DNA from: an uncultured bacterium
GTDB taxonomy: Bacteria; 4484-113
Direction of reading: 5' to 3'
Length of the DNA: 64,000 bases
Assembly: GCA_963749125.1 (NCBI GenBank)
Contig: CAVVLL010000006.1
Location: 27,409-91,408 of the forward strand
In this document: one piece after another, positions 1 through 64,000 of the stretch
Layout of the letters: each line of letters starts with the position of its first letter
How positions within the stretch are numbered: the stretch's first letter is position 1
Position numbers and translations under genes: made by a program
Notes under the pieces: model-generated
Told to the model about the DNA's origin: nothing
Seen by the model: only the letters and a program-made list of their open reading frames with translations
Database searches by the model: none

Positions 1-106
1 TCGTGGGCGCTGAAAGTCTCTATCGGCACTTTCTTGGCGAGCGTCTCTACTTGCTTGCGCAAGAGCAACTCGTCAGGCGATGTGATGAAGTATGCGGGCA
101 TCGCAG

Positions 107-934
107 CTACGATGTGAACTTGGGCTTGCGCTTCTCCATAAAAGCCTTAACGCCTTCAGCGCGATCGGGGCTGCTCCATAGCAGCCCGAAGCTCTCACTT
201 TCATAATTAAGCGCTTCAGACAGGGGGAGCTTCGCGCCTTTGATGACAGCACGCTTGGCGATCCGCAGGGCGTCTCCGCTCTTGCCTGCGAATGCAGCAA
301 GGAACTTGTTGGCGCCGGGCAGCAGCTCTTCCGGCTCAAATACGGCAGACACGAGGCCCCACTCAAGCGCGGTTTTCGCCGCGATGGGGTCGCCGGAGAG
401 CACCATTTGCAGCGCACGGGGCTGGCCTATAACGCGTTGGAGGCGCTGCGTTCCGCCCCAGCCGGGCATGAGCCCAAGGTTGATTTCAGGCAGCCCCAAT
501 CGCGCCTTTGTGCTCGCCACGCGGAAGTTGCAGGCAAGCGCTATCTCAAGGCCTCCACCAAGTGCAAGGCCATTGATCGCTGCGAGAGTGATGTAAGGCG
601 CATCTTCCAGCATTGAAAACACGCGGTGGCCCAGCGCCGACAGGTCATGCGCGGCGAATGTATCCAGAAAGGGAAATTGGCCTTTGATGTCCGCGCCGGT
701 CGAGAAAACGCGGTCGCCCGATGCGGTCAGGATAAGCGCGCGAATCTCGTTGTTTTGCTCGTAATGCTCCAATAAGTCGGCGAAGGTCATCACCAGCTGC
801 GGGCTAAACGAGTTGTACTTGTCGTCGTCCTTGTTAATCGTGACGGTGAGGACGCGGCTTTCGTCGTTGAATTCGATGTTGAAAAAGCGGTTTATATCCA
901 TACTTGTACCCCGATACAGGGACAATCTTATCAC
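107..934 (-). CDS. Enoyl-CoA hydratase/isomerase (crotonase family)
   Basis: Motifs FSTGADI, AINGLALGGGLEIALACNFR, LGLPEINLGLMPGWGGTQRL; likely start ATG at 901. Confidence 0.93.
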   Translation of the reverse strand: MIRLSLYRGTSMDINRFFNIEFNDESRVLTVTINKDDDKYNSFSPQLVMTFADLLEHYEQNNEIRALILTASGDRVFSTGADIKGQFPFLDTFAAHDLSALGHRVFSMLEDAPYITLAAINGLALGGGLEIALACNFRVASTKARLGLPEINLGLMPGWGGTQRLQRVIGQPRALQMVLSGDPIAAKTALEWGLVSAVFEPEELLPGANKFLAAFAGKSGDALRIAKRAVIKGAKLPLSEALNYESESFGLLWSSPDRAEGVKAFMEKRKPKFTS

Positions 935-1049
935 CTATATCCAGCATGGTGAAGGAGCAGCCCATGCTCGCTAAGTGAACATCCAACGAGTTTCGTGCAT
1001 CTACTAGGCGCCTGAAAGTGTTCAGGCTGGATGGTAAAATAGACCGTAT

Positions 1050-1785
1050 ATGACGAACATCATTCTAGCTATACTGCTGGTGCTATCCCAGGCGCTTGGG
1101 ATAGGCGGCGACGTTGACACTCAGATTGAGCAGGCTATGAAGGCCGAGCTGGGCAAGAAGGTTGAGGAAGTCAGCGTTGAGTCTCACGTTAACGAAGGCG
1201 CCCTGATGACGAAGGGCAAGATAGCCGTGATAGATTTTGACTTGAGAGGGCTTTGGATGAAGCCTGTGCGCGTGGAAGGAGCGCAGTTCCAGGTCAAGGA
1301 TATCCGCGTGGATTCCAGTAAGATACTTACAGGCAAAGCTGAGAAGTGCATACGCAGCATTGGCGATATCACGTTCAGGTTTGACTTCCTGCCGAAAGAC
1401 CTTACGCGCGCGCTGAAGCTGGACAGCCCGAATATCAAAGATCCCAAGGTCAGCATTGAAGGCGGCATGGTCGTGATTGAAGGCAAGTATCCGGTCGGGC
1501 CAATCGCAGTCCCATTCGTGGTCAAGGGCTGATTTAACATACGAGGGTGGGAGCCGTATCTATTACCGAATCCAACATGCGAAGATTGTGGGAGTTGGCC
1601 TGCCCGGCGGCATAAAGCAATCGATTGAAAACGAGCTGAACCCCATTTTTGATTTAGACAAATTCGAAGAGAACAAGAAAGAGGAGTTTGATATCTGCGA
1701 GGAGCTAATCGGGCGCAGGCTTAAGCTCGTGATTCGCCAAGTAATAGCAAGCGGCAACCGCATAATCATTACCGGCTCAATCTAG
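1050..1785 (+). CDS. DUF2993/LmeA-like exported protein, frameshifted near 1525-1530
   Basis: ORF 1050..1532 continues in ORF 1477..1785; removing one G from GTCAAGGGCTGATTTA gives V-K-A-D-L-T-Y-E-G-G; signal peptide; family assignment by general similarity. Confidence 0.6.
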
Positions 1786-1952
1786 AATTGCGCTCGCATA
1801 TTGCAGCATAAAGCAGGCGACCCAAACTGGCGCAGCCCTGAAACTGTAGGGCTTTTTACCTTCTATACCTTCCATTGGATAGGGTATAATCCAGCATCCA
1901 TTATTGAAGGTGCCGATCGTGAAGGCGGCATATCTCTAGGAGGTAGTGAACC

Positions 1953-4739
1953 TTGAAGAAGCATCTATACATGGTATTGCTTCTGGGTTTGCTGTTGGCA
2001 GCACTAACCGCTTGCGGCGGGGGAGGCGGCGGTTCACGCGCGCCTATCGCTCCGGTTAACCCCAGCGGTAATAACAACCAGCAGACGCCAGTGATTTTTG
2101 AGCCAGCTGAAGTAACGGTTCCGCTAGTGGCGGAATCGATCGGTGAAGTCGGCGGCGTTGTCGCGGACTTTCACGAAGTCCCTGTTCCAGACCTAGAGGT
2201 TTACCTCGACTTAACATCCAACGTCGTGTCATCCACCGACGAGGATGGTAACTTCCTCGCGTCAGGCGTCGCATCCGGCGACCACGACATTTCTATCGGC
2301 GTTGAAGGCGTCCAAATCGCAAGCTACCAAGTGGCTTACGATGCTTCCATGCCAATGAACCTGTCCATCTCGCCTATAGGATTGCGTACGGCTTCAGCCG
2401 AAGGCGACTTTGGAAGCTTGAAGGGAACCGTGAGCGACAGGGCGGGGATGGTAATAGCGGGTGTTCGCGTCTTGGTCTTTAACAATGAGCAGTTCTTCAT
2501 GTTCAAGGAGACCAACGGCGAAGGGCGCTACAACTTTGAGCGCCTTCCCGCAGGGCACTACGGCATTATCGGCTTTAAGCGCGGCTACCGGACGCATATC
2601 GGAGCCGTTGACGTTGCCGCGGGCGATCCCACCATCCACGACTTCGTGATGGATGGCATGCCGATAGGGCGCATAATAGGCGTCGTGCGCGACGGCGAAG
2701 AGAATCCGCTCCCACGCAGCCACGTGTTCTTGATGTACCGCGACCATGACGACGGCAGGGAACCGCCGTCATTCCACACGCTGACCAATGCGCGTGGCGA
2801 ATATGCGTTTGAGAACATACCCGCCGGCGCTGCCGACATGCTCGCGTTCCATCCTGAATACGAGCCTGACGACGCGGCAGTTAATGTCCCGCCGGAAGGT
2901 CAGATTATCCAGAACTTCATCCTGCACCGTATTGCGCCTCCGCCGCCTCCACCGCCAGACTTCGGCAACCTGTCCGGCAAAGTGTATAACGGCGAGCATG
3001 TGCCTATCGCAGGCGCGATAGTTGTGCTGGAGAGGCCTGACCTAAGGTTCACGGCTGAAACCAACAACGAAGGTTACTATCACTTCGCTGAGCTGCAAAC
3101 CGGACCTTATGCGTTCGTGGTGTCGGCTGAAGGTTACGAACCGGTTCATGGACAGCTGACGATACTGCCTGGCCAGAACATCAAGGACTTCTTCCTTGGC
3201 GTTCCTCCGCCGCCCAATTCGGGAAATATTGAAGGCACCGTGCTTTGGGCTGAAACAGGTGTGCCTGTCCCAGGTTCACACCTGGAATTGTGGGTTGTCC
3301 GGGACGACGGGACGATGCAAAAGATACGCGAAACTGAAAGCCGCGAGAACGGGCGTTTTGCATTCCTAGAAGTCCCCCCGGGACAGGGCATAATCAAGGC
3401 TTTCAAAGAAAACGCGTCGGGAACAGCGGAATTCAATCTTCCTCCCGGCGGCAACCTTGAAATCACCATCGGAATTTTCCAGCAGAATAATGAGTGGGCT
3501 GGCAAGATTGTAGGCCGCACCCGCATCGGCGATCCCAACAACCCCGACGGGTTCATCTATGTTCCGGGAACCGAAGTCAAGCTGTTCCTTGGTGAGCCGG
3601 AACCGATGAATCCTCCGATCGCCGTTACCGAGAGTAACGGCGACGCGTATTACGAATTCAAGAACCTTCCCCCGACGCATGATGGGCCGGATTACTGGGT
3701 CGTCGGCCACAAGCAAATGGAGAACGGTTTATTCGGCGGCATGAACCATACCGCGCTTGGCGAGAACGAGACGGTTGAGCTGCATATCACGATGGAGATG
3801 CTCCAGCCGCCCCCTTCCTCAAAAATCCACGGCTATGTGTTCATCGGCGAAACCGATCCGCCGGTAAAAGTAGCAGGCGCTTCGGTGAAGCTGTTCCACG
3901 GCGAACCGGGCCCGAACAACCCGCCGATACGGCAGACTACCAGCGGGGATAATGGATACTATGCATTCCCTGAGCTTCCGCCAAGCGGCGATAAGAAGTA
4001 CTTCGTCTGTGCTTCAAAGGTCATTGAAGGTATCGAGCATTCGGGGATAGTGAACACCTTACTTGGCGAGAATGAGGCCAAGACGATTAATGTTCCCATC
4101 TTCAGGTCGGATCCTCCGCCGATGACAGCGAAGATTCACGGCCACATATTCATCGGCGAGACCGACCCGCCGGCATGGGTCGTTGGGGCATCGGTGAAGC
4201 TGTTCCATGGCGAGCCCGGGCCGGATAACCCACCGCTTCGCACAACGACAAGCGGCGACAACGGCTACTACGCATTTCCTGAACTCGCGCCTAGCGGTAA
4301 CAAGCCATACTTTGTGCTTGCTTCCAAGATGATTGAAGGCGTCGAGTATTCAGGAGCCGTTCAGACTGAACTCGCCGAAGGCCAGGCCAAGATCGTCAAC
4401 GTGCCCATCTTCCCTGGTCAGCCGCCTGACGGCTGCGCTATCCACGGGCTAATCAAGCACGTTAACCCGGAGGATCCCAACCTACCGCCGCTTTTCGTTC
4501 CTGGCGCGCTGGTGAAGCTTTATTTGGGTGACCCCGAGGGGAACGAGCCTATCGCCATCACTGAGAGCAACGCGCAAGGGCAATACGTTTTCCCCAACCT
4601 TGAGCCTACGGCCGACCTGCCGTATCACATCGTCGCATCCAAGTCGATCGAAGAGGTGCTGTTCACAGGCAGGGAGTCCACCTATCTTGAACCCGGCCAG
4701 AACAAAGAGCTGCACATAATGATCTGGCCTCCTGATTAA
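1953..4739 (+). CDS. Large surface lipoprotein with tandem carboxypeptidase-regulatory-like beta-sandwich repeats
   Basis: Lipobox LTAC followed by Gly run; repeated G-x-I-x-G-x-V ... GA-x-V ... T-x-x-x-G-x-Y-x-F units separated by Pro-rich linkers; TTG start with AGGAGG at 1938-1943. Confidence 0.8.
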   Translation: MKKHLYMVLLLGLLLAALTACGGGGGGSRAPIAPVNPSGNNNQQTPVIFEPAEVTVPLVAESIGEVGGVVADFHEVPVPDLEVYLDLTSNVVSSTDEDGNFLASGVASGDHDISIGVEGVQIASYQVAYDASMPMNLSISPIGLRTASAEGDFGSLKGTVSDRAGMVIAGVRVLVFNNEQFFMFKETNGEGRYNFERLPAGHYGIIGFKRGYRTHIGAVDVAAGDPTIHDFVMDGMPIGRIIGVVRDGEENPLPRSHVFLMYRDHDDGREPPSFHTLTNARGEYAFENIPAGAADMLAFHPEYEPDDAAVNVPPEGQIIQNFILHRIAPPPPPPPDFGNLSGKVYNGEHVPIAGAIVVLERPDLRFTAETNNEGYYHFAELQTGPYAFVVSAEGYEPVHGQLTILPGQNIKDFFLGVPPPPNSGNIEGTVLWAETGVPVPGSHLELWVVRDDGTMQKIRETESRENGRFAFLEVPPGQGIIKAFKENASGTAEFNLPPGGNLEITIGIFQQNNEWAGKIVGRTRIGDPNNPDGFIYVPGTEVKLFLGEPEPMNPPIAVTESNGDAYYEFKNLPPTHDGPDYWVVGHKQMENGLFGGMNHTALGENETVELHITMEMLQPPPSSKIHGYVFIGETDPPVKVAGASVKLFHGEPGPNNPPIRQTTSGDNGYYAFPELPPSGDKKYFVCASKVIEGIEHSGIVNTLLGENEAKTINVPIFRSDPPPMTAKIHGHIFIGETDPPAWVVGASVKLFHGEPGPDNPPLRTTTSGDNGYYAFPELAPSGNKPYFVLASKMIEGVEYSGAVQTELAEGQAKIVNVPIFPGQPPDGCAIHGLIKHVNPEDPNLPPLFVPGALVKLYLGDPEGNEPIAITESNAQGQYVFPNLEPTADLPYHIVASKSIEEVLFTGRESTYLEPGQNKELHIMIWPPD
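3822..4412 (+). repeat. Two intragenic ~282-bp tandem repeat units (3822-4103, 4131-4412)
   Basis: KIHGYVFIGETDPP...SVKLFHGEPGPNNPP...TSGDNGYYAFPEL vs KIHGHIFIGETDPP...SVKLFHGEPGPDNPP...TSGDNGYYAFPEL. Confidence 0.9.
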
Positions 4740-4761
4740 ATAGGGGCCGAATTTTAAGCGT

Positions 4762-4800
4762 AACAGGCAAAGGCCCGCTTTGGCGGGCCTTCCTGTTTTT
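4762..4800 (+). terminator. Intrinsic terminator after the lipoprotein gene
   Basis: AAGGCCCGC-TTTG-GCGGGCCTT stem, extended by AACAGG/CCTGTT, then TTTTT. Confidence 0.85.
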
Positions 4801-4827
4801 TAGGGGTGAATTGGGGCTAAATCCAGC

Positions 4828-5415
4828 GTGTTGTGCTACAATTTGAATCTGCTGAATCCTATCTGGAGGGGTATTACTATGAAAGAGGATGGACGCATAA
4901 TTGCATTCAGCGCCGGTATTTTGTTCCTTCGCCTCGCGCTAGGCATCGTCCTTACCGCACGTGGTGCACTGATCCTGTTCAACTGGTGGACAGGCCAGGG
5001 CATGGCGGCGTACTCCGACTACCTTGAGATGAACGGCCTCAACTTCTTCCCTGGCTCGGACATCTGGGCTTGGGTTATCGGATTGGTGCAGTTCGTCGGC
5101 GGTATCCTGCTGCTTTTCGGCCTGCTTACAAGGCTCAGCGCGCTACTGAACGTCATTATCCTACTCGTGCTAATGAGCTTCACGGAATGGGCATCGGGCT
5201 ATTTCATCGTTCTCTACGCCCTTACCGAGCCGGGCTCTGTGGACTTCCAGGGCGGCGTTGAGTATTCGCTCTTGATCGCAGGTGCGTGCTTCGCGCTGTT
5301 CCTTACCGGAGCAGGAAAGTACTCACTCGATTCCGGCTTTGCGCCTAAACAGCCGAAGCAGAAGGTGCCTCGGAAGAGGAAAGAAGCCAAAGCCGAATCT
5401 AAGATGGGCGAGTAA
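4828..5415 (+). CDS. DoxX family membrane protein
   Basis: LFLRLALG, LGLLTRLSA, GGVEYSLL, GAGKYSLD motifs; likely start ATG 4879 with GGAGG RBS. Confidence 0.85.
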   Translation: MLCYNLNLLNPIWRGITMKEDGRIIAFSAGILFLRLALGIVLTARGALILFNWWTGQGMAAYSDYLEMNGLNFFPGSDIWAWVIGLVQFVGGILLLFGLLTRLSALLNVIILLVLMSFTEWASGYFIVLYALTEPGSVDFQGGVEYSLLIAGACFALFLTGAGKYSLDSGFAPKQPKQKVPRKRKEAKAESKMGE

Positions 5416-5436
5416 GCTCACTAATCGTTCCGACCG

Positions 5437-6267
5437 TTATGGATAGCGGGCAGACAGTTCGCGCACCATTTGTGCGTTGAGCTTATGCCCGCTTTTCACA
5501 CCTATGAACCTCGCGCGGACGCGGGCGCCCAGCACATACAAGTCGCCCATCATGTCCAGTATCTTATGGCGAGCCAACTCGCCAGCCATGCGCAGGACAG
5601 GACGCTGCCCCTCTCGTATCACAAGCCCCAGCTTCTCGTCGGTGGAGCGTATTTTCCCTGCATCTAGCGCAACTCTAGCTTCCTCTTCCATGATAAATGT
5701 CCTCGCAGGAAGCAGAGTGCTTAGCAAGTCGTCACTGTCCGATTTTACAGATGCGAAGGAGCAACCAATCTCAGGATTTTGGCTGTAATCTAGCAGATAC
5801 TCAAAGACAGGAGAATCGAAAGGCAGCGCGAGGATGAACGACCCGTCGGGGCTCGTCACGTGCACCGGCTGCTTTAGGACAATTAGCTTGGTAGGCTTAT
5901 CCTGTTCGCATATGCCGGCGTTCTTCATCGCCTCAGCCCAAGGCAGCGAGCTTCCATCGCACGTAGGCATTTCAAGGCCGCTCAAACTGACTTTGAGATT
6001 GGTCACGCCCAAGGCGAAGCATGCAGCCAGCAAGTGCTCAACGACTATAACTTTGGCATCGCCGTTTCGCAGAGTGGTGCAGTGTTCTACAGAGACCTGA
6101 GCGCGGGGATGAACCGGTATTTCGGGTGCACCTTCCAAGTCGGTTCGCACGAATCGTATGCCTTCATCTACGCCGGCGGGCGTCAGCGTGACTTGAACCC
6201 GCTGGTCGCAAATAAAGCCTCTGCCCGATAGAGTGCATTCACGCTCAATTGTCTTCTGAAGCGCCAT
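5437..6267 (-). CDS. lpxC: UDP-3-O-acyl-N-acetylglucosamine deacetylase
   Basis: QKTI start, VEHLLAA and HKILDMMGDL zinc motifs, SGHKLN. Confidence 0.93.
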   Translation of the reverse strand: MALQKTIERECTLSGRGFICDQRVQVTLTPAGVDEGIRFVRTDLEGAPEIPVHPRAQVSVEHCTTLRNGDAKVIVVEHLLAACFALGVTNLKVSLSGLEMPTCDGSSLPWAEAMKNAGICEQDKPTKLIVLKQPVHVTSPDGSFILALPFDSPVFEYLLDYSQNPEIGCSFASVKSDSDDLLSTLLPARTFIMEEEARVALDAGKIRSTDEKLGLVIREGQRPVLRMAGELARHKILDMMGDLYVLGARVRARFIGVKSGHKLNAQMVRELSARYP

Positions 6268-6307
6268 GTGCCAGCCATTACTTTAGCACAGGTGAAGGTA
6301 GCCCAAG

Positions 6308-6316
6308 TGGTATAAT
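6308..6316 (+). promoter_or_regulatory. Extended -10 promoter (TG-G-TATAAT) of panBCD
   Basis: TGGTATAAT, about 115 nt upstream of the panB ATG at 6433. Confidence 0.7.
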
Positions 6317-6320
6317 ACTT

Positions 6321-6426
6321 CAGGCCGCTTGGAGCCAATAGGGACCGAGACGGTGTGCAAAAGCTGATTCGCTTCTGCCGGCGGGAAACCGCCCCGTCCT
6401 GCTTTTCCCAAATGCTCCAGCGCCTG
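6321..6426 (+). ncRNA. Candidate structured 5' leader of panBCD
   Basis: End-to-end pairing CAGG/CCTG, CGC/GCG, TGGAGC/GCTCCA, GGGA/TCCC, GACGG/CCGTC; internal GGCGG-GAAA-CCGCC and AAGC-TGATTC-GCTT hairpins. Confidence 0.5.
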
Positions 6427-6432
6427 TGGATT

Positions 6433-7296
6433 ATGGCATTTAACCAGATACATGAATTGCGGCGGAAGAAGGAGCGCGGTGAACCTATCGTCTCCATAAC
6501 CGCTTACGACTTGTTCACGGCAAAGCTCGCCCAGAGCGCATGCGTGGACTTTGTGCTCGTTGGCGACTCCATGGGTAATGTTATCCAGGGGCACGAGACA
6601 ACCGTGCCGGTCACGCTGGAAGACGTCATTTACCACGCTAAGATTGTGGTGTCTAACATCCAGGACATCCTCATCGTTGGAGACATGCCCTTCGGCACGT
6701 TCAAGGTCAGCGCCGATGAGACGGTGCACAATGCACTGCGCCTGTTCAAGGAAACGGGTTGCGGCGCCGTGAAGATGGAAGGCGCGGATGAAACCAACCT
6801 AGAGGCGATACAAAGGCTCATCAAGCTAGGCATACCCGTCATGGGCCATCTAGGCCTATTGCCACAGCGGGTTCATGCTACCGGCGGATACACGATTCAA
6901 GGGAAGAGCGAAGGGTCGCGTTCACGCCTGCTTGCCGAAGCAAAGGCGCTGGAAGCTGCAGGCGCGTTCGCTATTGTGCTTGAATGCGTTGAAGGCCATA
7001 CCGCGGAGTTGATTACTCAAGCAGTGAAAACGCTGACCATCGGCATTGGCAGCGGGCCGGGCACTGATGGCCAGATATTGGTCATTCACGATGCGCTGGG
7101 GATGCAAGCGCGTTACATGCCGAAGTTCGCGCGAAAGTTCGCAAACTTGTTTGATGAAGGCGCGAAAGGCCTGAAAGAATACGCCGACGCTGTCCGTGCT
7201 GGAAGCTTCCCTGGCGCGTCCGAATATACGCTCGTGCCGCAGAAAGCAGAGCTGCAGGTTGAAGATGAAAGCAAAGAAGGGGCGAAACCCGCGTAA
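6433..7296 (+). CDS. panB: 3-methyl-2-oxobutanoate hydroxymethyltransferase
   Basis: ITAYD, LVGDSMG, VGDMPFG, VKMEG, GHLGLLPQ, IGIGSG motifs (track ORF 6355..7296). Confidence 0.97.
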   Translation: MAFNQIHELRRKKERGEPIVSITAYDLFTAKLAQSACVDFVLVGDSMGNVIQGHETTVPVTLEDVIYHAKIVVSNIQDILIVGDMPFGTFKVSADETVHNALRLFKETGCGAVKMEGADETNLEAIQRLIKLGIPVMGHLGLLPQRVHATGGYTIQGKSEGSRSRLLAEAKALEAAGAFAIVLECVEGHTAELITQAVKTLTIGIGSGPGTDGQILVIHDALGMQARYMPKFARKFANLFDEGAKGLKEYADAVRAGSFPGASEYTLVPQKAELQVEDESKEGAKPA

Positions 7297-7297
7297 C

Positions 7298-8164
7298 ATG
7301 GAGATCATCAACTCAATAGAAGAATTCCGCGCCGCTAGGCTCAACCGCTGCTGCGAGGTGGCGCATGCGAACACCGCCAGGCCACTCGTCGGTTTCGTGC
7401 CGACGATGGGTAATCTCCATGAAGGCCATTGCTCGCTTATGCGCAGGATGCATGACGAGTGCAGCGTGCGCATAGCTTCCATCTTCGTCAACCCGGCGCA
7501 GTTCGGGCCGTCCGAAGACTTCGCAAGATACCCGAGAACGCTAGAAGCCGACCTGGAGAAATGCGAGCAGGCGGGAGTGGACATTGTCTTCGCCCCGAGT
7601 GACGGCGAGATGTATCCTCCAGGCCACTGCACCGAAGTGAAGGTCAGCAGGATCACGGAAGAGTATTGCGGGTTGATGCGCCCCGGGCATTTTAACGGCG
7701 TATCGCTGGTAGTTGCTAAGCTGTTCAACATCCTGCAGCCGGACATCGCCTACTTCGGGCAGAAGGATTACCAGCAGCTTCGGGTAATACAACAGATGGT
7801 GCAAGACCTGAACTTCCAGCTTCAAGTGGCGATGTGCCCGACAGTAAGGGAGGAAAGCGGGCTGGCGATGTCATCCCGCAACTCCTATCTTACGGCCGAG
7901 CAGCGCGCGCAAGCCAGTTCCATCTATGCAGGCCTTAAGTCGGCTGGAGAAGCATTCAATGCTGGCGAGCGCAAGGGAGAAACGCTCAAGGCGTGGGTGC
8001 GCTCGCAGCTCGACGCGCAAGCGCGCCTGGAATATCTAGAAATTGCCGATGGCGAGACGTTGGAACCGCGTGCATCCGCCGGTGATGGAGACGTTGTTTT
8101 GTTAGCCGCCAGGCTTGGGACGACGCGGCTGATTGATAACATTATTCTAAGGGCGAGGGAATAG
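7298..8164 (+). CDS. panC: Pantoate--beta-alanine ligase
   Basis: GFVPTMGNLHEGH, SIFVNPAQF, RPGHFNGV, FGQKDYQQ, GLAMSSRN, RLIDN (track ORF 7196..8164). Confidence 0.97.
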   Translation: MEIINSIEEFRAARLNRCCEVAHANTARPLVGFVPTMGNLHEGHCSLMRRMHDECSVRIASIFVNPAQFGPSEDFARYPRTLEADLEKCEQAGVDIVFAPSDGEMYPPGHCTEVKVSRITEEYCGLMRPGHFNGVSLVVAKLFNILQPDIAYFGQKDYQQLRVIQQMVQDLNFQLQVAMCPTVREESGLAMSSRNSYLTAEQRAQASSIYAGLKSAGEAFNAGERKGETLKAWVRSQLDAQARLEYLEIADGETLEPRASAGDGDVVLLAARLGTTRLIDNIILRARE

Positions 8165-8165
8165 G

Positions 8166-8525
8166 ATGCTTGTAAGGATACTGAAATCCAAGCTGCATGC
8201 GGCGGTAGTGACCGAGGCTAACATCGAGTATATGGGCAGCATCACTATCTCCAAGGACATCCTTGAAGCATCAGGCTTGATGCCATACGAAGAAGTGCAC
8301 TGCTCCAACTTCAGGAACGGCGACAGATGGACGACTTACATCATCGCCACAGACAAGCCAGGCGTCATAGGCTTGAACGGGCCGGCGGCGCACTTGGGTA
8401 AGGAAGGCGACCGGATAGTCGTCATGGCTTACGGATTGATGACGGAAGACGATGCCAAGTTCCACCAGCCGAAGATACTGGTATTTGATGAGAACAACCA
8501 AATTGTGAAACGCTCAAAGGTGTAG
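8166..8525 (+). CDS. panD: Aspartate 1-decarboxylase
   Basis: LKSKLH, YMGSITI autocleavage site, TTYII, IGLNGPAAH. Confidence 0.96.
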   Translation: MLVRILKSKLHAAVVTEANIEYMGSITISKDILEASGLMPYEEVHCSNFRNGDRWTTYIIATDKPGVIGLNGPAAHLGKEGDRIVVMAYGLMTEDDAKFHQPKILVFDENNQIVKRSKV

Positions 8526-8654
8526 CGTGTTTAGCCAGCTGGGCTGATGACGCAGCGAAAAGTTACTGGCTGAAGCCTGCAACATGCCGCTGAATCTGAT
8601 AAAATAATAGTGCGTGGCAATGCAACGCTTTGCTCTGAAAGGAGGAACATACTA

Positions 8655-9206
8655 GTGAATGTAACCGTCAAGGGCAAGAACTTTGATGTTTCGGAGCGTC
8701 TTAAAGATTACGGAGAACGCAAGCTTAGCAAACTGGAAAACCACTTCAGCCACATCATTTCCGCAGACCTGGAATTCGCCGACGAAGCGGGAGGTAAGAA
8801 GCAAAACGCACGCAAAGTTGAAGTGACCTTAAACACCGCAGGCCAGGTTATAAGGGCCGAAGAACTAGGCGGCTCTTTTTACGCGGGAGTTGATTCGGTC
8901 GTGGAAAAGCTTGAGCGCCAGCTCAAGAAATTCAAGATGCGGCGGATTGATAACCGCCGTGGCGATGGTGGTGATGGCTTCACCGAGGTTCCCGTCCCGC
9001 AGGCTGATGAAACCCACCACATCATCCGCGTTAAGAAATTTGGGTTGAAACCGATGAGCCCTGAAGAGGCAGTAATGCAACTAGACCTCTCAGGCCATGA
9101 CTTTTACGTATTCCGCAACTCGCGCACTGACGGCGTTGCCGTCGTTTACAGGAGAAACTCAGGTGGTTTTGGGCTGCTAGTGCCTGATGAAGGCGACCTG
9201 GATTAG
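8655..9206 (+). CDS. hpf: Ribosome hibernation promoting factor, long form
   Basis: GKNFDVSERLKDY, D..VEKLERQLKKFK, C-terminal KPMSPEEAVMQLDLSGHDFYVF; GTG start after GGAGG (track ORF 8610..9206). Confidence 0.93.
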   Translation: MNVTVKGKNFDVSERLKDYGERKLSKLENHFSHIISADLEFADEAGGKKQNARKVEVTLNTAGQVIRAEELGGSFYAGVDSVVEKLERQLKKFKMRRIDNRRGDGGDGFTEVPVPQADETHHIIRVKKFGLKPMSPEEAVMQLDLSGHDFYVFRNSRTDGVAVVYRRNSGGFGLLVPDEGDLD

Positions 9207-9324
9207 GCCGCAATCCGCGTTCCTATGATGAGGTTCGAAGTTTAGGGCACGGCGATGCCTGAGTCGCCTCTTTCGTGGTAAAATAAATGGATTGGACTAT
9301 TACGTTTCTTTCGGGGGAAACCGA

Positions 9325-11052
9325 ATGAAAAGGCTCAGCTTTCTCGCAATATTAATGGTGATTACCGCGCTGGCGGGATGTACTGCAGGCGGCAGTGCGC
9401 CCACCCAGCCCAGCTTATCTGATAACAGCCGGAGTGCTGCTTTCGTCATCAGCGACGACGGGAGCCTTTTCTCCGGGAATACCGCGTTTACCACTACGCA
9501 AAGGTTTGACGCGATGACTGGCAAGCTTCATGTTACAGTCCTCGCCACAAACGCCGAAGATCTGAAGTCGGCCACTTTAGTGCTAGGATATCCTTCCGAA
9601 TCCTTGAGGCTAGTTACAGCGGAATACGCTGGCGGCCTTGGCGAAGATGTGGTTACGGCTATCATCGCCCGCTGCCCCGAAGTGAACCTTGGCGCGGCGA
9701 TTATCAACCTAACTGAGCGCGAAGGTGTCAGCGGCGACCGCGAGCTGTTTAATCTCATATTTGAACCGGGCCGTGAAACCAAGCCAAAAGCCGTGGCTAC
9801 GCCGCCGAACAGGCCAGAAAACGCTGTAGTTATCACTGGCGCTATAGACCCTCAGAATAGGGTTACCTTACGCTGGACTGAGAACAACCGAGGCGACGGC
9901 AACAACGACGGCATTGTAGGCGTTGCTGATGTTACGCCGCTGGCGAGGAATTACAACCACCTGACTACCGACGGGCAGGGCGACCTTGAGGATGTGCTGG
10001 CCGATTACAACGTTGACGGGAAGATTAACGTTCAAGACGTGAGTAATCTTGCGATGAACTTTGGGCACCAGCTCTTTGGCTACGATGTTCAAACTAGTAC
10101 CGCTTCTACCGGCCCATTCACCAGAATTCCAAATGCAACAGTTCCTGCTAACCCAACCATCCTCAGGACTGACATTAATCCGAATCCGGTTCCTGCTAAC
10201 GGGCCTCTGCAGTATGTTTACGTAACCGAGCCTATCGATGGCATTGTCTTCTTCCGCGTAGTCCCCAAAGACACTCCTGGAGCCGAAGGCACTGTATCAA
10301 ACGTGCTGCAGATGGAGTCTCTGTCTAATATCCTCTCCATGACCATTGAGCCGCCGACGGGTGTGGACCCATGGCTGGTGATAACTGAAGAAGCAATTGA
10401 TACCGTAACCGGGAACGAGCAGCCGTTCGCCCGCAGGTCAATACAGCTTTCAGCGATGGGCATTGTGGAAGGCGAAACTGAGCCTATTGACGTCACCAAC
10501 ATGGTTGATTGGTCGCTGGAAACAGGCGGGACGCTTGCCACTATCGGCAACATCGCCGATACAAACAAGGGCCTGTTGAGCGCTGATGACGTTGGCGTAG
10601 TCCGCGTTCTCGCGCGCAAGGACGATGACTTCACTATTTCGGCAGTCCTTGAGATACCCGTATATGCGATATTTGATATCACACTTCGCGTCGCGGGACA
10701 GACCGACCCAGCAGACGTCAGTGTCGCAGTAGGGACACCGGTAGTCTTTGAAGCTATCGGCATCTTTGACGACAACGACGGAAATGTGGGCGATTACCTT
10801 GAGATCGACATAACGCCTTATGTCAGCTATGCCATCGGCAGACCGATTGTAGCTCCTGGGCCTCCGCCTGTTTATGAAGGCGGCGCGTTTGATATCAATA
10901 CCCAGACAGGCACGCTCATCACTACCGATGCCGGGTTACAAGCCGGCTTCAGAGCGTTCGTCAGCGCAATATTCCCGCCCGAGGCTATTACGCCTGTCAT
11001 CGGCGAGGGTTACCGCGCCAACAGCAATATGCTCACGGTTACGCTTGAGTAA
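9325..11052 (+). CDS. Lipoprotein with cohesin-like domain, dockerin-like Ca-binding repeats and Ig-like C-terminal domains
   Basis: Lipobox LAGC; GDGNNDGIVGVADVTPLARNY and DYNVDGKINVQDVSNLAMNFG duplicated repeats; cohesin-like N-terminal strand pattern (track ORF 9292..11052). Confidence 0.7.
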   Translation: MKRLSFLAILMVITALAGCTAGGSAPTQPSLSDNSRSAAFVISDDGSLFSGNTAFTTTQRFDAMTGKLHVTVLATNAEDLKSATLVLGYPSESLRLVTAEYAGGLGEDVVTAIIARCPEVNLGAAIINLTEREGVSGDRELFNLIFEPGRETKPKAVATPPNRPENAVVITGAIDPQNRVTLRWTENNRGDGNNDGIVGVADVTPLARNYNHLTTDGQGDLEDVLADYNVDGKINVQDVSNLAMNFGHQLFGYDVQTSTASTGPFTRIPNATVPANPTILRTDINPNPVPANGPLQYVYVTEPIDGIVFFRVVPKDTPGAEGTVSNVLQMESLSNILSMTIEPPTGVDPWLVITEEAIDTVTGNEQPFARRSIQLSAMGIVEGETEPIDVTNMVDWSLETGGTLATIGNIADTNKGLLSADDVGVVRVLARKDDDFTISAVLEIPVYAIFDITLRVAGQTDPADVSVAVGTPVVFEAIGIFDDNDGNVGDYLEIDITPYVSYAIGRPIVAPGPPPVYEGGAFDINTQTGTLITTDAGLQAGFRAFVSAIFPPEAITPVIGEGYRANSNMLTVTLE

Positions 11053-11061
11053 CCGCCCATA

Positions 11062-11886
11062 ATGATGCGCCCATCCGGCGGATTTTCGGGTGCGATCTAC
11101 AACAAGCCGCTTTTGCGGCTGATAGAGTTCGCGCAATTCCTAGCGCTTGGCTGCGCGGGTTTCATCTACCTGTCGCAGTCGTTTACTAAGCTTGGGATGC
11201 AAGGACTTTTGGACGCGCTTGCCATCTACTCGTTCATCATCGCCGCATACTTACTGGTGATGGTCGCAGAAGTCGCGGACGCGCATTACCTGCGAGCGCT
11301 TGGCGCATTCGGGCTGCTCGTGGGGTGCTCGGTCGGCGGCTACTTCATCTTTTTCCGTGACGCTCCATTCCTTGAGCCTGCGCCCATGGGGCTTGCCTTA
11401 GTCACATTCATACTCGGCTTGGCGCTTGTCATAGCCTACATCGTTCTCATTATCGGTCGGCTGGCACACGGCAAAGCTACGTCTGCACAAGTTGCGAAAG
11501 TCGCCGACGAGCGCGGGGCTGCACCCTCGACGCCAGTCGCCGACGCGCTACGCAAGAGCCTTGAGATGATGAAGGCCGAGCCACCTGCCGTTTCATCAAC
11601 AAATGAGCTTTCGCTAATCGGCGTTAGTGGCCCTTACCTAGGCAAGCAATTCGCGCTGAAGAAGGGCGAGAATGCCATCGGGCGAAGCGAAGGCGACATC
11701 GTGCTCGGCGACGACAGGCAAGTCTCGCGAAAGCACTGCGTCGTTGTGTGGAGCGACACCGGAATTACAGTGCGTGATGTTGGCAGCACGAATGGAATCT
11801 TTGTCGCCGGGAACCGCGTGATGGAGAGTAGCCTAGCGCCTGGCGACCTATTGATGGTCGGCGGGAGCACATTCAAGGTCGGCTAG
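11062..11886 (+). CDS. Membrane protein with C-terminal FHA domain
   Basis: About four N-terminal TM helices; IGRSEGD...VSRKHC...DVGSTNG FHA signature. Confidence 0.88.
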   Translation: MMRPSGGFSGAIYNKPLLRLIEFAQFLALGCAGFIYLSQSFTKLGMQGLLDALAIYSFIIAAYLLVMVAEVADAHYLRALGAFGLLVGCSVGGYFIFFRDAPFLEPAPMGLALVTFILGLALVIAYIVLIIGRLAHGKATSAQVAKVADERGAAPSTPVADALRKSLEMMKAEPPAVSSTNELSLIGVSGPYLGKQFALKKGENAIGRSEGDIVLGDDRQVSRKHCVVVWSDTGITVRDVGSTNGIFVAGNRVMESSLAPGDLLMVGGSTFKVG

Positions 11887-12572
11887 CCGCAGTTCTTATT
11901 CACTGTAGCAACGGCGGGGTCATCCATTAACTTGGTCGTCATGACGCCGTATGCGCGCTCAAAATGCTCCAAGTAAGTCTCCGCAACTGTCCTACAATCC
12001 ATCTCTTTTCCAGTAAGCTCTTTGACGCTTGTAACAGGCCGTGAGAGGCCACAAGGGTTTATCAACTTGAAGTAATCCAAGTCCGTAACGACATTCAGCG
12101 CAAAGCCGTGGAATGACACCCACCGCTTTACAGCGATCCCGATGGCTGCGACTTTTGCATGCTTATGCCAGACGCCTGTAAAGCCAGCCTCACGGTGGGT
12201 TTCCAATCCGTATGCCGCAAGCAATATAATCAGGCTTTTCTCTAGGGTGCGCAGGTATTCAGCGACGCTGATATTGAGCTCCTTGAGGTTTAGCAGAGGA
12301 TAACCGACAAGCTGGCCGGGGCCGTGATACGTCACATCGCCACCGCGCTCAACGTAATGTAGGTCGACGCCTTTACTCGCAAGCTGTTCAGGAGTGAAAT
12401 AGATGTTTGTGCTGTCGCCATGCCTGCCAACAGTCACGACGGGCTCATGTTCAAGTAGCAGGATTGTGGAAGGCGAGTTTCCACTGACTACTTCAGCGTG
12501 CAAGGCTAGCTGGTAATCCCAGCATTCCTTGTAGGGGATACGCCCCAGCCATTTTGCGCATATTTCAATCAT
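11883..12572 (-). CDS. lipB: Lipoyl(octanoyl) transferase
   Basis: LLEHEPVVTVG, ERGGDVTYHGPGQLVGYP, KVAAIGI, HGFALNV, INPCGL. Confidence 0.96.
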   Translation of the reverse strand: MIEICAKWLGRIPYKECWDYQLALHAEVVSGNSPSTILLLEHEPVVTVGRHGDSTNIYFTPEQLASKGVDLHYVERGGDVTYHGPGQLVGYPLLNLKELNISVAEYLRTLEKSLIILLAAYGLETHREAGFTGVWHKHAKVAAIGIAVKRWVSFHGFALNVVTDLDYFKLINPCGLSRPVTSVKELTGKEMDCRTVAETYLEHFERAYGVMTTKLMDDPAVATVNKNCG

Positions 12573-12699
12573 GGCGCGTGATTATAGCGCGGGAAAGCCT
12601 GTGTGGAAGCAGGACGGTCTTGAAAAGACGGACAGCGGATGGTATTCTCATTCCTGCGGCGCATATTGCGCAACGAAGCTGAAATACGGAGGAACTACG

Positions 12700-12885
12700 A
12701 TGACTTATGTAATCACGAATAAGTGCGCGCTCCACAAAGAGTGCATCGACGTTTGCCCGGTTGCCGCGATTTCCATTCCCGATGGCGGCGTCATCGCCAT
12801 CATCGACCCGGACCTCTGCACTGAGTGCGGCGAATGCAATACGGTCTGCCCGGTAGGCGCGCCGGTTCCGGAAGACGAAGCCTAA
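12700..12885 (+). CDS. Small dicluster ferredoxin (first motif CxxHxxCxxxCP)
   Basis: MTYVITNKCALHKECIDVCP...CTECGECNTVCP; GGAGG RBS before ATG 12700 (track ORF 12571..12885). Confidence 0.9.
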   Translation: MTYVITNKCALHKECIDVCPVAAISIPDGGVIAIIDPDLCTECGECNTVCPVGAPVPEDEA

Positions 12886-12912
12886 CCAAGGGCAATCAAA
12901 CTTATGCGATAG

Positions 12913-12942
12913 CAGGCGGCGGAGTCGCTTCGCCGCCTGTTT
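12913..12942. terminator. Hairpin terminator between convergent ferredoxin and rph
   Basis: CAGGCGGCGGAG-TCG-CTTCGCCGCCTG followed by TTT. Confidence 0.75.
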
Positions 12943-12951
12943 GCCATTTAC

Positions 12952-13674
12952 CTATGGGGTGAATTGAAGCCTTTCGGGTAGATGCTTGAGTTGTTCAGCA
13001 AGAACCACTTCAAGTCCGGCATCTGCAAACTTCAGCAGCTTTGCTAGGTCGTCTGCATTGTAGCTACCACGCTCTGCGGTAAAGCTCGTTTCCACCAACT
13101 GGCCGTTCGCCAGCTTGACGACATTCCCGTCAACATCGCAGGTGCTGTCTTCCTCGTATGCCAGGTCAAGCACCGGCTCACCGTTCATCAGCCCCACTGA
13201 AACGGCTGCAAGCTGCGAGCGTAGCGGGGATTTGGCGAAGCGATGGCGTTCTGCGTAAACGAGCGAAGCGAGGCTGACAAATGCGCCGGTGATGGCCGCT
13301 GTGCGCGTCCCACCGTCGGCGATTAGGACGTCGCAATCCAGCTTAATTGTTATCGTGGGAAGCAACTGCAGGTTCAGCGCCGCCCGCAGTGCACGCGCGA
13401 TCGTGCGCTGAATCTCGCTAGTGCGGCCGCCTGCCTCACGCTCACGCTGCTGGCGCGGGTATGACGCCATCGGTAGCATGTTGTATTCGGCGGTAAGCCA
13501 GCCGTGCCCAGCGCCGAGCAGCCAGTAAGGCACGCGCTCTTCCAAGCTTGCATAGCAAAGGACCCTCGTCTCGCCGTAGGAGATTAATGTCCCGTGTTCG
13601 CGCAGGTAGCTGGATTGTATGGTAATAGGCCGCATCTCGTCGGTGCGGCGCCCGTCTGTCCGTTTCATTGGCAT
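12952..13674 (-). CDS. rph: Ribonuclease PH
   Basis: RTDGR..RPI, GWLTAEYNML, GRTSEIQRTIARALRA, DVLIADGGTRTAAITGA. Confidence 0.96.
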   Translation of the reverse strand: MPMKRTDGRRTDEMRPITIQSSYLREHGTLISYGETRVLCYASLEERVPYWLLGAGHGWLTAEYNMLPMASYPRQQREREAGGRTSEIQRTIARALRAALNLQLLPTITIKLDCDVLIADGGTRTAAITGAFVSLASLVYAERHRFAKSPLRSQLAAVSVGLMNGEPVLDLAYEEDSTCDVDGNVVKLANGQLVETSFTAERGSYNADDLAKLLKFADAGLEVVLAEQLKHLPERLQFTP

Positions 13675-13701
13675 GGTTACAGTATATCAGGAGTAGATTA
13701 G

Positions 13702-14541
13702 CTAAGAGTTGACTGAAGCCTGCGAAGTAACCGGGCGGATGTCTTCACCAAGAAAAAGCTGCGCGGTATTGAGGAAGTGCTCGTTCAAGTCGCTGGCGAA
13801 GATGGCATCATTGCCGCGCGGAGCATCGTGCTCCAGGCTGTGTTCTTTCAGGTAGGCGGATAGCTCAGCCACAATCTCTGCTGCCGGGTCTACTAGCGCG
13901 GCATCTGCGAACCGGCGCTGGATGGCGCGTTCCAGGAAGGGGTAGTGGGTGCAGCCGTAAATCACGGTATCCACTCCTGCCGCAAGCAGAGGCTCGGAGT
14001 ACTGCGCTACCGCTTCGTCAACCTCGCCGCCGTCAAACACGCCGCTTTCGACCAAGGGCACGAACTTCGGGCACGCGCTCTGGACGACTAGGGCTTCAGG
14101 GCACATGCCCTGAATTGATTTGACGTAAGAGGCAGTCTGCACAGTTGCAGCAGTGGCTAGGACACCAATACGTTTGCAGCGCGTCATGCGGACGGCAGCT
14201 GATGCTCCGTTGGAAATGAGGCCGAATACCGGCACAGGGGTTTGAGCCAAGTCATCTTCAGTGAGGACACTGGAGCTTACATTGCAGGCGACCGCGATTG
14301 CTTTCACGCCTTGTGAAACAAGGAACTCAACAATATTCTTCGCGTATGCGCGGATGACTTCCGGCGGCTTGTCTCCATAAGGCACGTTGGCGGTATCCCC
14401 AAAGTAGACGACGTTTTCGCCGGGCAGCAGCCTCTTTAGCTGCTTCAAGACCGTGAATCCGCCGACGCCCGAGTCGAACATGCCGATTGGCAAGTTGCGG
14501 TCGATAGCTGCGTGCGGATGGTTGATGGGGGGAGTTGTCAT
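13702..14541 (-). CDS. murI: Glutamate racemase
   Basis: IGMFDSGVGG, YFGDTANVPYG, VACNVSS, YGCTHYP. Confidence 0.96.
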   Translation of the reverse strand: MTTPPINHPHAAIDRNLPIGMFDSGVGGFTVLKQLKRLLPGENVVYFGDTANVPYGDKPPEVIRAYAKNIVEFLVSQGVKAIAVACNVSSSVLTEDDLAQTPVPVFGLISNGASAAVRMTRCKRIGVLATAATVQTASYVKSIQGMCPEALVVQSACPKFVPLVESGVFDGGEVDEAVAQYSEPLLAAGVDTVIYGCTHYPFLERAIQRRFADAALVDPAAEIVAELSAYLKEHSLEHDAPRGNDAIFASDLNEHFLNTAQLFLGEDIRPVTSQASVNS

Positions 14542-14999
14542 ACTTTCAGCTTGCCTTTCAAGTTGCGCGATTTACGCTGCAGGTCACGCGCGCGGATGGT
14601 CTTGCGCTTGTCAGTGGCTTTCTTACCGCGCACGAGAGCAATCTCCACCTTCATGAGGCTACCCTTGCTGTAGATGCGCAGAGGGATGATGGTCGAGCCC
14701 TTCGTCGTTACTTTGCCATGCAGTCGCCGCAGCTCAGCGCGGTTCAGGAGCAGCTTGCGCTGTCGGGTAGGGGACAATGACAGGTTAACACCAGCCTGGG
14801 GATAGGGGGAGATGTTGCAATTCACAAGGAACAGCTCGTTGCCGATGAAACGACAAAACGCTTCCGCTAGCGACGCCTTGCCCGCGCGCACGGACTTGAC
14901 CTCGCAGCCTTGGAGGACAATGCCGGCTTCAAAGGTATCAAGTACCTCGTACTCATACCTGGCCTTGCGGTTAACGATGTTGATGCTGACGTTTGCCAT
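14538..14999 (-). CDS. smpB: SsrA-binding protein
   Basis: NRKARYEY, EAGIVLQGCEVKSVR, RKLLL, KGKK..DKR. Confidence 0.96.
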   Translation of the reverse strand: MANVSINIVNRKARYEYEVLDTFEAGIVLQGCEVKSVRAGKASLAEAFCRFIGNELFLVNCNISPYPQAGVNLSLSPTRQRKLLLNRAELRRLHGKVTTKGSTIIPLRIYSKGSLMKVEIALVRGKKATDKRKTIRARDLQRKSRNLKGKLKV

Positions 15000-15034
15000 G
15001 GTCTTGCGCCTACATACACGCCCTAAAGCACAAA

Positions 15035-15056
15035 GCCCGCCGAACAGGTTGGCGGG
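15035..15056. terminator. Hairpin downstream of the 15116 gene
   Basis: CCCGCC...GGCGGG inverted repeat in the intergenic gap. Confidence 0.45.
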
Positions 15057-15115
15057 AAGCTAATCTAGCATAATAGGCGGCCAGATGCAAAATGCAGATT
15101 GTGGGAGCAAAGCCG

Positions 15116-15703
15116 CTATTGCTTCTGCGACATGGCTTCCTGGTGCGCCTTTAGCTGGTTTTCGGCAAGCGTGCGCTCGTCAATCGTCGGGAGTTGTGTG
15201 CGCCACAGGAACTGGATCTTGTAATCACTCTTATTACGCTTGTGAACGACAGGCGTGACCTGGCCGTTAACTCCCCAGGTTGCCGTTCCCAAGGAGAAAT
15301 AAGCCGCCTGGCCGAAGTTGAAGTCGTAATATGCGGTGACAGTGATTACGTCAACATCAGGACGGCGTTTATACAGCTCAGCCATCGTGGCTACCATCGT
15401 TGCCTGAGCTTCTTCAAGCGCTACGTTTGAAGGTAGACCGATATCGAGAGTGGCAAGCCTTCCTTCAGGCTCATCCAGGAAAGTCTCTTTGTAGCCGGTC
15501 GTGGCGACTTCAGGAATTGTTGAAATGCCGTACTCCTCAAACCTGACGAGCGGCGTGGTTAAGTAGGAGTAGAGGAAACTCCCTGCTACGACAACAATGA
15601 CAGCAATAACGAGATAGAACAGAATCGTGCGAGCAGGAAATATCTCGTGGATACCCCCGCGCGTCGGTTGGTGTGGCATCTCACCCGCCTTCTTGAGTTT
15701 CAC
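15116..15703 (-). CDS. Hypothetical single-pass membrane protein
   Basis: One hydrophobic helix (ILFYLVIAVIVVVAGSFLY) and a soluble C-terminal domain; no family recognised. Confidence 0.7.
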   Translation of the reverse strand: MKLKKAGEMPHQPTRGGIHEIFPARTILFYLVIAVIVVVAGSFLYSYLTTPLVRFEEYGISTIPEVATTGYKETFLDEPEGRLATLDIGLPSNVALEEAQATMVATMAELYKRRPDVDVITVTAYYDFNFGQAAYFSLGTATWGVNGQVTPVVHKRNKSDYKIQFLWRTQLPTIDERTLAENQLKAHQEAMSQKQ

Positions 15704-15900
15704 TCACCATGAGTTTCACGACACAACTGTTCCTCTTGGTCACTTTGCGGGGCGCACGGAAAGCGCTCCATCTGGCCGCCCGGCTTGCCATATTAATGGC
15801 CCCCCGCTGGGCTAAGTGATTATACATCAGAATTGGTCCGGTGCAACTTGTCCCCAATGTTGTTTACTTGAAGGCAGGCTTCAATTAAAATCACCAGCGT

Positions 15901-16746
15901 ATGCGCGCTCTTATAAAGCTGCATCCAAGGTTGGGGAATGAATTCCTTATGCAAAGCGTTTATCCACGCATGCACGAAGCGGGAATTGAATATGGGCTTT
16001 TGCCTGAAGACATATCCGCCGACTGCGACGAGATAACCGCCCAAGGCGATTTTGTCATCGTTTTCGGGGGAGACGGCACATTCCTTTCCGGCGCACTGGT
16101 GGCCCACTGCCTGGACATTCCTGTTATCGGTGTTGAGGTCGGGCATCTCGGCTTTCTTTGCCAGCAATCGCTGGACAGGCTTCCTGAGCTCCTCGTAGCC
16201 GTGAGGGACGGCAAGTGCCTGGTGGAGACGAGGCATGTGCTTTCGTGCTTTGTCCCCTGCGACGGCGAGGATGGCAAGGAACGCACCGCGATCAATGATG
16301 TCGTCGTTGGCATCGCCGACATGACAAGGCTGGCGCCGGTGACGGTCTTCATAGGCGGTGAGCGGCTGGCGACCTTCCGCGGCGACGGGATAGTCGTGGC
16401 CTCAGCGACGGGCAGCACGGCATACTCGCTTGCCGCAGGCGGGCCGCTTCTCGAGCCGACCAGCACGAACATCGTCATCACACCGATATGCGCGCATACG
16501 CTTTTCGCGAAACCTTTTGTGGTTGACGGGACATGGGAGGTGGGCTTGCGCGTTGAATGCAGCGAGCCGGAGGTGTTCGTCTCAATAGACGGACGTAAGA
16601 TAATGAAGCTGTGGCCGAAATGCGCGGCGAAGGTTAGGCTTCATAACAGGCCGCTCAAAGTAGCGAGGATGGAGGAGCCGACTCACTTCCAGGTATTACG
16701 CGAAAAGTTCGGGTGGGGATTTGAATTCAAGGGGAGCGGGGCGTAA
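15901..16746 (+). CDS. nadK: NAD(+) kinase
   Basis: FGGDGTFL, GHLGFL, AINDVV, GDGIVVASATGSTAYSLAAGGP. Confidence 0.95.
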   Translation: MRALIKLHPRLGNEFLMQSVYPRMHEAGIEYGLLPEDISADCDEITAQGDFVIVFGGDGTFLSGALVAHCLDIPVIGVEVGHLGFLCQQSLDRLPELLVAVRDGKCLVETRHVLSCFVPCDGEDGKERTAINDVVVGIADMTRLAPVTVFIGGERLATFRGDGIVVASATGSTAYSLAAGGPLLEPTSTNIVITPICAHTLFAKPFVVDGTWEVGLRVECSEPEVFVSIDGRKIMKLWPKCAAKVRLHNRPLKVARMEEPTHFQVLREKFGWGFEFKGSGA

Positions 16747-16753
16747 CTCCGAA

Positions 16754-18439
16754 GTGCTAACCAAGCTATCAGCGCGCAATTTCTCGCTCCTAAAGGACAC
16801 GAGCTTTGCTTTCTCGCGCGGCCTGAATGTGATTACTGGAGAGAGCGGCGCTGGAAAGAGCCTCATAATTGACGCGCTTCAGTTTGCTTTGGGGAAGCGT
16901 CCCAACCAAACGTTCATCGGCACTGAAAGCGATGAATGCTCAATAACAGCTTCATTTGAACTCCCGAAAGCGGTAGCTAAAGCGCACGGACTGCCACCGG
17001 CGATTGAAATTACGAGGACGTTTGGCAGGAGCGGAAGAGGCTGCCTGACGCTGAACGGTGAACAAGTGCTCGTTGGTTATTTGAAGGACTTGATGTCGCC
17101 GCTGGTTGACGTTAGCACCCAGTTCGCCCAGCAAGACCTGTTCAGGCCTTCGTTCCATCGCGAGATCCTTGACGCGTTCGGCGATGCTGCGTTTCAGGCA
17201 TCGTTGGGAGCATTCCGCTCAGGCTTCGCCGAGCTTCAAACAGCCAGGCAGGAGCTCGCAGCGAGGCGCGAAGCTGCGACGAAGGGTATAGAGGAGCAAA
17301 ACTACCTGGAATTCCTGGTGGGAGAGTTGAGTGCCGCGAATGTCAGCGTCGGCGACAAGGAACGCATAAGCGCAAAGCTTTACATGCTTGAACACGCCGA
17401 GGAGATACTTCGGCGAGCCAGCACAGCCTCGCAGCTGCTTTACGGCGAAGGTGATGAGAACCCATCAGCATTTGATTTGATCGCGAAAGCCAGCGAGGAG
17501 ATGGGAGCGCTGCAAGTTGAGGATCTTGGCGAGAGTAGGCTTGGCAAGGCGCAGGAGCTTCTAGCGACAGCGCTGGACGCGGTAAATGAAGCGAAAGAGC
17601 TTATCTCTGAGCTCTCCGACGTGCCTGATTACAGCGCGTCTGAGATTGAAAGGCTGCGCAGACGGCTAGACGAAATCAACTCGCTGGAGCATAAGTACCG
17701 CATCAGCGCCGACGAGATACCTTCACTGCTCGAGAGGTCATTGGCGAGGCTTGATGCGCTTAACACAAGCCCAGAGGCCATGCTAGAGCTGGAATCCAAT
17801 GTGAAGCAGCTTGAAAGCGGACTCATGGGGCAGGCGCTTAAGCTAAACGAGAACCGGCGCAAAATAGGCGATGGCATGGCGAAGACGGTGGGCGGCTACC
17901 TTTCCCGGCTTGGGTTCAAGCAAGCGCGGTTCATCGCCGAAATCACTGAGCCGGAAGAGATGTCGCCGGATGACTTGCGTGAGCATGGCGTAGGTAGGAG
18001 CGAGTTCATCGTGTGCCTAAATCCCGGGGAACCTGCGCGCCCGCTTGCCGAGGTTGCATCAGGAGGCGAAGCGTCCAGGCTGATGCTCGCAGTCAAGGCT
18101 GCGCTCCAGGGCAAGCTGTCGTATGCTACCATTGTCTTTGATGAGATTGAAGCTGGGGTCGGAGGCGATGCCGCCTTCAACGTTGCGCATGTTCTGCGCG
18201 ACCTTTCCGCCGGACACCAGGTAATCGCGGTGACGCATCTAGCACCGGTTGCTGCGGCAGGCGACCACCACTTGGAGGCGGTTAAGGCGGTCAAGTCCGG
18301 CATCACAGACATCAAGGTCGTCATACTTTCGGGTAAAGAACGCACCAGGGCGCTGGCGAGGATGCTTGGCGATCCCGAGCGCTCGGAGAGCCTCGCGCTG
18401 GCAGACAGTTTCTTACAGCGCATGGCTTCGCGGAACTGA
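16754..18439 (+). CDS. recN: DNA repair protein RecN
   Basis: ITGESGAGKS Walker A, VASGGEASRLML signature, VFDEIEAGVGG, VTHL (track ORF 16721..18439). Confidence 0.93.
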   Translation: MLTKLSARNFSLLKDTSFAFSRGLNVITGESGAGKSLIIDALQFALGKRPNQTFIGTESDECSITASFELPKAVAKAHGLPPAIEITRTFGRSGRGCLTLNGEQVLVGYLKDLMSPLVDVSTQFAQQDLFRPSFHREILDAFGDAAFQASLGAFRSGFAELQTARQELAARREAATKGIEEQNYLEFLVGELSAANVSVGDKERISAKLYMLEHAEEILRRASTASQLLYGEGDENPSAFDLIAKASEEMGALQVEDLGESRLGKAQELLATALDAVNEAKELISELSDVPDYSASEIERLRRRLDEINSLEHKYRISADEIPSLLERSLARLDALNTSPEAMLELESNVKQLESGLMGQALKLNENRRKIGDGMAKTVGGYLSRLGFKQARFIAEITEPEEMSPDDLREHGVGRSEFIVCLNPGEPARPLAEVASGGEASRLMLAVKAALQGKLSYATIVFDEIEAGVGGDAAFNVAHVLRDLSAGHQVIAVTHLAPVAAAGDHHLEAVKAVKSGITDIKVVILSGKERTRALARMLGDPERSESLALADSFLQRMASRN

Positions 18440-18441
18440 TC

Positions 18442-20022
18442 ATGGAAAGCTTGGAGATCTCACAATTCGGGCGAAATGAGCGGTTGGAGGTAGCCCTCCA
18501 CCTGAAGACGCACGAAGGCGACATAACCGCGCAAGTTTACCGCCGCTGCGAGATGCTGCTTGAATTCCTGGACAAGCACGAAGCACTGCGAGTTCTCCGC
18601 CAGCTTGTTTCGTCAGCGATTAAGTCGCTTGGCGAAGGCGACCTGGGCTACTTCCTTCTCATGCTCATTAGGCTGACCACGCGCAACCTCCAGCTTAAGC
18701 TAAGAATGGGGGATATCAGCCTGCTTGGCGAGGACATATTCATCGCCTTGAACGAGTACATATCATCGAACCCAAGCCCGAAGTATTCGCGAGAAGTTGT
18801 TGAAGAAGCCTACTTGAGGTTCACGAGCGATGAAGTCCGCGTGAAACTCCTGCAAGATTACATGCAGCACCATGAAATTGTGCTGTTCAGGCAGGTGGAG
18901 GAGCTGTCGCTGCTGGGCAAAGTCGCGCAGCTGACCGAAGGCGATTTGGTGCGCAATGCGCAGCTTCCCGAAGACCTGCTGTCGCAGTTGATGCGCATTT
19001 TGCAGGCGGACGATGTTGTGGCGTTTTTCAGGTCGCAGTACTTTCGCGTCGTATTCAGCAAACTGAGCGGCCAGGATCGCGAGCGCCAGGACCCCAACCA
19101 GATACTCGCTATCATTGACAGCAAGATGAAGCCAAGCCTTGATTCCGAGGTGCTGTCGTATTTCAAGCAGCTAATGAAGGAAGGGCACTACTGGGGCGTG
19201 CGCTACAAGCAGCGAGACATCACCGAGATGCTGGAAGATTACTATCCGCGCTTTAACGCCAGCCCGCCTGCGTCTAAGGTGCAGCGCATCTTGGACTTTG
19301 ACCTTGATAACCCGCTGACGCAGATATGCGTAGTCAATTCTTACATGACCTACGACCTGCATATCGACAACGAGAACTACGGGCTGATATTCGTGAACCG
19401 CTCCAAGCCGCCGGACTTCAATGAAGATGATTACCGCTTCCTTACTACGTTTAGCGGGACGCTGAAGCAAATCATCGGAAACGTCATTCTTACAAACCGC
19501 TTGAAAGAGATGGCGACGACCGACCCGCTAACGGGCGTGAACAATCGCCGCCAGTTTGAAGCGTTTATAGAAATTGAAATCACCAGGGCGTCGCGCTATA
19601 ACAATTCCGTCGGCATGGCAATGGTAGATATCGACCACTTCAAAGACATCAACGATACGTTTGGCCACCAGGCGGGAGACTATGTGCTGGCCGAGTTGTG
19701 CCGGGTGTTGTCGGAAGGCCTGCGCGCGACTGAAATCATCTCCCGCTACGGCGGCGAGGAATTCGCTGTCATCATCCCGCAAGCTGACCTGGACGTGCTA
19801 CGCGTCGTTGGTGAGAAAATTCGTTCGCTGATAGAGAACAACAAGTTTGTGTATAACGGGCTGAAGCTACCCATAACGGTCAGCGTCGGGCTGGCGCTAT
19901 TCCCGCAAATGGCGATTGACAAAGACAGCCTTATTGAGGCTGCAGATAAGGCGCTTTACATAGCGAAGAACAGCGGCCGCAACCGCGTCCAAATTAGCGC
20001 TGGGGTAGGGGTGGAACGCTGA
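18442..20022 (+). CDS. Diguanylate cyclase with an unrecognised N-terminal region and partial GAF-like segment
   Basis: TDPLTGVNNRR, DIDHFKDINDTFGHQAGD, RYGGEEF. Confidence 0.9.
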   Translation: MESLEISQFGRNERLEVALHLKTHEGDITAQVYRRCEMLLEFLDKHEALRVLRQLVSSAIKSLGEGDLGYFLLMLIRLTTRNLQLKLRMGDISLLGEDIFIALNEYISSNPSPKYSREVVEEAYLRFTSDEVRVKLLQDYMQHHEIVLFRQVEELSLLGKVAQLTEGDLVRNAQLPEDLLSQLMRILQADDVVAFFRSQYFRVVFSKLSGQDRERQDPNQILAIIDSKMKPSLDSEVLSYFKQLMKEGHYWGVRYKQRDITEMLEDYYPRFNASPPASKVQRILDFDLDNPLTQICVVNSYMTYDLHIDNENYGLIFVNRSKPPDFNEDDYRFLTTFSGTLKQIIGNVILTNRLKEMATTDPLTGVNNRRQFEAFIEIEITRASRYNNSVGMAMVDIDHFKDINDTFGHQAGDYVLAELCRVLSEGLRATEIISRYGGEEFAVIIPQADLDVLRVVGEKIRSLIENNKFVYNGLKLPITVSVGLALFPQMAIDKDSLIEAADKALYIAKNSGRNRVQISAGVGVER

Positions 20023-21284
20023 TGTATGAGGCATTCTTCGCCGAGAATTATGAACGGTTGCACCCTAATGCCAGGCTGTTCCACGACTTGCTGGAAGCCA
20101 TCTCGCGCATCACTAACCTTATTGAGTTTAAAGACGCGCACCACAGTGAACGGGTCGCCTTGAACAGCATGCGGCTTGCCCGCGAGGTCGGTGTAAACGA
20201 CAAAAGCGCCCTTGCACAGGTATATTTCGCCGGACTGCTGCACGACGTGGGCGAAGTTGGGATACCCGACGTGATGCTCCACAAGAAGGGTAAGCTTAGC
20301 GAAGAGGAGTTCCAGCTTCTAACTACGCACACTGCGATTGGCCAGCAAATTGCGAGCCAGGTCGCAATTCTTGATATCGCGTCTAACTTGATACTTTGGC
20401 ACCACGAGCGGTGGGATGGGAGCGGTTATCCAGAAGGGCTGACGGCAGACGAAACGCCGATGCTGGCGCAGATAGTCTCCGTCTGCGATGCCTTCGATAA
20501 CATTCGCCGGGGCGGGCTGTTTAGTCATCCAGAAGATTGGGAAGCTGAGCTGGTTCGATATGCCGGTATCCAGTTCAACCCGATGCTGGTTGCGCCACTA
20601 ATCACGCTAACGCAGCACGGGCATACTGACGATATTGAGCGTTCGGCTGAAGATGAAGACGTCATCGAAGCGATTGAACGGCAAGAAGACGTCATTGAGC
20701 CGTTGCGCAAGGGTTATATCGGCATCATCATGAACTTTATGCTTACACTGATGGAGGCGAAGCACAAAGAGTCTGCCGTGCACAGCAGGCGAGTAGCGCG
20801 GCTGTGCGAGACTATGGCGGAGCGGATGAACTTGTCGCCGTTGGAGAAGGAAACATTGACCATCGCAGGTCACCTCCACGATATCGGCAAGATGGGCATT
20901 CCGAACTCCATCATTGAGAAGCACGGCATGCTTGATGATTGGGAATACAGCCTTGTGCAGCAGCATCCTGTCCATGCGGCGTCTATTCTGGAGCCGCTGG
21001 TCGGATTTGAGGATGTGCGCAAGACCATCATGTATCACCACGAGCGCTGGGATGGCAGCGGTTATCCTGAAGGGTTAAGCGGCAAGGACATTCCGCTTCT
21101 TTCGCGGGTGTTGCACATGTGCGACCTAGCGGATGCTTTGTCACACGTGCGTATCTTGTCTCGCAGGAAAGCTGGTAAGACGCGATACGTCATCGAAGAT
21201 GGATACGAGAGTTACTTCGACCCTGAGCTTTCGCAATACTTTGATGGCGGGAAAGATGGTATTGATATGAAGGAGGCGGACTGA
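20022..21284 (+). CDS. Tandem HD-GYP phosphodiesterase
   Basis: Two domains: LLHDVG...HHERWDGSGYPEGL...CDAFD and HLHDIG...HHERWDGSGYPEGL...CDLAD. Confidence 0.92.
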   Translation: MYEAFFAENYERLHPNARLFHDLLEAISRITNLIEFKDAHHSERVALNSMRLAREVGVNDKSALAQVYFAGLLHDVGEVGIPDVMLHKKGKLSEEEFQLLTTHTAIGQQIASQVAILDIASNLILWHHERWDGSGYPEGLTADETPMLAQIVSVCDAFDNIRRGGLFSHPEDWEAELVRYAGIQFNPMLVAPLITLTQHGHTDDIERSAEDEDVIEAIERQEDVIEPLRKGYIGIIMNFMLTLMEAKHKESAVHSRRVARLCETMAERMNLSPLEKETLTIAGHLHDIGKMGIPNSIIEKHGMLDDWEYSLVQQHPVHAASILEPLVGFEDVRKTIMYHHERWDGSGYPEGLSGKDIPLLSRVLHMCDLADALSHVRILSRRKAGKTRYVIEDGYESYFDPELSQYFDGGKDGIDMKEAD

Positions 21285-22210
21285 TGCATACTAACCGCGA
21301 GTTTGCCACCTTCCCGCATTTCTTCCGGGAGACAATAAGGCTTTACCGCCACACGAACATCATCTACCTTAACGCTGTAGCCGGAAACACCGAACAGTTC
21401 ATCAAGCGAAACTTCAGGGTGCGGCTGATTACGAACACTGTGCTACCGGGGACATACGAGCACAACCTGGCGCTTATTGAGAACGACCACTTCATGCTGT
21501 CTAGTGTCGACCTGCGGCGCTTGCAGCAAATCGCCGACGCGTTAAGCGAGGATGAAAGCAAGGCAGCTGAAATGACGATAAACGGCGTGTGCTTGCCGGA
21601 ATACATATGGGCGTATTGGGATGAGATAAAGCAGCTGCCGGCTGCCGAGCGTACGCCTTACCACAGGGCGACGCTGCATTACTACATGACGCAGGTCTGC
21701 AAGTATTACCTGAACGGCACGAAGGGCTCATTCTCCAAGCAGCCGCTTAGCGATATCGCGCGGTTCTACCTGCGCGAAGTCAAGCGCCCATTCAGGGGCA
21801 ACCGCGAAGTGAACGAGTCGCACTTGAGGATGGACAGGGAAACGCTGCTGGATATTTCGGCGCGCATCCTCATCGTGGACATACCGCCGATTCGCGGTTA
21901 CAAGGCGTTGCCCGCGTTCATGCAGATGCGCGAGGTTCTCCTGAATGAAGACTTCAGCTTAGGGGACACCTTCCCGCCCGAATACTTCCTAGGTTCGACG
22001 TTCCCTTCACAGGAAAGGTATTTGGAATGGATCCGCGAATACCTTGAGCACTGCCAGCATATTGAGTTTTGGCTGCTGATACTGCGCAGCGAGGCGTTCG
22101 TGCCCGAGCTTACGAAGATGCTGGAAGAAATCGGCCGCCGCAGCCGCATCTTCTCTTACGCCATCAGCGGCAACCACCGTTTCACATACCTTCTCGTGCA
22201 GCAGGCGTAA
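21284..22210 (+). CDS. Hypothetical protein coupled to the GGDEF/HD-GYP genes
   Basis: 308-aa ORF; ATG overlaps the upstream TGA (TGATG); no family recognised. Confidence 0.8.
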   Translation: MHTNREFATFPHFFRETIRLYRHTNIIYLNAVAGNTEQFIKRNFRVRLITNTVLPGTYEHNLALIENDHFMLSSVDLRRLQQIADALSEDESKAAEMTINGVCLPEYIWAYWDEIKQLPAAERTPYHRATLHYYMTQVCKYYLNGTKGSFSKQPLSDIARFYLREVKRPFRGNREVNESHLRMDRETLLDISARILIVDIPPIRGYKALPAFMQMREVLLNEDFSLGDTFPPEYFLGSTFPSQERYLEWIREYLEHCQHIEFWLLILRSEAFVPELTKMLEEIGRRSRIFSYAISGNHRFTYLLVQQA

Positions 22211-22212
22211 GC

Positions 22213-23055
22213 CTAGAACGCTCCAAGGTCAAGCAAGTCCTCATGAACCGGAACTTCATGCTCCGCCATGAACGCCGTGCCATCGGAACACTGCGGCCCA
22301 AATGGGCACCAGTGGCACAGGATTGACGGCTTGGCTGCGAATTCCTCCATTGTTTCTATGCGGCGGACAAGCTCCTTGATCTCCCGCTCAAGCTCAAGCT
22401 TTACTTCCGGCGCGAAGGAATAAGTTTCAATGATGTCGCCTTCTTCAAGGAGGTGATACAGCCGGTAGGTGACTATCGGCCTGCCATACTTGGTGAGGCA
22501 GCCGAAATAGTAGATGCGCGCCTGGCGCTCGTCCTGTGGGCGGCGCTTGCCCGTCTTCCAATCGTGGACGTAGACGTTCCCGCCCAGCCCTGTGGCAAGG
22601 TCCAGCCGCCCGGAAATCTCCAGGCCTGCCAGCGAATACCTGCCGAGGTCTTCTTCAATCCCTAGCAGCTTCTGCTCAGCCAGGCTTGGCAGCACTTTTG
22701 ATGTGAACGCATAGAGCGCCGCATTCGCCTGGCCGATGTAATGTTCAAGCGGTTGGCCCGGGCGGATGATCCTGACGCTTCCAGCATTGACCGATACGCG
22801 CAGTTCCGCTTCAAGGCGCGAGACAATCGGATCATACCACTTCGCGTTGCCGATGCGAGGTATCACCGAACGGTGGCGGGCTTTTATCTGTTGAAATAGC
22901 TGGGCGATGGACTGGTGGACGATGTTGCCGACTTCCCATTCCACGGGCGTGAAGCTGCGCTGAGCCCTGGCATTGTATTGAAAGTCGTAGTATTTTGGGC
23001 ACTGCTCAAACGTAGAAATCTTGGTTGCCGACAGCTTAGACAGTTTCGGAGGCAT
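22213..23055 (-). CDS. PD-(D/E)XK nuclease, RecB/AddB/Cas4-like, with probable 4Fe-4S staple
   Basis: LSATKISTFEQCP, GNIVH, GRLD...VHDWKTG, CHWCPFGPQC. Confidence 0.85.
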   Translation of the reverse strand: MPPKLSKLSATKISTFEQCPKYYDFQYNARAQRSFTPVEWEVGNIVHQSIAQLFQQIKARHRSVIPRIGNAKWYDPIVSRLEAELRVSVNAGSVRIIRPGQPLEHYIGQANAALYAFTSKVLPSLAEQKLLGIEEDLGRYSLAGLEISGRLDLATGLGGNVYVHDWKTGKRRPQDERQARIYYFGCLTKYGRPIVTYRLYHLLEEGDIIETYSFAPEVKLELEREIKELVRRIETMEEFAAKPSILCHWCPFGPQCSDGTAFMAEHEVPVHEDLLDLGAF

Positions 23056-23085
23056 ATTCTAGGATAGCATACACACTGTCCTGCT

Positions 23086-23889
23086 GTGAGCCATTTCAGG
23101 CATGATAGAATCGCATTGATGAAGGCGCTCCTGGATATCACGATGCTTGAGAACAAGAAGCTGGCGGGAAGCCTATGGCTCGCTAGTTTCAAGGTTGAAG
23201 ATGGCGCGCATGTCCTTGCGGGAGCGCGTGCTGGTATGTTCGCGATGATAAGGTGCAGCTGCGATGAGAAGCTAAGCTTCCGCAGGCCTTTCTCATTCGC
23301 CGAAGTTGATGCGCCGAACAACACATTCGCCGTTTACTACCGGGTCGTCGGAGGCCAGACGCAGTGCCTCGCTGAGAACAGGCCCGGAGACATATTGAGC
23401 GCCGTGCTGCCCATCGGCAACTCCTTCACGCTGCCCAAAGAGGGCGAAGAGGCAGTTTTCGTCGGCGGCGGAGTGGGGCTTGCTCCTCTGTTGATGCTTG
23501 CGCGCGAGATTGCCGGAGCTAGTTACAGCGAGCCTCGTTTCTACCTGGGAGCTCGGACTGATGATGACCTGACGCGCGAATATGTAAGCCAGTTTCCCGC
23601 TAAGTTCAGCTTTGCGACGGACGACGGGAGCTATGGGCACAAGGGAACGGTTGTGGAGCTTCTCCAGCGCGATGGGTTCGGAGCAAAGGATAAGGTCTAT
23701 GCATGCGGCCCGAAGCCTATGCTGAAAGCACTGGCAGTCGCATTGCCTGGAAACGTTGCTGCAGAAGCAAGCCTGGAAGAAGTGATGGCATGCGGTATAG
23801 GCGCGTGTTACGGGTGCGCTGTTAAGACGACCGGCAGCGGCGTAGACGAAATGAAGCTCGTATGCAAAGATGGGCCTGTCTTAATATGA
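23086..23889 (+). CDS. pyrK: Dihydroorotate dehydrogenase electron transfer subunit
   Basis: RRPFS, VGGGVGLAPL, YACGPKPML, MACGIGACYGC...CKDGPV. Confidence 0.9.
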   Translation: MSHFRHDRIALMKALLDITMLENKKLAGSLWLASFKVEDGAHVLAGARAGMFAMIRCSCDEKLSFRRPFSFAEVDAPNNTFAVYYRVVGGQTQCLAENRPGDILSAVLPIGNSFTLPKEGEEAVFVGGGVGLAPLLMLAREIAGASYSEPRFYLGARTDDDLTREYVSQFPAKFSFATDDGSYGHKGTVVELLQRDGFGAKDKVYACGPKPMLKALAVALPGNVAAEASLEEVMACGIGACYGCAVKTTGSGVDEMKLVCKDGPVLI

Positions 23890-23905
23890 GGAGCATACTC
23901 TTCTA

Positions 23906-24379
23906 ATGACGAGATTGGCACCAATCCTCAGCACGAGCGCCGAACAAACCAAAGATATCGCACGGCGCATTGCGGCCGCGCTTCCCGAAGGTATCGTCGC
24001 TATACTCCTAATCGGCGAGCTTGGTGCAGGCAAAACGACCTTCGTGCGAGGTATCGCTGAAGGCCTTGGGATTACAGGGAGGGTGACGAGCCCATCGTTC
24101 CTGATGATGAAGGAGCATTCAGGCAAGCGCACGCTCCGGCACATAGACCTATACCGTATAGCACAAGCCAGCGAGCTTGCGCCGCTCGGCGTGCTGGAAG
24201 ACATACCGCCTGATGCAGTCGTCGTGATTGAGTGGGCGGATCGCATCACGCTTGATATTACGCCGCATCACATTACTGTGAACTTCCACATTCTAGAGAA
24301 ACAAGATGAGCGGGAGTTGCTGATAACGCAAGAAGGCTTCGCTAGTTGGGAGGTGGCAGATGTACTGCGCGTTGATTGA
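23906..24379 (+). CDS. tsaE: t6A biosynthesis ATPase
   Basis: GELGAGKTTFVRG, VTSPSF, HIDLYR, IEWADR. Confidence 0.95.
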   Translation: MTRLAPILSTSAEQTKDIARRIAAALPEGIVAILLIGELGAGKTTFVRGIAEGLGITGRVTSPSFLMMKEHSGKRTLRHIDLYRIAQASELAPLGVLEDIPPDAVVVIEWADRITLDITPHHITVNFHILEKQDERELLITQEGFASWEVADVLRVD

Positions 24380-25028
24380 CACATCAGGCGGCGGCATACT
24401 CATCGGCATCGCCGACGTGGAAGGGCGCGTTATTTCCGCCATAGATGTCCCGCACACGAAAGAGAACGCTACGAGGATTTCAGAGCACTTCGCATCCACG
24501 CTGGAAACGGCGGGCATCCGCATCGGGAAAGTGGAGTATGTTTGCACAGGCTGTGGCCCAGGGTCGTTCATCGGAACGAGGACAGGCGTGTCATTCGCCA
24601 ACGGCCTTACCTCCTCGTCAGGCATGCGTGTGCTCGGAGTTGGCAGCATGGAAGCTGCGGCCGCCGAGCATTCATACAACGCAGCTAATGTAATGGTCGT
24701 GCGCGAAGCCAGGCGAAACTCGGTCTTTGCAGGCGTTTACCGGAAGGGCGACGGAGGGCTGCGAACGCTAGGCGAGAACGAGACATCGCTTAATGACCTG
24801 CAGGAAATCGTTGATGGTGCTGCGAAGCTGGCGCAAGACGGCAGCCTCGTTATTGTCACCGACAGTATGGCCATGCGCGATGCGGTTGGTGCGCGAAACG
24901 GCCTGCGCGCGACATTGTTGTTTAAGCCAAACGTGGTTGATCTTCGCGGCATCGCCTTGCTCGCCGCGGCGAGGCGCGGCAATGCAGGGGCGGCGGCCGA
25001 GGCCAGGTATCTGAGGCAGCCGGTATGA
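24360..25028 (+). CDS. tsaB: t6A biosynthesis protein TsaB
   Basis: LIDTS, GCGPGSFIGTRTG, EARRNSVF; follows tsaE. Confidence 0.88.
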   Translation: MYCALIDTSGGGILIGIADVEGRVISAIDVPHTKENATRISEHFASTLETAGIRIGKVEYVCTGCGPGSFIGTRTGVSFANGLTSSSGMRVLGVGSMEAAAAEHSYNAANVMVVREARRNSVFAGVYRKGDGGLRTLGENETSLNDLQEIVDGAAKLAQDGSLVIVTDSMAMRDAVGARNGLRATLLFKPNVVDLRGIALLAAARRGNAGAAAEARYLRQPV

Positions 25029-25047
25029 ACGCTAAAGGACATAATGA

Positions 25048-26034
25048 ATGATGACTTTCGCACAGAGGTTTGTCGGCGCGTCAAGCGCTAAGAAGACGCT
25101 GCTCGCATTGGGCATGGATCCCGATTTCGGGCGGATTAAGCGAGACTTTGCAGAATCAGTGATTGAGATTGCGCCCGAGGCATCCAAGTTAATCAACGGC
25201 ATTCAAGGCGCTAAGCTTGAAGGCGCAAACTGGCTGCCCGATGGATTCGCGCGCGATTACTCGCAGCTTCTCGGATACTGCACGCAGACAATCTTTGCGC
25301 TCAAAGACGAGGTCATCGGCGTGAAGTTTCAAATCGCATACTTTGAAGAAGCCGGGCCGCTTGGGCTGCAGGCGCTGTCAGCATTAGTAGCCTTTACCAA
25401 AGAGCTTGGGCTGCTTGTGATCATGGACGCCAAGCGAGGGGATATCGGCAGCACGTTTACGCGCTACTTGAATACTTATCTCTCCAACACCGGCGCGCCA
25501 CTTTCGCTGGAATCAGACGCTATGACAGTCAACCCGCTCGTGGGAACGGACACATGGGATCTGTTCCTGCCATACTTAAAGCGAGGCAAGGGCATTTTCT
25601 TGCTTACATACCCCACCGCGCCAGGCGCTGAGGCTATTATGGAAGCGGAAATTGGCGGCCAGCCGCTGTGGAGAATACTTGGTTTCGCTGCGAACGAGAT
25701 GGTCGTGCGCAATCAGTTTGAGTGCGAGCCAGCGAACCTTGGCCTGGTGATGGGAGCGCTTCGCCCGCCGATGGCGGAACGGATTCGAGAGGTGTGCCCA
25801 GGGGGTATCTTCCTTGTCCCAGGCGTAGGGACGCAAGGCGGGTCGATGAAGGATGCGCCCGCGTTCACGGGCGGGCATAACTGGGCGTTGTTCCCAGTTA
25901 GCCGCGCGCTGCTTTACTCGTATGCAGACGCGCCATTTGACGCGAAGACGATAGGGCAGACCTTCTGGGAGGTAAGCCTAGAGCAAGCGCGCATATTCAA
26001 CTCGGAACTACGTGGAGTGCTGCGGTTCAGCTAG
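25048..26034 (+). CDS. pyrF: Orotidine-5'-phosphate decarboxylase (subfamily 2)
   Basis: LGMDPD, KFQIAYFE, MDAKRGDIGST, LVPGVGTQGG, VSRALLY. Confidence 0.92.
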   Translation: MMTFAQRFVGASSAKKTLLALGMDPDFGRIKRDFAESVIEIAPEASKLINGIQGAKLEGANWLPDGFARDYSQLLGYCTQTIFALKDEVIGVKFQIAYFEEAGPLGLQALSALVAFTKELGLLVIMDAKRGDIGSTFTRYLNTYLSNTGAPLSLESDAMTVNPLVGTDTWDLFLPYLKRGKGIFLLTYPTAPGAEAIMEAEIGGQPLWRILGFAANEMVVRNQFECEPANLGLVMGALRPPMAERIREVCPGGIFLVPGVGTQGGSMKDAPAFTGGHNWALFPVSRALLYSYADAPFDAKTIGQTFWEVSLEQARIFNSELRGVLRFS

Positions 26035-26078
26035 CCGTCAGACTAGGCTGGCGAAGATAGTGGCTGGCTATCGTCCGG

Positions 26079-27152
26079 CTACTTAATCGGCGAGAACACC
26101 AGCTTGTATTCGTAGGTAGCAAGCTTGACGCCCGGGATAGACTTTGCGGCGAAGCGCAGCTCGTTCGGAATAACTGGCGAAAGCACTATCGCGCGCACTT
26201 CCTTCCCGCCCATGTTCTCGTTAGCCCAGCCGATGTTCACAAGAAGGTCAGTAATGAATTGGTGTCCCGGCGGTTCGGTGAATACCTTTAGGATGACGAT
26301 TCCGCCCTTCGGGTCCAGGGCAAGGATGTCTGACGGGCTGAGGGGCACAGGGAACTTAGACATGATGCCGGGATCCGAGTGCGCCTTGAGGCCTTCTTCA
26401 ACTTCGTGGAGCCTGTCAGCAAGAATTTCGTGCAACTGCGCAGATTGTTCCATTTTCTTCTCCAAATCTCCTTGCGGCATATTGTCAGAAACCTGCGCTT
26501 CGGCAGGCTGTTTGGGCGGAGCGGGCTGGTGCTGCGGTGGCGGCTCTTTCTTGGCTGCTACCGGCGGCACAGGCACAACAGGTGGCGCTGAGGGAGCGGC
26601 TGGGGCGTGTGGAGCCACAGGCTTCGGCGCATCTTCGGTTTCGACGAGTTTAGCCTTGCCGTGAATCTTCGCTGATGGTTGGGCAGAGGCAGCCTCAGGT
26701 TGATCCTTGGCGGCTGGCACCTCTAGTGGTTGGGACTTCGTGGGTGCTACCGCTGCCGGTTGCGGGCTTGCAGCTTTGCGGACGGTAAGCTCACCTTCAA
26801 CGTCCGCGATCTCCCACAGCTCATGGACCGCTGGGTCGTATTTCACATACTGCCCGAAGTCAATGCGGTAGAGGGAATCCAAGGATGGGTCAGTGGCCAG
26901 GCGCGGCCGCTGGTTTTCAGGAAAGCTCACGCGGGTAGGCATGTTCACGCAGCTTATCGTCACCTGCGAGCGTATCCTTCCCTCATCCACCTGTGGATAT
27001 TTCTTCCGCGCGTAGCGGACGATTTCAGAAGGCGTCGTCGGCTGCTCCAGGTTTTCTAGAGCTTCAAGGACGATATCTGAAGGCGACTTGTCAGCCATTA
27101 ATTTACCCAAGGAACAGAGCGACAACTCCGAGTGCACGTGCGTCTCGGACAT
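26079..27152 (-). CDS. Three-part protein: helical/wHTH-like N-domain, Pro/Ala linker, degenerate NucS-like endonuclease-fold C-domain
   Basis: C-terminal SDILALDPKGGIVILK resembles NucS-type xDILAxDxxGxxVxIExK without the E-x-K; linker PAPSAPPVVPVPP. Confidence 0.6.
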   Translation of the reverse strand: MSETHVHSELSLCSLGKLMADKSPSDIVLEALENLEQPTTPSEIVRYARKKYPQVDEGRIRSQVTISCVNMPTRVSFPENQRPRLATDPSLDSLYRIDFGQYVKYDPAVHELWEIADVEGELTVRKAASPQPAAVAPTKSQPLEVPAAKDQPEAASAQPSAKIHGKAKLVETEDAPKPVAPHAPAAPSAPPVVPVPPVAAKKEPPPQHQPAPPKQPAEAQVSDNMPQGDLEKKMEQSAQLHEILADRLHEVEEGLKAHSDPGIMSKFPVPLSPSDILALDPKGGIVILKVFTEPPGHQFITDLLVNIGWANENMGGKEVRAIVLSPVIPNELRFAAKSIPGVKLATYEYKLVFSPIK

Positions 27153-27280
27153 TCATGCATATTGTATCAGAAGTCCAGCGTAAAGCGCCATATTCAGCTA
27201 AAGGCGCAGCAAATCAGGCTAATAGTATCTGCTCAGTGCGCGAGTGCTAAAATCTAGGCCGATTCACTTACTCTCTGGAG

Positions 27281-28672
27281 TTGAAGGTGCAGGAATACGA
27301 CCTGATTGTCATTGGCGCAGGCCCTGGGGGCTATGTCGCCGCTATCCGCGCAGGCCAGCTTGGGCTGAAGACCGCAATCGTTGAGAAGCGGTATTGGGGT
27401 GGAGTGTGCCTCAATATAGGCTGCATACCGAGTAAGTGCCTGCTGGAAGATACACACCTGTTCTACGAGTTACAGCATTCAGGAAAGGCGCGCGGAGTGA
27501 ACGTTGACGGCATCGCCTTTGACTGGGCCGCCATCCAGTCGCGGAAAGATGCGGTCGTGAAGCAGCTTACTGGCGGCGTGGAGATGCTCCTAAAGAAGCA
27601 GGGCGTTGATAAGCACTTTGGAACGGCTTCATTCATCGGCAGCCAAACAGCCAAGGTGATGGCTGAAGATGGTTCAGAAATCACCTTGGGTGCCAAGAAC
27701 TTCATCATCGCAACAGGCTCCGAGAGTGCTGACCTGCCGCATATCAAAGCTGATGGGCGCGTAGTCATCTCGTCCACCGAGGCGCTTTCACTGCCTGAAA
27801 TCCCAAAGACGATGGCGGTAATCGGGGCAGGGGCGATCGGCCTCGAGCTGGGCAGCGTTTACTCAAGGCTTGGGGCTGAAGTGACGGTTATTGAATTGAT
27901 GCCGCAGGTGCTTCCCGGCGCTGACAAGGAAATGGCCGATATGCTCGCCCGCGAAATGAAGAAGTGCGGCACGAAGATACATGTTGACAGCAAAGTCTCC
28001 GCGACGGAGTTGGGCGAAAGCGGCGCGAAGCTTCATGTTGAGGGCAAGTTCACAGGCGAGGTTGAAGCTGAAATAGTGTTGCTTGCAGTCGGCAGAAAGC
28101 CGGTAACAGCCGGCCTTGAACTGCAGGCGGCGGGCGTGGAACTATCAAACAAGGGATTTATCCTCGTTGATGATGGCCTCCGCACCAACACCCCGAACAT
28201 CTATGCTATCGGCGATGTTATCGGCGGAATGCTGCTTGCGCACAAGGCCAGCCATGAAGGCATAGGCGTCGCGGAAGCCATCGCCGGTGCGGGGTTGCCG
28301 ACTCGACATGCCGTTCCTTCCATCGTCTATACCGCGTCGGAGTTGGCGTCAATTGGCTTGACGGCTGTGCAGGCGCAGGAGTCGGGGAAGCAAATCAAGG
28401 AAGGCAAGTCTTTCTTCCGCGGCAATGGCCGGGCGATGGCGATGAACGCAATTGCGGGGATGGTCAAGGTGGTCGCGGATGCAGAGACTGACGCGCTGCT
28501 GGGCGTCCACATACTCGGAGCCTCAGCAGGCGAGCTGATACATGACGCTGCAGTGGCGCTAGCGGCGCATATGAGGCTTAGCGATTATCAGCGCGTTATG
28601 AGGGGCCATCCGACGCTTTCTGAGGCTATTACCGAAGCTGCGTTGGCAGCAGATAAGCGCGCTATACACTGA
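27281..28672 (+). CDS. lpdA: Dihydrolipoyl dehydrogenase
   Basis: GAGPGGYVAA, GGVCLNIGCIPSK redox disulfide, GAGAIGLE, HPTLSEA. Confidence 0.97.
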   Translation: MKVQEYDLIVIGAGPGGYVAAIRAGQLGLKTAIVEKRYWGGVCLNIGCIPSKCLLEDTHLFYELQHSGKARGVNVDGIAFDWAAIQSRKDAVVKQLTGGVEMLLKKQGVDKHFGTASFIGSQTAKVMAEDGSEITLGAKNFIIATGSESADLPHIKADGRVVISSTEALSLPEIPKTMAVIGAGAIGLELGSVYSRLGAEVTVIELMPQVLPGADKEMADMLAREMKKCGTKIHVDSKVSATELGESGAKLHVEGKFTGEVEAEIVLLAVGRKPVTAGLELQAAGVELSNKGFILVDDGLRTNTPNIYAIGDVIGGMLLAHKASHEGIGVAEAIAGAGLPTRHAVPSIVYTASELASIGLTAVQAQESGKQIKEGKSFFRGNGRAMAMNAIAGMVKVVADAETDALLGVHILGASAGELIHDAAVALAAHMRLSDYQRVMRGHPTLSEAITEAALAADKRAIH

Positions 28673-28782
28673 AAGTCGGCAGCCGGCATTGCGGATGAGT
28701 TGTTGATAATTTGCACAGCCGATTTAACGCGAAAAGGTATTGCATTTGCGGATAAGCTGGGACATCCTATCAGTGGTATACC

Positions 28783-29119
28783 CCGGCCCTGCGGAGGGTG
28801 CGTTCCTTGAAAGAAGGCCAAGTTGTTCCCAAGAGCATCCGTGCTACGCATCAATATGCTTCGGTATCTTGTGCAAAGCGCGGCAGCTCTGGAGAGCAGG
28901 CGCCACCGGCTTCCTCCTTCGAGAGAGAGACGACGTTTGCTCAAAGGGGGCGAGACGACGCGGGTTCGCATCAGCCACAAGCTCTTGCGGCGCGCTAAGT
29001 CTAGCCCCGGGGACCGGCTCTCGGTCCTTCCCAGGGGGAAGGTGTAGGCGAGTCTTCGGAATCATCTATAACCATCCAACCAAGTAACGTTCCCGGTGAT
29101 GCAGGGCCGGCCCCTTTTT
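28783..29119 (+). ncRNA. Candidate large structured non-coding RNA (6S-like closing stem, otherwise unassigned)
   Basis: 28783-28792 pairs perfectly with 29101-29110; 28796-28809 pairs with 29081-29094; internal UUCG-capped and GC-rich hairpins; T-tract after the 3' end; overlapping short ORFs lack protein-like features. Confidence 0.6.
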
Positions 29120-29131
29120 GACCGTTGTAGG

Positions 29132-29150
29132 GCCTCCGCCAGGAGGTTTT
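29132..29150 (+). terminator. Intrinsic terminator downstream of the RNA candidate
   Basis: GCCTCC-GCCA-GGAGGT then TTT. Confidence 0.6.
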
Positions 29151-29156
29151 GGGTAG

Positions 29157-29180
29157 AAGTGCCGCAGTAATGCGGCACTT
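29157..29180. terminator. Perfect hairpin, probable bidirectional terminator
   Basis: AAGTGCCGCA-GTAA-TGCGGCACTT. Confidence 0.8.
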
Positions 29181-29245
29181 TGTTATTCCGTGCTCATCAC
29201 AGCAGCGCTAGCGTCACTAAAGCGCAGCCGAAGCCAAACCAGCCT

Positions 29246-29926
29246 CTACCTTAAGCGGTCTATTATGACGATGGCCGCAAACCAAAGGATTGCGATTCCT
29301 GCGAGGATGAAGGGAAAGAGAAGTATCCCGTCCCAGGTGTGGTTCGAAACACCATAGCGTCCGGTTTCGCTCCACATTAGCAAGGCAACGACCAATAAAA
29401 TCGCTGGGCCGCTGGCCTGGCTATCAATCCAGCGCGGGTTGATTTTCTCATCCATCTTGAGCTGCTGTTCATCCATCGCCTGCCGCAGGGCATCGCGTTC
29501 CGCATCAGCCTCGGTATCCACGTTGCCTGATAGGTAGTCGACGCGGGTGTGGCGGGGTAACTCGCCGTCGCTAGCAGGGAACTCCGGCGCTTCCCTGTCA
29601 GCGCTTTCGGGTGAGACGGGGACAGCTACAGCTGCGTCAAGATGGCGCATCCTGCGCGACGTAGTCACTTGCTTGGTTTTTGGCGAAACGGTGGGATGCT
29701 TCGCCCTCACTGCATCTGCGACTTCGTATGCGCGCCCAATAGCTATCGTAGTATGGCAGTACGGGCAAGTGCTCAGCCAAGGCGGATGGTAACGGCCGCA
29801 GTTCGGGCACGGGCTAAGCGTCATCTCACATTGCGTGCAATAACATTCGGGCATGCTCAGCGGGAAATCGCAAAGCGGGCAGACGGGATCTCTCTCAGCT
29901 GCCATTACGCGGATTACGCCTGCCAA
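29246..29926 (-). CDS. Double zinc-ribbon membrane protein (paralog 2)
   Basis: CPLC, CTQC, CPNC, CPYC plus two C-terminal TM helices; likely start ATG 29905. Confidence 0.75.
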   Translation of the reverse strand: MAGVIRVMAAERDPVCPLCDFPLSMPECYCTQCEMTLSPCPNCGRYHPPWLSTCPYCHTTIAIGRAYEVADAVRAKHPTVSPKTKQVTTSRRMRHLDAAVAVPVSPESADREAPEFPASDGELPRHTRVDYLSGNVDTEADAERDALRQAMDEQQLKMDEKINPRWIDSQASGPAILLVVALLMWSETGRYGVSNHTWDGILLFPFILAGIAILWFAAIVIIDRLR

Positions 29927-30626
29927 ACGGCCGGTAGATTATGAAGTAGGAAATCGCGTAAACGAGAATGACGAGGACCAGGCCGACGGCAACCAAAGCG
30001 AGAGCGTCGCCATACCACGCCATGCCGATGCCTTCCACTTCAAACTCGGCAACTGATTTCAGCGACGGCCAAAGGAAGTAGTAGAAGAATACGAGTAATG
30101 CCAGCGCGAATACGAGGCGGAAGATGTGCGCGATAAAGAGATTGCGCCTGTAATGCGGGTTTACATAAGGGTTGATAGTGAACGGGTCGATGCGGTAGAT
30201 GTCATATGGGTCGTAGGGGTCATGCCGGTTTAGGACATCCATTGGATCGCGCTCATCTTCCACAACGCTATTTCCGCCAGCGAGCTTTGAAGAAACAGGC
30301 AGGCGACTTCCTAAATTTACAGCTGTATCAGCGCCATCTTGCGGCGCGGATGGGACAGCCTCTTCGCCTGCCGGTTCTGTCCTGGCCGGACCAATCTCCA
30401 GCATCGTCAGGCGCTCGGATGAAACTTGCGATTGGCTTGGCGGGGCGAGCTCGGTGGGCTCATCCTCAGGGAGCGAGCCTGGCAGCGGGCGGCCGCATGA
30501 CGTGCAAAACATTTCGTGGATATCTACAAGCGCCAGGCAGTGCGGGCATCCGCGAAAGCTCGCGCTGCAACCGACGCACGCCAAGTCGGGCATTGTCAGA
30601 TCACCGTTGCACTGCGGGCAGCGCAT
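29895..30626 (-). CDS. Double zinc-ribbon membrane protein (paralog 1)
   Basis: CPQC, CVGC, CPHC, CTSC plus two C-terminal TM helices; leaderless TG-C-TAAAAT promoter 6 nt upstream. Confidence 0.78.
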   Translation of the reverse strand: MRCPQCNGDLTMPDLACVGCSASFRGCPHCLALVDIHEMFCTSCGRPLPGSLPEDEPTELAPPSQSQVSSERLTMLEIGPARTEPAGEEAVPSAPQDGADTAVNLGSRLPVSSKLAGGNSVVEDERDPMDVLNRHDPYDPYDIYRIDPFTINPYVNPHYRRNLFIAHIFRLVFALALLVFFYYFLWPSLKSVAEFEVEGIGMAWYGDALALVAVGLVLVILVYAISYFIIYRPFGRRNPRNGS

Positions 30627-30692
30627 GGCACGATTTTAGCACAGCATGCTTGCAGCCTGAGGCCTGTTGATCATAATCACTGCGGCGTTCAA
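30554..30692. repeat. Direct repeat copy 1 (139 bp) flanking the photolyase gene
   Basis: Aligns by eye to 32072-32209 with about 20 differences including one indel. Confidence 0.92.
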
Positions 30693-32068
30693 CCTCGTTC
30701 AGCTGCGCCGTCGGCAAGCTTCTCCACGCGAGCGATGTAGGCCCATATGTTGAACTTGCGTTTGCATCCGTCATAGCTCATATAGCGTACTTTGCCAAAA
30801 ACCGGCCGCGCATTCCAAGCCCTGTCATGCAGCCCGCCAATGCTCCAGGCAAGGCCGGCATATCCATTCGGGTCGCGGCCGTCTAGCTGGTAGCGATCAT
30901 TCAGATAGATGGCGGTCTTGAGGGCTTGCTCTGGGCTTTCCGTCCATTCAAGGAGCTTCTTTGCCCAATACATTCGCATATAGCCGTGCATCCTCCCGCT
31001 GACGACCATCTCTCGCTGCGCCGCGTTCCAAAGTTCATCGTGGGTTTTGGACTGTTCAAGCTGGGCTTTGGTGTAGATATATGCGCGCTCGTCAGCACGA
31101 TGGACATCAAGCGTTGCCTTCGCCCAAGCAGGGAAAGCTAGAAATGAGTCGTAATGGGGATTGAACTCACAGAAGTTATCCGAAAGCTCCCGGCGGACAA
31201 TGAGTTCGTCCAGGAATTCATCCTTTGAAGACTGCGGGGCGGATGACGCCATAACCTCAAGCGCGACGCACTGGGCGGAGATTTGCCCAAAGTGAAGGTA
31301 AGGCGACAGGCCGGATTGGGCGTCTATGCCAGGATCATTCCGGAGCGACGGGTAGCTTTCCAGCTTATTATTGATGAAACCGTTCAATCGCGCGGCAGCG
31401 GCTCTTTCACCAGGAGGAATTGGATAATGCATACTGAGCTTTGAGCCTACGGAATCATGCGCCAGTCGCCAGTCGTTATTGAATCCCCCTAAGGCTTCAG
31501 CGAATGGATGCTTGCGAAGTGGCGGGAATTCAACTAGGAAAGTACCCATCATTCGTTTCAATTTCGGGCGAAGTGTATAAGCGCCGTATTCCTGCTTTTG
31601 CGAAGCCGCCCAACACGGGACAATGTTGTGGGCGTCAACTTCCAGCAGGGGGATATTCAGCTTGCGCGCTGCCTCGAGCTTCCACCTCTTTGGGAGGCGA
31701 AGAGGGTTGAAATCGGTAACAACACTCGATACCGATAGCTCTTCAGCCAACGCGCAAAGACTAGTTGGCGGTTCTCCTAAAAGCAGCGCTAAAGGGATAT
31801 TGCGTTTTCTCAGGCGGTCTTCCAATTGTTGAAGCCCTGCGAGCATGAAAGAACAGTGACTTGGCAGGGCGTTCAGGTATTTAGGGGCAAGGCAAAAGGC
31901 GACTACAAGCGGGACTTTCGATGCAAGCGCTAGCTCCTGGGCATGCAGCAATGCCCAGTTATCGTCAGCCCTCTGGTCGCGAGACATCCAATAGATAACC
32001 GGTCCGCGCTTGCGAAGCGGTTCTTTGTTCAGGCTGCGGATCCTGCGCTGGTCAACTCTAACGCTCAT
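30689..32068 (-). CDS. phr: Class II CPD DNA photolyase
   Basis: YWMSRDQRADDNWAL, SGLSPYLHFGQIS, MHGYMRMYWAKK, DGRDPNGYAGLAWSIGGLHDR. Confidence 0.95.
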   Translation of the reverse strand: MSVRVDQRRIRSLNKEPLRKRGPVIYWMSRDQRADDNWALLHAQELALASKVPLVVAFCLAPKYLNALPSHCSFMLAGLQQLEDRLRKRNIPLALLLGEPPTSLCALAEELSVSSVVTDFNPLRLPKRWKLEAARKLNIPLLEVDAHNIVPCWAASQKQEYGAYTLRPKLKRMMGTFLVEFPPLRKHPFAEALGGFNNDWRLAHDSVGSKLSMHYPIPPGERAAAARLNGFINNKLESYPSLRNDPGIDAQSGLSPYLHFGQISAQCVALEVMASSAPQSSKDEFLDELIVRRELSDNFCEFNPHYDSFLAFPAWAKATLDVHRADERAYIYTKAQLEQSKTHDELWNAAQREMVVSGRMHGYMRMYWAKKLLEWTESPEQALKTAIYLNDRYQLDGRDPNGYAGLAWSIGGLHDRAWNARPVFGKVRYMSYDGCKRKFNIWAYIARVEKLADGAAERG

Positions 32069-32144
32069 GGTGAAAGCGCGTGCTGCAACCGGTGCACGCC
32101 AGTGCGGGCATTGTTAGTTCTTCGTTGCACTGCGGGCAGCGCAT
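32058..32144 (-). other. 28-codon remnant ORF copying the 5' end of the zinc-ribbon gene, overlapping the phr start
   Basis: MRCPQCNEELTMPALACTGCSTRFHHER* vs MRCPQCNGDLTMPDLACVGCSASF; TAG at 32058-32060. Confidence 0.7.
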
Positions 32145-32209
32145 AACACGATTCTAGCACAGCATGCTTGCAGCCTGAGGGCTGGTGATAAAATCACTGC
32201 GGTGCTCAA
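32072..32209. repeat. Direct repeat copy 2 (138 bp), containing divergent promoters and the dinG GTG start
   Basis: Shared cores CGTTGCACTGCGGGCAGCGCAT and TAGCACAGCATGCTTGCAGCCTGAGG. Confidence 0.92.
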
Positions 32210-35019
32210 TGTCTCCTTCATCACGTCTGGAGAAGATGGCTTCACGCATACGGCGTTTGAGGCCGATGCCGGCTCGCGGACGCTCAATTGCGTAGAGATA
32301 TCACAACTCCCAAAAAACAAGCTGCGCAAATTGCAGTCTGAAGCGTTCATTCTCGCTGGAGTTTCGCCCAAGGAAGCCGGATTGCCTGAGGCCATGTGCG
32401 CGTCGGCGGAGGAAATAGCCTTTTTAGAAACGGGGAAGGTTGATTGCACAGCGCTTGAAGGAATCTTTCGGCGCGCTGAGTGCGAAGGTGCGGAAGCCTG
32501 GAAGGTGCAGGGCTGCGATGGCGAATGTCCTCAAGACATTCTAGGCGCGGCAGACGCAGTCGCTGGCTTGTGGACACTGCTGGAGGGCATTTCAAACAGG
32601 CTGCGCGCCGCGATTGAGCGGATAGCTTCCGAGACCGGTTTCCCGGTAGCGCTAATTACAATCTCGGAAAGCGAAAGCATACTTGGCGAAACCGCATATC
32701 ATCCCGCCGACGCTCGCGCCGACCTGCCCGCACGTGCACGGATGAGGGCCGACACGGCGCTGGATGCGCTGAAAAGCGTGCCCCGGCAAGAAGAGGTGTT
32801 CAGGAAGCTCCGCGAGAAGGAATACGCAAGCATGGGCTATGAATACCGCTCGGAGCAGGAGCAGTTCGCTAAGGCGGTGTCGGAAGCGCTGGAGTGCGAC
32901 GGCCACCTGCTTATTGAGGCGGGAACTGGTGTTGGGAAGTCGCTTGGCTACTTGATCCCAGCAGTGCGCTACGCGCTTTCTAAAAATGAGACGGTGCTAG
33001 TGTCTACGAATACGAAGATCCTGCAAGACCAGCTCCTGCTAAGCGATTACCCGAAGCTATGCGAATTGCTCAACTACCGGCTTCCGCCGCCGGTCGTGCT
33101 CAAGGGAAGGGAGAACTACCTGTGCTTGGAGAAGCTCAGGCTGCAAGTGCTCGGAACGCGGACGGACTTACGGGAGACGCTCGGCGAGCTGCGCGAGATC
33201 GGCGAAGGGCATGCGGTTGCGCTAACGCTCATGCGCCTTGCGCTGCATATCGCCACCGAAACATCGGGCGACTACGAGCACATAATGTTCCCATCGTGGC
33301 TTCCTTCGGATATCGCGCAGAGAATCAAGCGCATGCTCAGCGCCGCCTTTAGGGGATGCCTGCGCGACCGCTGCCCAATGCACAAGCAGTGCTACTTCTA
33401 CTCCCAGCGCGAGGCCGCGGAGAAGTCGTTGCTGGTCATCGTCAACCATGCGCTGCTATTTGCGCTGGCGAATCCCGCAGTAGGCGCAGACGACCAGATG
33501 GCGTCCTTCGTTGACAAGGCGCAGGTATGGGTGCTTGACGAGGCGCATAACCTTGAAGAAGTGCTGCTTGACCAGATGGGTGTTGCGCTGATTTCAGGCG
33601 ACATCATTGAGTTCATCAACGGGCTTCAGCGGCTGGTGCAGAACCGCGCGTTGGGAATGAGGCTGGGAATGCCAGTGAGCGAAGTGCCGGCCGACGACCA
33701 AGAAGCATTCGGCAAGCTCAAGACGCTGCAAACGGAGATACCGGGCTATGCGGAGAGGTGCTATGAGAGCTTCCGCAGCTTGATCGCCATTGCTGAAAGC
33801 GCATTCCAGCGCCTGGCAGACGACAGGGGAGGGGACACGCAGCGTTGGGACTTTACAGAGCCAAACCGCGAGGAGGTAGCCCAAGTCAAGCAGGAAATGG
33901 CCGAAGCCATCGCGACGTTCTCTGACTACCTCACAGACATGAACGGTGGCATGACGCTGCTTACCGAGCAGACCGCAGGCAACGCGGATAACTTCCTTTA
34001 CATCGACGACAGCCGCTACCAAATCCAGCTCCGCGAGGCGATAAACGTTTTTGTGTCGCTCAAAGAAGCATGTAAGATGCTGCTCAGCGACGAGGAGACC
34101 TGGGTCAAGTGGATGGAGGTCACGCGCGCAGGGCGCAGGCGCGACGTGTTCTGGATGATGGCAGCCTGCCCTGTGGTTGTTGGAACGCACTTCCTTGAGC
34201 TAATCAACGCCAGGAAGTCTGCGTTGATGGTCTCAGGCACGCTCGCGATTAACGGCAATTTCGGTTATGTGAAGCGCTGCTTGGGGCTTGAGGCGATGGA
34301 CGGCGCGCAAATGAAGGAAGTCGTCCTCTCATCGCCGTTCGACTTCAAACGCAATGCGCGAAGTCATCATCCCATCCGACATGCCTGAGCCCAGTTTCAA
34401 CGACCGGGCTGCGCATGATGTATACTTGGAAGCGCTGGCAGAACTCACGGCAAACTGAGTGCGCGTCTTTGGAGGCTCCACGCTGGTCCTATTCAATTCG
34501 TATGCCGACCTGCAGAAAGTAACCGAGATGTGCCAGGAGCTGTGCGGCGATGGCTATAAGCTCTTGATACAAGAGCGCGGAATCTCCAAGCACCAGCTTG
34601 TTGACCACTTCAAGAGTATGGAGAAGGCGGTCCTCTTCGGCGTAAGGAGCTTTTGGGAGGGCTTTGATATCAAAGGCGACGACCTCCAGTGCGTCATCAT
34701 AAGCCGCTTTCCGTTTCCGAACCTGCACGACCCGCTGACGGCGGGAAAAGCGCGCTACATAGACAGGCACGGCGGCAGCTCGTTTACCGACTACATGCTT
34801 CCCTATTCAATCATGAAGTTTACTCAAGGGTTCGGGAGGCTCATCAGGAGCACCGACGATTACGGCTGCGTGCTGCTGCTTGACGGGCGCGTACTGACGA
34901 AGCGGTATGGGCTGGACTTTCTGCGAAACCTGCCAGGGCCGACGATAGTGAAGCTGCCGAGGCACGATGTTGCCGAAGAGATGCAGACCTTCCTAAGCAA
35001 CAGAAGGAGGGATGCATAG
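32202..35019 (+). CDS. dinG: DinG/YoaA family ATP-dependent helicase, interrupted near 34360 (frameshift) and 34456 (in-frame TGA)
   Basis: EAGTGVGKS, KGRENYLC, Fe-S Cys CLRDRCPMHKQC, LDEAHNL; second part VLFNSY, SFWEGFDIKG, KFTQGFGRLIRS. Confidence 0.88.
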
Positions 35020-36102
35020 TGCGCGTGGGAATCATCGGCGCAGGACCTGTAGGCATGGCGATTGCCACCGCCGTCAAGCGCGCAGGCAAGGCGGAACTGA
35101 AGTGGTATGTGCGCAATGAAGCGCTTAGGCGCGAGATTGCAGAAGGTGGGCTCAAAGTCACGATACAGCAAGCGTTTGATTAGAAGGCGCTAAGCGGTTT
35201 AAGGCTGAAGACCCGGATACATTTGCAGGCGACGAGATGGCAACTGCGCAAAGCACGCAGGAAGCACTTGATGAACTGCGAAGATTAGAGCCCGACTTCA
35301 CAGTCGGCTTCAAGGAGGACGAGCTTATCGGCGACGCTGAATTCCTTTATAGGTTCAGCGCCTGACATCACGCTGTCATGCACGAAGGCTGATGCGGTGC
35401 TCCTGATACGCAGAGCGTTGTCACAGCTCTTGAATGCGCCTGCATTCTTCGTAGCGAACGGCTTTTGGCTGCATCCCGGGATTGACCTGGGAGTGATGTA
35501 TGGCGGCGGCTATAACGAAGGTGCGCACCTGTCGCTAATACACGGCGGACGCTTCGATTCTTGGGCGCACGAAGTCGCCGTATTCAGAGTTCCTAACATC
35601 CAGGCTGCCGGATGATAACAAGGGCACGCTGATATATAGGCACGAAGAGCTCCTCACGATTGAGGAGTTCATAGATTCGGCCGACCAGGATATCGTGAAG
35701 CCCTCGCTGCAGCATGACATATATCCCATAATGGCGCGCAAGGCTGCGGTGAATTGCATATTGAACCCGCTTGCAGCCCTTTCAGGGCAGCCGAACGGCG
35801 TGCTTTTGCTTGTTGAAGCTCTGCCGATAATCACAAAGCTGGCAGACGAGATAGTGGAAGTCATGGAGCAGGCGCGTATTATGCCGCCACCGCCATGTGA
35901 GTTTACCGCCGTAGACCTACTTGCAGATTTCCACGAGCTTACGGCGCGCGCAGGGGCAAACCGGGGCTCGCTGCAAATTGACAGGTTGCGAAGGCGTATT
36001 GGAGAGATAAACCACTTGAACGGCCTTCTACTTGGCATAGCCCAGCGCTTTGAAATCGAGATGCCAGTGAACGCGACAGTAACAAGCCTGCTGCAGTGTT
36101 GA
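35019..36102 (+). pseudogene. panE: Ketopantoate reductase family gene, broken into several frames (pseudogene or sequence error)
   Basis: GTG start after AGGAGG, VGIIGAGPVG Rossmann motif then TAG; C-terminal KAAVNCILNPLAAL..NG, SLQID...EINHLNG...PVN in ORF 35695..36102. Confidence 0.7.
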
Positions 36103-36186
36103 TGTAGCGCACTTGGCGACTGCCCGGCGCGCTCGCCGCGAATGTGCCGATGATATAATTGCCCTACCGCAATCTAGGAGGCCGCT

Positions 36187-39100
36187 ATGCTTCGTTTCTT
36201 GCGCGCATTATCCTTCACTATCGTGCTGACTGCGCTGTTCATGGGGATTACTGCCCATGCTGACGATAGCGCATTAGGGATGCTTTTCCCTGCTATCTCG
36301 CCTGATGGCAGCCAGGTCGCATTCTCTTACCAGGGCGACATCTGGGTAGCGCCTGTGAAAGGCGGCATGGCATGGAGGCTCACGGTCAGCATCGCGTTTG
36401 ATAGGAGCCCCTGCTGGTCGCCTGACGGCAAGACAATTCTGTTCAGCAGCCAGCGAGATGGCAACAATGACTTATATACAATTCCAGCCACCGGCGGCAA
36501 CGCGAAGCGGCTCACTTACTCCGACAGCGAAGATTACGCTGCCGACTGGTCTCCTGATGGAAAGCGCGTGCTGTTTACGACCTACCGCGCGTTCCCCGGC
36601 TCGATGATGATGGAGTTGGACATTGAAACCGGCAAAGAGAAGACCATTCTCCAGGACAGCGGGACGATAAGGTATCCACGTTATAGCCCTGACGGCAAGC
36701 TGATTGCGTTCAACCGTGGCGGCAGCAGCTACACGCGGATTGGATACAAGGGCGCAGGCAATTCGCAGGTGTGGGTTATGGGCGCAGACGGCAAAGGCGC
36801 ACGAAGGCTTGATGAGTGGAACGGCGGCCAGTATTGGCCTAACTGGTCGGTGGATGGCAGGCACATTTACTACCTGACCGACAGGGGGGATGACAGGGCT
36901 GTATATTCGGTAGCGCTTAACGGCGGTGAGCCAACGGAAGCGCTGCGGATGAAGGGCAAGGAGCTTTACTACCTCAGCGTTGCGCCCAACGGGGATGGAG
37001 TGGTTTGGGCGGACGGGCAGTTGTTCACAGCGAAGCTTTCACCCGCAAAACGAGCAGGCGATGCGAAGCAGATAAACATCAGCGCTGGAAGCGACGCTAA
37101 ACAGCAATATGTTACACGCGAAGTGTTTTCTCGCGCCGACGAGGTCGAGCCATCTCCAGATGGCAAATGGCTTGCGCTGGTTATCAGGGGCGATGTGTAT
37201 ATCCAGCCGCTATCGCGCACGCCGGAGCAGGAAATTGAAGCGCCACGCGGCGGCGAAGCGGTGAACTTTACGAATACAGCCGGGAGGGAGCAGTCAGTGC
37301 AGTGGACGCCGGAAAGTGACAAGCTGACTATGCTCTCCGACAAGGACGGCGACCAGAACATATACCAACTTGATTTGAATACAAATGAATGGGCGAGGCT
37401 CACGCGCACTAACGACATTGAGATCAACCCGCGCCTTTCGCCTGACGGTAAGCAGCTAGCCTTCTACCGTGGGACGAGTTCTCTCATCGTGCTTGATCTT
37501 GAGACGAAACGCGAGAGCGAACTGGCGAAGGGCTCGTTCCGCAGGGGCGTATGGGCAATGCCGTTGGAGTGGTCGCCTGATTCCAAATGGCTAGCTTTCA
37601 GCGACTACACGAGCGGGTGGAATTGCGACATCTTCGTGATGAAGGCGGATGGTAGCGAGAAGCCACGTAACATCACGCAGTACCCAACCAGCAACTGGGG
37701 GCCGGCATGGACAGGCGAATCCAAGAACATGATGTTCTGCAGCGCGCGGGGAAATGATATTTATCAATTGTATTTGCTGCCGCTAAAGCTGCCGGAGCTC
37801 AAATTCACCGATGAAATGAAGTTCGGCAAACCCATAGAAGATGCACCGAAGGACAACGAGACTGCCCCGAACGAAGGCGATTGTAAGGCTAATGCAGAAA
37901 AGATGACACTAGCTGCTGATAAGCCTGCCGCGAAGGGCGATGACAGAAAGGCCTCGCCGGTAACCGAGATTGATTTCACCGACATCGAATACCGCGCGAA
38001 GGCTATCAGCGAGACGCTTGCGGGCGTGAACAACTATGTTGTGTCACCGGACGGCAAGACCTGTATCTACGAATCAAGCACGACACTAAATGAAAAGAAG
38101 CTGTGGGCTATTGACCTGCTCACAAACGAAAGCGGGTCAGTGCCAATCCCTGCTAGCTTCAAGTGGCTGACCTGGAACGCAGGCGGAGCATTCGGCGCGT
38201 ATGAAGACGGGCGCGTTGTGAAGATTAGCGCCGCCGGATCGCAGATTCAGGGAATAGCGGGAGTGCCGGTCACGGCGCGCACGGTGCTTGACCGCCCCGC
38301 GGAGCTGCTGGCGATGTATGACGAAGCCTACAGAAACCTGAAGCATGGCTTCTACGACCCGAAGCTCCACGGCCGCGACATGGACGCTGCATATCGTAAA
38401 TACCGGAAGATGATCGCCAATTCGGTGACGCACGAGGAGTTTGACGTCTTCACGACATTTCTGCTCGGCGAGCTAAATGCGAGCCACCTGGGCGTTTACG
38501 GCGAATCCAGCTTCCAGGGAATAGGCGCTGCGACCGGCAAGCTCGGTGTGACTTACGAGACAAGCTATGAAGGCCCGGGATGGAAGGTCGCGCGCGTGTT
38601 GCCGATGGGCCCTGCGGCGAGGGATGAAAGCAGGCTTGTCCCCGGCGATGTGATACTCGCTGTTGACGGAACCGAAGTCGGCAACGATGAAGTATCGTTC
38701 ATGGCACTTGACGGCAAAGTGGGGAAGACCGTGCGCTTGAAAGTGCAGCATTCAGATGGCACGACTGGCGACGTTCGCATCAGGCCCATTTCGCGGGCCG
38801 AGCAATCGGGGCTTGAATACGAAATGTGGGTGCGGGGCAACCGCGCTATGGTGGAGAATATCTCGGGCGGGCGCGTCGGCTATGTCCATATAGAATCGAT
38901 GAACGACTCGTGCCTTGAACGCTTTAGGCGTGAGCTATTCGGATATGCGATGAAGTATGACGGGCTGGTGATTGACGTGCGCTACAACGGCGGCGGTAAT
39001 ATCCACGAGCAGCTCTTTGATCTGCTTGGGCGCAAGCCTTTTGGCTACAGCGCCAGGCGCGACTCCGGCAAGCTGATCCAGCCCGGCGATATGTATCAGG

Positions 39101-39426
39101 GCGTGAAGGTTTGCCTGACCAACGAATACAGCTTCTCCGACGCCGAGATATTTCCTTACGGCTTCAGGCAGCTTGGGTATGGCAAGCTTGTCGGTATGCC
39201 CACGAACGGCGGTGTAATTGGCACGAGCAACTACCAGCTCCTTGATGGGACAACATTCCGCATCCCGCAGACAGGCTGGTACACGTTGGGCATAGTGAAT
39301 CTTGAGAATAATCCAGTAGTTCCTGATTATGTCGTGGACATCGCGCCGGGAGTGATGGCGGCTGGAGACGACCCACAGCTACGCAAGGCCGTGGAAGTCA
39401 TCGTGAGCCAGCTTCAAGGCAAGTAA
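36187..39426 (+). CDS. Exported tricorn-like S41 family protease
   Basis: Signal peptide, many PD40 repeats (WSPDG), PDZ region, IDVRYNGGG, SFSDAEIF catalytic motif. Confidence 0.93.
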   Translation: MLRFLRALSFTIVLTALFMGITAHADDSALGMLFPAISPDGSQVAFSYQGDIWVAPVKGGMAWRLTVSIAFDRSPCWSPDGKTILFSSQRDGNNDLYTIPATGGNAKRLTYSDSEDYAADWSPDGKRVLFTTYRAFPGSMMMELDIETGKEKTILQDSGTIRYPRYSPDGKLIAFNRGGSSYTRIGYKGAGNSQVWVMGADGKGARRLDEWNGGQYWPNWSVDGRHIYYLTDRGDDRAVYSVALNGGEPTEALRMKGKELYYLSVAPNGDGVVWADGQLFTAKLSPAKRAGDAKQINISAGSDAKQQYVTREVFSRADEVEPSPDGKWLALVIRGDVYIQPLSRTPEQEIEAPRGGEAVNFTNTAGREQSVQWTPESDKLTMLSDKDGDQNIYQLDLNTNEWARLTRTNDIEINPRLSPDGKQLAFYRGTSSLIVLDLETKRESELAKGSFRRGVWAMPLEWSPDSKWLAFSDYTSGWNCDIFVMKADGSEKPRNITQYPTSNWGPAWTGESKNMMFCSARGNDIYQLYLLPLKLPELKFTDEMKFGKPIEDAPKDNETAPNEGDCKANAEKMTLAADKPAAKGDDRKASPVTEIDFTDIEYRAKAISETLAGVNNYVVSPDGKTCIYESSTTLNEKKLWAIDLLTNESGSVPIPASFKWLTWNAGGAFGAYEDGRVVKISAAGSQIQGIAGVPVTARTVLDRPAELLAMYDEAYRNLKHGFYDPKLHGRDMDAAYRKYRKMIANSVTHEEFDVFTTFLLGELNASHLGVYGESSFQGIGAATGKLGVTYETSYEGPGWKVARVLPMGPAARDESRLVPGDVILAVDGTEVGNDEVSFMALDGKVGKTVRLKVQHSDGTTGDVRIRPISRAEQSGLEYEMWVRGNRAMVENISGGRVGYVHIESMNDSCLERFRRELFGYAMKYDGLVIDVRYNGGGNIHEQLFDLLGRKPFGYSARRDSGKLIQPGDMYQGVKVCLTNEYSFSDAEIFPYGFRQLGYGKLVGMPTNGGVIGTSNYQLLDGTTFRIPQTGWYTLGIVNLENNPVVPDYVVDIAPGVMAAGDDPQLRKAVEVIVSQLQGK

Positions 39427-40300
39427 CTACTTGGGCTCATCTTCGGGCGTCACAGGCTCTTCTGGAGGCTCTGGCTCGGCCGGCGGGGATACTTCCAAGC
39501 CGAATTCCTCGGCAGGCGACTCTTCGATTGAGAATTGTACGGCATTCTCAGCCTCTTCCTTGAGGCGCTCCTGCTCAATCAAGTACTGCTTGTATTCCCA
39601 GTAGGATACTATGTCTGCCGCCTCCTGCTCAGACAAGCGCTCCATTGAGAAGAAAGGCATCGGCGCGCTCCATTCTTCTACTTCGCCGACCGTGTCAAGG
39701 GGAGACTTGAGGCCTCGTATCTTACTGGCAACGAAAACAGGCGATGCAATGTAAGCGAGTACCGGCGCGCTTCCTTTTTCGCGGTGGCAAAGGATACAGG
39801 CCGACGCATACAGCGTCTCGCCGCGACGCGGATCCCCATCAAGCTCAGGGAGATTCGTAGCGCGCGTAATGGTTATAGGCGCAGATTTGGAATCTGGCGT
39901 AATTGAGCGCAGATAAGCTAACAGCGATTGCATCTTAGGATCCGATGCGGGCAAAGTATTGGTCTTGAGGAAGCCGGCAACACATGTATTGATGGCGCGG
40001 ACGAGGGGAACATCATCTTTGCCAACGTAGGCCGCGTTGTAGTATGAGCGCCTGGCCGTGCTGTTCCAAAGTGTATGCCCCGGGCGCAGGTAACCGTCGT
40101 CAAGGCGCGCTTCGTCAAAGTTGGAGTGGCAATAGACACAGGCGTAGGCGCAAGTCGCCCCATGCCCCGTAATACAGCGACTTGCCGGCGAGGACTGTTT
40201 CCTCGCTGTCGCCTTGCGCAACGCTTTTGGCGGAGGGCAAGGCAGCGAGCCATACTACAGAAGCTATGATTAATGCAGCGATAAGTAACCGTGGCCCCAC
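39427..40300 (-). CDS. Exported diheme cytochrome c, TsdA/SoxA-like, frameshifted near 40160
   Basis: Signal peptide in ORF 40115..40300; CVYCH, RAINTCV, LLAYLRSI, GETLY..ACILCH, MPFF in ORF 39427..40221. Confidence 0.72.
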
Positions 40301-40380
40301 TTCAACCTCCGAATACGCCTGAAGGCGTATGTGTATTTTAGCTCATTAGGCAAACGGCTAGAAGCCTGTGCAATAATCAC

Positions 40381-41478
40381 ATGCGTATGCTGCCATCTTC
40401 AAGCAGGCAGGGCACTGACAGCTACAGGGTAGCCCGTAAATACGCGCGGGGAACTGATGGCGCACCAGTGCGCACATTCCAAGGCCGGGAACTTCTCAAG
40501 CAAGACAAGATATTCAGCGAGCTTGCGGCAGGCAAAATCACCGTTGTTGAAGGTGAACGGAGCCAATTAGACGCGCTTGCCGACTACATCTCAAGGCGGC
40601 AGGGAGACATTGCCAGAGGCGACGGCGCGAGCGAGCCGCTATCCAGGCTGATGATTGAGGTTGACGCTAATAGGGCGCATAAAGTCGATCCGCCAATTGA
40701 ACAGAAATATCTAGCTTTGTTATGCGGCGAGAGTGAGCTTAACGAAGGCGAGATGGTGCTAGTCCCCTACACTGCGGTGAAGAAGCTCATAGCGAAGCTC
40801 AGCGAGAAGTGGCGCGTGGATGCGCTTGGGACGTGGCTGTCAACAGGGGAAGACGTGCTTCCCCCACGTTCGCAGGAGACATACTCGCTATTCAAGGAAG
40901 CGATAGTTGATGCAAACAGTATAATGCCTTCCGAGGCTGCGATACTGGACATGGGATGCGGCTGCGGCGTACTAGGTCTTATTGCAGCGAAAGAGCTTGC
41001 GGAGAAGGGCGCGAAGGTTACGGCTACCGATGTGATGCCGGAAGCCATCGGCAGTGCGCTTATTAACGTTGAGAGGCTAATTGAAGAAGGATTGTTGCAT
41101 GAAGGCTCAGTTATAGTGTCACAGCCCGGCGATATGTTTGAACGGATGGGAGAGGCGCGCTACGACATGATCATATTCAATGCGCCCTGGGTCGTGGCGC
41201 CGGTTAGGTCGCGCAGCGATGTTGCGCTAAATGATGAGAAGCAACAGGTGCTTGAAGCGTTTATGTCGCAAGCACGAGGGCACTTGTGGCCTAATGGCGC
41301 GGTCATTCTCGGTTATGCCGATAACAGCGGAGACAAAGCTGTGGCACGCGCAAAGCAGTTAGCGGCCGATGCAGGCTTTTGCATCACGCATGAGAGGTCG
41401 GCGCGCGTGGCGACGCACAGGAAGAAGAACAAGTGGGAACGCATCTTCGTGTGGGAGCTTCGGCTGATGCAGAGCTAG
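40381..41478 (+). CDS. Class I SAM-dependent methyltransferase (HemK/MTS-like)
   Basis: ILDMGCGCGVLG motif I, ATDV, GDMF, FNAPW motif IV. Confidence 0.85.
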   Translation: MRMLPSSSRQGTDSYRVARKYARGTDGAPVRTFQGRELLKQDKIFSELAAGKITVVEGERSQLDALADYISRRQGDIARGDGASEPLSRLMIEVDANRAHKVDPPIEQKYLALLCGESELNEGEMVLVPYTAVKKLIAKLSEKWRVDALGTWLSTGEDVLPPRSQETYSLFKEAIVDANSIMPSEAAILDMGCGCGVLGLIAAKELAEKGAKVTATDVMPEAIGSALINVERLIEEGLLHEGSVIVSQPGDMFERMGEARYDMIIFNAPWVVAPVRSRSDVALNDEKQQVLEAFMSQARGHLWPNGAVILGYADNSGDKAVARAKQLAADAGFCITHERSARVATHRKKNKWERIFVWELRLMQS

Positions 41479-42785
41479 AGCAGTTCGCCCCAGTGAAGCG
41501 TCGGGATAGGAATGCCCTTGCAGGCAGCGGTTTCGTTTAGGTGTGTAATACAGCCAGACGAACACGACAGCACCAAGTCAACGCCGGCATCATGCCAGAT
41601 ACGCAGCTTCTTCTCGCTTAGGCTTGATGCAAACTCAGGATAACGCAGGTTGAACAGCCCGCCGTAGCCGCAGCATTCTTCAGGGACAACCGCGTCGGTC
41701 ACGTTGAAGCCCCACTTGCGAAGGATGCTATCGCCGGTCGTTTTGTCGCCAAGCGCGAATCCAAGCGCGCAGGGGTTGTGCCACGCGACAATTATGTTCT
41801 GCCATGCTGGATGCAGGTTAGGCGGAGGTAGTTTGGCGAACATCTCTACGTCAAGCACCGGCTCAGGAAGCTTGTCAAAGGTGTCGCCCAGGATTTCCCG
41901 GTAGCGTTCCTTTACGGTCTTATAACATGTTGGGTTGGAGAACAAGATGCGCTGGAACGGGGAATCAGCGAAAGCCTTGGCGTATGCGAATGCCATATTC
42001 ACGAAGGCGGCTTCATCGCCCGTGTTTAGCGCGCTGGCGCCGCAGCAGCCCGCATCGGGATTGATGGCGACACGGTAACCATTTTGATTGAGATAACGGA
42101 CGACTCCGGCGAAGGCCTGCGGGAAGTATATGTCGGTCAGGCAATCAAGGAAGTAGCCGATCGTTCCCATGGATGGCTGGGCGACAACCTGAGCGTTTAG
42201 GATTGCGCGAATGCTGGCATTTCGCCTGCTTGAGCCGCAGGGAGTGAGATTACACTTCTTATTTGCCTTGAGAGCTACAAGCCGGTGCGTTAATGAAGCA
42301 TGCCGCTGCGCTACAGGAATTGTAGCAATAGCGGCCTTGAGTGGCGCCGAATGCTTCACTTGCTTGCATGCGAAGGGTAGCAGCAGGGCCATTAGCGCTG
42401 CGGCACTGGCGCCAAGCCTGGTCATGCGCTTGTTAGGCAGCACCTTGCGCATTAGGAACCGCTGTGCCGCCGATGGAGAGCGCTCGCATGCGGATTGAAA
42501 CCTCAACGCTTCAAAGATGGGGACGGTGGCGATATGCGCTGGACAGACGTCCATGCAGTGGTAGCAGCGCAGGCAGAAATCCAGGTATTCCTGCAAGCGG
42601 GGGCTGTCGCGGAGTAAGGCGGCCTGAAGCGGCCCATATCGCGCCGCCGTGCCTGCGACTTGCACCTTGCCCCGGGCGGAGAAACCCTCGTCCTGCGTCG
42701 CCTTGTAGGTCGGGCAGCCGAAATGGCACTTGGCGCAGTAGGCGCAAGCTTCCGCATTGACGCTGTAATCTGATAATGAACGCAA
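41475..42785 (-). CDS. GlcF/LutA-like Fe-S oxidoreductase subunit with two CCG domains
   Basis: CAYCAKCHFGCP, CLRCYHCMDVCP, GCCGA, HNPC, ECCGYGG, CSSGC. Confidence 0.88.
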   Translation of the reverse strand: MRSLSDYSVNAEACAYCAKCHFGCPTYKATQDEGFSARGKVQVAGTAARYGPLQAALLRDSPRLQEYLDFCLRCYHCMDVCPAHIATVPIFEALRFQSACERSPSAAQRFLMRKVLPNKRMTRLGASAAALMALLLPFACKQVKHSAPLKAAIATIPVAQRHASLTHRLVALKANKKCNLTPCGSSRRNASIRAILNAQVVAQPSMGTIGYFLDCLTDIYFPQAFAGVVRYLNQNGYRVAINPDAGCCGASALNTGDEAAFVNMAFAYAKAFADSPFQRILFSNPTCYKTVKERYREILGDTFDKLPEPVLDVEMFAKLPPPNLHPAWQNIIVAWHNPCALGFALGDKTTGDSILRKWGFNVTDAVVPEECCGYGGLFNLRYPEFASSLSEKKLRIWHDAGVDLVLSCSSGCITHLNETAACKGIPIPTLHWGELL

Positions 42786-42802
42786 CGCGCCTGAATGTTA
42801 GC

Positions 42803-42817
42803 ATAAGGCTTGCCTAT
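42803..42817. promoter_or_regulatory. Putative LysR-type operator (ATAA-N7-CTAT) upstream of lysR
   Basis: T-N11-A dyad in the divergent intergenic region. Confidence 0.4.
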
Positions 42818-42846
42818 GTATCAGTCCAGCATGGTAAAATCTGCCC

Positions 42847-43725
42847 ATGGATACTCATCAATTAAGGGTGTTTCTTGCCGTTTACAGGCACAAGAGCTTC
42901 TCGCGCGCATCCGCTAAGCTTGGCTTAAAGCAGCCAACCGTCAGCATTCACATCAAGGCGCTTGAGAAGAAGCTCGGGTGCAGGCTCTTTGACCGCACCG
43001 GGCAGAAAGTAATTCCGACCGCAGAAGCACGTGTGCTTTTTGAGCACGCCGAGCACGTCGTTGAAATGTCCGAGAAGCTTGAAAGCGCGATGAAGTGTTC
43101 ATCAAAGGCAATCGCCGGTGAAATCATCCTCGGCGCTAGCACCATACCGGCGGCTTATATTCTGCCGGCCGCCGCGGCCAGTTTCAGGGCCAAGCATCAT
43201 GACGTATCATTCCGCTTTGTTTCCGGCGACTCCAAGCTTATTTGCGAGATGATCGCCGAGCACGACTTGATCGCCGGGGTAGTGGGGGCTAGGATACCCA
43301 TCAACGGCCTTAACTTCCATCCTTTAGCTCAAGACGAACTGGTGCTTGCCGGCCACCCAAAGTTACTGAAATCCAGGGAAATCACGACTGAGGCGTTGCT
43401 CAAGCTACCGTTCATGCTCCGTGAGGAAGGATCGGGAACCCGCCGCGCAATGGAAACCTATTGCTCCCAGAATAACATTGACACGTCCGACATGAACGTC
43501 ACAGCCGTGCTGGGCTCCACCGACTCCGTTAAGCAGGCCGTCAAGGCGGGGCTTGGAGTGTCCATCATCTCCAAAATCGCAATCGCTGACGAGCTAAAGC
43601 GGAAGGAACTTACGGCGGCGGTGTTCCACAAGTCGCCCATCATCCGCAACTTCTATGTCGTCACGCATAAAGGCAGGACTCTTCCGGGCGTGTATAAGTC
43701 GTTCATTGAGCACTTGTCTAAGTAA
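42847..43725 (+). CDS. LysR family regulator (CysL-like)
   Basis: LRVFLAVY..KSFSRA...QPTVS.HIK.LE HTH; LREEGSGTR; LGSTDSVKQAV. Confidence 0.93.
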   Translation: MDTHQLRVFLAVYRHKSFSRASAKLGLKQPTVSIHIKALEKKLGCRLFDRTGQKVIPTAEARVLFEHAEHVVEMSEKLESAMKCSSKAIAGEIILGASTIPAAYILPAAAASFRAKHHDVSFRFVSGDSKLICEMIAEHDLIAGVVGARIPINGLNFHPLAQDELVLAGHPKLLKSREITTEALLKLPFMLREEGSGTRRAMETYCSQNNIDTSDMNVTAVLGSTDSVKQAVKAGLGVSIISKIAIADELKRKELTAAVFHKSPIIRNFYVVTHKGRTLPGVYKSFIEHLSK

Positions 43726-43757
43726 GCAGCCGGCCTGTTATAGCCTGGCCATAGACG

Positions 43758-43772
43758 ATAGCAATAAGCTAT
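43758..43772. promoter_or_regulatory. Putative LysR-type operator (ATAG-N7-CTAT) upstream of the reductase operon
   Basis: Perfect 4-bp dyad with T-N11-A spacing. Confidence 0.5.
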
Positions 43773-43797
43773 TTGCAATATAGGTGTTACGCAGGTA

Positions 43798-43828
43798 GGA
43801 TTACCGCCAGCTAATCTGGAGGTAATCC
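43798..43828 (+). promoter_or_regulatory. Hairpin sequestering the Shine-Dalgarno site
   Basis: GGATTACC-G-CCAG-CTAAT-CTGG-A-GGTAATCC ends right before ATG 43829 and contains GGAGGT. Confidence 0.65.
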
Positions 43829-45110
43829 ATGGGCACTAAATACGATGAGATGTGGACATCCCTAGGCTTGGACCTTGACGCGCACGCGCAACTACTCGGC
43901 GTTTTGGGAGGGGCCTACGAAGGCATATTCCTCTCGCAGAAGAACCGGCCTGAGGGCATGAAATACTTTGACTTTGTGATGAGCGAAGTTCACGGCTTGC
44001 GCATCCAGGAGCTAATGGATGCTAAGGCGGCTGGGCGGAAAGTGGTCAGCTACCTCTGCACCTTGCGTTCCAGAAGAAATCGTGCTCGCTGCTAACGGCG
44101 TGCAGGTAGGCTTATGCAGTGGTGCCGAGCTGCCACTGATAAAGCGGAGACGCTGTTACCTCGTAATACTTGTGCGCTGATAAAGTCTGCGCTTGGTTTC
44201 AAGCTCGGCAAGGTATGCCCTTACGTTGAGGCGTGCGACCTTATTGTCGGCGAAAACACTTGCGACGGGAAGAAGAAGGCTTACGAAACGTTCAAGGAAT
44301 TGATGCCGAGCTTCTACGTTATGGACCTTCCGCAGATGAAGAGCGAAGCAGGCAAGGCGCTGCTTAAGGTTGAATACCTGCGCTTCATGAAGAAGATAGA
44401 AGAACTTACAGGCGTGAAGATAGACGCCGACAAGCTGCGCCACGGGATAGAGATTGCGAATAACAAGCGCGCAGCGCTCATGCGCCTTAACGCCGCAAGG
44501 GCAGCGTCGCCAGTCCCCATTTCAGGGCTTGACGGCCTGCTCGCCAACCAAGTGTTCTTTTACGACGACCCGGTGCGCTACACGGCATCAGTGAATGCAC
44601 TAGCGGACGAGCTTGAGGCGCGCGCGAAAGCCAAGACCGGTGTGGCAGATGCCAAAGCGCCGCGCATCTTGATATCGGGCTGCCCGATGGCAGTGCCGAA
44701 CTGGAAGCTGCCGTGGGTGATTGAGAGCACGGGCGCCGTTATCGTTGGCGAGGAGTTATGCGTTGGCGCACGTGGCATCCGCAATGAAGTGAAGGCTGAT
44801 GGCGCAAGCGTGGACAGCCTCATTGACGCAATCGTTGACCGCTACTTCCAGATTGATTGCGCTATCTTCACGCCAAACGACGACAGGCTGCTCCACGTCG
44901 AGGAGATGTATAAAGACCTGCATGCTGACGGCGTAATCCATTATTGCTTGCAGTTCTGCCAACCTTACCAGATGGAAGCGATGGGCGTTGAGCGTGATCT
45001 GCAAAAAGAAGCAAATCCCCGTCCTGCGGATAGACACCGATTATTCCATGGAAGACGTTGAGCAACTAAGGACGCGCGTTGAGGCGTTCACGGAGCAAAT
45101 TACGAAGTAG
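43829..45110 (+). CDS. Double-cubane-cluster-type reductase (2-hydroxyacyl-CoA dehydratase subunit family), three apparent indels
   Basis: [23 protein letters not shown], restored [51 protein letters not shown], restored TDYSMED..QL.TRVEAF. Confidence 0.82.
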
Positions 45111-45116
45111 CGGGAT

Positions 45117-45891
45117 ATGAAATACTGCGGCTTGGACATCGGCTCACGCAGCATCGAACGTGCCGTCCTAAACGGCGGTAAGATCGAGCACCAGGCCGCA
45201 CTGCCAACGACGCACAACCCCGCCGCACAAATCAACGTGCTGCTGGCTGGTGCGCCAAGCTGCGATGCCATGTGCGTCACAGGTTATGGCCGCAAGCTTG
45301 CTGTCCAGGAGTTAGGCTGCGACGCAGTCAGCGAGATCACCGCATACGCCTACGGGGCTAAACACTTGCGAAACGATGTCCGTGGCATCATTGATATCGG
45401 CGGGCAGGATACCAAGATAATCTCGCTATCACCGGACGGTGCAGTCATGCGTTTTGAGATGAACGACCGCTGCGCAGCCGGGACCGGCAGGTTCCTTGAA
45501 GTTATGGCACTTAGCTTTCAAATGCCAATTGAAGATATCGGCGGCTACGCATTACAAGGAGCGCCGGGCATCACGATTAACAGCATGTGCACTGTGTTCG
45601 CCGAGAGTGAAGTTACGTCACTGGTCGCGCGAGGGGCTGTTCCGCAAGACGTCGCATATGCGATACATGAGTCGGCTGCCAGGCGAACACTGGCGATGCT
45701 GGAGCGGGTAGCGGGTGCAGGCGCAGGTGGTGTTCGCGGGCGGCGTTGCGCGAAACGCCTGCATCGTGAAGATGCTGGCGCAAGGCATAGGAGGCGAGCT
45801 GTTCGTACCCGAATATCCTGAATACACAGGCGCGATCGGTGCGGCGCTAATCGCAAAGCAACGGTGGGAGAAACGCCAAAGCGGCACATAG
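45117..45891 (+). CDS. ATP-dependent activase (BadF/BadG/BcrA/BcrD-type), frameshifted near 45720
   Basis: GLDIGSRS, VTGYGR, DIGGQDTK, MNDRCAAGTGRF, SMCTVFAESE; restored VFAGGVARN and GAIGAAL. Confidence 0.85.
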
Positions 45892-45906
45892 GCTACAATC
45901 CTACGA

Positions 45907-47121
45907 GTGCTCGCGCTAATCAAGACTTTCGGGTGCAAAGTAAACTACGCCGACGGCGAGGAAGCCGCGCATTCGCTCGCGGCTCGCGGGTGGGAATGCA
46001 GGCATGCCAGCGATGAGAGCAGTTACGACGCCGTGCAGCCCGACCTCATTATCGTGAACTCCTGCGCGGTTACGAGCACCGCAGTAGCAAAGGTAAGGCG
46101 ATATATCAGGCGCGCCCAACGCGATTACCCCGATGCAAGGATTGCCGTAACCGGCTGTTGCGTGCACAACGAAGAAATAGCTGCTGAGTTGCGCTCACTT
46201 GGCGCAGAAGTAGTGCCCGATTGCAGCGGTATCGGGGGAGCGCCCGGGCAAACAGAGACGGTCACGGCGACAGGGCGCAGCCGCAGGTTCATCAAAGCCC
46301 AAGACGGATGCGATTCGTTTTGCGCATACTGCATCGTGCCATATCTCAGAGAGCGGTGGAATGCGCCGCTTGGTGAAATTACCAGCAGAATAGCTAGAGC
46401 GGCCAATGAAGGCGTCTGCGAGATCGTCATGTGCGGAGTTAATCTGGGGCTCTACACTGAGCCGCAAGCCGGTTTTGGCTTTACAGAGCTCGTGAGGAAG
46501 ATACTTGACGGATTGCCTGAAGGAATGCGCTTGCGCCTGTCATCTATAGAGCCGGAGCACGTGGACAGCGGCTTGTTGGATTTGTTGGCCGACAAGCGCT
46601 TGTGTCCGCACCTGCACATACCCCTGCAGTCAGGCAGCAGCCGCGTTCTAGGCGAGATGGGGCGCAGGTGCAGCCTTGAGCGCTTTATCGAAATCGCAGC
46701 TGAGATCCGTGAGCGGTATCCGTTCTGCTCGATCACAACTGATTTGATAGCTGGCTATCCTACGGAGACGGATGCAGACTTCCTCGAGACTTGCGAGATG
46801 GTCAAGAGGATAGGCTTTGAGCGGTCGCACGTCTTTAGATACAGCCGCAGGCCAGGGACACGAGCAGCACTGCTCAAGCCACTGCCGAACTGGCTAGTTA
46901 CCGATCGCGAAAAGGCGCTACTAGCGCTTTGCTCCGAAGTGGCAGACGCGCGGTGGCGCAGGTTCATCGGGAGAACATGCCTGGTGGCGTCAGAAGACGG
47001 CATGATGGGTTACGGCGAGGCATATCAGAGGGTACAAGTGCCTGGCGAGAGGCACACGCCGCGCAGCTTAGTTGAGGTGAAGTTGGCGGGCTATATAGCA
47101 GGTGTGTTTGCCGGCGAGTAG
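45907..47121 (+). CDS. mtaB: tRNA methylthiotransferase, MtaB-like
   Basis: TFGCKVN, VNSCAVT, VTGC, QDGCDSFCAYCIVP radical SAM motif, LRLSSIEP, HIPLQSGS. Confidence 0.88.
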   Translation: MLALIKTFGCKVNYADGEEAAHSLAARGWECRHASDESSYDAVQPDLIIVNSCAVTSTAVAKVRRYIRRAQRDYPDARIAVTGCCVHNEEIAAELRSLGAEVVPDCSGIGGAPGQTETVTATGRSRRFIKAQDGCDSFCAYCIVPYLRERWNAPLGEITSRIARAANEGVCEIVMCGVNLGLYTEPQAGFGFTELVRKILDGLPEGMRLRLSSIEPEHVDSGLLDLLADKRLCPHLHIPLQSGSSRVLGEMGRRCSLERFIEIAAEIRERYPFCSITTDLIAGYPTETDADFLETCEMVKRIGFERSHVFRYSRRPGTRAALLKPLPNWLVTDREKALLALCSEVADARWRRFIGRTCLVASEDGMMGYGEAYQRVQVPGERHTPRSLVEVKLAGYIAGVFAGE

Positions 47122-47140
47122 AGCAGCCGAGCCCTTAAAT

Positions 47141-47169
47141 AGTGAAGCGGCCTTGGCGGCCGCTCCACT
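47141..47169. terminator. Hairpin between convergent mtaB and the oxidoreductase gamma subunit
   Basis: AGCGGCC-TTGGC-GGCCGCT core with AGTG/CACT outer pairing. Confidence 0.65.
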
Positions 47170-47197
47170 TCATCTTCCAATAATGCGAACGAGAAAA

Positions 47198-47751
47198 CTA
47201 CAATGAGCTGGATTTCCTCGCGGCTTCCTTCCCCATATGGAAAGCCTTCAAGTTCATGTCCAGCATTTTCTTGCGGTGCGCGGGAAGGGCCCAGTCTATT
47301 CCCTTCTCCATGTATTCGTCTTTGATGGTTGTGGACAGCTCAACGAAGGCGCCAAGTCCGACCATTGATGCAAGCACCGGGTGCCCGGCTTCCAGCGCGA
47401 TGTCCGCCGTCGGCACATAGGCGACTTTGATGTCGGTGCGCTTGCTCTTCTGGAGGGCGAGGCTTGAGTTGATAGCCAAGACGCCGCCGGGCTGGATGAT
47501 GGGCTCGAACTTGTCAAAGCTCGGGCCGTTCATCACGATGACGCCGTTTGGCGAATGGGTGTGCGGGCTGCCGATCATTTCGTCGCTGATGACGACATTG
47601 CAGTTGGCTGTTCCGCCACGGCTTTCGGGACCGTAGCTGGGAATCCATGCGCTGTTGTAGCCCTGGAGCATTCCAGCGTAGGCGATAATCTGGCCAATGG
47701 TCATGATGCCTTGGCCGCCGAAACCTGCGAAGATGTATTCATCCAGAAGCA

Positions 47752-47752
<1 letters not shown>
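47198..47752 (-). CDS. 2-oxoacid:ferredoxin oxidoreductase gamma subunit
   Basis: AGFGGQGIMTIG, PSYGPESRGGTANC. Confidence 0.93.
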
Positions 47753-48550
<798 letters not shown>

Positions 48551-48558
48551 ATCAGCTC

Positions 48559-49662
48559 CTACGAAGCATCCCAGAGGGTCTTCGGGTTTTCAGGATTTTT
48601 CAACAGCGCGCGAACGGGCTCAATGATGTCTTCGGGAGTGAAGGTCATGCCGCCGTGCTTGGGCACGAAATGAATCGGCTTTTCCGCCAGCGCCGCTAGC
48701 TTCACGTCTTCCACCATCTGGCCCCAGTTCATCTCAGGGACGAGCATCGCCTTGACGCGCTTGCTCTTGGCGTATTCGCGGATGGCGTCATAGGGGAACG
48801 GCCAAACTGTTATCGGCCTGAACAAGCCGACCTTAACGCCTTCGCTGCGCAGCATGCGCACGGCGCTTTGCGCTACGCGGCTTGGCGAGCCGATGGAAAC
48901 GATGATAATTTCAGCATCGTCGGTCATGAACTCGTCGTAGTGTATCTCAACCTTCTTAAGCGCCTCGTATTTGGCAATCAAGCGTTCGTGCGAGACGGCC
49001 ATGTCCACCGGGTCAAGCCAGATGGATGTAATCAGGTGGCGATCGCGGTCTTTTTGGAACTCGTTCAGGCACCAATCCGACTTGTCCGGAGCTTCAACCC
49101 ACGGCATTGGCGTGAAGTCCACCGGCTCCATCATCTGTCCGATGGTCCCGTCGGTGAGAATCATCGCCGGGTTAAGCCACTTATCCGCGGCTATGAATGC
49201 ATCGTAGACGAACTGCGCCATTTCCTGCACCGAGTTCGGCGCAAAGGTAATCAGGCGATAATCGCCGTGGCCGCCGCCCTTGGTCGCCTGGAAGTAGTCG
49301 CCTTGATGCGGGGCGATGTTACCAAGCCCCGAGCCGCAGCGGACGACGTTCATTACGACCATCGGCAGTTCCATCATAGCAATGTACGAAAGACCTTCCT
49401 GCTTTAAGGAGATGCCGGGGCTGGAAGAGCTGGTCATCGCGCGGGCGCCTGCTGCAGCCGCTCCCATAACCATGTTTATGGCAGCTACCTCGGATTCCGA
49501 CTGGATGAAGATCCCATCGTGCTCCCAGATGTGCCCCGACATGTATTCGGGGACTTCGTTTTGCGGGGTGATAGGGTAGCCAAAATAGGCTTTGCAGCCT
49601 GCGCGAAACGCCCCTTCGCAGGCAGCATGGTTTCCCTTCATAAATACACGTTCATTAGCCAT
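48559..49662 (-). CDS. 2-oxoacid:ferredoxin oxidoreductase alpha subunit (VorB-like)
   Basis: MKGNHA, GYPITPQNE, QSESEVAAINMVMGAAAAG, TSSSSPGISLKQEG. Confidence 0.93.
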   Translation of the reverse strand: MANERVFMKGNHAACEGAFRAGCKAYFGYPITPQNEVPEYMSGHIWEHDGIFIQSESEVAAINMVMGAAAAGARAMTSSSSPGISLKQEGLSYIAMMELPMVVMNVVRCGSGLGNIAPHQGDYFQATKGGGHGDYRLITFAPNSVQEMAQFVYDAFIAADKWLNPAMILTDGTIGQMMEPVDFTPMPWVEAPDKSDWCLNEFQKDRDRHLITSIWLDPVDMAVSHERLIAKYEALKKVEIHYDEFMTDDAEIIIVSIGSPSRVAQSAVRMLRSEGVKVGLFRPITVWPFPYDAIREYAKSKRVKAMLVPEMNWGQMVEDVKLAALAEKPIHFVPKHGGMTFTPEDIIEPVRALLKNPENPKTLWDAS

Positions 49663-49696
49663 AGTGCTTACACCTCATGTGAGATAAAAGGAATGA

Positions 49697-49927
49697 CTAA
49701 CCAGCTTTCTTTTTGACTTCCTTGTAGACCACAATCGCGACGTCCGGGCACGTAATGGCGCAAAGCTTGCAGCCGTTGCACGCGTGCTCCGGGTCGATGA
49801 ACTCAACGAAGTAGTGGCCCCGCCGGTTAATCTTGGCCTGGGTGTTCTGAATTAGACTGTGCGGACACGCAGGGATGCACAGAAGGCAGCCCTTGCATAT
49901 GTCATCGAGGATCTCGATCATCGGCAT
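49697..49927 (-). CDS. 2-oxoacid:ferredoxin oxidoreductase delta (2x[4Fe-4S]) subunit
   Basis: CKGCLLCIPACP and CNGCKLCAITCP. Confidence 0.92.
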   Translation of the reverse strand: MPMIEILDDICKGCLLCIPACPHSLIQNTQAKINRRGHYFVEFIDPEHACNGCKLCAITCPDVAIVVYKEVKKKAG

Positions 49928-50052
49928 GAGTCAGGAACCTCACTTGTGAATAAAGTAGCAGCTGTTAAAGGGATTGCGGGCAAAAACCAAGGCTGCCAGC
50001 TCGGCATGCCCCGAAAAGATACCTGGAAATCAGGCAAGAGGCCTGTCACCCA

Positions 50053-50082
50053 ATATTAGCACAAATGAGAAGCGGTTCACAA
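50053..50082 (-). promoter_or_regulatory. Promoter of the oxidoreductase operon with overlapping Rex-like operator
   Basis: Minus strand TG-C-TAATAT (-10 at 50053-50058); ATGAGAA-GCGG-TTCACAA at 50065-50082 matches 12/14 of TTGTGAA-N4-TTCACAA. Confidence 0.5.
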
Positions 50083-50098
50083 GGTCTGAGCAGCGCAA

Positions 50099-51100
50099 TT
50101 AGCCCAATGGACGGTGGCAGGCCACCTTAGCAGCTCCAATTTGCGTCAGCACAGGGTCGGATTGGAGGCATTTAGTATCAGCGCAGTCACATCTCTCTGC
50201 ATAAGCGCACCCAACGGGCGGCTTGGTCAAATCAGGCGGAGCGCCAGGAATGGGAGCGAGGTCTTTACGCGCATCAACCCGGGGAACAGAGGATATAAGG
50301 GCGCGCGAGTAAGGATGCCGTGGGCTGTTAAAGAACTCGGACACTAAAGTTTCTTCAACAATCCTGCCTGCATACATTACCAAGACGCGGCTGCAAGTGC
50401 CGGCAACGATGCTTAGGTCGTGCGTAATCAAGATGACGGCAGTGCCCAAGTTCTCGCGCAGCTGGAGCATCAGGCTCATTATCTGCGCTTGAATGGTCAC
50501 GTCCAGCGCAGTGGTAGGTTCATCAGCTATCAGCAATGACGGCCTGCACGAAAGCGCCATGGCTATCATCACGCGCTGGCGCATTCCGCCCGAGAGTTGG
50601 TGCGGGTATTGCGAAAACCTTTGGGCGGCATCGGCGATGCCTACGCTTCCCAACAGCTCAATCGCCTTTTCCTTCGCCGCATCCCGAGACATTCCTTGAT
50701 GGAGCATCAGGGGTTCCATTATCTGATAGCCAATGGTTAACACAGGGTTGAGCGACGACATGGGATCTTGAAAGACCATGCTTATCTCGTTACCCCGAAT
50801 GTTCTTCATCTCCGCGAGTGGCAGTGTTACCAGATCAACGTTGGCGGTATTGCTCTTGGAAGGATGAAACAGGATGCTGCCGGTAACAGACGCCCCGGGG
50901 ATTTCGCGAGACAAACCTAGCAACGATAGCGCCGTCATCGTCTTACCGCATGCTGATTCGCCGACAATGCCGACCATTTCGCCGGGAGAGACTTGGAATG
51001 ACACGCCACGCACGGCCCTGACTACCGCCGCATCCGAAGCTATGGAGACGCGAAGGTCGCTGACTGTGAGCAGAGGCTTAGGCTGTACCGGTGTAGTCAC
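50099..51100 (-). CDS. oppD: Oligopeptide ABC transporter ATP-binding protein
   Basis: GESACGKT, FQDPMSSLNP, LSGGMRQR, ADEPTTALD, HPYSRAL; GTG start at 51100 (track ORF 50099..51262). Confidence 0.92.
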   Translation of the reverse strand: MTTPVQPKPLLTVSDLRVSIASDAAVVRAVRGVSFQVSPGEMVGIVGESACGKTMTALSLLGLSREIPGASVTGSILFHPSKSNTANVDLVTLPLAEMKNIRGNEISMVFQDPMSSLNPVLTIGYQIMEPLMLHQGMSRDAAKEKAIELLGSVGIADAAQRFSQYPHQLSGGMRQRVMIAMALSCRPSLLIADEPTTALDVTIQAQIMSLMLQLRENLGTAVILITHDLSIVAGTCSRVLVMYAGRIVEETLVSEFFNSPRHPYSRALISSVPRVDARKDLAPIPGAPPDLTKPPVGCAYAERCDCADTKCLQSDPVLTQIGAAKVACHRPLG

Positions 51101-52502
51101 CCAGGTATGCCTCCACTGACTTGCGCAATGCGGCGAATGAAGCGTTGTTCTCCGCTTCAATATATATGCGAACGACTGACTCCGTTCCCGAGGGTCGGAA
51201 CAAGACCCATGAGCCGTCGCCGAAGATAAACTTGCTGCCATCCAATGATGATGACGACGCAACTTCCTTTCCGAGGAATATAGATGAGCTAAGCTGACTT
51301 TTCACATCGTTTATGAGCGATGCGCGATTATCGCCTTCAATCTCAAGGTCTATCCGCTCAAAGCACGAATCACCGTATTTCTCTTTGAAGGCTTTCCATG
51401 CGCATGTTAGCGAATTTCCCGATGTCGCCAGCGAATTGAGTAGCAGCATTATTGAGAGTATCGCATCTTTCTCAGGCACATGCCCGGCTATGGACAAGCC
51501 GCCCAATTCTTCGCCGCCGATTAGCGCACCTTCGCGAAGCTCTCTGCCGACATACTTGAAGCCGACAGGTGTTTCAATCAGCTCCACGCCATGCGCCTTC
51601 GCGACGCGGTCAAGGACGTGCGATGTCGCCACCGTCCTCACGAGGCGGCCTCGCATACCTTTTACTGTCAGTAGAAAGTCAGCGAGCATAGGCAGAATCT
51701 GGTTGCAGCCAAAGTATGTGCCGTCAGGCGTCATCAATCCAAACCTGTCGGCGTCTCCATCGGTCGCGATCAACAGCGAATATGCGCTGGCATCAACCTG
51801 CCTGCGCACCGCTTCCATGTTCGCAGGCGAGGGATCAGGCAGGCTTCCGCCAAACAAGACATCGCGGCCGGCGAAGACAGTTTCAACGCCAACACCGTTA
51901 TCGCCGAGGTAGCGGTCAACCCATCCCGCGCCAACTCCGTGAAACGCCGCATAGAGCAATTTGCCCTCAAGCTTGCGCAGGCTGGGCGCGTCTACAAAGG
52001 TGTTCAAGCGCGCAAAATACTCGTCGCGCAAATCGAGCTTCTCGCCGGTCGATATGGTGTCCAGCGGCGGTATCGCCATCCCGCATACTTCAATCTCTCG
52101 AATAATCTCGGTTATCCGCTGAGTCGTTTCAGCCTCGGCAGGCCCGGCGAAATGCGGGATAAACTTGATGCCAAGGTAGTAGAAAGGATTATGGCTGGCG
52201 GTGAACATCAGTGCGCCTGCAGCTTGAAGCTTCATCACGCCGAACGCGCACACGGGGGTGGGAACTGGCGTGCAAAAAACGAAAACAGGTTGGCCAGCGC
52301 GCGAAAGGTAGTTGGCGGTGTTGGCCGCAAACTCCTGGGCAAGGAAGCGGTTGTCGTAGCCGATTATGACGGGCCTATCGCTATATCCTGTTTCGGCAAG
52401 ATAGCGCCGAACGGCTTCCGCGACGATTACGGCGCGCGGAAACGTGAAGTCAAAGGATATTATGCCGCGCCAGCCGTCCGTACCAAAGGAGATTGGCCTC
52501 AT
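51078..52502 (-). CDS. Phosphoglucomutase/phosphomannomutase family protein
   Basis: FGTDGWRG, TASHNP, DGDADR, GFKYV, RPSGTE; true start ATG 52502 (track ORF extends to 53057). Confidence 0.93.
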   Translation of the reverse strand: MRPISFGTDGWRGIISFDFTFPRAVIVAEAVRRYLAETGYSDRPVIIGYDNRFLAQEFAANTANYLSRAGQPVFVFCTPVPTPVCAFGVMKLQAAGALMFTASHNPFYYLGIKFIPHFAGPAEAETTQRITEIIREIEVCGMAIPPLDTISTGEKLDLRDEYFARLNTFVDAPSLRKLEGKLLYAAFHGVGAGWVDRYLGDNGVGVETVFAGRDVLFGGSLPDPSPANMEAVRRQVDASAYSLLIATDGDADRFGLMTPDGTYFGCNQILPMLADFLLTVKGMRGRLVRTVATSHVLDRVAKAHGVELIETPVGFKYVGRELREGALIGGEELGGLSIAGHVPEKDAILSIMLLLNSLATSGNSLTCAWKAFKEKYGDSCFERIDLEIEGDNRASLINDVKSQLSSSIFLGKEVASSSSLDGSKFIFGDGSWVLFRPSGTESVVRIYIEAENNASFAALRKSVEAYLGDYTGTA

Positions 52503-52542
52503 ACACCTCATTATACAACGGGCACTTTGATATACTGAGCCG

Positions 52543-53559
52543 GTGGATGCGATTATTCTTGCAGGCGGACTTGGAACCAGGCTATACCCGCTGACGCTAG
52601 CCACGCCCAAATCGCTGCTTCCGTTCCTTGACCGGGCGATTATTGAATACCAGATAGACATCGCCTGCGAAGCAGAAAGCGAGAGGATCGTCGCCGCAGC
52701 AGGACATATGGCCGACATTCTATCGGGATACGCGCTCTGCGCGGATTTAGGCATTGAGTGCGTGGAGGAAGACAGCCCTCTCGGAACAGGCGGCGCGATT
52801 GCTAACGTGATTAGGGACAAGGGGCTTTGCGCCCCCCTATTGGCGCTCAACGGCGATATCCTGTGCGACATTGCTCCGCGAAGCCTTGTGGCCACCGCTG
52901 AAGCGCTTGGAACGCCTGCGACGATAACCGCTGCACCAGTTGAGGACGCTACTGCCTTTGGGACGCTGGAGATTTCCAAGACGGGAATCCTGAGCTCGTT
53001 TCGTGAGAAAGACGCGACGGCGAAGCTTGAGAAGCGCAGCATGGTCAATGCAGGCATCTATTACTTGGACGAAAGGGCAGTGAATCGTTTGGCGTGCATG
53101 GAAGGCGCGTTCAGTATGGAGACCGACTTCTTCCCAACGCTGGCATCTGAAGGCGGAGTAGGGGTTCACGTCCACAACGGCTTTTGGCGCGACATAGGCA
53201 CGCTTGAGCTTTATTTCAAAACGCACTTTGACATCCTCGGCTACTTCCTAATGATGGGAACCGCCAATTTCGGCGGGAAGCGCGGCGACTTCGCGTTGTT
53301 TAAGGATTTCATATACATACATAACCAGACCGTCCTCGGTGCAGGATGCGACTTATTTCACCGCGTTGTGTTGATGAAAGGCGCTGAAATCGGCGAGAAG
53401 TCATTGTTGCGAAACTGCATCGTGCTCCCGGGCGCCCTCATCGGTAAGGGCTGCAAGTTGGAGACGGTCATTGTTGACGCTGGGTATTCAGTGCCCGACG
53501 GCGCTGTTATCTCAAACAAAGTGCTTTCGCAGGCCCATGAGGAGCCTTTCGGCGGGTAA
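52543..53559 (+). CDS. NDP-sugar synthase (mannose-1-phosphate guanylyltransferase-like)
   Basis: ILAGGLGTRLYPLT...PKSL, PLGTGG, NGDI, VNAGIY, WRDIGT. Confidence 0.9.
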   Translation: MDAIILAGGLGTRLYPLTLATPKSLLPFLDRAIIEYQIDIACEAESERIVAAAGHMADILSGYALCADLGIECVEEDSPLGTGGAIANVIRDKGLCAPLLALNGDILCDIAPRSLVATAEALGTPATITAAPVEDATAFGTLEISKTGILSSFREKDATAKLEKRSMVNAGIYYLDERAVNRLACMEGAFSMETDFFPTLASEGGVGVHVHNGFWRDIGTLELYFKTHFDILGYFLMMGTANFGGKRGDFALFKDFIYIHNQTVLGAGCDLFHRVVLMKGAEIGEKSLLRNCIVLPGALIGKGCKLETVIVDAGYSVPDGAVISNKVLSQAHEEPFGG

Positions 53560-53640
53560 TGCCTGGTTCACAAGTTATGAGTACTTTATCTTGCATGCGT
53601 AAACAACCTTTGAACAGCGAAACAGGCTTGGGGGATCAAG

Positions 53641-54570
53641 ATGATAATCACAGTCACATGTAACCCTTGCGTTGATAAGAGTTTCAGCATCAGAGGCCTG
53701 CGGCCTGAGGCTAAGATGCGAGCCAAAGACGTGCGCTACGACCCGGGCGGCGGCGGTGTGAACGTGTCGCGGGTCATAAGGCGCTTTGGCTGCGAGACTA
53801 AGGCGCTTGGGTTCGCTGGTGGGCACACGGGTGTAGCCTTATGCGACCTGCTTGACCACGAAGGCGTTGAATATGACATGATCGCCGTGAAAGAGCCAAC
53901 ACGCATAAACATCACGATTCTTGATGAAGAGGACGGGGCGCAGTACGTCTTCAGCCTTCCCGGAGGGCACGTTGATCACTCAGAATGGCACGAGCTGGTG
54001 AACAAGATTAGATCTATGGAACCGAAACCGAGGGATATCGTGCTTAGCGGTAGCCTGCCGCCGGGGCTGAACAACGAGGCTTACGGTGAACTGGCCAAAC
54101 ATGCGAATGCGCGAGGAATCACCGTGTTCGTTGACACGTCCGGCGAGCCATTGTGCAAGACGTTTGAGTACGCGCCCGCCCTCGTTAAGCCAAACCGCAG
54201 GGAACTTGGGCTGCTTGTCGATAAGGAGCTTTGCAGCATTGAAGAAGTCTTAGGCGCATCCCGCGAAGTGCTGGCGATGGGGCCAAAAGCGGTAGTCGTC
54301 TCGCTGGGAGAACAAGGCGCGCTAGCGGTGAACGCCGACGGAGCCTGGCATGCGAAAGCGCCAAGCGTGAAGACAGTGAGCAAGGTGGGCGCAGGCGACT
54401 CTATGATGGCCGCGCTGGTGCGTAGCCTTAGTATCGGCGATGAGTTGAAGGATGCGCTGAAGCTCGGTGTAGCTGCGGGAACGGCGGCGACCATCTCTCC
54501 AGGGACGGAGCTTTGCCGAATGAAAGATATAGACGGCCTCTTCCAAAAGGTGGAGGTCAAAGCGCTTTAG
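53641..54570 (+). CDS. 1-phosphofructokinase family hexose kinase (PfkB)
   Basis: VTCNPCVD, PGGGGVNVSR, LSGSLPPG, VKPNRRE, VGAGDSM. Confidence 0.92.
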   Translation: MIITVTCNPCVDKSFSIRGLRPEAKMRAKDVRYDPGGGGVNVSRVIRRFGCETKALGFAGGHTGVALCDLLDHEGVEYDMIAVKEPTRINITILDEEDGAQYVFSLPGGHVDHSEWHELVNKIRSMEPKPRDIVLSGSLPPGLNNEAYGELAKHANARGITVFVDTSGEPLCKTFEYAPALVKPNRRELGLLVDKELCSIEEVLGASREVLAMGPKAVVVSLGEQGALAVNADGAWHAKAPSVKTVSKVGAGDSMMAALVRSLSIGDELKDALKLGVAAGTAATISPGTELCRMKDIDGLFQKVEVKAL

Positions 54571-54585
54571 GCCACGTGCGCCCGG

Positions 54586-55912
54586 CTACTTCTTCGGTCC
54601 TAAGTCCACTTTGGCGCAGACAAGCCCTGTAATCAGCTTAGGATAGAAGTCGGTTGATTTCTGCGGCATGACTTCACCCTTGCCTGCGACATCGCGAATC
54701 TGCGAGAGTTTCGTCGGATTCATCAGTATGACAAGCTGGTGCGTTCCCTTATTCACTCGCGCAACCGAGTCTTCCGGCAGCCTGTCGTAAGAGATGTTAG
54801 TTTTCGCAGCCTGCGCTTCTTTATCAATGCCGAGGATATGCTCCAGTATCACTTCGTGGAGAATAGCCACGTCCAGGTTTCTCCACTCAGGCGAGCGCTC
54901 AGGGGCGAGCTTGTTCATTGTCTCGGCGTCCTTGAAACGCAGGAACCACCACTTCCCGGCGTGGTAAAGCCCGAAGGCGTGGGCTGAGGAGTTCAGGCGC
55001 AACTGCATCAAGCGCAGCTTGGACAGCCTTCATATCGGGCATTGCTTCCACAGCGAAGTGCTCGCCAAGACGACCCAAGAATCCGTTGATATCAAATCCC
55101 GGCAGGTTGAACAACACGCGGTGGGTCGGCAAAACCACGAGGCCTGGGTCGCTCATGCCCACGAGCGTCATCATCGCGTTCTTGGGGTTCTGCGTTGAAT
55201 CGCCGCCCTGGTATTCCTGAAGGCGGATGTTGCGGTAATTGATCGCGGTTTCATACCGGTGGTGGCCGTCGGCGATGAAGAGCAAGCGGTTATTCATTTC
55301 CTTCTGCACCGCCGCGATAACTTCGGGATCCGTGACAGCCCACATCTTATGGGTTACATTCTCTTCCTCGTTGAACGCAACCTGGTCGGGTGGGCGCTGC
55401 ACGTGAGGCTCAAGCAGGCACATAACGCAGTTGCCATCGTCAGGGTAGAGCTGGAACACCTGGCCAAAATGCATGTCGGTATGCAGCAGGAGCTTCAGTC
55501 GGTCTTCTTTGGGTGCGCTAAGCGTGCGCTCATGCGGTTTTACCTTGCCGCTTGAGTAATCTTCCAGCTCAACGAGCACGGTCATCCCCTTGCGGGTGAA
55601 TTTCTCGCCGTTGGGCGCAGTGAATTCCTGGAAGTAAACGTAGATGGCTGGCTTGGGGTCTTCTACGAGAACTCCTTTGTCAACATACTCATTGAGGGCA
55701 GCCTGTGCGCGCGTATAGACGTTGTTCGCGTCGTTGTCGTCAGGGAATTCGCGCCCCTTGGTAATCCTCACAATGGTATTAGAGCTGCTGTTGTAATACT
55801 TGTCCTGTAGTTCCTTGTTGATCCTGTCGTAGGGGAGGGCGGTCACCTTGGTCAGGTCGCCAACAGCCTGCGCGTTGAAATGCGTCCCTTTGAAAGGGAA
55901 AATGTTCGCCAT
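54586..55912 (-). CDS. DUF1015 family protein, frameshifted near 54990
   Basis: PFKG, ALPYD, PHERTL..PK.DRL, IADGHHRYETA, PTHRV; C-terminal MPQKSTDFYPKL.TGL in ORF 54586..55011. Confidence 0.85.
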
Positions 55913-55941
55913 GAATTACTCCTGGTGCGGCTTGGAGCCAG

Positions 55942-56862
55942 CTATTTTGCGAAATAGTCGCGAACGATATCCACAACCTCAAACCCGACGCGCGCCATGC
56001 CTTCCTTGGTCTGGGCGCCAACATGGGGAGTAAGGACGACATTATCCATTCCCACGAAATGATGCTCGACAGGCGGCTCTTTCTCGTAGACGTCCAGCCC
56101 TGCGCCTGCAATCTCGCCGTCTTTAAGTGCTTGGGCGAGTGCAGGTTCGTCAACGACGCCGCCGCGCGCGCAGTTGATGAGATATGCGGTCTTCTTCATC
56201 TTCGCGAACTGCGGCGTGCTGAACATATTGGCAGTCTCTGAAGTCTTTGGCAGGTGCAGCGTGATGAAATCGGATTTCTCAATGATTTCATCAAGCGTCG
56301 CATCCTTGATTCCTGCGATACCGAGTGTTGTCGCCTTAACGTAAGGGTCGTAAGCGATGGCATTCATCCCAAGGGCGATGGCGCGCTTCGCGATTTCCTG
56401 GCCGATGCGCCCGATGCCGACGATGCCGAGAGTTTTGCCGCCGAGTTCAACGCCCTTGAACGCCTTCTTCTCCCACTCTTTACGCTTCATTGAGGCGTCG
56501 GCAACGTGCAGCTTACGCGCCAGGGAGAACATCATCGCGAGCGCTAGCTCAGCCACGCTTGCGCTGCTGGCTGCGGGGGTGTTGCGAACTTCAATGCCCT
56601 TCTCTTTTGCATAGGCGACGTCAATGTTATCCAGGCCCACGCCCCCGCGGACGATGAGCTTCAGCTTCTTTCCGGCGTCAATAACCTCTTTGGTTACTTT
56701 CGTGGCGCTGCGGACAACAAGGCATTCGTAATCGCCAACGATTTTGAGCAGCTCGTCGGGAGGAGTTCCCTGGTCTTTGTGCAGGACATCAAGGTAATCA
56801 ATCTCCTGCATCTTCGCCACCGCTTTCACGTCGGTAGCATCGCATATAAGGACTTTGGCCAT
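55942..56862 (-). CDS. serA: D-3-phosphoglycerate dehydrogenase (short form)
   Basis: VRSATKV, RGGVGLDNID, GIVGIGRIG, NCARGGVVDE, LDVYEKEP, TPHVGA. Confidence 0.85.
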   Translation of the reverse strand: MAKVLICDATDVKAVAKMQEIDYLDVLHKDQGTPPDELLKIVGDYECLVVRSATKVTKEVIDAGKKLKLIVRGGVGLDNIDVAYAKEKGIEVRNTPAASSASVAELALAMMFSLARKLHVADASMKRKEWEKKAFKGVELGGKTLGIVGIGRIGQEIAKRAIALGMNAIAYDPYVKATTLGIAGIKDATLDEIIEKSDFITLHLPKTSETANMFSTPQFAKMKKTAYLINCARGGVVDEPALAQALKDGEIAGAGLDVYEKEPPVEHHFVGMDNVVLTPHVGAQTKEGMARVGFEVVDIVRDYFAK

Positions 56863-56909
56863 AATAAACCTCCGGTTCGGACTGTAAGTATGCGAACTTG
56901 GCTATCGTG

Positions 56910-58058
56910 CTAGCTCAAGTGCTTGATGAACACTTCTTGGGCGGCCTTGACGCCCTTGCCTAGTTCAACGGCTGCGCCAAACTTCGTCAGCGCCATTTCA
57001 AACGCCGCAATCGCCATGATGGTGTCAAAGTAATCCTGGTAGCCGATAGTGCCGATGCGAACCATCTTGTCTTTGTAATCGTCCTGGCCAGCTGCCATGA
57101 AGATGCCCCAGCTGTCGCGCATGAACTTCACGAGCTTGCTTGCGGCTACGCCCTCGGGCATGAGCACAGGGGTAAGGACGTTGCTGGGAAACTTCTCGCT
57201 CAAGCGCTTGAGGCCAAGCGCGGTGGCGGCGGCGCGAACTGCCTCGCCCTGGACTTCATGGCGCTTGTGAACTTCGGGGATGCCTTCGCCGATAAGCATG
57301 TCCAACGAGACGCGAAGCTGCTGGAACAGGCTGACGTTACTAGTCCAGGGGTGGGTTTTCTTTTCATCTTCCTTGAGCGCTTTCGCGAGGTCAAAGTAGA
57401 AGGTCGCCTTCTTGGTCTTCTCAACTTTCTCAATGGCGCGGGGGCTCAGGGCGATGAAGGCGATCCCCGGGGGCATCATGAATCCCTTCTGCGAGCCGCT
57501 CAGGACGACGTCAAGCTCCCACTCGTCCATCGGGCAGGGATGCGCCAGCAGGCCGCTGATGGCGTCCACGACGATGAACTTGCCGGCCTTGTGGGCGATA
57601 GCTGAGAGTTCTTTCACTGGGTTTAGGATGCCTGAGGAGGTCTCAGAGAGCTGCGTATAAACGCCGACGGCATCGGGAGCGTCAGCAAACGCCTTTTCAA
57701 GCTTGTCGGGGGTCGCCGCGTCGCTCCATTCATATTTCACTTCATGGACGTTGATGCCAAACGGCTTGGCGATCTTCGCCCAACGCTCGCCGAACTTACC
57801 GCCATTGAAAGCGATGATGGTCTCGCCGGGGGCGGCCAGGTTGCAGACGGCTGCTTCCATTGCGCCGGTGCCGGTGCTGTTCAAGGTGAGGACGCGCTGC
57901 TTGGTTTCAAAGACCTTCTGCAGGTTGAGGGCGCATTCCTCGTAGATGGCGTAGAACTGGTCGGTGCGGTGGTGCACCATGTCCTTGGCCCCGGCGAGCG
58001 CAACATCGCCTGGAACCATCGTCGGTCCGGGTGTAAACAGGTGGTACTTTTTCAACAT
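56910..58058 (-). CDS. Class V aminotransferase (alanine-glyoxylate/serine-pyruvate family)
   Basis: LFTPGPT, HHRT, GTGAMEAA, VDAISG, SGSQKGFMMPPG PLP lysine. Confidence 0.92.
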   Translation of the reverse strand: MLKKYHLFTPGPTMVPGDVALAGAKDMVHHRTDQFYAIYEECALNLQKVFETKQRVLTLNSTGTGAMEAAVCNLAAPGETIIAFNGGKFGERWAKIAKPFGINVHEVKYEWSDAATPDKLEKAFADAPDAVGVYTQLSETSSGILNPVKELSAIAHKAGKFIVVDAISGLLAHPCPMDEWELDVVLSGSQKGFMMPPGIAFIALSPRAIEKVEKTKKATFYFDLAKALKEDEKKTHPWTSNVSLFQQLRVSLDMLIGEGIPEVHKRHEVQGEAVRAAATALGLKRLSEKFPSNVLTPVLMPEGVAASKLVKFMRDSWGIFMAAGQDDYKDKMVRIGTIGYQDYFDTIMAIAAFEMALTKFGAAVELGKGVKAAQEVFIKHLS

Positions 58059-58214
58059 AACGTTTCCCCTTAAATTCAGTGTTCTTTGTTATCCCACCAT
58101 GACACCGGCTTCCGCGCGCGGACGTTCGCCGACAGAATTGATGGGCTATAAATGATATGCGAGAGGACGGATTTCTTCAAGTGGCTAGGGAGAACGAAGG
58201 ATGAATGGGCGAGC

Positions 58215-59615
58215 TTACTTGCCGAGGCAAAAGCTCCTGAACACCTCGTCAATGACAGCTTCGCGGTTCTCAGCCGAGAGTATACCTGCAAGTGCGCGCT
58301 GGGCTTCGTAAAGGTCAATGGCCGCTGCGTCAAGGGCGAGGCTGGCAAGGCAAGCCTCCCTGGCCTGCGCCAGCGAGTCCACAGCCTTTTGAACCAGCGA
58401 TGCTTGCCTGGCGGTCAGCAGGTAACGGATACCTGTATCGTGAGTATCCACGAGGCCCTTTAGAAAAGTATGCACTTCCTCCAAACCCTCATTATTCCTG
58501 AGGCTGACGGCTAAGCCACCAATTCGTGTGGCGGCGGCTTTGATGGCAGCGGCTTCGGTCTGATCCGAAACAGTATCCAGCTTGTTGATTACAGGGAAAC
58601 ACTTGATGCCCATCTCGCTTGCACGCGTGCGAAGCTCGGTCAGGCGCGGCGCAGGCTCCGGCTTCTCAGGTTGGAAATGGAACACTTCTTCCATCAATAT
58701 CAACGCGTCAGCCTCGGAGAGCAGCTTCCCGCTTCGCCCAACGCCCATCATCTCAACCAAATCGCGCGCTGGGCGCAACCCGGCGGTGTCCACGAGCGCC
58801 AGCATCATGCGATCTATGGCAAGCGGCTCTTCAAGGTAATCGCGCGTAGTGCCGGGCTCAGGCGCGGTTATTGCGCGTTCAAATCCCAGCAGCGCGTTGA
58901 ACAGAGTTGACTTGCCCACGTTCGGCGGACCGAGGATGACGACTTTGATGGCTTTGCAGAATTGCTGTCGCGCGGCGTAGAAATCTAGCAAGCCGGTAAG
59001 TTCAGTCGCCAGCTCTTCAAGCTCCGGTGCAATGTTCGCAGGCGCAGACTCGGCGAAGTCTCCCGGGTACTCATGCACTGCTTCTATCCGCGCGAGGATA
59101 CTCGTAAGCCGCGCGAGCCACGTTTGGACTTGCGCCGAGAAGCTGCCCAGCCTGTCTGAGAGCGTGAGGCGCAGCGCAATTTCATTGGAGGCGCAAATGC
59201 TTTCGTTGATCGCCTCAGCCTGCGCCAGGTCAATCTTGCCGTTCAAGTATGCGCGGTAAGTGAACTCGCCGGGATCGGCAGGCCGCGCGCCTGCGCCGCA
59301 CAAGCGCGACATAAGTTTCTCAACGAGCGACATGTTGCCAGGCAGCGAGAACTCCACCGTGTCGTCGCCTGAAAATGAGTGGGGCGCAGGGAAGCAGATG
59401 ACGATTGCGTCGCACGCCATATCATCGTCCAGGTTTACCGCGCTAAGGAAGTATCGGCCTGGAAGGCGCGAAGTGGCAGGCAGTGGCTCCGCGAGGACGC
59501 GGTTGGCGATGGCGTAGGCTTGAGTGCCCGACAGGCGCACGATTGCGAGGGCGGAGCACCCCGGGGGCGTCGCCGGCGCGCAAATTGTGTCGTCTGTGTC
59601 GTATGGCCTAGGCAT
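58215..59615 (-). CDS. mnmE: tRNA modification GTPase MnmE
   Basis: DTICAPATPPG..ALAIVRLSG, PHSFSGDD.VE, GEFTYRAYLNGKIDL.QAEA, GPPNVGKS, GTTRD, DTAG, NKLD, FCLGK. Confidence 0.96.
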   Translation of the reverse strand: MPRPYDTDDTICAPATPPGCSALAIVRLSGTQAYAIANRVLAEPLPATSRLPGRYFLSAVNLDDDMACDAIVICFPAPHSFSGDDTVEFSLPGNMSLVEKLMSRLCGAGARPADPGEFTYRAYLNGKIDLAQAEAINESICASNEIALRLTLSDRLGSFSAQVQTWLARLTSILARIEAVHEYPGDFAESAPANIAPELEELATELTGLLDFYAARQQFCKAIKVVILGPPNVGKSTLFNALLGFERAITAPEPGTTRDYLEEPLAIDRMMLALVDTAGLRPARDLVEMMGVGRSGKLLSEADALILMEEVFHFQPEKPEPAPRLTELRTRASEMGIKCFPVINKLDTVSDQTEAAAIKAAATRIGGLAVSLRNNEGLEEVHTFLKGLVDTHDTGIRYLLTARQASLVQKAVDSLAQAREACLASLALDAAAIDLYEAQRALAGILSAENREAVIDEVFRSFCLGK

Positions 59616-59654
59616 GAGGAGATTCTAGCAGGAGCAACGCAGTATAATAACTAC

Positions 59655-60062
59655 GTGAGCTATCAAGAGGATGATATTCCTCCGAATGCGCCACGATACA
59701 CGTGCGAGTATTGTGGACTGAAAACTGCAGTTGTTATCCCACGTAGATTCCATCGCGCGCGCGTAGTCGCACTAATCATAGAGGCGATACTTCTGTTTCC
59801 AGTAGCGGCCTTAGGAACTCTATTCATTGCGGCGCTTTGCCTTCCTCGTGGCCCAGGTGTTCTGCAAATCGTTCCTTTTGGCGCATTAGCAGCGAAAACA
59901 AGCGACGAAGCGCTGGAGGCGATTCCGACGGGATTCTATTATTACTTAGCTTTCTTCGCGTTAATCACCGTCGTTTCAGTATTATCAGTCTCCCAATCTC
60001 CTCCCTATAGCACTGCGAAGAGAATTCACTGTGTTCAATGCGGTTGGGAGAAGGATATCTAA
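59655..60062 (+). CDS. Small membrane protein with CxxC pairs flanking two TM helices
   Basis: TCEYCG ... two hydrophobic helices ... HCVQCG; GTG start 6 nt after TATAAT (track ORF 59379..60062). Confidence 0.65.
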   Translation: MSYQEDDIPPNAPRYTCEYCGLKTAVVIPRRFHRARVVALIIEAILLFPVAALGTLFIAALCLPRGPGVLQIVPFGALAAKTSDEALEAIPTGFYYYLAFFALITVVSVLSVSQSPPYSTAKRIHCVQCGWEKDI

Positions 60063-60073
60063 TATTTCTGAGG

Positions 60074-60991
60074 CTATTTCCTTATTTTCAGCCTAGGGTC
60101 AAGGATGTCGCGCAAGCCGTCGCCGAACAGGTTGAAGCCAAGGACGGTGAACGCAAGCGCTAAGCCGGGGAATACGCCCCACCAGGGCATATCCATTAGA
60201 TTTCCGCGCGCTTCGGCGAGCATGTTTCCCCATGACGGGGTGGGGGGCTGGATGCCGATGCCGAGGAAGGACAGGCCTGCTTCGCTGAGGATGTTCTCGG
60301 CGACAGCGAGCGTCCCGAGAACGATGATAGGCGCGAGGCAGTTGGGCAGGAGGTGGCGCAGGATAATGCGCAGGTGGCTGCACCCGATACTGCGCGCGGC
60401 CATCATGAATTCCTGTTCCTTGAGGGATAGAATCTGCCCGCGAATCACACGCGCGATGCCGGTCCAGCCGGTGAAGCCCAGCGCAATGAAGAGCGCCCAG
60501 AGGCCTGGCTGGCGGAAAGTCGCGAGGATGACGATGGCGAGCAGGATACTAGGGAAGGCGAAGAACGTGTCGGTCAGGCGCATCAGCGCGTTGTCAATCC
60601 AGCCGCCGAAGTAACCTGCAAGCGAGCCGATGATGATGCCGATGAGCAGCGAGATGAGCGTTGCGACAACGCCGACAAGCAAGGAAACCTGCGAGCCGTA
60701 GATGATGCGCGAGAGGATGTCGCGGCCGTGCCAGTCCGTTCCCAGCAAGAAGCGGGTGGGCATTATCTGCTTGCCTGTAACAGGGTCAATGAGCGGCTCG
60801 CCGTTATCACCAGTCGGGGCGGGATTGAGCCCAAGCTTCGGCGGCAACTTGGTGAACTGCTTGTATTGCTTGATAGGGCTGTGGGGCGAGAGGAGGGGCG
60901 CGACCAGGGCGGTGATGATGAATATCACGATGATTATCATCCCCGCGAAGGCGGTGCGGTGGCGGCGCAACTTTCCAAGGAACCAGCGCAT
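60074..60991 (-). CDS. oppC: Oligopeptide ABC transporter permease
   Basis: LLGTD..GRDILSR, EFMMAARSIG, HLLPN, LSFLGIG...PSWG. Confidence 0.93.
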   Translation of the reverse strand: MRWFLGKLRRHRTAFAGMIIIVIFIITALVAPLLSPHSPIKQYKQFTKLPPKLGLNPAPTGDNGEPLIDPVTGKQIMPTRFLLGTDWHGRDILSRIIYGSQVSLLVGVVATLISLLIGIIIGSLAGYFGGWIDNALMRLTDTFFAFPSILLAIVILATFRQPGLWALFIALGFTGWTGIARVIRGQILSLKEQEFMMAARSIGCSHLRIILRHLLPNCLAPIIVLGTLAVAENILSEAGLSFLGIGIQPPTPSWGNMLAEARGNLMDMPWWGVFPGLALAFTVLGFNLFGDGLRDILDPRLKIRK

Positions 60992-61935
60992 TACGTGTAT
61001 CTGATCCTCGGGTCAATCGCAGCGTAAAGCGCATCCACGATGAAGTTAACGATGACGAAGGTAAGGGCAAACAGCGTTACCGCGCCTAGGATGACTGGGA
61101 AGTCGCGCTGGGATATCGCGTCCACCATCGCCCTGCCAAGCCCCGGCCAGGAGAACACAGTCTCGGTAAGAACCGCGCCGGTGAGCAGCAAGGCAAACAT
61201 GTTGCCGATGACGGTGACGATGGGAATCATGGCGTTCTTCAGCGCATGGCGGAAGACGACCGCCTTGAAGCCCAAGCCTTTCGCTCGGGCAGTGCGGATG
61301 TAATCCTGGCCCATGACTTCCAGCATGGAGCTTCGCGTGATGCGCGCAATGATGGCCATTGGCACGCTTGCCAGCGTTATGGTCGGCAAGACGAGATGCT
61401 TGAGGTTTTGGAGGTTAGTCGCGCCGTATTCGGTCATTCCCGACACTGGGAAAAGGTGGAAGTAAGAACCGAAGACCAACTGAAGCATCAATCCCAGCCA
61501 GAAGACCGGGATGGATACGCCTGCGACGGCGAATATCATCACAGCGTAATCAAGCGATGACTGCGGCTTTACCGAGGCAAGTATGCCTGCGAGCATCCCG
61601 ACGAATACCGCAAGTATCATCGCGCTCAAGGACAGGTAGAGCGTGTTCTTGAACTTGTCGGCGAGAAGCGTCGTTACCGGCTGCCCCTTTATGTAGGAAA
61701 AGCCCATGTCGCCCTTGAGCATGTTACCAAGGAAGATTGTATATTGCACCAGCAAGGGCTTGTCCAGCCCAAGCTCCTGTCGCAGTTGCTGTGCTATGAC
61801 AGGGTCATAGCGCTGCCCCATGCGCACCTGCACGGGATCGCCGGGCGCGAGGTGGATAGCAGTGAACGTGATAATCGTGATGCCAAGCAGCACCGGGATA
61901 ATGGAAAGCAGCCGCTTGAGCAGGTAAAGAGACAT
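60991..61935 (-). CDS. oppB: Oligopeptide ABC transporter permease
   Basis: APGDP, GLDKPL..QY, DYIRTARAKGL, HALKNA, ETVFSWPGLG, RDFPVI. Confidence 0.94.
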   Translation of the reverse strand: MSLYLLKRLLSIIPVLLGITIITFTAIHLAPGDPVQVRMGQRYDPVIAQQLRQELGLDKPLLVQYTIFLGNMLKGDMGFSYIKGQPVTTLLADKFKNTLYLSLSAMILAVFVGMLAGILASVKPQSSLDYAVMIFAVAGVSIPVFWLGLMLQLVFGSYFHLFPVSGMTEYGATNLQNLKHLVLPTITLASVPMAIIARITRSSMLEVMGQDYIRTARAKGLGFKAVVFRHALKNAMIPIVTVIGNMFALLLTGAVLTETVFSWPGLGRAMVDAISQRDFPVILGAVTLFALTFVIVNFIVDALYAAIDPRIRYT

Positions 61936-61941
61936 CGGCGG

Positions 61942-63600
61942 CTAGCTGTCCCGTTCCAGCGTGACTGTTTCAAGTGGCGTGTTGTTAAGCTGCGGGGTGC
62001 GGTCCATCGTGGTGATGGACAGGCCTTTCACGTAAGGCTGCACCAGCGTTAGGTTCTTGCGCCAGTAGAGCGTCAGCCAAGGCGCGCTGGCTAGGGCGAT
62101 ATCTTCCGCCTTACCGTAAAGCTCGGCGCGCTTAGCTTGGTCAACAGTCACGCGAGCTTCGCGGACATACGTATCAAACTGCTTTTGCGAGAAGCGCGTG
62201 ATGTTCCCGGGTGCGCCGGCTTGAGTGCTTTCTAGCAGCACGAATAGCCAGTTGTCAGGGTCGGGGTAGTCGGCGAGCCAGGTGTTCTGGAAGAAGCTCG
62301 GCTCGCCAGCATAGACGCGCTCAAGGAAAGTAGCCCAGTCGCTGGGCTCAAGGTTCACCTTTATACCCAACTGGCGAAGGTCTTCCTGCACCGCGGCTGC
62401 GACTTGGCTTGAAAGCTGCTGTTGGTCAATGTTGAGCGTTACTTCGGGGAAGTTTCGCCCTTCCGGGTAGCCGGCCTTCGCGAGATAAGCCTTGGCTTTC
62501 TCCAAGTCATACGGGTAGCCGGGCGAAGTGTCTTTGAAGTAAAACGCGCCGGGCGGGCAGTAGTTGTTCTGGGCAGTCCCGCGCCCTTCAAGGATGTTTT
62601 TCACGATGGCTTCTTTGTCCACAGCGTGGTTAAACGCCAGGCGAACGAACTTGTTGTTGAAGGGCTTGCGTTCAACATTGAATCCGTAGCAGTACATATC
62701 CATGGCAGTATCGCCGCTTACCAGCGTCCGAAGTTCCGGCTTCTTGCTTATCTCAGCCATCTTCCCGAACGGGATATCGGAATGCTCCAAGTCGCCTGCC
62801 AGGAAAGACTGGTAGCGGGTGTTTTCGTTAGGGATGATCTTGAACACAACCGCGTCCAGCTTCACTTCACCGGCCCAATAGCTGCGGTTCGCCTTTAGGA
62901 TGATCTCAGTATCGTGCGCCCATGAAGCAAACACGAACGGTCCTGTGCCGACTGGATGCTGCGCGAAGCCCATCCAATCCTTCTCGATTTCTTCTTTGGG
63001 CACCGCAACGAAATCGCTCATACACAAGGCGCCGAGGAATGGCGTAAAACGTTCCTTTAGGCGGATGACGAAGGTAAAGTCGTCGGGCGCTTCAAAACCT
63101 GCGACGGTTGCTGCTTTCCCTTCAAAGAACTCTTGTGCGCCCTGCACTGAGAAGAGCATCTGTGCACGTTCCGACGGAAGATCGCCAGCTTTACTAGCCG
63201 CCTTCGCATCCAGTATGCGGGTGAAGCTGTAAAGGAAGTCCTTTGCGTTCACATCGCGCCCATTGTGGAACTTCACATGCGATCGCAAGTAGAACTTATA
63301 AGTCAGACCGTCAGGCGATACGTCCCACTTCTCGGCTAGGTCCGGCGAGATTTGAAGCTGCGGCGAAAAGCGAACCAGCCCATTGAATATGCGCCGTACT
63401 ACAGTATCCGAAACTGTGTCAGTAACGTGCATCGGGTCGAGCGTCAGCGGATCGGATGGCAGCGGAAAGCGGTATACAGCTTCCTTCAGCGGCTTTGCCG
63501 GAGCATCTGGATTTACTGCGACGTCAGATGCCGGCGGTTTGTTACAGCTACACAGGCACAAAGCCAACGCCATAAGCATGATTGCGATAAAGGTTCTCAA
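61942..63600 (-). CDS. oppA: Peptide ABC transporter substrate-binding lipoprotein
   Basis: Lipobox LCSC, TLDP, IFNGLV, PDLAEKW, GTGPF, W.ADYPDPDN; TTG start with GGGGTGG RBS. Confidence 0.92.
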   Translation of the reverse strand: MRTFIAIMLMALALCLCSCNKPPASDVAVNPDAPAKPLKEAVYRFPLPSDPLTLDPMHVTDTVSDTVVRRIFNGLVRFSPQLQISPDLAEKWDVSPDGLTYKFYLRSHVKFHNGRDVNAKDFLYSFTRILDAKAASKAGDLPSERAQMLFSVQGAQEFFEGKAATVAGFEAPDDFTFVIRLKERFTPFLGALCMSDFVAVPKEEIEKDWMGFAQHPVGTGPFVFASWAHDTEIILKANRSYWAGEVKLDAVVFKIIPNENTRYQSFLAGDLEHSDIPFGKMAEISKKPELRTLVSGDTAMDMYCYGFNVERKPFNNKFVRLAFNHAVDKEAIVKNILEGRGTAQNNYCPPGAFYFKDTSPGYPYDLEKAKAYLAKAGYPEGRNFPEVTLNIDQQQLSSQVAAAVQEDLRQLGIKVNLEPSDWATFLERVYAGEPSFFQNTWLADYPDPDNWLFVLLESTQAGAPGNITRFSQKQFDTYVREARVTVDQAKRAELYGKAEDIALASAPWLTLYWRKNLTLVQPYVKGLSITTMDRTPQLNNTPLETVTLERDS

Positions 63601-63621
63601 AGCCGTCCACCCCCTGCGGAA

Positions 63622-64000
63622 TTACTTCGCAACATTTTCAATGATGCGTACCTTCGACATGTCGTTGTTAGGGAAGCTTGCGTCCACGTCCATTCCCGAA
63701 AGTTCAATGCCCTGGACTTCCGGCTTTATCAGCACATTCGCCGTTTGTGCGAAAAGGAATATCCACGGCGCATCGTCAATCGCGATTTGTTCGGCTTGCC
63801 AATAGAGGAGCTTGCGCTTCTCCTTATCAAACTCAACGCGCGCTTTTTCAACAAGCTCATCAAACTTCGGGTTTTTGTAGCGCGCCCAGTTGTCCTGCCA
63901 TCCCGCATTTTCGCTGGCCAGCAGCTGCCAGAGGAATGTGTCGGGATCGGGATAATCAGCAACCCAACCGCAGCGCCCAATCATGAACTCCCCGCCGCGC
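63622..64000 (-). CDS. Second peptide ABC substrate-binding protein, C-terminal part (runs off the window)
   Basis: GWVADYPDPDTF, RYKNPKFDELV..AR, AEQIAIDDAPWIFL. Confidence 0.85.
   Translation of the reverse strand, partial: RGGEFMIGRCGWVADYPDPDTFLWQLLASENAGWQDNWARYKNPKFDELVEKARVEFDKEKRKLLYWQAEQIAIDDAPWIFLFAQTANVLIKPEVQGIELSGMDVDASFPNNDMSKVRIIENVAK

Follow-up and report, generated by a model that had tools for sequence, protein, structure and literature searches.

A gene for a large, highly structured non-coding RNA, probably of a new family, in one lineage of uncultured bacteria

A new class of large bacterial RNA with an intricate fold is seldom found, and earlier ones have since been recognised as ribozymes, the cores of ribonucleoproteins, guide RNAs or RNA cages that assemble themselves. 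The ROOL and GOLLD RNAs (~580–800 nt) are often phage-associated and multimerise by internal contacts; the raiA motif RNA is ~200 nt long and belongs to Bacillota and Actinomycetota; and 6S RNA (RF00013) is a rod of ~150–200 nt with a central bubble and a terminal loop. Riboswitch-controlled non-coding RNAs are also known, for example EutX/Rli55 with its AdoCbl aptamer, and kink turns occur in the SAM-I, lysine, c-di-GMP-II and T-box aptamers. The OLE RNA of Bacillota is ~600 nt in length and has the genes oapA/oapB as neighbours. It has a kink turn and self-associates (PMC9723947; PMC12286853), and ROOL and GOLLD are large ornate RNAs that form RNA-only homo-oligomers (PMC12286853). A kink turn is defined by a Watson-Crick C helix, a 3-nt bulge and tandem G-A/A-G pairs that open the NC helix (PMC9723947). 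No description of an RNA like the one reported below was found in the literature.

The window analysed here is the whole stretch of 64,000 nucleotides, in which lpdA is followed by a gap of 570 bp. Positions 28775–29119 (+) of this gap are very likely an independent gene for a highly structured, separately transcribed non-coding RNA, and there is good reason to regard the RNA family, which is absent from Rfam 15, as new. The RNA is predicted to be ~345 nt long (28775–29119), possibly ~410 nt if transcription runs on to ~29185. The following features, all on the + strand, were assigned.

28701–28727 (+): distal promoter module, TGTTGATAA, then TTGC, N8 and ATTTAA
28740–28768 (+): predicted sigma-70-type promoter, −35 TTGCAT, 17-nt spacer, −10 CATCCT; predicted start G28775
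28775–28782 (+): 5′-terminal palindromic octamer GGUAUACC, unpaired in the monomer
28783–28792 (+): helix P1, 5′ strand CCGGCCCUGC, partner 29101–29110
28793–28795 (+): kink-turn-like loop, non-bulged strand (G-GA)
28796–28809 (+): helix P2, 5′ strand GGGUGCGUUCCUUG, partner 29081–29094
28813–28830 (+): helices P3 and P5, 5′ strand (GAAGGCC, AGUUG, UUCCC), partner 29009–29030
28832–28890 (+): inner-junction hairpin H1, with tip GCUUCGGU at 28858–65; supported by subgroup consensus folds
28894–28942 (+): hairpin H2, holding CUUCCUCC...GAGAGAG with a recurrent C-A mismatch; helices 6 and 7, 8 compensatory pairs
28947–29008 (+): hairpin H3; helices 8 and 9, 8 compensatory pairs
29009–29030 (+): helices P5 and P3, 3′ strand (GGGGA, CGGCU, GG-U-CCUUC)
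29033–29077 (+): P4, a long irregular hairpin with a UUCG tip at 29055–58
29081–29094 (+): helix P2, 3′ strand CAAGUAACGUUCCC
29095–29100 (+): kink-turn-like loop, bulged strand (GGU bulge, GA, U)
29101–29119 (+): helix P1, 3′ strand GCAGGGCCGG, then CCCC and a run of five U
29125–29186 (+): conserved 3′ extension, UUGUAGGG, hairpin GGCCUCC-GCCA-GGAGGUU, GGGUAGAAG and a terminator, whose hairpin is GUGCCGC-AGUAAU-GCGGCAC followed by UUUGUU

Among described systems, OLE resembles the candidate in being large, stand-alone and intricately folded with invariant nucleotide blocks and a kink turn, a probable one in the candidate. However, OLE is much longer than the ~345 nt of the candidate, shares no sequence or structure match with it (the Rfam OLE model is silent) and belongs to another phylum, and no genes like oapA/oapB adjoin the candidate. 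ROOL and GOLLD assemble into oligomers, and the conserved 5′ palindrome of the candidate could hypothetically mediate self-association; unlike those RNAs, the candidate is chromosomal and syntenic with housekeeping genes, and viral contigs gave no true match to it. The raiA motif RNA is likewise conserved, structured and stand-alone with multi-stem junctions, but the Rfam raiA model gave no match at the candidate. With EutX/Rli55-type RNAs and the kink-turn aptamers the candidate shares a P1-closed junction, a nearby kink turn, probable in the candidate, and possible termination after P1, and, as in riboswitch-controlled non-coding RNAs, a conserved downstream segment would be included only on read-through.

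An earlier note, made from the sequence alone, had held that the gap contains no credible protein, and this was borne out. Between close homologues, substitutions fall evenly over the three codon positions, with no period of 3 bases, and indels are of 1 or 7 nt (nine pairwise comparisons); no open reading frame common to the genera was found at the RNA locus, and the protein-coding test on the locus gave no conserved open frame, codon-periodic substitutions or in-frame indels. The + strand folds much beyond its shuffles (z = −5.1) and the − strand less so (z = −2.0), so fold stability is strand-specific. The locus could instead belong to lpdA as its 3′ UTR, act at the DNA level or encode a small protein, as it lies 3′ of lpdA on the same strand in three genera (g1, g2, g5) and is overlapped by open reading frames of 66–130 aa. 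This is scarcely credible, since the same RNA with the same promoter is found away from lpdA in the genera g3 and g4, as are its paralogues of types B and C, compensatory changes are evidence at the RNA level, codon periodicity is absent and the indels shift the reading frame.

The possible promoter proposed earlier (TTGCAT-N17-CATCCT) also held up on comparison: neither the TTG of the −35 nor the A of the −10 varies among 13 homologous loci, and the −35 is a perfect TTGACA in many relatives. From the promoter spacing, the predicted start is the first G of GGTATACC. Further upstream, the distal module lies at the same distance in an alignment of 13 loci that covers types A, B and C, and its form GATAAnTTGC-N-ATTTAA occurs at this site only in the genome of the window; it is a putative promoter element. 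In this module, TGTTGATAA resembles a DnaA box (TGTGGATAA) and ATTTAA is an A/T-rich tract like an UP element. The similarity of the upstream TGTKGATAA to a DnaA box is a resemblance without explanation, and the (incomplete) genome of the window showed no cluster of DnaA boxes from which oriC could be placed or the box calibrated.

At the predicted 5′ end, the same octamer is present in all six type C copies and in 10 of the 11 of type A; in the genome G002 the region reads GGUACC, with the palindrome retained. The type B octamer is part of a hairpin in which a compensatory change is seen (GGUAUACC/GGUGUAUC vs GGUACGCC/GGCGUAUC). As DNA, the octamer could partly be a DNA-level signal, as TGGTATACC resembles the extended −10 box of this lineage (TGnTATACT).

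The predicted fold of types A and C is strongly supported by compensatory base changes, in a sequence sample that is small and closely related (type A, n = 11; type C, n = 6; type B, n = 2). In type A, 32 pairs have changed in both partners, compared with 16.4 ± 2.5 under shuffling (0 of 500) and 7–12 in the slid-partner control, and type C has 28 such pairs, against 14.9 ± 2.3 (0 of 500) and 8–13, respectively; relatedness is ignored by the shuffle control and corrected for by the slid-partner control. P1, P2 and P3 form in all genera despite their differing sequences. The comparison supports a layout in which P1 would close the ends, followed by the kink-turn-like loop, P2 and a three-way junction of P2, P3 and P4, and in which P3/P5 would enclose an inner junction bearing the three hairpins H1–H3.

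Both outer stems had been recognised in the earlier note, and both stood. The closing stem pairs in 100% of cells, with 5 of its 10 pairs compensatory and a duplex energy of −24 kcal/mol (vs −13 for shuffled strands), and the second stem covaries (4 of 8 pairs of helix 2 compensatory). The P3/P5 strands covary across genera as GAAGGCC/GGUCCUUC, GAAGGUCC/GGACCUUC, AAGAAGGGC/GCCUUUCUU, AAGAGGAGCUC/GGGGUUUUUCUU and GAAGGAUU/AGUCCUUC, and helix 4 of this region changes from UCCC/GGGA to UGCC/GGUA and CGCC/GGUG. In H1, AGAG/CUCU of the genome G000 is GGAG/CUCC in G001, and in H2, CUUUCUCC/GGAGAAAG of the metagenome locus L183 compares with CUUCCUCC/GGAGGAAG in G008. P4 is the best-conserved block of the RNA, with the family signature AGGRGGAAGG-GU-GUAG on its 5′ strand and UCAUCUAU..CAUCC on its 3′ strand, and its tip pairs (helix 12) covary as GAGUC/GAAUC, GGUUC/GAGUC and GGGUC/GACUC. 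The tips ATGC-TTCG-GTAT (28856–67) and GAGTC-TTCG-GAATC (29050–63), picked out earlier as hairpins, both cap conserved hairpins.

Several other inner hairpins of that first reading are superseded by covariation-supported pairings. The purine-rich stretch 28810–21, then taken as unpaired, forms helix P3 with 29015–29030 in the new fold, and 29060–80, likewise thought unpaired, supplies the 3′ strand of hairpin P4. The suggested hairpins GCTC-TGGA-GAGC and TTCCC-AGG-GGGAA and the long-range pairing CAAGAGC/GCTCTTG are not retained in relatives. The hairpin GGACCG..CGGTCC is lost as well: G001 has CGGACC in place of CGGTCC, by which the local hairpin is broken and the pairing with the 5′-side GAAGGTCC is kept.

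The loop between P1 and P2 probably fits the kink-turn definition, as judged at the sequence level. On the non-bulged strand, the GA beside GGG is invariant in nine type A and all six type C sequences, the same sets in which the bulged strand follows CCC-G(G/U/A)U-GA-(U/G/A)-G. The pattern is absent from G002 and from type B; as it has been lost there, it is not essential to the RNA family. Proteins of the L7Ae/YbxF type (PF01248) were found in none of the nine family genomes, so any kink would need metal ions or tertiary contacts to fold.

P1 is followed by a U-run in type B and in the genera g1, g3 and g4; the run is weak in g5 and missing from g2. The terminator scan matched 29093–29110 with its T-run. 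The T-tract and two terminator hairpins noted earlier downstream are present and conserved in three genera. The genera g1, g2 and g5 share one sequence for the first hairpin of the 3′ extension, and the stem of the terminator shows covariation. That this extension is a domain specific to the RNA is only partly supported: the CCTCCGCCAGGAGG hairpin occurs nowhere else in the genome, and the layout of UGUAGGG plus hairpin resembles a dispersed repeat.

To place the RNA among known families, the Infernal search against Rfam that had been advised was carried out, and it gave no match at the gathering score in the window or at E ≤ 10 in 28600–29300; six paralogue or orthologue loci had no match to Rfam 15 at E ≤ 1. 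Among the large RNAs of Rfam 15, no covariance model (OLE, ROOL, GOLLD, raiA, HEARO and others) matched the candidate. The absence of RNase P, tmRNA and SRP signatures, remarked on before, agrees with the lack of an Rfam match and with ARAGORN, which found nothing at the candidate. Canonical copies of these RNAs lie elsewhere: RNase P RNA in eight of the nine family genomes, SRP RNA in all nine and tmRNA in seven, with no tmRNA found in the window's own genome, which is 62% complete. Canonical 6S RNA scores above the Rfam cut-off elsewhere in all nine (C6:156101–156257 in the window's own genome).

The earlier note had offered either a much-expanded, branched 6S RNA or a new large non-coding RNA class. 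The first is rejected, given the canonical 6S RNA elsewhere in 9/9 genomes, the lack of any RF00013 match at E ≤ 10 and the multi-junction fold; the second is supported by the combination of no Rfam 15 match, strong covariation and the finding of the universal RNAs elsewhere. Read as a second, much enlarged 6S-type RNA, that rejected option would have the candidate bind RNA polymerase holoenzyme by mimicking an open promoter. The candidate is, like 6S RNA, a stand-alone RNA with its own promoter and terminator, paired 5′ and 3′ ends and internal loops, and some bacteria do carry two 6S RNAs. However, 6S RNA is a short rod and the candidate has 345 nt with a three-way and an inner three-hairpin junction, the covariation favouring branched junctions over a rod with a central bubble, and a second 6S RNA is therefore most improbable.

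The search for homologues in related genomes, another check that had been advised, returned them in 9/9 genomes of one family-level lineage and in 0/15 other genomes of the same candidate phylum, with covarying pairings. Blastn found the RNA in six further genomes of the family. Two models were used, R1 being a covariance model of the 3′ domain and R2 a sequence-only model of the promoter and 5′ part. With R1, type A and its paralogues are confined to this family among the 24 genomes of the phylum, and R2 recovered one or two members in each of the nine family genomes and nothing in the remaining 15. The range outside the phylum was judged from blastn of 37 'same domain' genomes and one exact-pattern metagenome scan. 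Metagenome matches L183, L200, L176, L168 and L190 were verified with R1; for the genome-contig pattern GGTATACC..AGGG..YTTGAAA, R1 gave no true match in 80 of 119 loci, among the matches listed. Three paralogous types were distinguished, A (the copy in the window), B and C, and the window's own genome has an additional type C copy outside the window, at C6:219950–220400. The promoter module and the 5′ start GGUAUACC are common to all copies.

As to its action, the RNA may be a trans-acting, compactly folded particle whose binding partner would be a protein, a small ligand or a second copy of the RNA, and it would act neither as an antisense RNA nor as an mRNA leader. A new-family RNA gene whose product is such a trans-acting particle is, as a whole, the explanation that we slightly favour; the role of partner-binding particle, taken by itself, is plausible but falls a little short of probable. 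No consistently adjacent protein gene was found at the RNA loci as a candidate partner. The 5′ octamer would pair into a helix of 8 bp that stacks on P1; in types A and C this helix would join two molecules as a dimer, and in type B it would lie within a single molecule. Co-folding predicts a dimer through the octamer at −11 to −13 kcal/mol, a prediction that any palindrome gives trivially, and dimerisation by this route is a tentative and rather unlikely proposal.

Several observations touch instead on a ligand-sensing, riboswitch-like RNA, possibly for flavin, in which the ligand would stabilise P1 and transcription would stop through the combined action of P1 and the U-run; with the ligand absent, read-through would proceed into the 3′ extension (g1, g2, g5) or towards ribE-ribBA (g3). 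The P1-closed junction with a probable kink turn near P1 recalls the architecture of large aptamers, and a U-run stands directly after P1 in most copies. Type C lies just 3′ of ribF in three genera, type A lies 3′ of the flavoprotein gene lpdA in three genera and, in g3, just upstream of ribE-ribBA on the same strand (with a gap of 54 nt in L168), and the FMN riboswitch (RF00050) had no match in any of the nine family genomes or at the candidate. These links to flavin genes are suggestive only, however, and the flavin theme was spotted post hoc. Most copies have no same-strand downstream gene, and the next genes in the window converge on the candidate. An extended −10 box of its own stands ~10 nt before the start codon of ribE in all five genera, so ribE appears to be leaderless, which weakens the case for type A as a ribE leader in g3. 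At ~330–345 nt, the RNA also far exceeds known metabolite aptamers, being about twice the largest; two to three paralogues with a dedicated strong promoter are atypical for riboswitches; and G002 has neither the U-run nor the kink turn. A riboswitch-like function is thus unlikely.

The candidate might alternatively be a ribozyme, with a large conserved RNA core and an active site built from junction nucleotides, as its size, multi-junction layout and invariant nucleotide blocks in the junctions and P4 are the features by which catalysis has come to be suspected in other large RNAs of bacteria, a reason given for OLE (PMC11332333). There is, though, no evident substrate, site of cleavage or sign of processing, no Rfam ribozyme model shows similarity, and the cores of the paralogues differ considerably (in type C, for example, the GGAGGAAG block lies on the opposite strand of P4), which leaves this reading improbable.

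A sponge of the CsrB/RsmZ type, titrating CsrA through many GGA motifs, is less probable again. CsrA, as a tandem-domain open reading frame, occurs in six of the nine genomes, exactly the six in which type C was found, and type C is GGA-rich. On the other hand, type A is present in G001, G003 and G004, all of which are without CsrA, and where CsrB has repeated hairpins with GGA in the loop, the loops here are mostly UUCG and many of the GGAs are UUCG-GA stem closures or lie inside helices. For type A, the sponge was rejected on the absence of CsrA from those three genomes and on the mainly UUCG loops. An ornate conserved fold is not known as a feature of Csr sponges. A broader scheme, in which a new class of trans-acting regulatory RNA particles would pair through their 5′ palindromes (A-A, C-C, A-C) and sense flavin cofactor status in a lineage without an FMN riboswitch, with P1, once stabilised by ligand, deciding between termination at the U-run and read-through into the 3′ extension, is a decidedly speculative one.

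The system is a tractable one, with a covariation-backed fold, a probable kink turn, a conserved 5′ palindrome for which the type B octamer hairpin provides a natural 'intramolecular control', and two to three paralogues per genome behind a common and unusual promoter module. Restriction to one family of small-genome uncultured bacteria limits its general reach, yet at ~345 nt it is a compact system for structural work and a marker of lineage-specific biology in a candidate phylum. Gene neighbourhoods vary, and no protein neighbour is common to all types. Genes of the IF-2B family, not found at the RNA loci of G004 or G000, adjoin type A in the genera g2 and g5 and type B in one metagenome contig.

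A stand-alone, highly structured RNA gene, known from its sequence and predicted fold, lies at 28775-29119 (+) in the 570-bp gap between lpdA (27281-28672), whose product is a pyridine-nucleotide disulphide oxidoreductase, and a convergent gene (29246-29926) for which no Pfam family was found. The earlier note had seen no credible protein in this gap, and the comparison of relatives bears this out: the ORFs within it all overlap one another, on both strands, none at the RNA locus is conserved between genera, and in nine close pairs of sequences the substitutions hit the codon positions evenly and every indel measures 1 or 7 nt. The fold energy of 28775-29125 on the + strand is -156.8 kcal/mol, compared with -131.4 ± 5.0 for shuffled sequences (z = -5.1), and on the - strand z is only -2.0, a strand-specific signal as expected for an RNA. 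The final codons of lpdA (28643-28670, +) contain a promoter-like TTGGCA-16-TACACT, the sole consensus promoter match of a simple scan in the region.

Against Rfam 15 no family was matched at gathering score in the entire window, the RNA region gave only chance-level matches at E<=10, and six loci holding orthologues or paralogues were without a match. ARAGORN identified neither a tRNA nor a tmRNA at the RNA locus. Elsewhere in the family genomes, SRP RNA and canonical 6S RNA are present in all nine (6S at C6:156101-156257 of G000, the window's own genome), RNase P RNA in eight (C1:20060-20451 in G000) and tmRNA in seven, the latter not being found in the 62%-complete G000. The gene had been proposed to encode either an expanded 6S RNA or a new large ncRNA class. 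The first option was dropped, given that canonical 6S is already encoded elsewhere in 9/9 genomes; the second stands, with no Rfam match and the universal RNAs otherwise accounted for in the lineage. The RNA belongs to a small paralogous family, comprising types A (the window copy), B and C, which has no counterpart in Rfam or, so far as literature searches show, in published work.

Blastn detected the window RNA in six further genomes belonging to its taxonomic family. When all 24 phylum genomes were searched with a covariance model built on the 3' domain (R1), type A appeared only in this family, and the weaker matches were paralogues. A sequence-only model of the promoter and first 48 nt (R2) identified one or two members in each of the nine family genomes and none in the remaining 15 phylum genomes. 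Type A is present in all of genera g1-g5, with a diverged copy in g2, type B in genome G004 and on one metagenome contig, and type C in g1, g2 and g5. The type C copy of G000 lies beyond the window at C6:220034-220379 (+) (346 nt; locus L242:1573-1918; promoter from ~219940), with orthologues in G002, G005, G006, G007 and G008. An exact-pattern scan checked with R1 gave five true members in metagenomes and none in viral contigs. Among the matches listed for the loose pattern GGTATACC-N8-AGGG-N5-8-YTTGAAA was a 38-nt element recurring in many Bacillaceae genomes (loci L031-L108), sometimes in tandem (L074 has four copies 186 nt apart); it has no R1 match and was rejected as an unrelated sequence.

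RNAalifold predicted 71 pairs from seven type A sequences. The proportion of cells that pair is 89.8% in type A and 90.4% in type C (six sequences), values which are inflated because the structures were derived from the same alignments. Less affected are the compensatory counts: 32 pairs changed on both sides in type A and 28 in type C, against 16.4 ± 2.5 (0/500 reaching 32) and 14.9 ± 2.3 (0/500) in shuffles, and 7-12 and 8-13, respectively, when partners were slid by 1-3 columns. As the slid-partner control preserves sequence relatedness, the excess of compensatory pairs in this small set of closely related sequences is not due to shared ancestry alone. Subgroup folds and duplex tests gave a single architecture across all genera, as follows (window positions, + strand).

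5' end: octamer, followed by P1
28783-92 with 29101-10: helix P1, followed by an asymmetric loop
28796-809 with 29081-94: helix P2
28813-30 with 29009-30: helix P3/P5, enclosing the inner junction
28832-90: H1, inner-junction hairpin
28894-942: H2, inner-junction hairpin
28947-29008: H3, inner-junction hairpin
~29033-77: P4, a long irregular hairpin with the best-conserved sequence, AGGRGGAAGGUGUAGG...UCUUCGGA.UCAUCUAU

Type C follows the same plan with P4 arranged differently. The closing stem and the second stem first drawn from the window copy recur as P1 and P2 in all genera, and several local hairpins proposed with them are not kept in relatives. One such is GGACCG/CGGUCC: in G001, CGGUCC has become CGGACC, which breaks the hairpin and restores pairing with an altered 5' strand, GAAGGUCC.

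The P1/P2 loop has the strands N-GA-GGG and CCC-G(G/U/A)U-GA-N-GC in nine type A and 6/6 type C sequences. A kink-turn consists of a C helix, a 3-nt bulge and tandem sheared G-A pairs (PMC9723947), and judged by sequence the loop would have this textbook layout. The motif is missing from the g2 copy and type B, making it a common but not universal feature of the family. No L7Ae/YbxF homologue was found in the nine family genomes.

The promoter suspected 5' of the RNA is common to all 13 loci aligned (alignment A3), with a -35 box that always has TTG and is often TTGACA, a spacer of 17 nt and a -10 box in which the A never varies. GGTATACC lies 6-7 nt past the -10 box in 13/13, a spacing at which the RNA most likely begins pppGGUAUACC. 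Further upstream is a conserved module, TGT(T/G)GATAA-nTTGC-N8-ATTTAA, the 9-mer of which (TGTTGATAA, TGTGGATAA) is the DnaA-box consensus or near it, exact or with one mismatch (window 28701-28709). Such 9-mers occur 65-95 nt upstream of the start of each member of the family, arranged in tandem ahead of type C, and TGTTGATAA has 21 occurrences in the genome against ~6 expected. Within G000 the module is found in this form only at the window RNA; the type C gene has a less strict variant. Since the incomplete G000 assembly has no oriC cluster with which to calibrate the DnaA-box resemblance, the module is treated only as a putative shared regulatory site.

The octamer GGUAUACC is a perfect palindrome for which there is no conserved internal partner in types A or C, and the diverged g2 copy has GGUACC in its place, still palindromic. 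In type B it provides the 5' strand of a hairpin abutting P1, GGUAUACC-UUCG-GGUGUAUC, and compensatory changes in the metagenome copy (GGUACGCC-UUCG-GGCGUAUC) show selection for an RNA helix of that sequence beside P1. Such a helix could form in types A and C only between two molecules; co-folding predicted octamer dimers at -11 to -13 kcal/mol, as any palindrome would give. The octamer might instead be a DNA-level signal, as TGGTATACC resembles the extended -10 box of the lineage, TGnTATACT, seen 5' of ribE; it always has C at the position of the critical last T.

Types A, B and C have no accompanying protein gene in common. Type A follows lpdA in g1, g2 and g5, faces an IF-2B-like gene in g2 and g5, and in g3 precedes ribE-ribBA in the same orientation, and type C follows ribF in g5, g2 and g1, with an IS fragment between them in g1 (in G000, ~1.2 kb with an rve-type fragment). 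Two independent riboflavin-gene adjacencies (ribE-ribBA and ribF) are estimated to arise by chance roughly 1 time in 1000, before correction for the after-the-fact choice of theme, and an FMN riboswitch is absent from 9/9 family genomes, both of which speak for a flavin-sensing role. This is ranked as a minority hypothesis, however, because a leaderless-type promoter of its own precedes ribE in every genus and most RNA copies lack a downstream gene. The extended -10 box of ribE lies only ~10 nt before the start codon in all five genera (8 genomes, loci L251-L258; G000:C5:38306), suggesting a leaderless mRNA. IS elements or fragments with the rve integrase motif HPRTNGKVERFF occur in G000 at C5:37600-38230, immediately 5' of the ribE operon, and at C6:218900-219900, between ribF and the type C gene. 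The IF-2B-family protein near type A (~290 aa; L003/L005/L243) is convergent and downstream in g2 and g5, and a 340-aa MtnA-like member lies upstream of type B on one metagenome contig (L190); G004 and G000 have neither arrangement.

A CsrA ORF with two tandem domains is present in six of the nine family genomes (G000:C11:118761-119078(-), G005:C12:127306-127644, G007:C82, G008:C2, G002:C51 and G006:C135) and not in G001, G003 or G004. These six are exactly the genomes with type C, which could reflect shared ancestry or a functional link. A role as a CsrA sponge would fit this coincidence, but type A is present also without CsrA, and GGA motifs are not displayed in the same way as in Csr sponges. 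The anatomy of the RNA favours a compact folded particle that would bind a partner, possibly itself, over an antisense, 6S-like or leader function.

The T-tract and two hairpins noticed 3' of the RNA are each retained in part of the family. P1 is followed by a U-run in type B and in g1, g3 and g4; the run is weak in g5, and g2 lacks it. In g1, g2 and g5 the sequence continues for another 60 nt, with a hairpin that does not vary (GGCCUCC-GCCA-GGAGG) and a canonical terminator that covaries, so that the mature RNA may measure either ~345 or ~410 nt. In its arrangement of UGUAGGG plus hairpin, this extension resembles a dispersed genome repeat, one copy of which directly follows RNase P RNA, and the extension may be a generic 3' element. 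The repeat, a REP-like element of ~15 sites in G000 (including C1:20057(-), C1:66907(+), C11:44921(+) and C14:23196(+)), reads CTGTAGGGCGG(G/C)(G/C)ACC(T/C)GTG(G/C)(G/C)CCGCCG, that is, UGUAGGG and then a GC-rich hairpin; it may act as a 3'-end or insulator signal, and window positions 29125-29148 are a variant of it.

Follow-up and report, generated by a model that had tools for sequence, protein, structure and literature searches.

The window analysed here, that is, the whole 64,000-nucleotide stretch of DNA, contains a predicted class II CPD photolyase gene (phr) lying between two direct repeats, with a divergently oriented helicase gene on one side and two co-directional zinc-ribbon genes on the other. 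The features on which the argument draws are the following, in window coordinates.

29246..29905, minus strand: second zinc-ribbon membrane protein, with 29905 as its likely ATG and an 11-nt overlap with the end of ZnR1
29895..30626, minus strand: ZnR1, 243 aa, with a double zinc-ribbon N-terminus and a C-terminal membrane segment (PF12773 below cut-off; homologues)
30554..30692, no strand: copy 1, the downstream repeat, which gives the zinc-ribbon gene its promoter and first 25 codons and whose helicase-side half is decaying (alignment)
30633..30641, minus strand: extended -10 box, TGCTAAAAT, 6 nt before the ATG (30626) of the zinc-ribbon gene (sequence and alignment)
30670..30691, plus strand: the helicase promoter and start as duplicated in copy 1, now degenerate, with CATAAT, a displaced TG and GTG changed to GCG at 30685-30687
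30689..32068, minus strand: phr, predicted class II CPD photolyase, 459 aa
32058..32144, minus strand: remnant mini-ORF of 28 codons (MRCPQCNEELTMPALACTGCSTRFHHER), codons 1-25 from the zinc-ribbon gene; proposed leaderless first cistron
32072..32209, no strand: copy 2, the upstream repeat, predicted to be a working bidirectional leaderless promoter region
32151..32159, minus strand: extended -10 box, TGCTAGAAT, separated by 6 nt from the ATG (32144) of the mini-ORF; predicted to drive the mini-ORF, phr and read-through
32186..32204, plus strand: helicase promoter, TGATAAAAT (box 32186-32194), then 7 nt, then the leaderless GTG at 32202
32202..35019, plus strand: DinG/YoaA-like helicase, a single ORF of 934-939 aa in relatives

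The product of phr matches PF00875 (E 3.6e-34) and, at 601.7 bits against a curated NCBIfam cut-off of 550.05, the TIGR00591 phr2 profile over positions 2-452 of 453. The closest solved structure is the class II CPD photolyase of Methanosarcina mazei (PDB 2XRY, 8OET; E ~1e-152), to which phr aligns over its full length in two stretches, residues 6-189 and 216-451, with colinear alpha/beta and FAD-binding helical domains; class I photolyases score only ~66 bits. The best stretches are ~55% (N-terminal) and ~67% (C-terminal) identical, as counted on the alignment, and the blocks WMSRDQR..DNWAL, MHGYMRMYWAKK and NGYAG.AWSIGG.HDRAW are conserved in both proteins. Together, these matches make the predicted class II CPD photolyase assignment a firm one. 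A light-dependent repair gene had been singled out in the first-pass annotation as notable in a probable anaerobe; it is in fact ordinary there, class II photolyases being widespread in MAGs of anaerobes and M. mazei, the source of the closest structure, being itself a strict anaerobe.

What lies between the repeats is essentially the phr ORF alone, in agreement with the earlier reading of the insert. Namely, the native N-terminus begins at the junction, with the ATG (32068) 1-4 nt past copy 2 depending on the repeat end chosen, and the TGA (30689-30691) falls in the first bases of copy 1, within a remnant of helicase codons 2-3. The codon usage of phr is ordinary (GC3 and codon fit at the 14th-21st percentile), and foreignness by composition was set aside, as this gives no signal. 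As marks of a mobile element we took a transposase or integrase gene, inverted repeats or attC, and a target duplication of 2-14 bp. Neither a transposase nor an integrase domain was found among the called genes within ~5-6 kb in relatives, in line with what had been noted for the window, and no terminal inverted repeats were found at the ends of the insert; with a duplication of 139 bp and the phr ORF alone as insert, a transposon, an IS element and an integron cassette were all rejected. The gene whose 5' end was duplicated is ZnR1. Its overlap with the second zinc-ribbon gene has the same 11-nt geometry as that between the mini-ORF and phr. The helicase is broken in the window by a frameshift (~34350-34366) and an in-frame TGA (34456-34458), both of which could be consensus errors.

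The two repeats are 86% identical (E 7e-40). A repeat search gives an ungapped core (30554-30671 against 32072-32189, 86%), a MAFFT alignment extends this to ~139 nt with one 1-nt indel, self-BLAST returns the identical pair, and a search at the DNA level through the entire 1.8-Mb MAG turns up these two copies and no other (100%, E 6.9e-68; 86%, E 6.8e-40), all of which confirms the repeat pair as first described. The copies contain identical runs of 22-26 nt and, given the indel, the similarity of copy 2 may reach the phr ATG. Each repeat had been described as the promoter and first ~24 codons of the zinc-ribbon gene. Both do carry TGC-TA(A/G)AAT, 6 nt and ATG on the minus strand, but the duplicated unit is really a bidirectional promoter region of two genes, comprising the full back-to-back leaderless promoter region of the helicase and zinc-ribbon genes together with helicase codons 1-3 and zinc-ribbon codons 1-25. 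The plus-strand leaderless promoter of the helicase, present in each repeat, had been overlooked. In copy 1, its degenerate form is antisense to phr and aimed into the phr 3' end.

We treated a start as leaderless when a -10 element stands 5-8 nt upstream of it, there is no Shine-Dalgarno (SD) motif, and the arrangement is enriched at the gene starts of the genome. At the sequence level, this is what all three starts of the locus present, with 6 nt between box and ATG for the mini-ORF and the zinc-ribbon gene, 7 nt between box and GTG for the helicase, and no SD. Genome-wide, TGnTAnnnT stands 5-8 nt before 5.1% of first starts as against 0.1% of internal codons, a ~50-fold enrichment, and an SD-like motif precedes only about one quarter of crude gene starts; leaderless-type promoters are a feature of this genome. 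A scan for classical sigma-70 -35/-10 promoters found none, the promoters of the locus being of the extended -10 type without a -35 element, and no known RNA family was found with Rfam, either in the window or at the same-genus locus. The helicase and zinc-ribbon -10 boxes are conserved family-wide: in particular, the helicase box, its 7-nt spacing and the GTG start are the same in G001, L126 and L130, the same box adjoins the helicase start in G005-G008, and the minus-strand box of copy 2 is conserved in L116, L119, L126 and L130.

An empty site with a single repeat copy, which the first-pass annotation had proposed to seek in relatives, does exist. In five phr-less loci (G005, G008, L126, L130 and the P0123 contig, where the absence of phr was judged by gene order only), the helicase and zinc-ribbon genes are divergent and ~60 nt apart, and each of the four with readable DNA has one copy of the region. 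None of eight genomes of the same family carries phr, and its best outside homologues are at most 61% identical, both of which accord with the earlier view of phr as an acquired gene. The filled site is found in the lineage of the window's genome (G000) and in three others (L116, L119 and L124/L125), the latter known from at least 8 independent assemblies. In these, the phr homologues are 84%, 84% and 75% identical and the order helicase, phr, ZnR1, ZnR3, Lpd, DUF7669 is maintained; the flanking repeats are 80% identical over 94 nt in L116 and 84% over 140 nt in L119, at spacings of 1515 and 1517 nt. The repeat boundaries coincide in G000 and L119 (TTGA... to ...TTTCRC), and for this reason we take the insertion to be one shared event. 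Pattern scans of JGI metagenome contigs for further lineages found nothing. While the helicases of G000, L116 and L119 are 89-91% identical to one another in amino acids, those of the empty-site relatives are only 50-59% identical to that of G000 (L130, G005; 59% over 59 aligned N-terminal residues in L126), a divergence that places all empty-site relatives as outgroups and not as revertants. The locus thus presents what promoter capture would leave behind: a copy of a resident promoter directly upstream of the non-homologous phr, an original that still precedes its own gene, relatives without phr and a single-copy ancestral state.

How old is this arrangement? In the coding part of the repeats, the upstream copies of different lineages fall together, and so do the downstream ones (14 sites of orthologue type, 0 of paralogue type), and the duplication therefore predates the split of L116 and L119. 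Between filled lineages, the third codon positions of phr are only 59-74% identical, and since the insertion is common to lineages this far apart and the codon usage of phr is ordinary, it is ancient. In other words, the insertion is real, old and stable, and a recent cassette is ruled out. In L119, the two copies share six lineage-specific substitutions within a contiguous stretch of 38 nt that has orthologue-type markers on either side, and their mutual identity is 95% in the promoter part and 76% in the coding part, a pattern that marks a gene-conversion tract between the copies in this one lineage.

Turning to the expression of phr, its ATG is preceded by no SD (no GGAG, GAGG or AGGA within 16 nt in G000, L116 and L119), which upholds the earlier remark that it has no obvious ribosome-binding site, and by no -10 box on inspection; nor was a terminator found between phr and ZnR1. 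The duplicated promoter and the remnant ORF are the only visible expression signal, which agrees with the earlier suggestion that phr captured an existing promoter. The 28-codon ORF with its stop on the phr start was likewise found as first described: its TAG (32058-32060) comes after the phr ATG, so that the two ORFs share 11 nt (ATGAGCGTTAG), and both the length of 28 codons and the ...CAT GAG nnT TAG overlap on the phr ATG are identical in G000, L116 and L119. The encoded peptide is rich in cysteine (4 Cys in 28 codons, with C17F in L119). Overlapping stop and start codons and a downstream gene with no SD are the sequence features of translational coupling, and both are found here. Because phr has neither an SD nor a promoter of its own, its coupling to a putatively leaderless remnant ORF is the best reading, albeit not a proven one, so that phr probably borrows the promoter, start codon and first 28 codons of its neighbour. 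That said, an overlap of 11 nt is coupling-competent but not favoured in this genome (5 cases, as against 51 at -4), and coupling efficiency falls as overlaps lengthen (PMC12548453). The RNA fold around the phr start is unremarkable (z +1.1), and coupling of the unfolding type was dropped on this ground. We also gave up the idea that leaderless short ORFs commonly feed long ORFs across the genome, there being 20 abutting cases where 19.5 are expected.

Alternatively, the remnant ORF may be a silent relic and its overlap functionless, with phr translated by SD-independent internal initiation on the transcript from the captured promoter. Such initiation must be common in this genome, because so few crude gene starts carry an SD-like motif; moreover, with only three close lineages, selection on the reading frame cannot be proved, and the zinc-binding cysteines are incomplete in L119, so that the peptide itself is not conserved. 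What speaks against a relic is that an AUG 6 nt past an extended -10 box is the standard leaderless signal of the genome and is kept in every upstream copy, that the length of the ORF and its exact overlap have remained identical in three lineages despite 8-21% nucleotide change, and that L125 has a different short ORF which again ends on the phr start, as ATGA. We consider the relic a serious but rather unlikely alternative.

For the locus as a whole, we propose as the probable account a one-time joining of a foreign phr ORF at a ~139-bp promoter duplication, with copy 2 driving phr via re-initiation after the remnant ORF. Namely, a foreign class II photolyase ORF would have been joined into the chromosome of the common ancestor of a small clade, consisting of the window's genome and the lineages of contigs L116, L119 and L124/L125, to give the layout helicase, copy 2, phr, copy 1, zinc-ribbon gene. 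In copy 2, the helicase mRNA would start at its GTG on the plus strand and, on the minus strand, an mRNA would start at the ATG of the 28-codon zinc-ribbon remnant; ribosomes would load on this 5'-terminal AUG, end at the TAG overlapping the phr AUG and re-initiate there, and phr would thereby gain both transcription and translation. Copy 1 would return to the zinc-ribbon gene its promoter and 25 initial codons, and read-through past phr would add to the expression of that gene, as no terminator follows phr. The duplicative insertion could have taken place in one step, if two breaks, staggered or on sister chromosomes, were joined at microhomologies such as ATG and the foreign DNA served as filler. 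We infer this step, the transcription start sites and the re-initiation coupling from the sequence, and we know of no well-characterised bacterial mechanism for a one-step 139-bp duplication with insertion, which counts against the proposal. Held equally probable, as part of the same account, is that the copies owe their continuing similarity (76-95% by segment in G000 and L119) partly to the working promoters and start codons in them and partly to occasional gene conversion. Retro-insertion of a leaderless mRNA was considered for the ORF-only insert, and nothing supports it.

Could the repeat-flanked layout have been made by a chimeric or mis-joined MAG contig? The 62% completeness of the MAG would be in keeping with this, as would the two helicase lesions if they are consensus errors. 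However, Logan, metaSPAdes and MEGAHIT assemblies of at least 8 other samples show the same layout, a contig of 4643 nt from run X15 is colinear across 30442-32079, contigs from X1 and X10 extend past the phr start as far as copy 2, and at 86% identity the copies have no shared word long enough to mislead an assembler. As the independent assemblies of relatives share the architecture and contigs of other runs cross each junction, misassembly is excluded and an artefact effectively refuted. Of the window's own strain, the metagenome runs checked held nothing beyond two 151-nt contigs. The first-pass annotation had also suggested that recombination between the repeats could excise phr cleanly and restore the ancestral locus. 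This holds insofar as the ancestral locus is single-copy and the conversion in L119 makes such an exchange possible in principle, but the excised allele was not found: among the contigs of 8 metagenome runs there is no joint skipping ~1518 nt, although assembler contigs show presence and not absence. That phr is an excisable cassette, frequently deleted by recombination between the copies and polymorphic for presence and absence, would fit the direct repeats with their exact 22-26 nt runs, the gene conversion in the L119 lineage and a locus that is a recombination mosaic across lineages. It is nevertheless very improbable, given that every empty-site relative is an outgroup by its helicase and that lineages whose phr third positions are as little as 59% identical still keep the gene.

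Another possibility is that phr was inserted without a duplication and that the promoter and 5' end of the zinc-ribbon gene were copied in later, selected for expression. In L124/L125, phr stands at the same site, 60 nt from the helicase, and no remnant of zinc-ribbon codons is recognisable upstream of it (alignment z at most 2.5), so that the duplication cannot be shown in this lineage; the upstream region of L125 looked like a decayed remnant by eye, but the resemblance was non-significant against shuffles. Furthermore, identity between the copies in G000 (84-86%) is no lower than that of orthologous copies between lineages, as a younger duplication would give; gene conversion, however, accounts for the high identity. 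Against two steps, the ends of the repeats coincide exactly with both ends of the phr ORF, as expected of a single event. In addition, the third positions of the L124 helicase are 37% identical in the first 400 codons, which are saturated, as against 58% from ~400 on and 59% in phr, and the region upstream of phr has therefore been overwritten by a divergent allele in L124 and is not a clean ancestral state. In L125, two TAGAAT promoter modules are still present, and GTTGAA, a remnant of the helicase start, persists in the downstream copy. All in all, we regard an insertion in two steps as unlikely. Nor does simple tandem duplication of a phr-bearing unit fit, since it is the helicase, and not a second phr, that lies upstream of copy 2.

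How horizontally acquired genes come to be expressed in new hosts is a standing question, and laboratory work favours promoter capture via duplication. The phr locus is a natural, fixed and phylogenetically bracketed capture, of which one can see the empty and the filled site, the two joints and several lineages of descendants. It resembles the promoter propagation in prokaryotes that Matus-Garcia, Nijveen and van Passel reportedly described (Nucleic Acids Res 2012), said to concern upstream regions generally and often to be near mobile elements, in that near-identical upstream regions precede non-homologous genes of one genome; it differs in that the copy carries first codons as a remnant ORF ending on the phr start and that no mobile element is present. 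Promoter capture at the join points of duplications is known from his fusions (Anderson and Roth 1978), from cit (Blount et al. 2012) and from Li and Bock 2019 (all as reviewed in PMC11111574). The likeness consists in a signal-less gene directly behind a copy of a resident promoter, with the original still serving its own gene, and in joints formed via illegitimate recombination or microhomology. At the phr locus, by contrast, the duplicated unit is only 139 bp, with a foreign ORF at the join point, and the capture is natural, ancient and fixed across species, where the laboratory captures are not. In a leaderless gene, the promoter cannot be parted from the start codon, and the captured unit accordingly comprises a start codon and 25 codons as well as a whole bidirectional promoter; for the same reason, phr has acquired a stub of the host gene that stops exactly at the phr start.

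The stub itself has relatives in two known settings. In mycobacteria, polycistronic mRNAs are known that begin with a leaderless short ORF as their first cistron (Shell et al. 2015, PMC4633059; Canestrari et al., bioRxiv 10.1101/834739), and there too a 5'-terminal AUG follows a -10 box and a short ORF, cysteine-rich in our case, precedes and can control the downstream gene. The mycobacterial ORFs, however, are dedicated regulatory leaders, e.g. cysteine-responsive attenuators, whereas the phr remnant is a truncated paralogue of the neighbour's 5' end and has already lost one cysteine in L119. Termination-reinitiation at overlapping stop and start codons (Huber et al. 2019, PMC6728339; reviewed in PMC12548453) shares with the phr junction a co-directional overlap of a few bases and a downstream gene with no SD, and the same, possibly 70S, ribosome has been proposed to serve both genes; here, the ORFs overlap by 11 nt where 4 or 1 is usual, and the partner upstream is a gene fragment for which no function is evident.

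Is the phr locus a singular case? On another contig of the same genome, the promoter and first 10 codons of ribE have been copied before three accessory genes, which are absent from all relatives, and the ribE locus, at which there is an IS481 transposase, is a second capture of this sort. One may tentatively, and with more doubt than conviction, take both loci as two instances of a general rule: in leaderless-rich bacteria, the portable unit would be the promoter with the start and first codons, acquired genes would be domesticated by its duplicative capture, and the stub would be kept as an obligatory cistron for loading 70S ribosomes. If this were true, the phr locus would represent one such capture, which has outlasted speciation and has been homogenised by gene conversion, and leaderless-rich phyla such as Actinomycetota and Deinococcota would be places to look for the rule. 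Apart from this, the two 139-bp repeats, 1.5 kb apart, record concerted evolution, and the arrangement places a predicted light-dependent repair enzyme back-to-back with a DNA-repair helicase at one common control region.

The photolyase gene phr lies between direct repeats, each about 139 nt long, which repeat search and alignment within the window put at 86% identity with one 1-nt indel. A DNA search, with self-BLAST in agreement, returned exactly two copies in the whole 1.8-Mb MAG, an assembly that is 62% complete and of which the window is C6:27409-91408 (E 6.8e-40 for the second copy). The elements concerned are the following.

30554-30692, copy 1, the downstream repeat, on the side of the zinc-ribbon gene ZnR1
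32072-32209, copy 2, the upstream repeat, on the helicase side
30689..32068, minus strand, phr ORF, the sole ORF between the repeats
29895..30626, minus strand, ZnR1, 243 aa, starting inside copy 1
32058..32144, minus strand, 28-codon mini-ORF in copy 2, built from the first 25 zinc-ribbon codons

The opening bases of copy 1 hold the phr TGA, the phr ATG stands 1-4 nt past copy 2, and the mini-ORF's TAG overlaps that ATG by 11 nt, so that repeat search, alignment and ORF coordinates bear out the anatomy first described. By sequence the product is a class II CPD photolyase, with a TIGR00591 score of 601.7 bits (cut-off 550), a PF00875 match and colinearity with the Methanosarcina mazei enzyme (E ~1e-152). 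It is an ordinary member of its class, and the first-pass annotation's remark that such a gene is notable in a probable anaerobe does not hold, class II homologues being not unusual in such hosts. Its plus-strand neighbour is, by domain and profile match, a DinG/YoaA-like helicase; on the minus strand it is accompanied by two zinc-ribbon proteins with membrane tails, ZnR1 and ZnR3. In all relatives the helicase forms one ORF of 934-939 aa; here it is broken by a net +1 frameshift at 34350-34366 and, about 100 nt on, an in-frame TGA (34456-34458) corresponding to GCG in relatives; these lesions are either real decay or consensus errors of the MAG. Elsewhere, a non-coding stretch after lpdA (28672-29246) is conserved at the nucleotide level with the same-genus genome G001 (L029:1660-1960) and had no match in an Rfam comparison.

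What the repeat contains is more than was first thought. Namely, it does duplicate the zinc-ribbon promoter and first codons, as proposed, but that description is incomplete, since the whole bidirectional promoter region is copied, helicase side included. On the minus strand of the repeats, TGCTA(A/G)AAT is followed by 6 nt and ATG; copy 2 has, on its plus strand, TGATAAAAT (32186-32194) standing 7 nt ahead of the helicase GTG (32202). Spanning helicase codon 3 through zinc-ribbon codon 25, the repeat reads as a complete back-to-back promoter region for two predicted leaderless genes. The helicase half of copy 1 shows decay, with GCG in place of the GTG and a displaced TG, and the phr stop codon occupies former helicase codons 2-3. 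An extended -10 box just before the start codon is a real feature of this genome: among its 1158 long ORFs, such boxes lie 5-8 nt before 5.1% of first starts, against 0.1% of internal codons. The box beside the helicase start is family-wide, and the full arrangement of box, 7 nt and GTG recurs in G001 and in the metagenome contigs L126 and L130.

Comparison with relatives separates empty from filled sites. No phr photolyase was found in any of eight genomes of the same family. Five sites are empty, with helicase and zinc-ribbon gene divergent and their starts about 60 nt apart: those of genomes G005 and G008, of L126 and L130, and of the P0123 contig, counted by gene order only. As the first-pass annotation had anticipated, each of the four with readable DNA (G005, G008, L126, L130) holds one copy of the repeat region, and none of these phr-less relatives carries both. 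In G001 (identical to L128) the zinc-ribbon genes are wholly lost. A search of 5.8 billion proteins gave three close phr homologues (84%, 84% and 75% identity, all other matches being at most 61%), and all three lie at the same locus, with helicase, phr, ZnR1, ZnR3, Lpd and DUF7669. Both flanking repeats are also present in the filled loci L116 and L119, spaced 1515 and 1517 nt, and the repeat boundaries (TTGA... to ...TTTCRC) are common to L119 and the window; in L116, L119 and the window alike the remnant ORF has 28 codons and ends ...CAT GAG nnT TAG across the phr ATG. Misassembly at either repeat is excluded, the same layout occurring in contigs of eight or more different samples, built by three assemblers, and contigs of other runs crossing each junction: one of 4643 nt from run X15 is colinear over 30442-32079, and those from X1 and X10 extend into copy 2, colinear across the junction. 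Two short metagenome contigs with other joins, UbiA N-terminus to ZnR1 C-terminus (L127:1-661) and an unrelated ORF to the phr C-terminus (L145:1-313), are probably assembly chimeras.

Third-position identity between the window's genome (G000) and other filled loci
phr, against L116/L119: 74%
phr, against L125: 59%
helicase from about codon 400 on, against L124: 58%
helicase, first 400 codons, against L124: 37% (saturated)

The similar values for phr (59%) and the rest of the helicase (58%), the latter's 3' half being known in the L124/L125 lineage from one Logan contig only, place that lineage in one phr-bearing clade with the window's genome. In L124/L125 the 5' half of the helicase and the region upstream of phr appear to have been replaced by a very divergent allele, which explains why L125 shows no recognisable zinc-ribbon codon remnant ahead of phr (alignment z <=2.5); it still has a TAGAAT box there, together with a short ORF whose end meets the phr start as ATGA. 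The L124 helicase itself (L124:774-3632 against window 32202-35019) is a mosaic, 36-73% identical to that of G000 per 100-residue window over the first 400 aa, with saturated third positions, and 84-98% from about residue 400; this suggests either recombination between divergent lineages some 1.2 kb away from phr or a chimeric Logan contig. Helicase divergence makes every empty-site genome an outgroup, and phr is unremarkable in codon usage and GC3 (14th-21st percentile). The simplest history would be a single insertion-duplication in the clade ancestor, kept since. On the age of the event the first interpretation needs correction, since the insertion is ancient, being shared across lineages whose phr third positions are 59-74% identical.

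As to how the insertion arose, the insert is the phr ORF alone and the repeat ends match the ORF ends, which speaks for one duplicative event. This layout is not what a plain tandem duplication of a phr-containing unit would produce, because the sequence upstream of copy 2 is helicase rather than another phr; the locus also lacks the defining features of transposition, integron capture and phage integration. Most likely, two breaks separated by 139 bp, which were either staggered or located on sister chromosomes, were joined with foreign DNA serving as filler. The joints may have been guided by small microhomologies; at the junction, zinc-ribbon GGATGC is alignable with the phr ATG. This mechanism is presumptive, whereas we consider the structural and evolutionary reading of the locus probable; the first interpretation was largely right, its corrections concerning repeat content, event age, excision and the anaerobe remark.

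The repeats also recombine. In the coding part, the upstream copies of L116 and L119 pair at 92% and the downstream copies at 95%, with 14 orthologue-type sites against 0 paralogue-type, and the duplication is therefore older than the L116/L119 split. In the promoter part, six substitutions within a contiguous 38 nt, bracketed by orthologue-type markers, are common to both L119 copies (CACGG, TTCGG, AAGGAC, where both G000 copies have CGCAG, CTCAGG, AAGCAT), and copy-to-copy identity in L119 is 95% there (3 differences/61) versus 76% in the coding part (19/80). Such a pattern marks a short gene-conversion tract, and the outcome observed is homogenisation, not excision. The idea of clean excision needs revision; no joint skipping ~1518 nt was seen in eight runs, a weak negative because the data are contigs. 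In the downstream copy of L119 (L119:7295-7360), conversion has left the helicase-type promoter and its GTG intact (TGATAGAAT-N7-GTG); they point antisense into the phr 3' end, and an antisense transcript is possible.

How might phr be expressed? Its ATG is preceded by neither an SD-like motif nor a -10 box, no terminator lies between phr and ZnR1, and only the signals of copy 2 are available to it. Transcripts would begin at the mini-ORF AUG, and ribosomes loading on this 5'-terminal AUG would translate the 28 codons, terminate 8 nt beyond the phr AUG and then re-initiate at it. Termination-reinitiation is well established as a mechanism and may involve 70S ribosomes (PMC6728339, PMC12548453), and leaderless short first cistrons occur in mycobacteria (PMC4633059; bioRxiv 10.1101/834739). 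In favour of such coupling, the native ZnR1/ZnR3 junction has the same 11-nt overlap, mini-ORF length and overlap are kept in three lineages, and in L125 a short ORF independently ends on the start of phr. That said, 11-nt overlaps are rare in G000 (5 cases versus 51 at -4), the local RNA fold is ordinary, the peptide is not kept as a zinc ribbon (C17F in L119), and genome-wide, leaderless short ORFs abutting long ORFs are no commoner than in the control. On balance, we give coupling an even chance.

Among known concepts, promoter capture by duplication joints comes closest (Anderson and Roth 1978, Blount 2012 and Li and Bock 2019, as summarised in PMC11111574). The phr locus differs in being natural and persisting through speciation, in having taken a whole bidirectional leaderless promoter, with a host-gene stub as putative first cistron and a foreign ORF exactly at the join, and in the documented concerted evolution of its copies. 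Related work on promoter propagation is reportedly that of Matus-Garcia 2012.

A second case in the same genome concerns riboflavin synthase, ribE, whose leaderless-type promoter CCCTGTTATACT, 8 nt, ATG and first ten codons (MFTGIIREVG) occur in four copies on contig C5.

C5:33499, 35039, 35808, 38306 (L131: 2500, 4040, 4809, 7307), ribE-type copies
C5:37328-38248, IS481-type transposase in the ribE block

One copy precedes ribE and the other three precede accessory genes (two paralogous, of 448 aa, and one of 195 aa), forming 21-24-codon ORFs that abut the gene starts, ending with a 1 nt overlap, with a 4 nt overlap (SD inside) or 2 nt before the start. None of the eight family genomes has the 448-aa genes, and in G001 one promoter copy and about 300 nt stand in place of the roughly 6.4 kb of G000. 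This independent case supports the idea that accessory genes in this organism are recurrently expressed through copying of promoter plus first codons.

Other direct repeats flank genes in G000. One of 126 nt, 92% identical (C15:39908-40033 and 41142-41267; L132), surrounds an SBF/ACR3-like transporter gene and duplicates the upstream gene's 3' end together with an SD and the first 9 transporter codons; it looks like a tandem-duplication remnant. An intergenic repeat of 192 nt, 95% identical and with GC-rich hairpins (C2:66388-66577 and 67260-67451), lies around a 194-aa membrane ORF and may be a repeated RNA element. Finally, one of 92 nt, 92% identical and carrying CCCTATAAT, stands either side of an 812-aa lipoprotein-like gene (C5:130746-130836 and 133418-133509).
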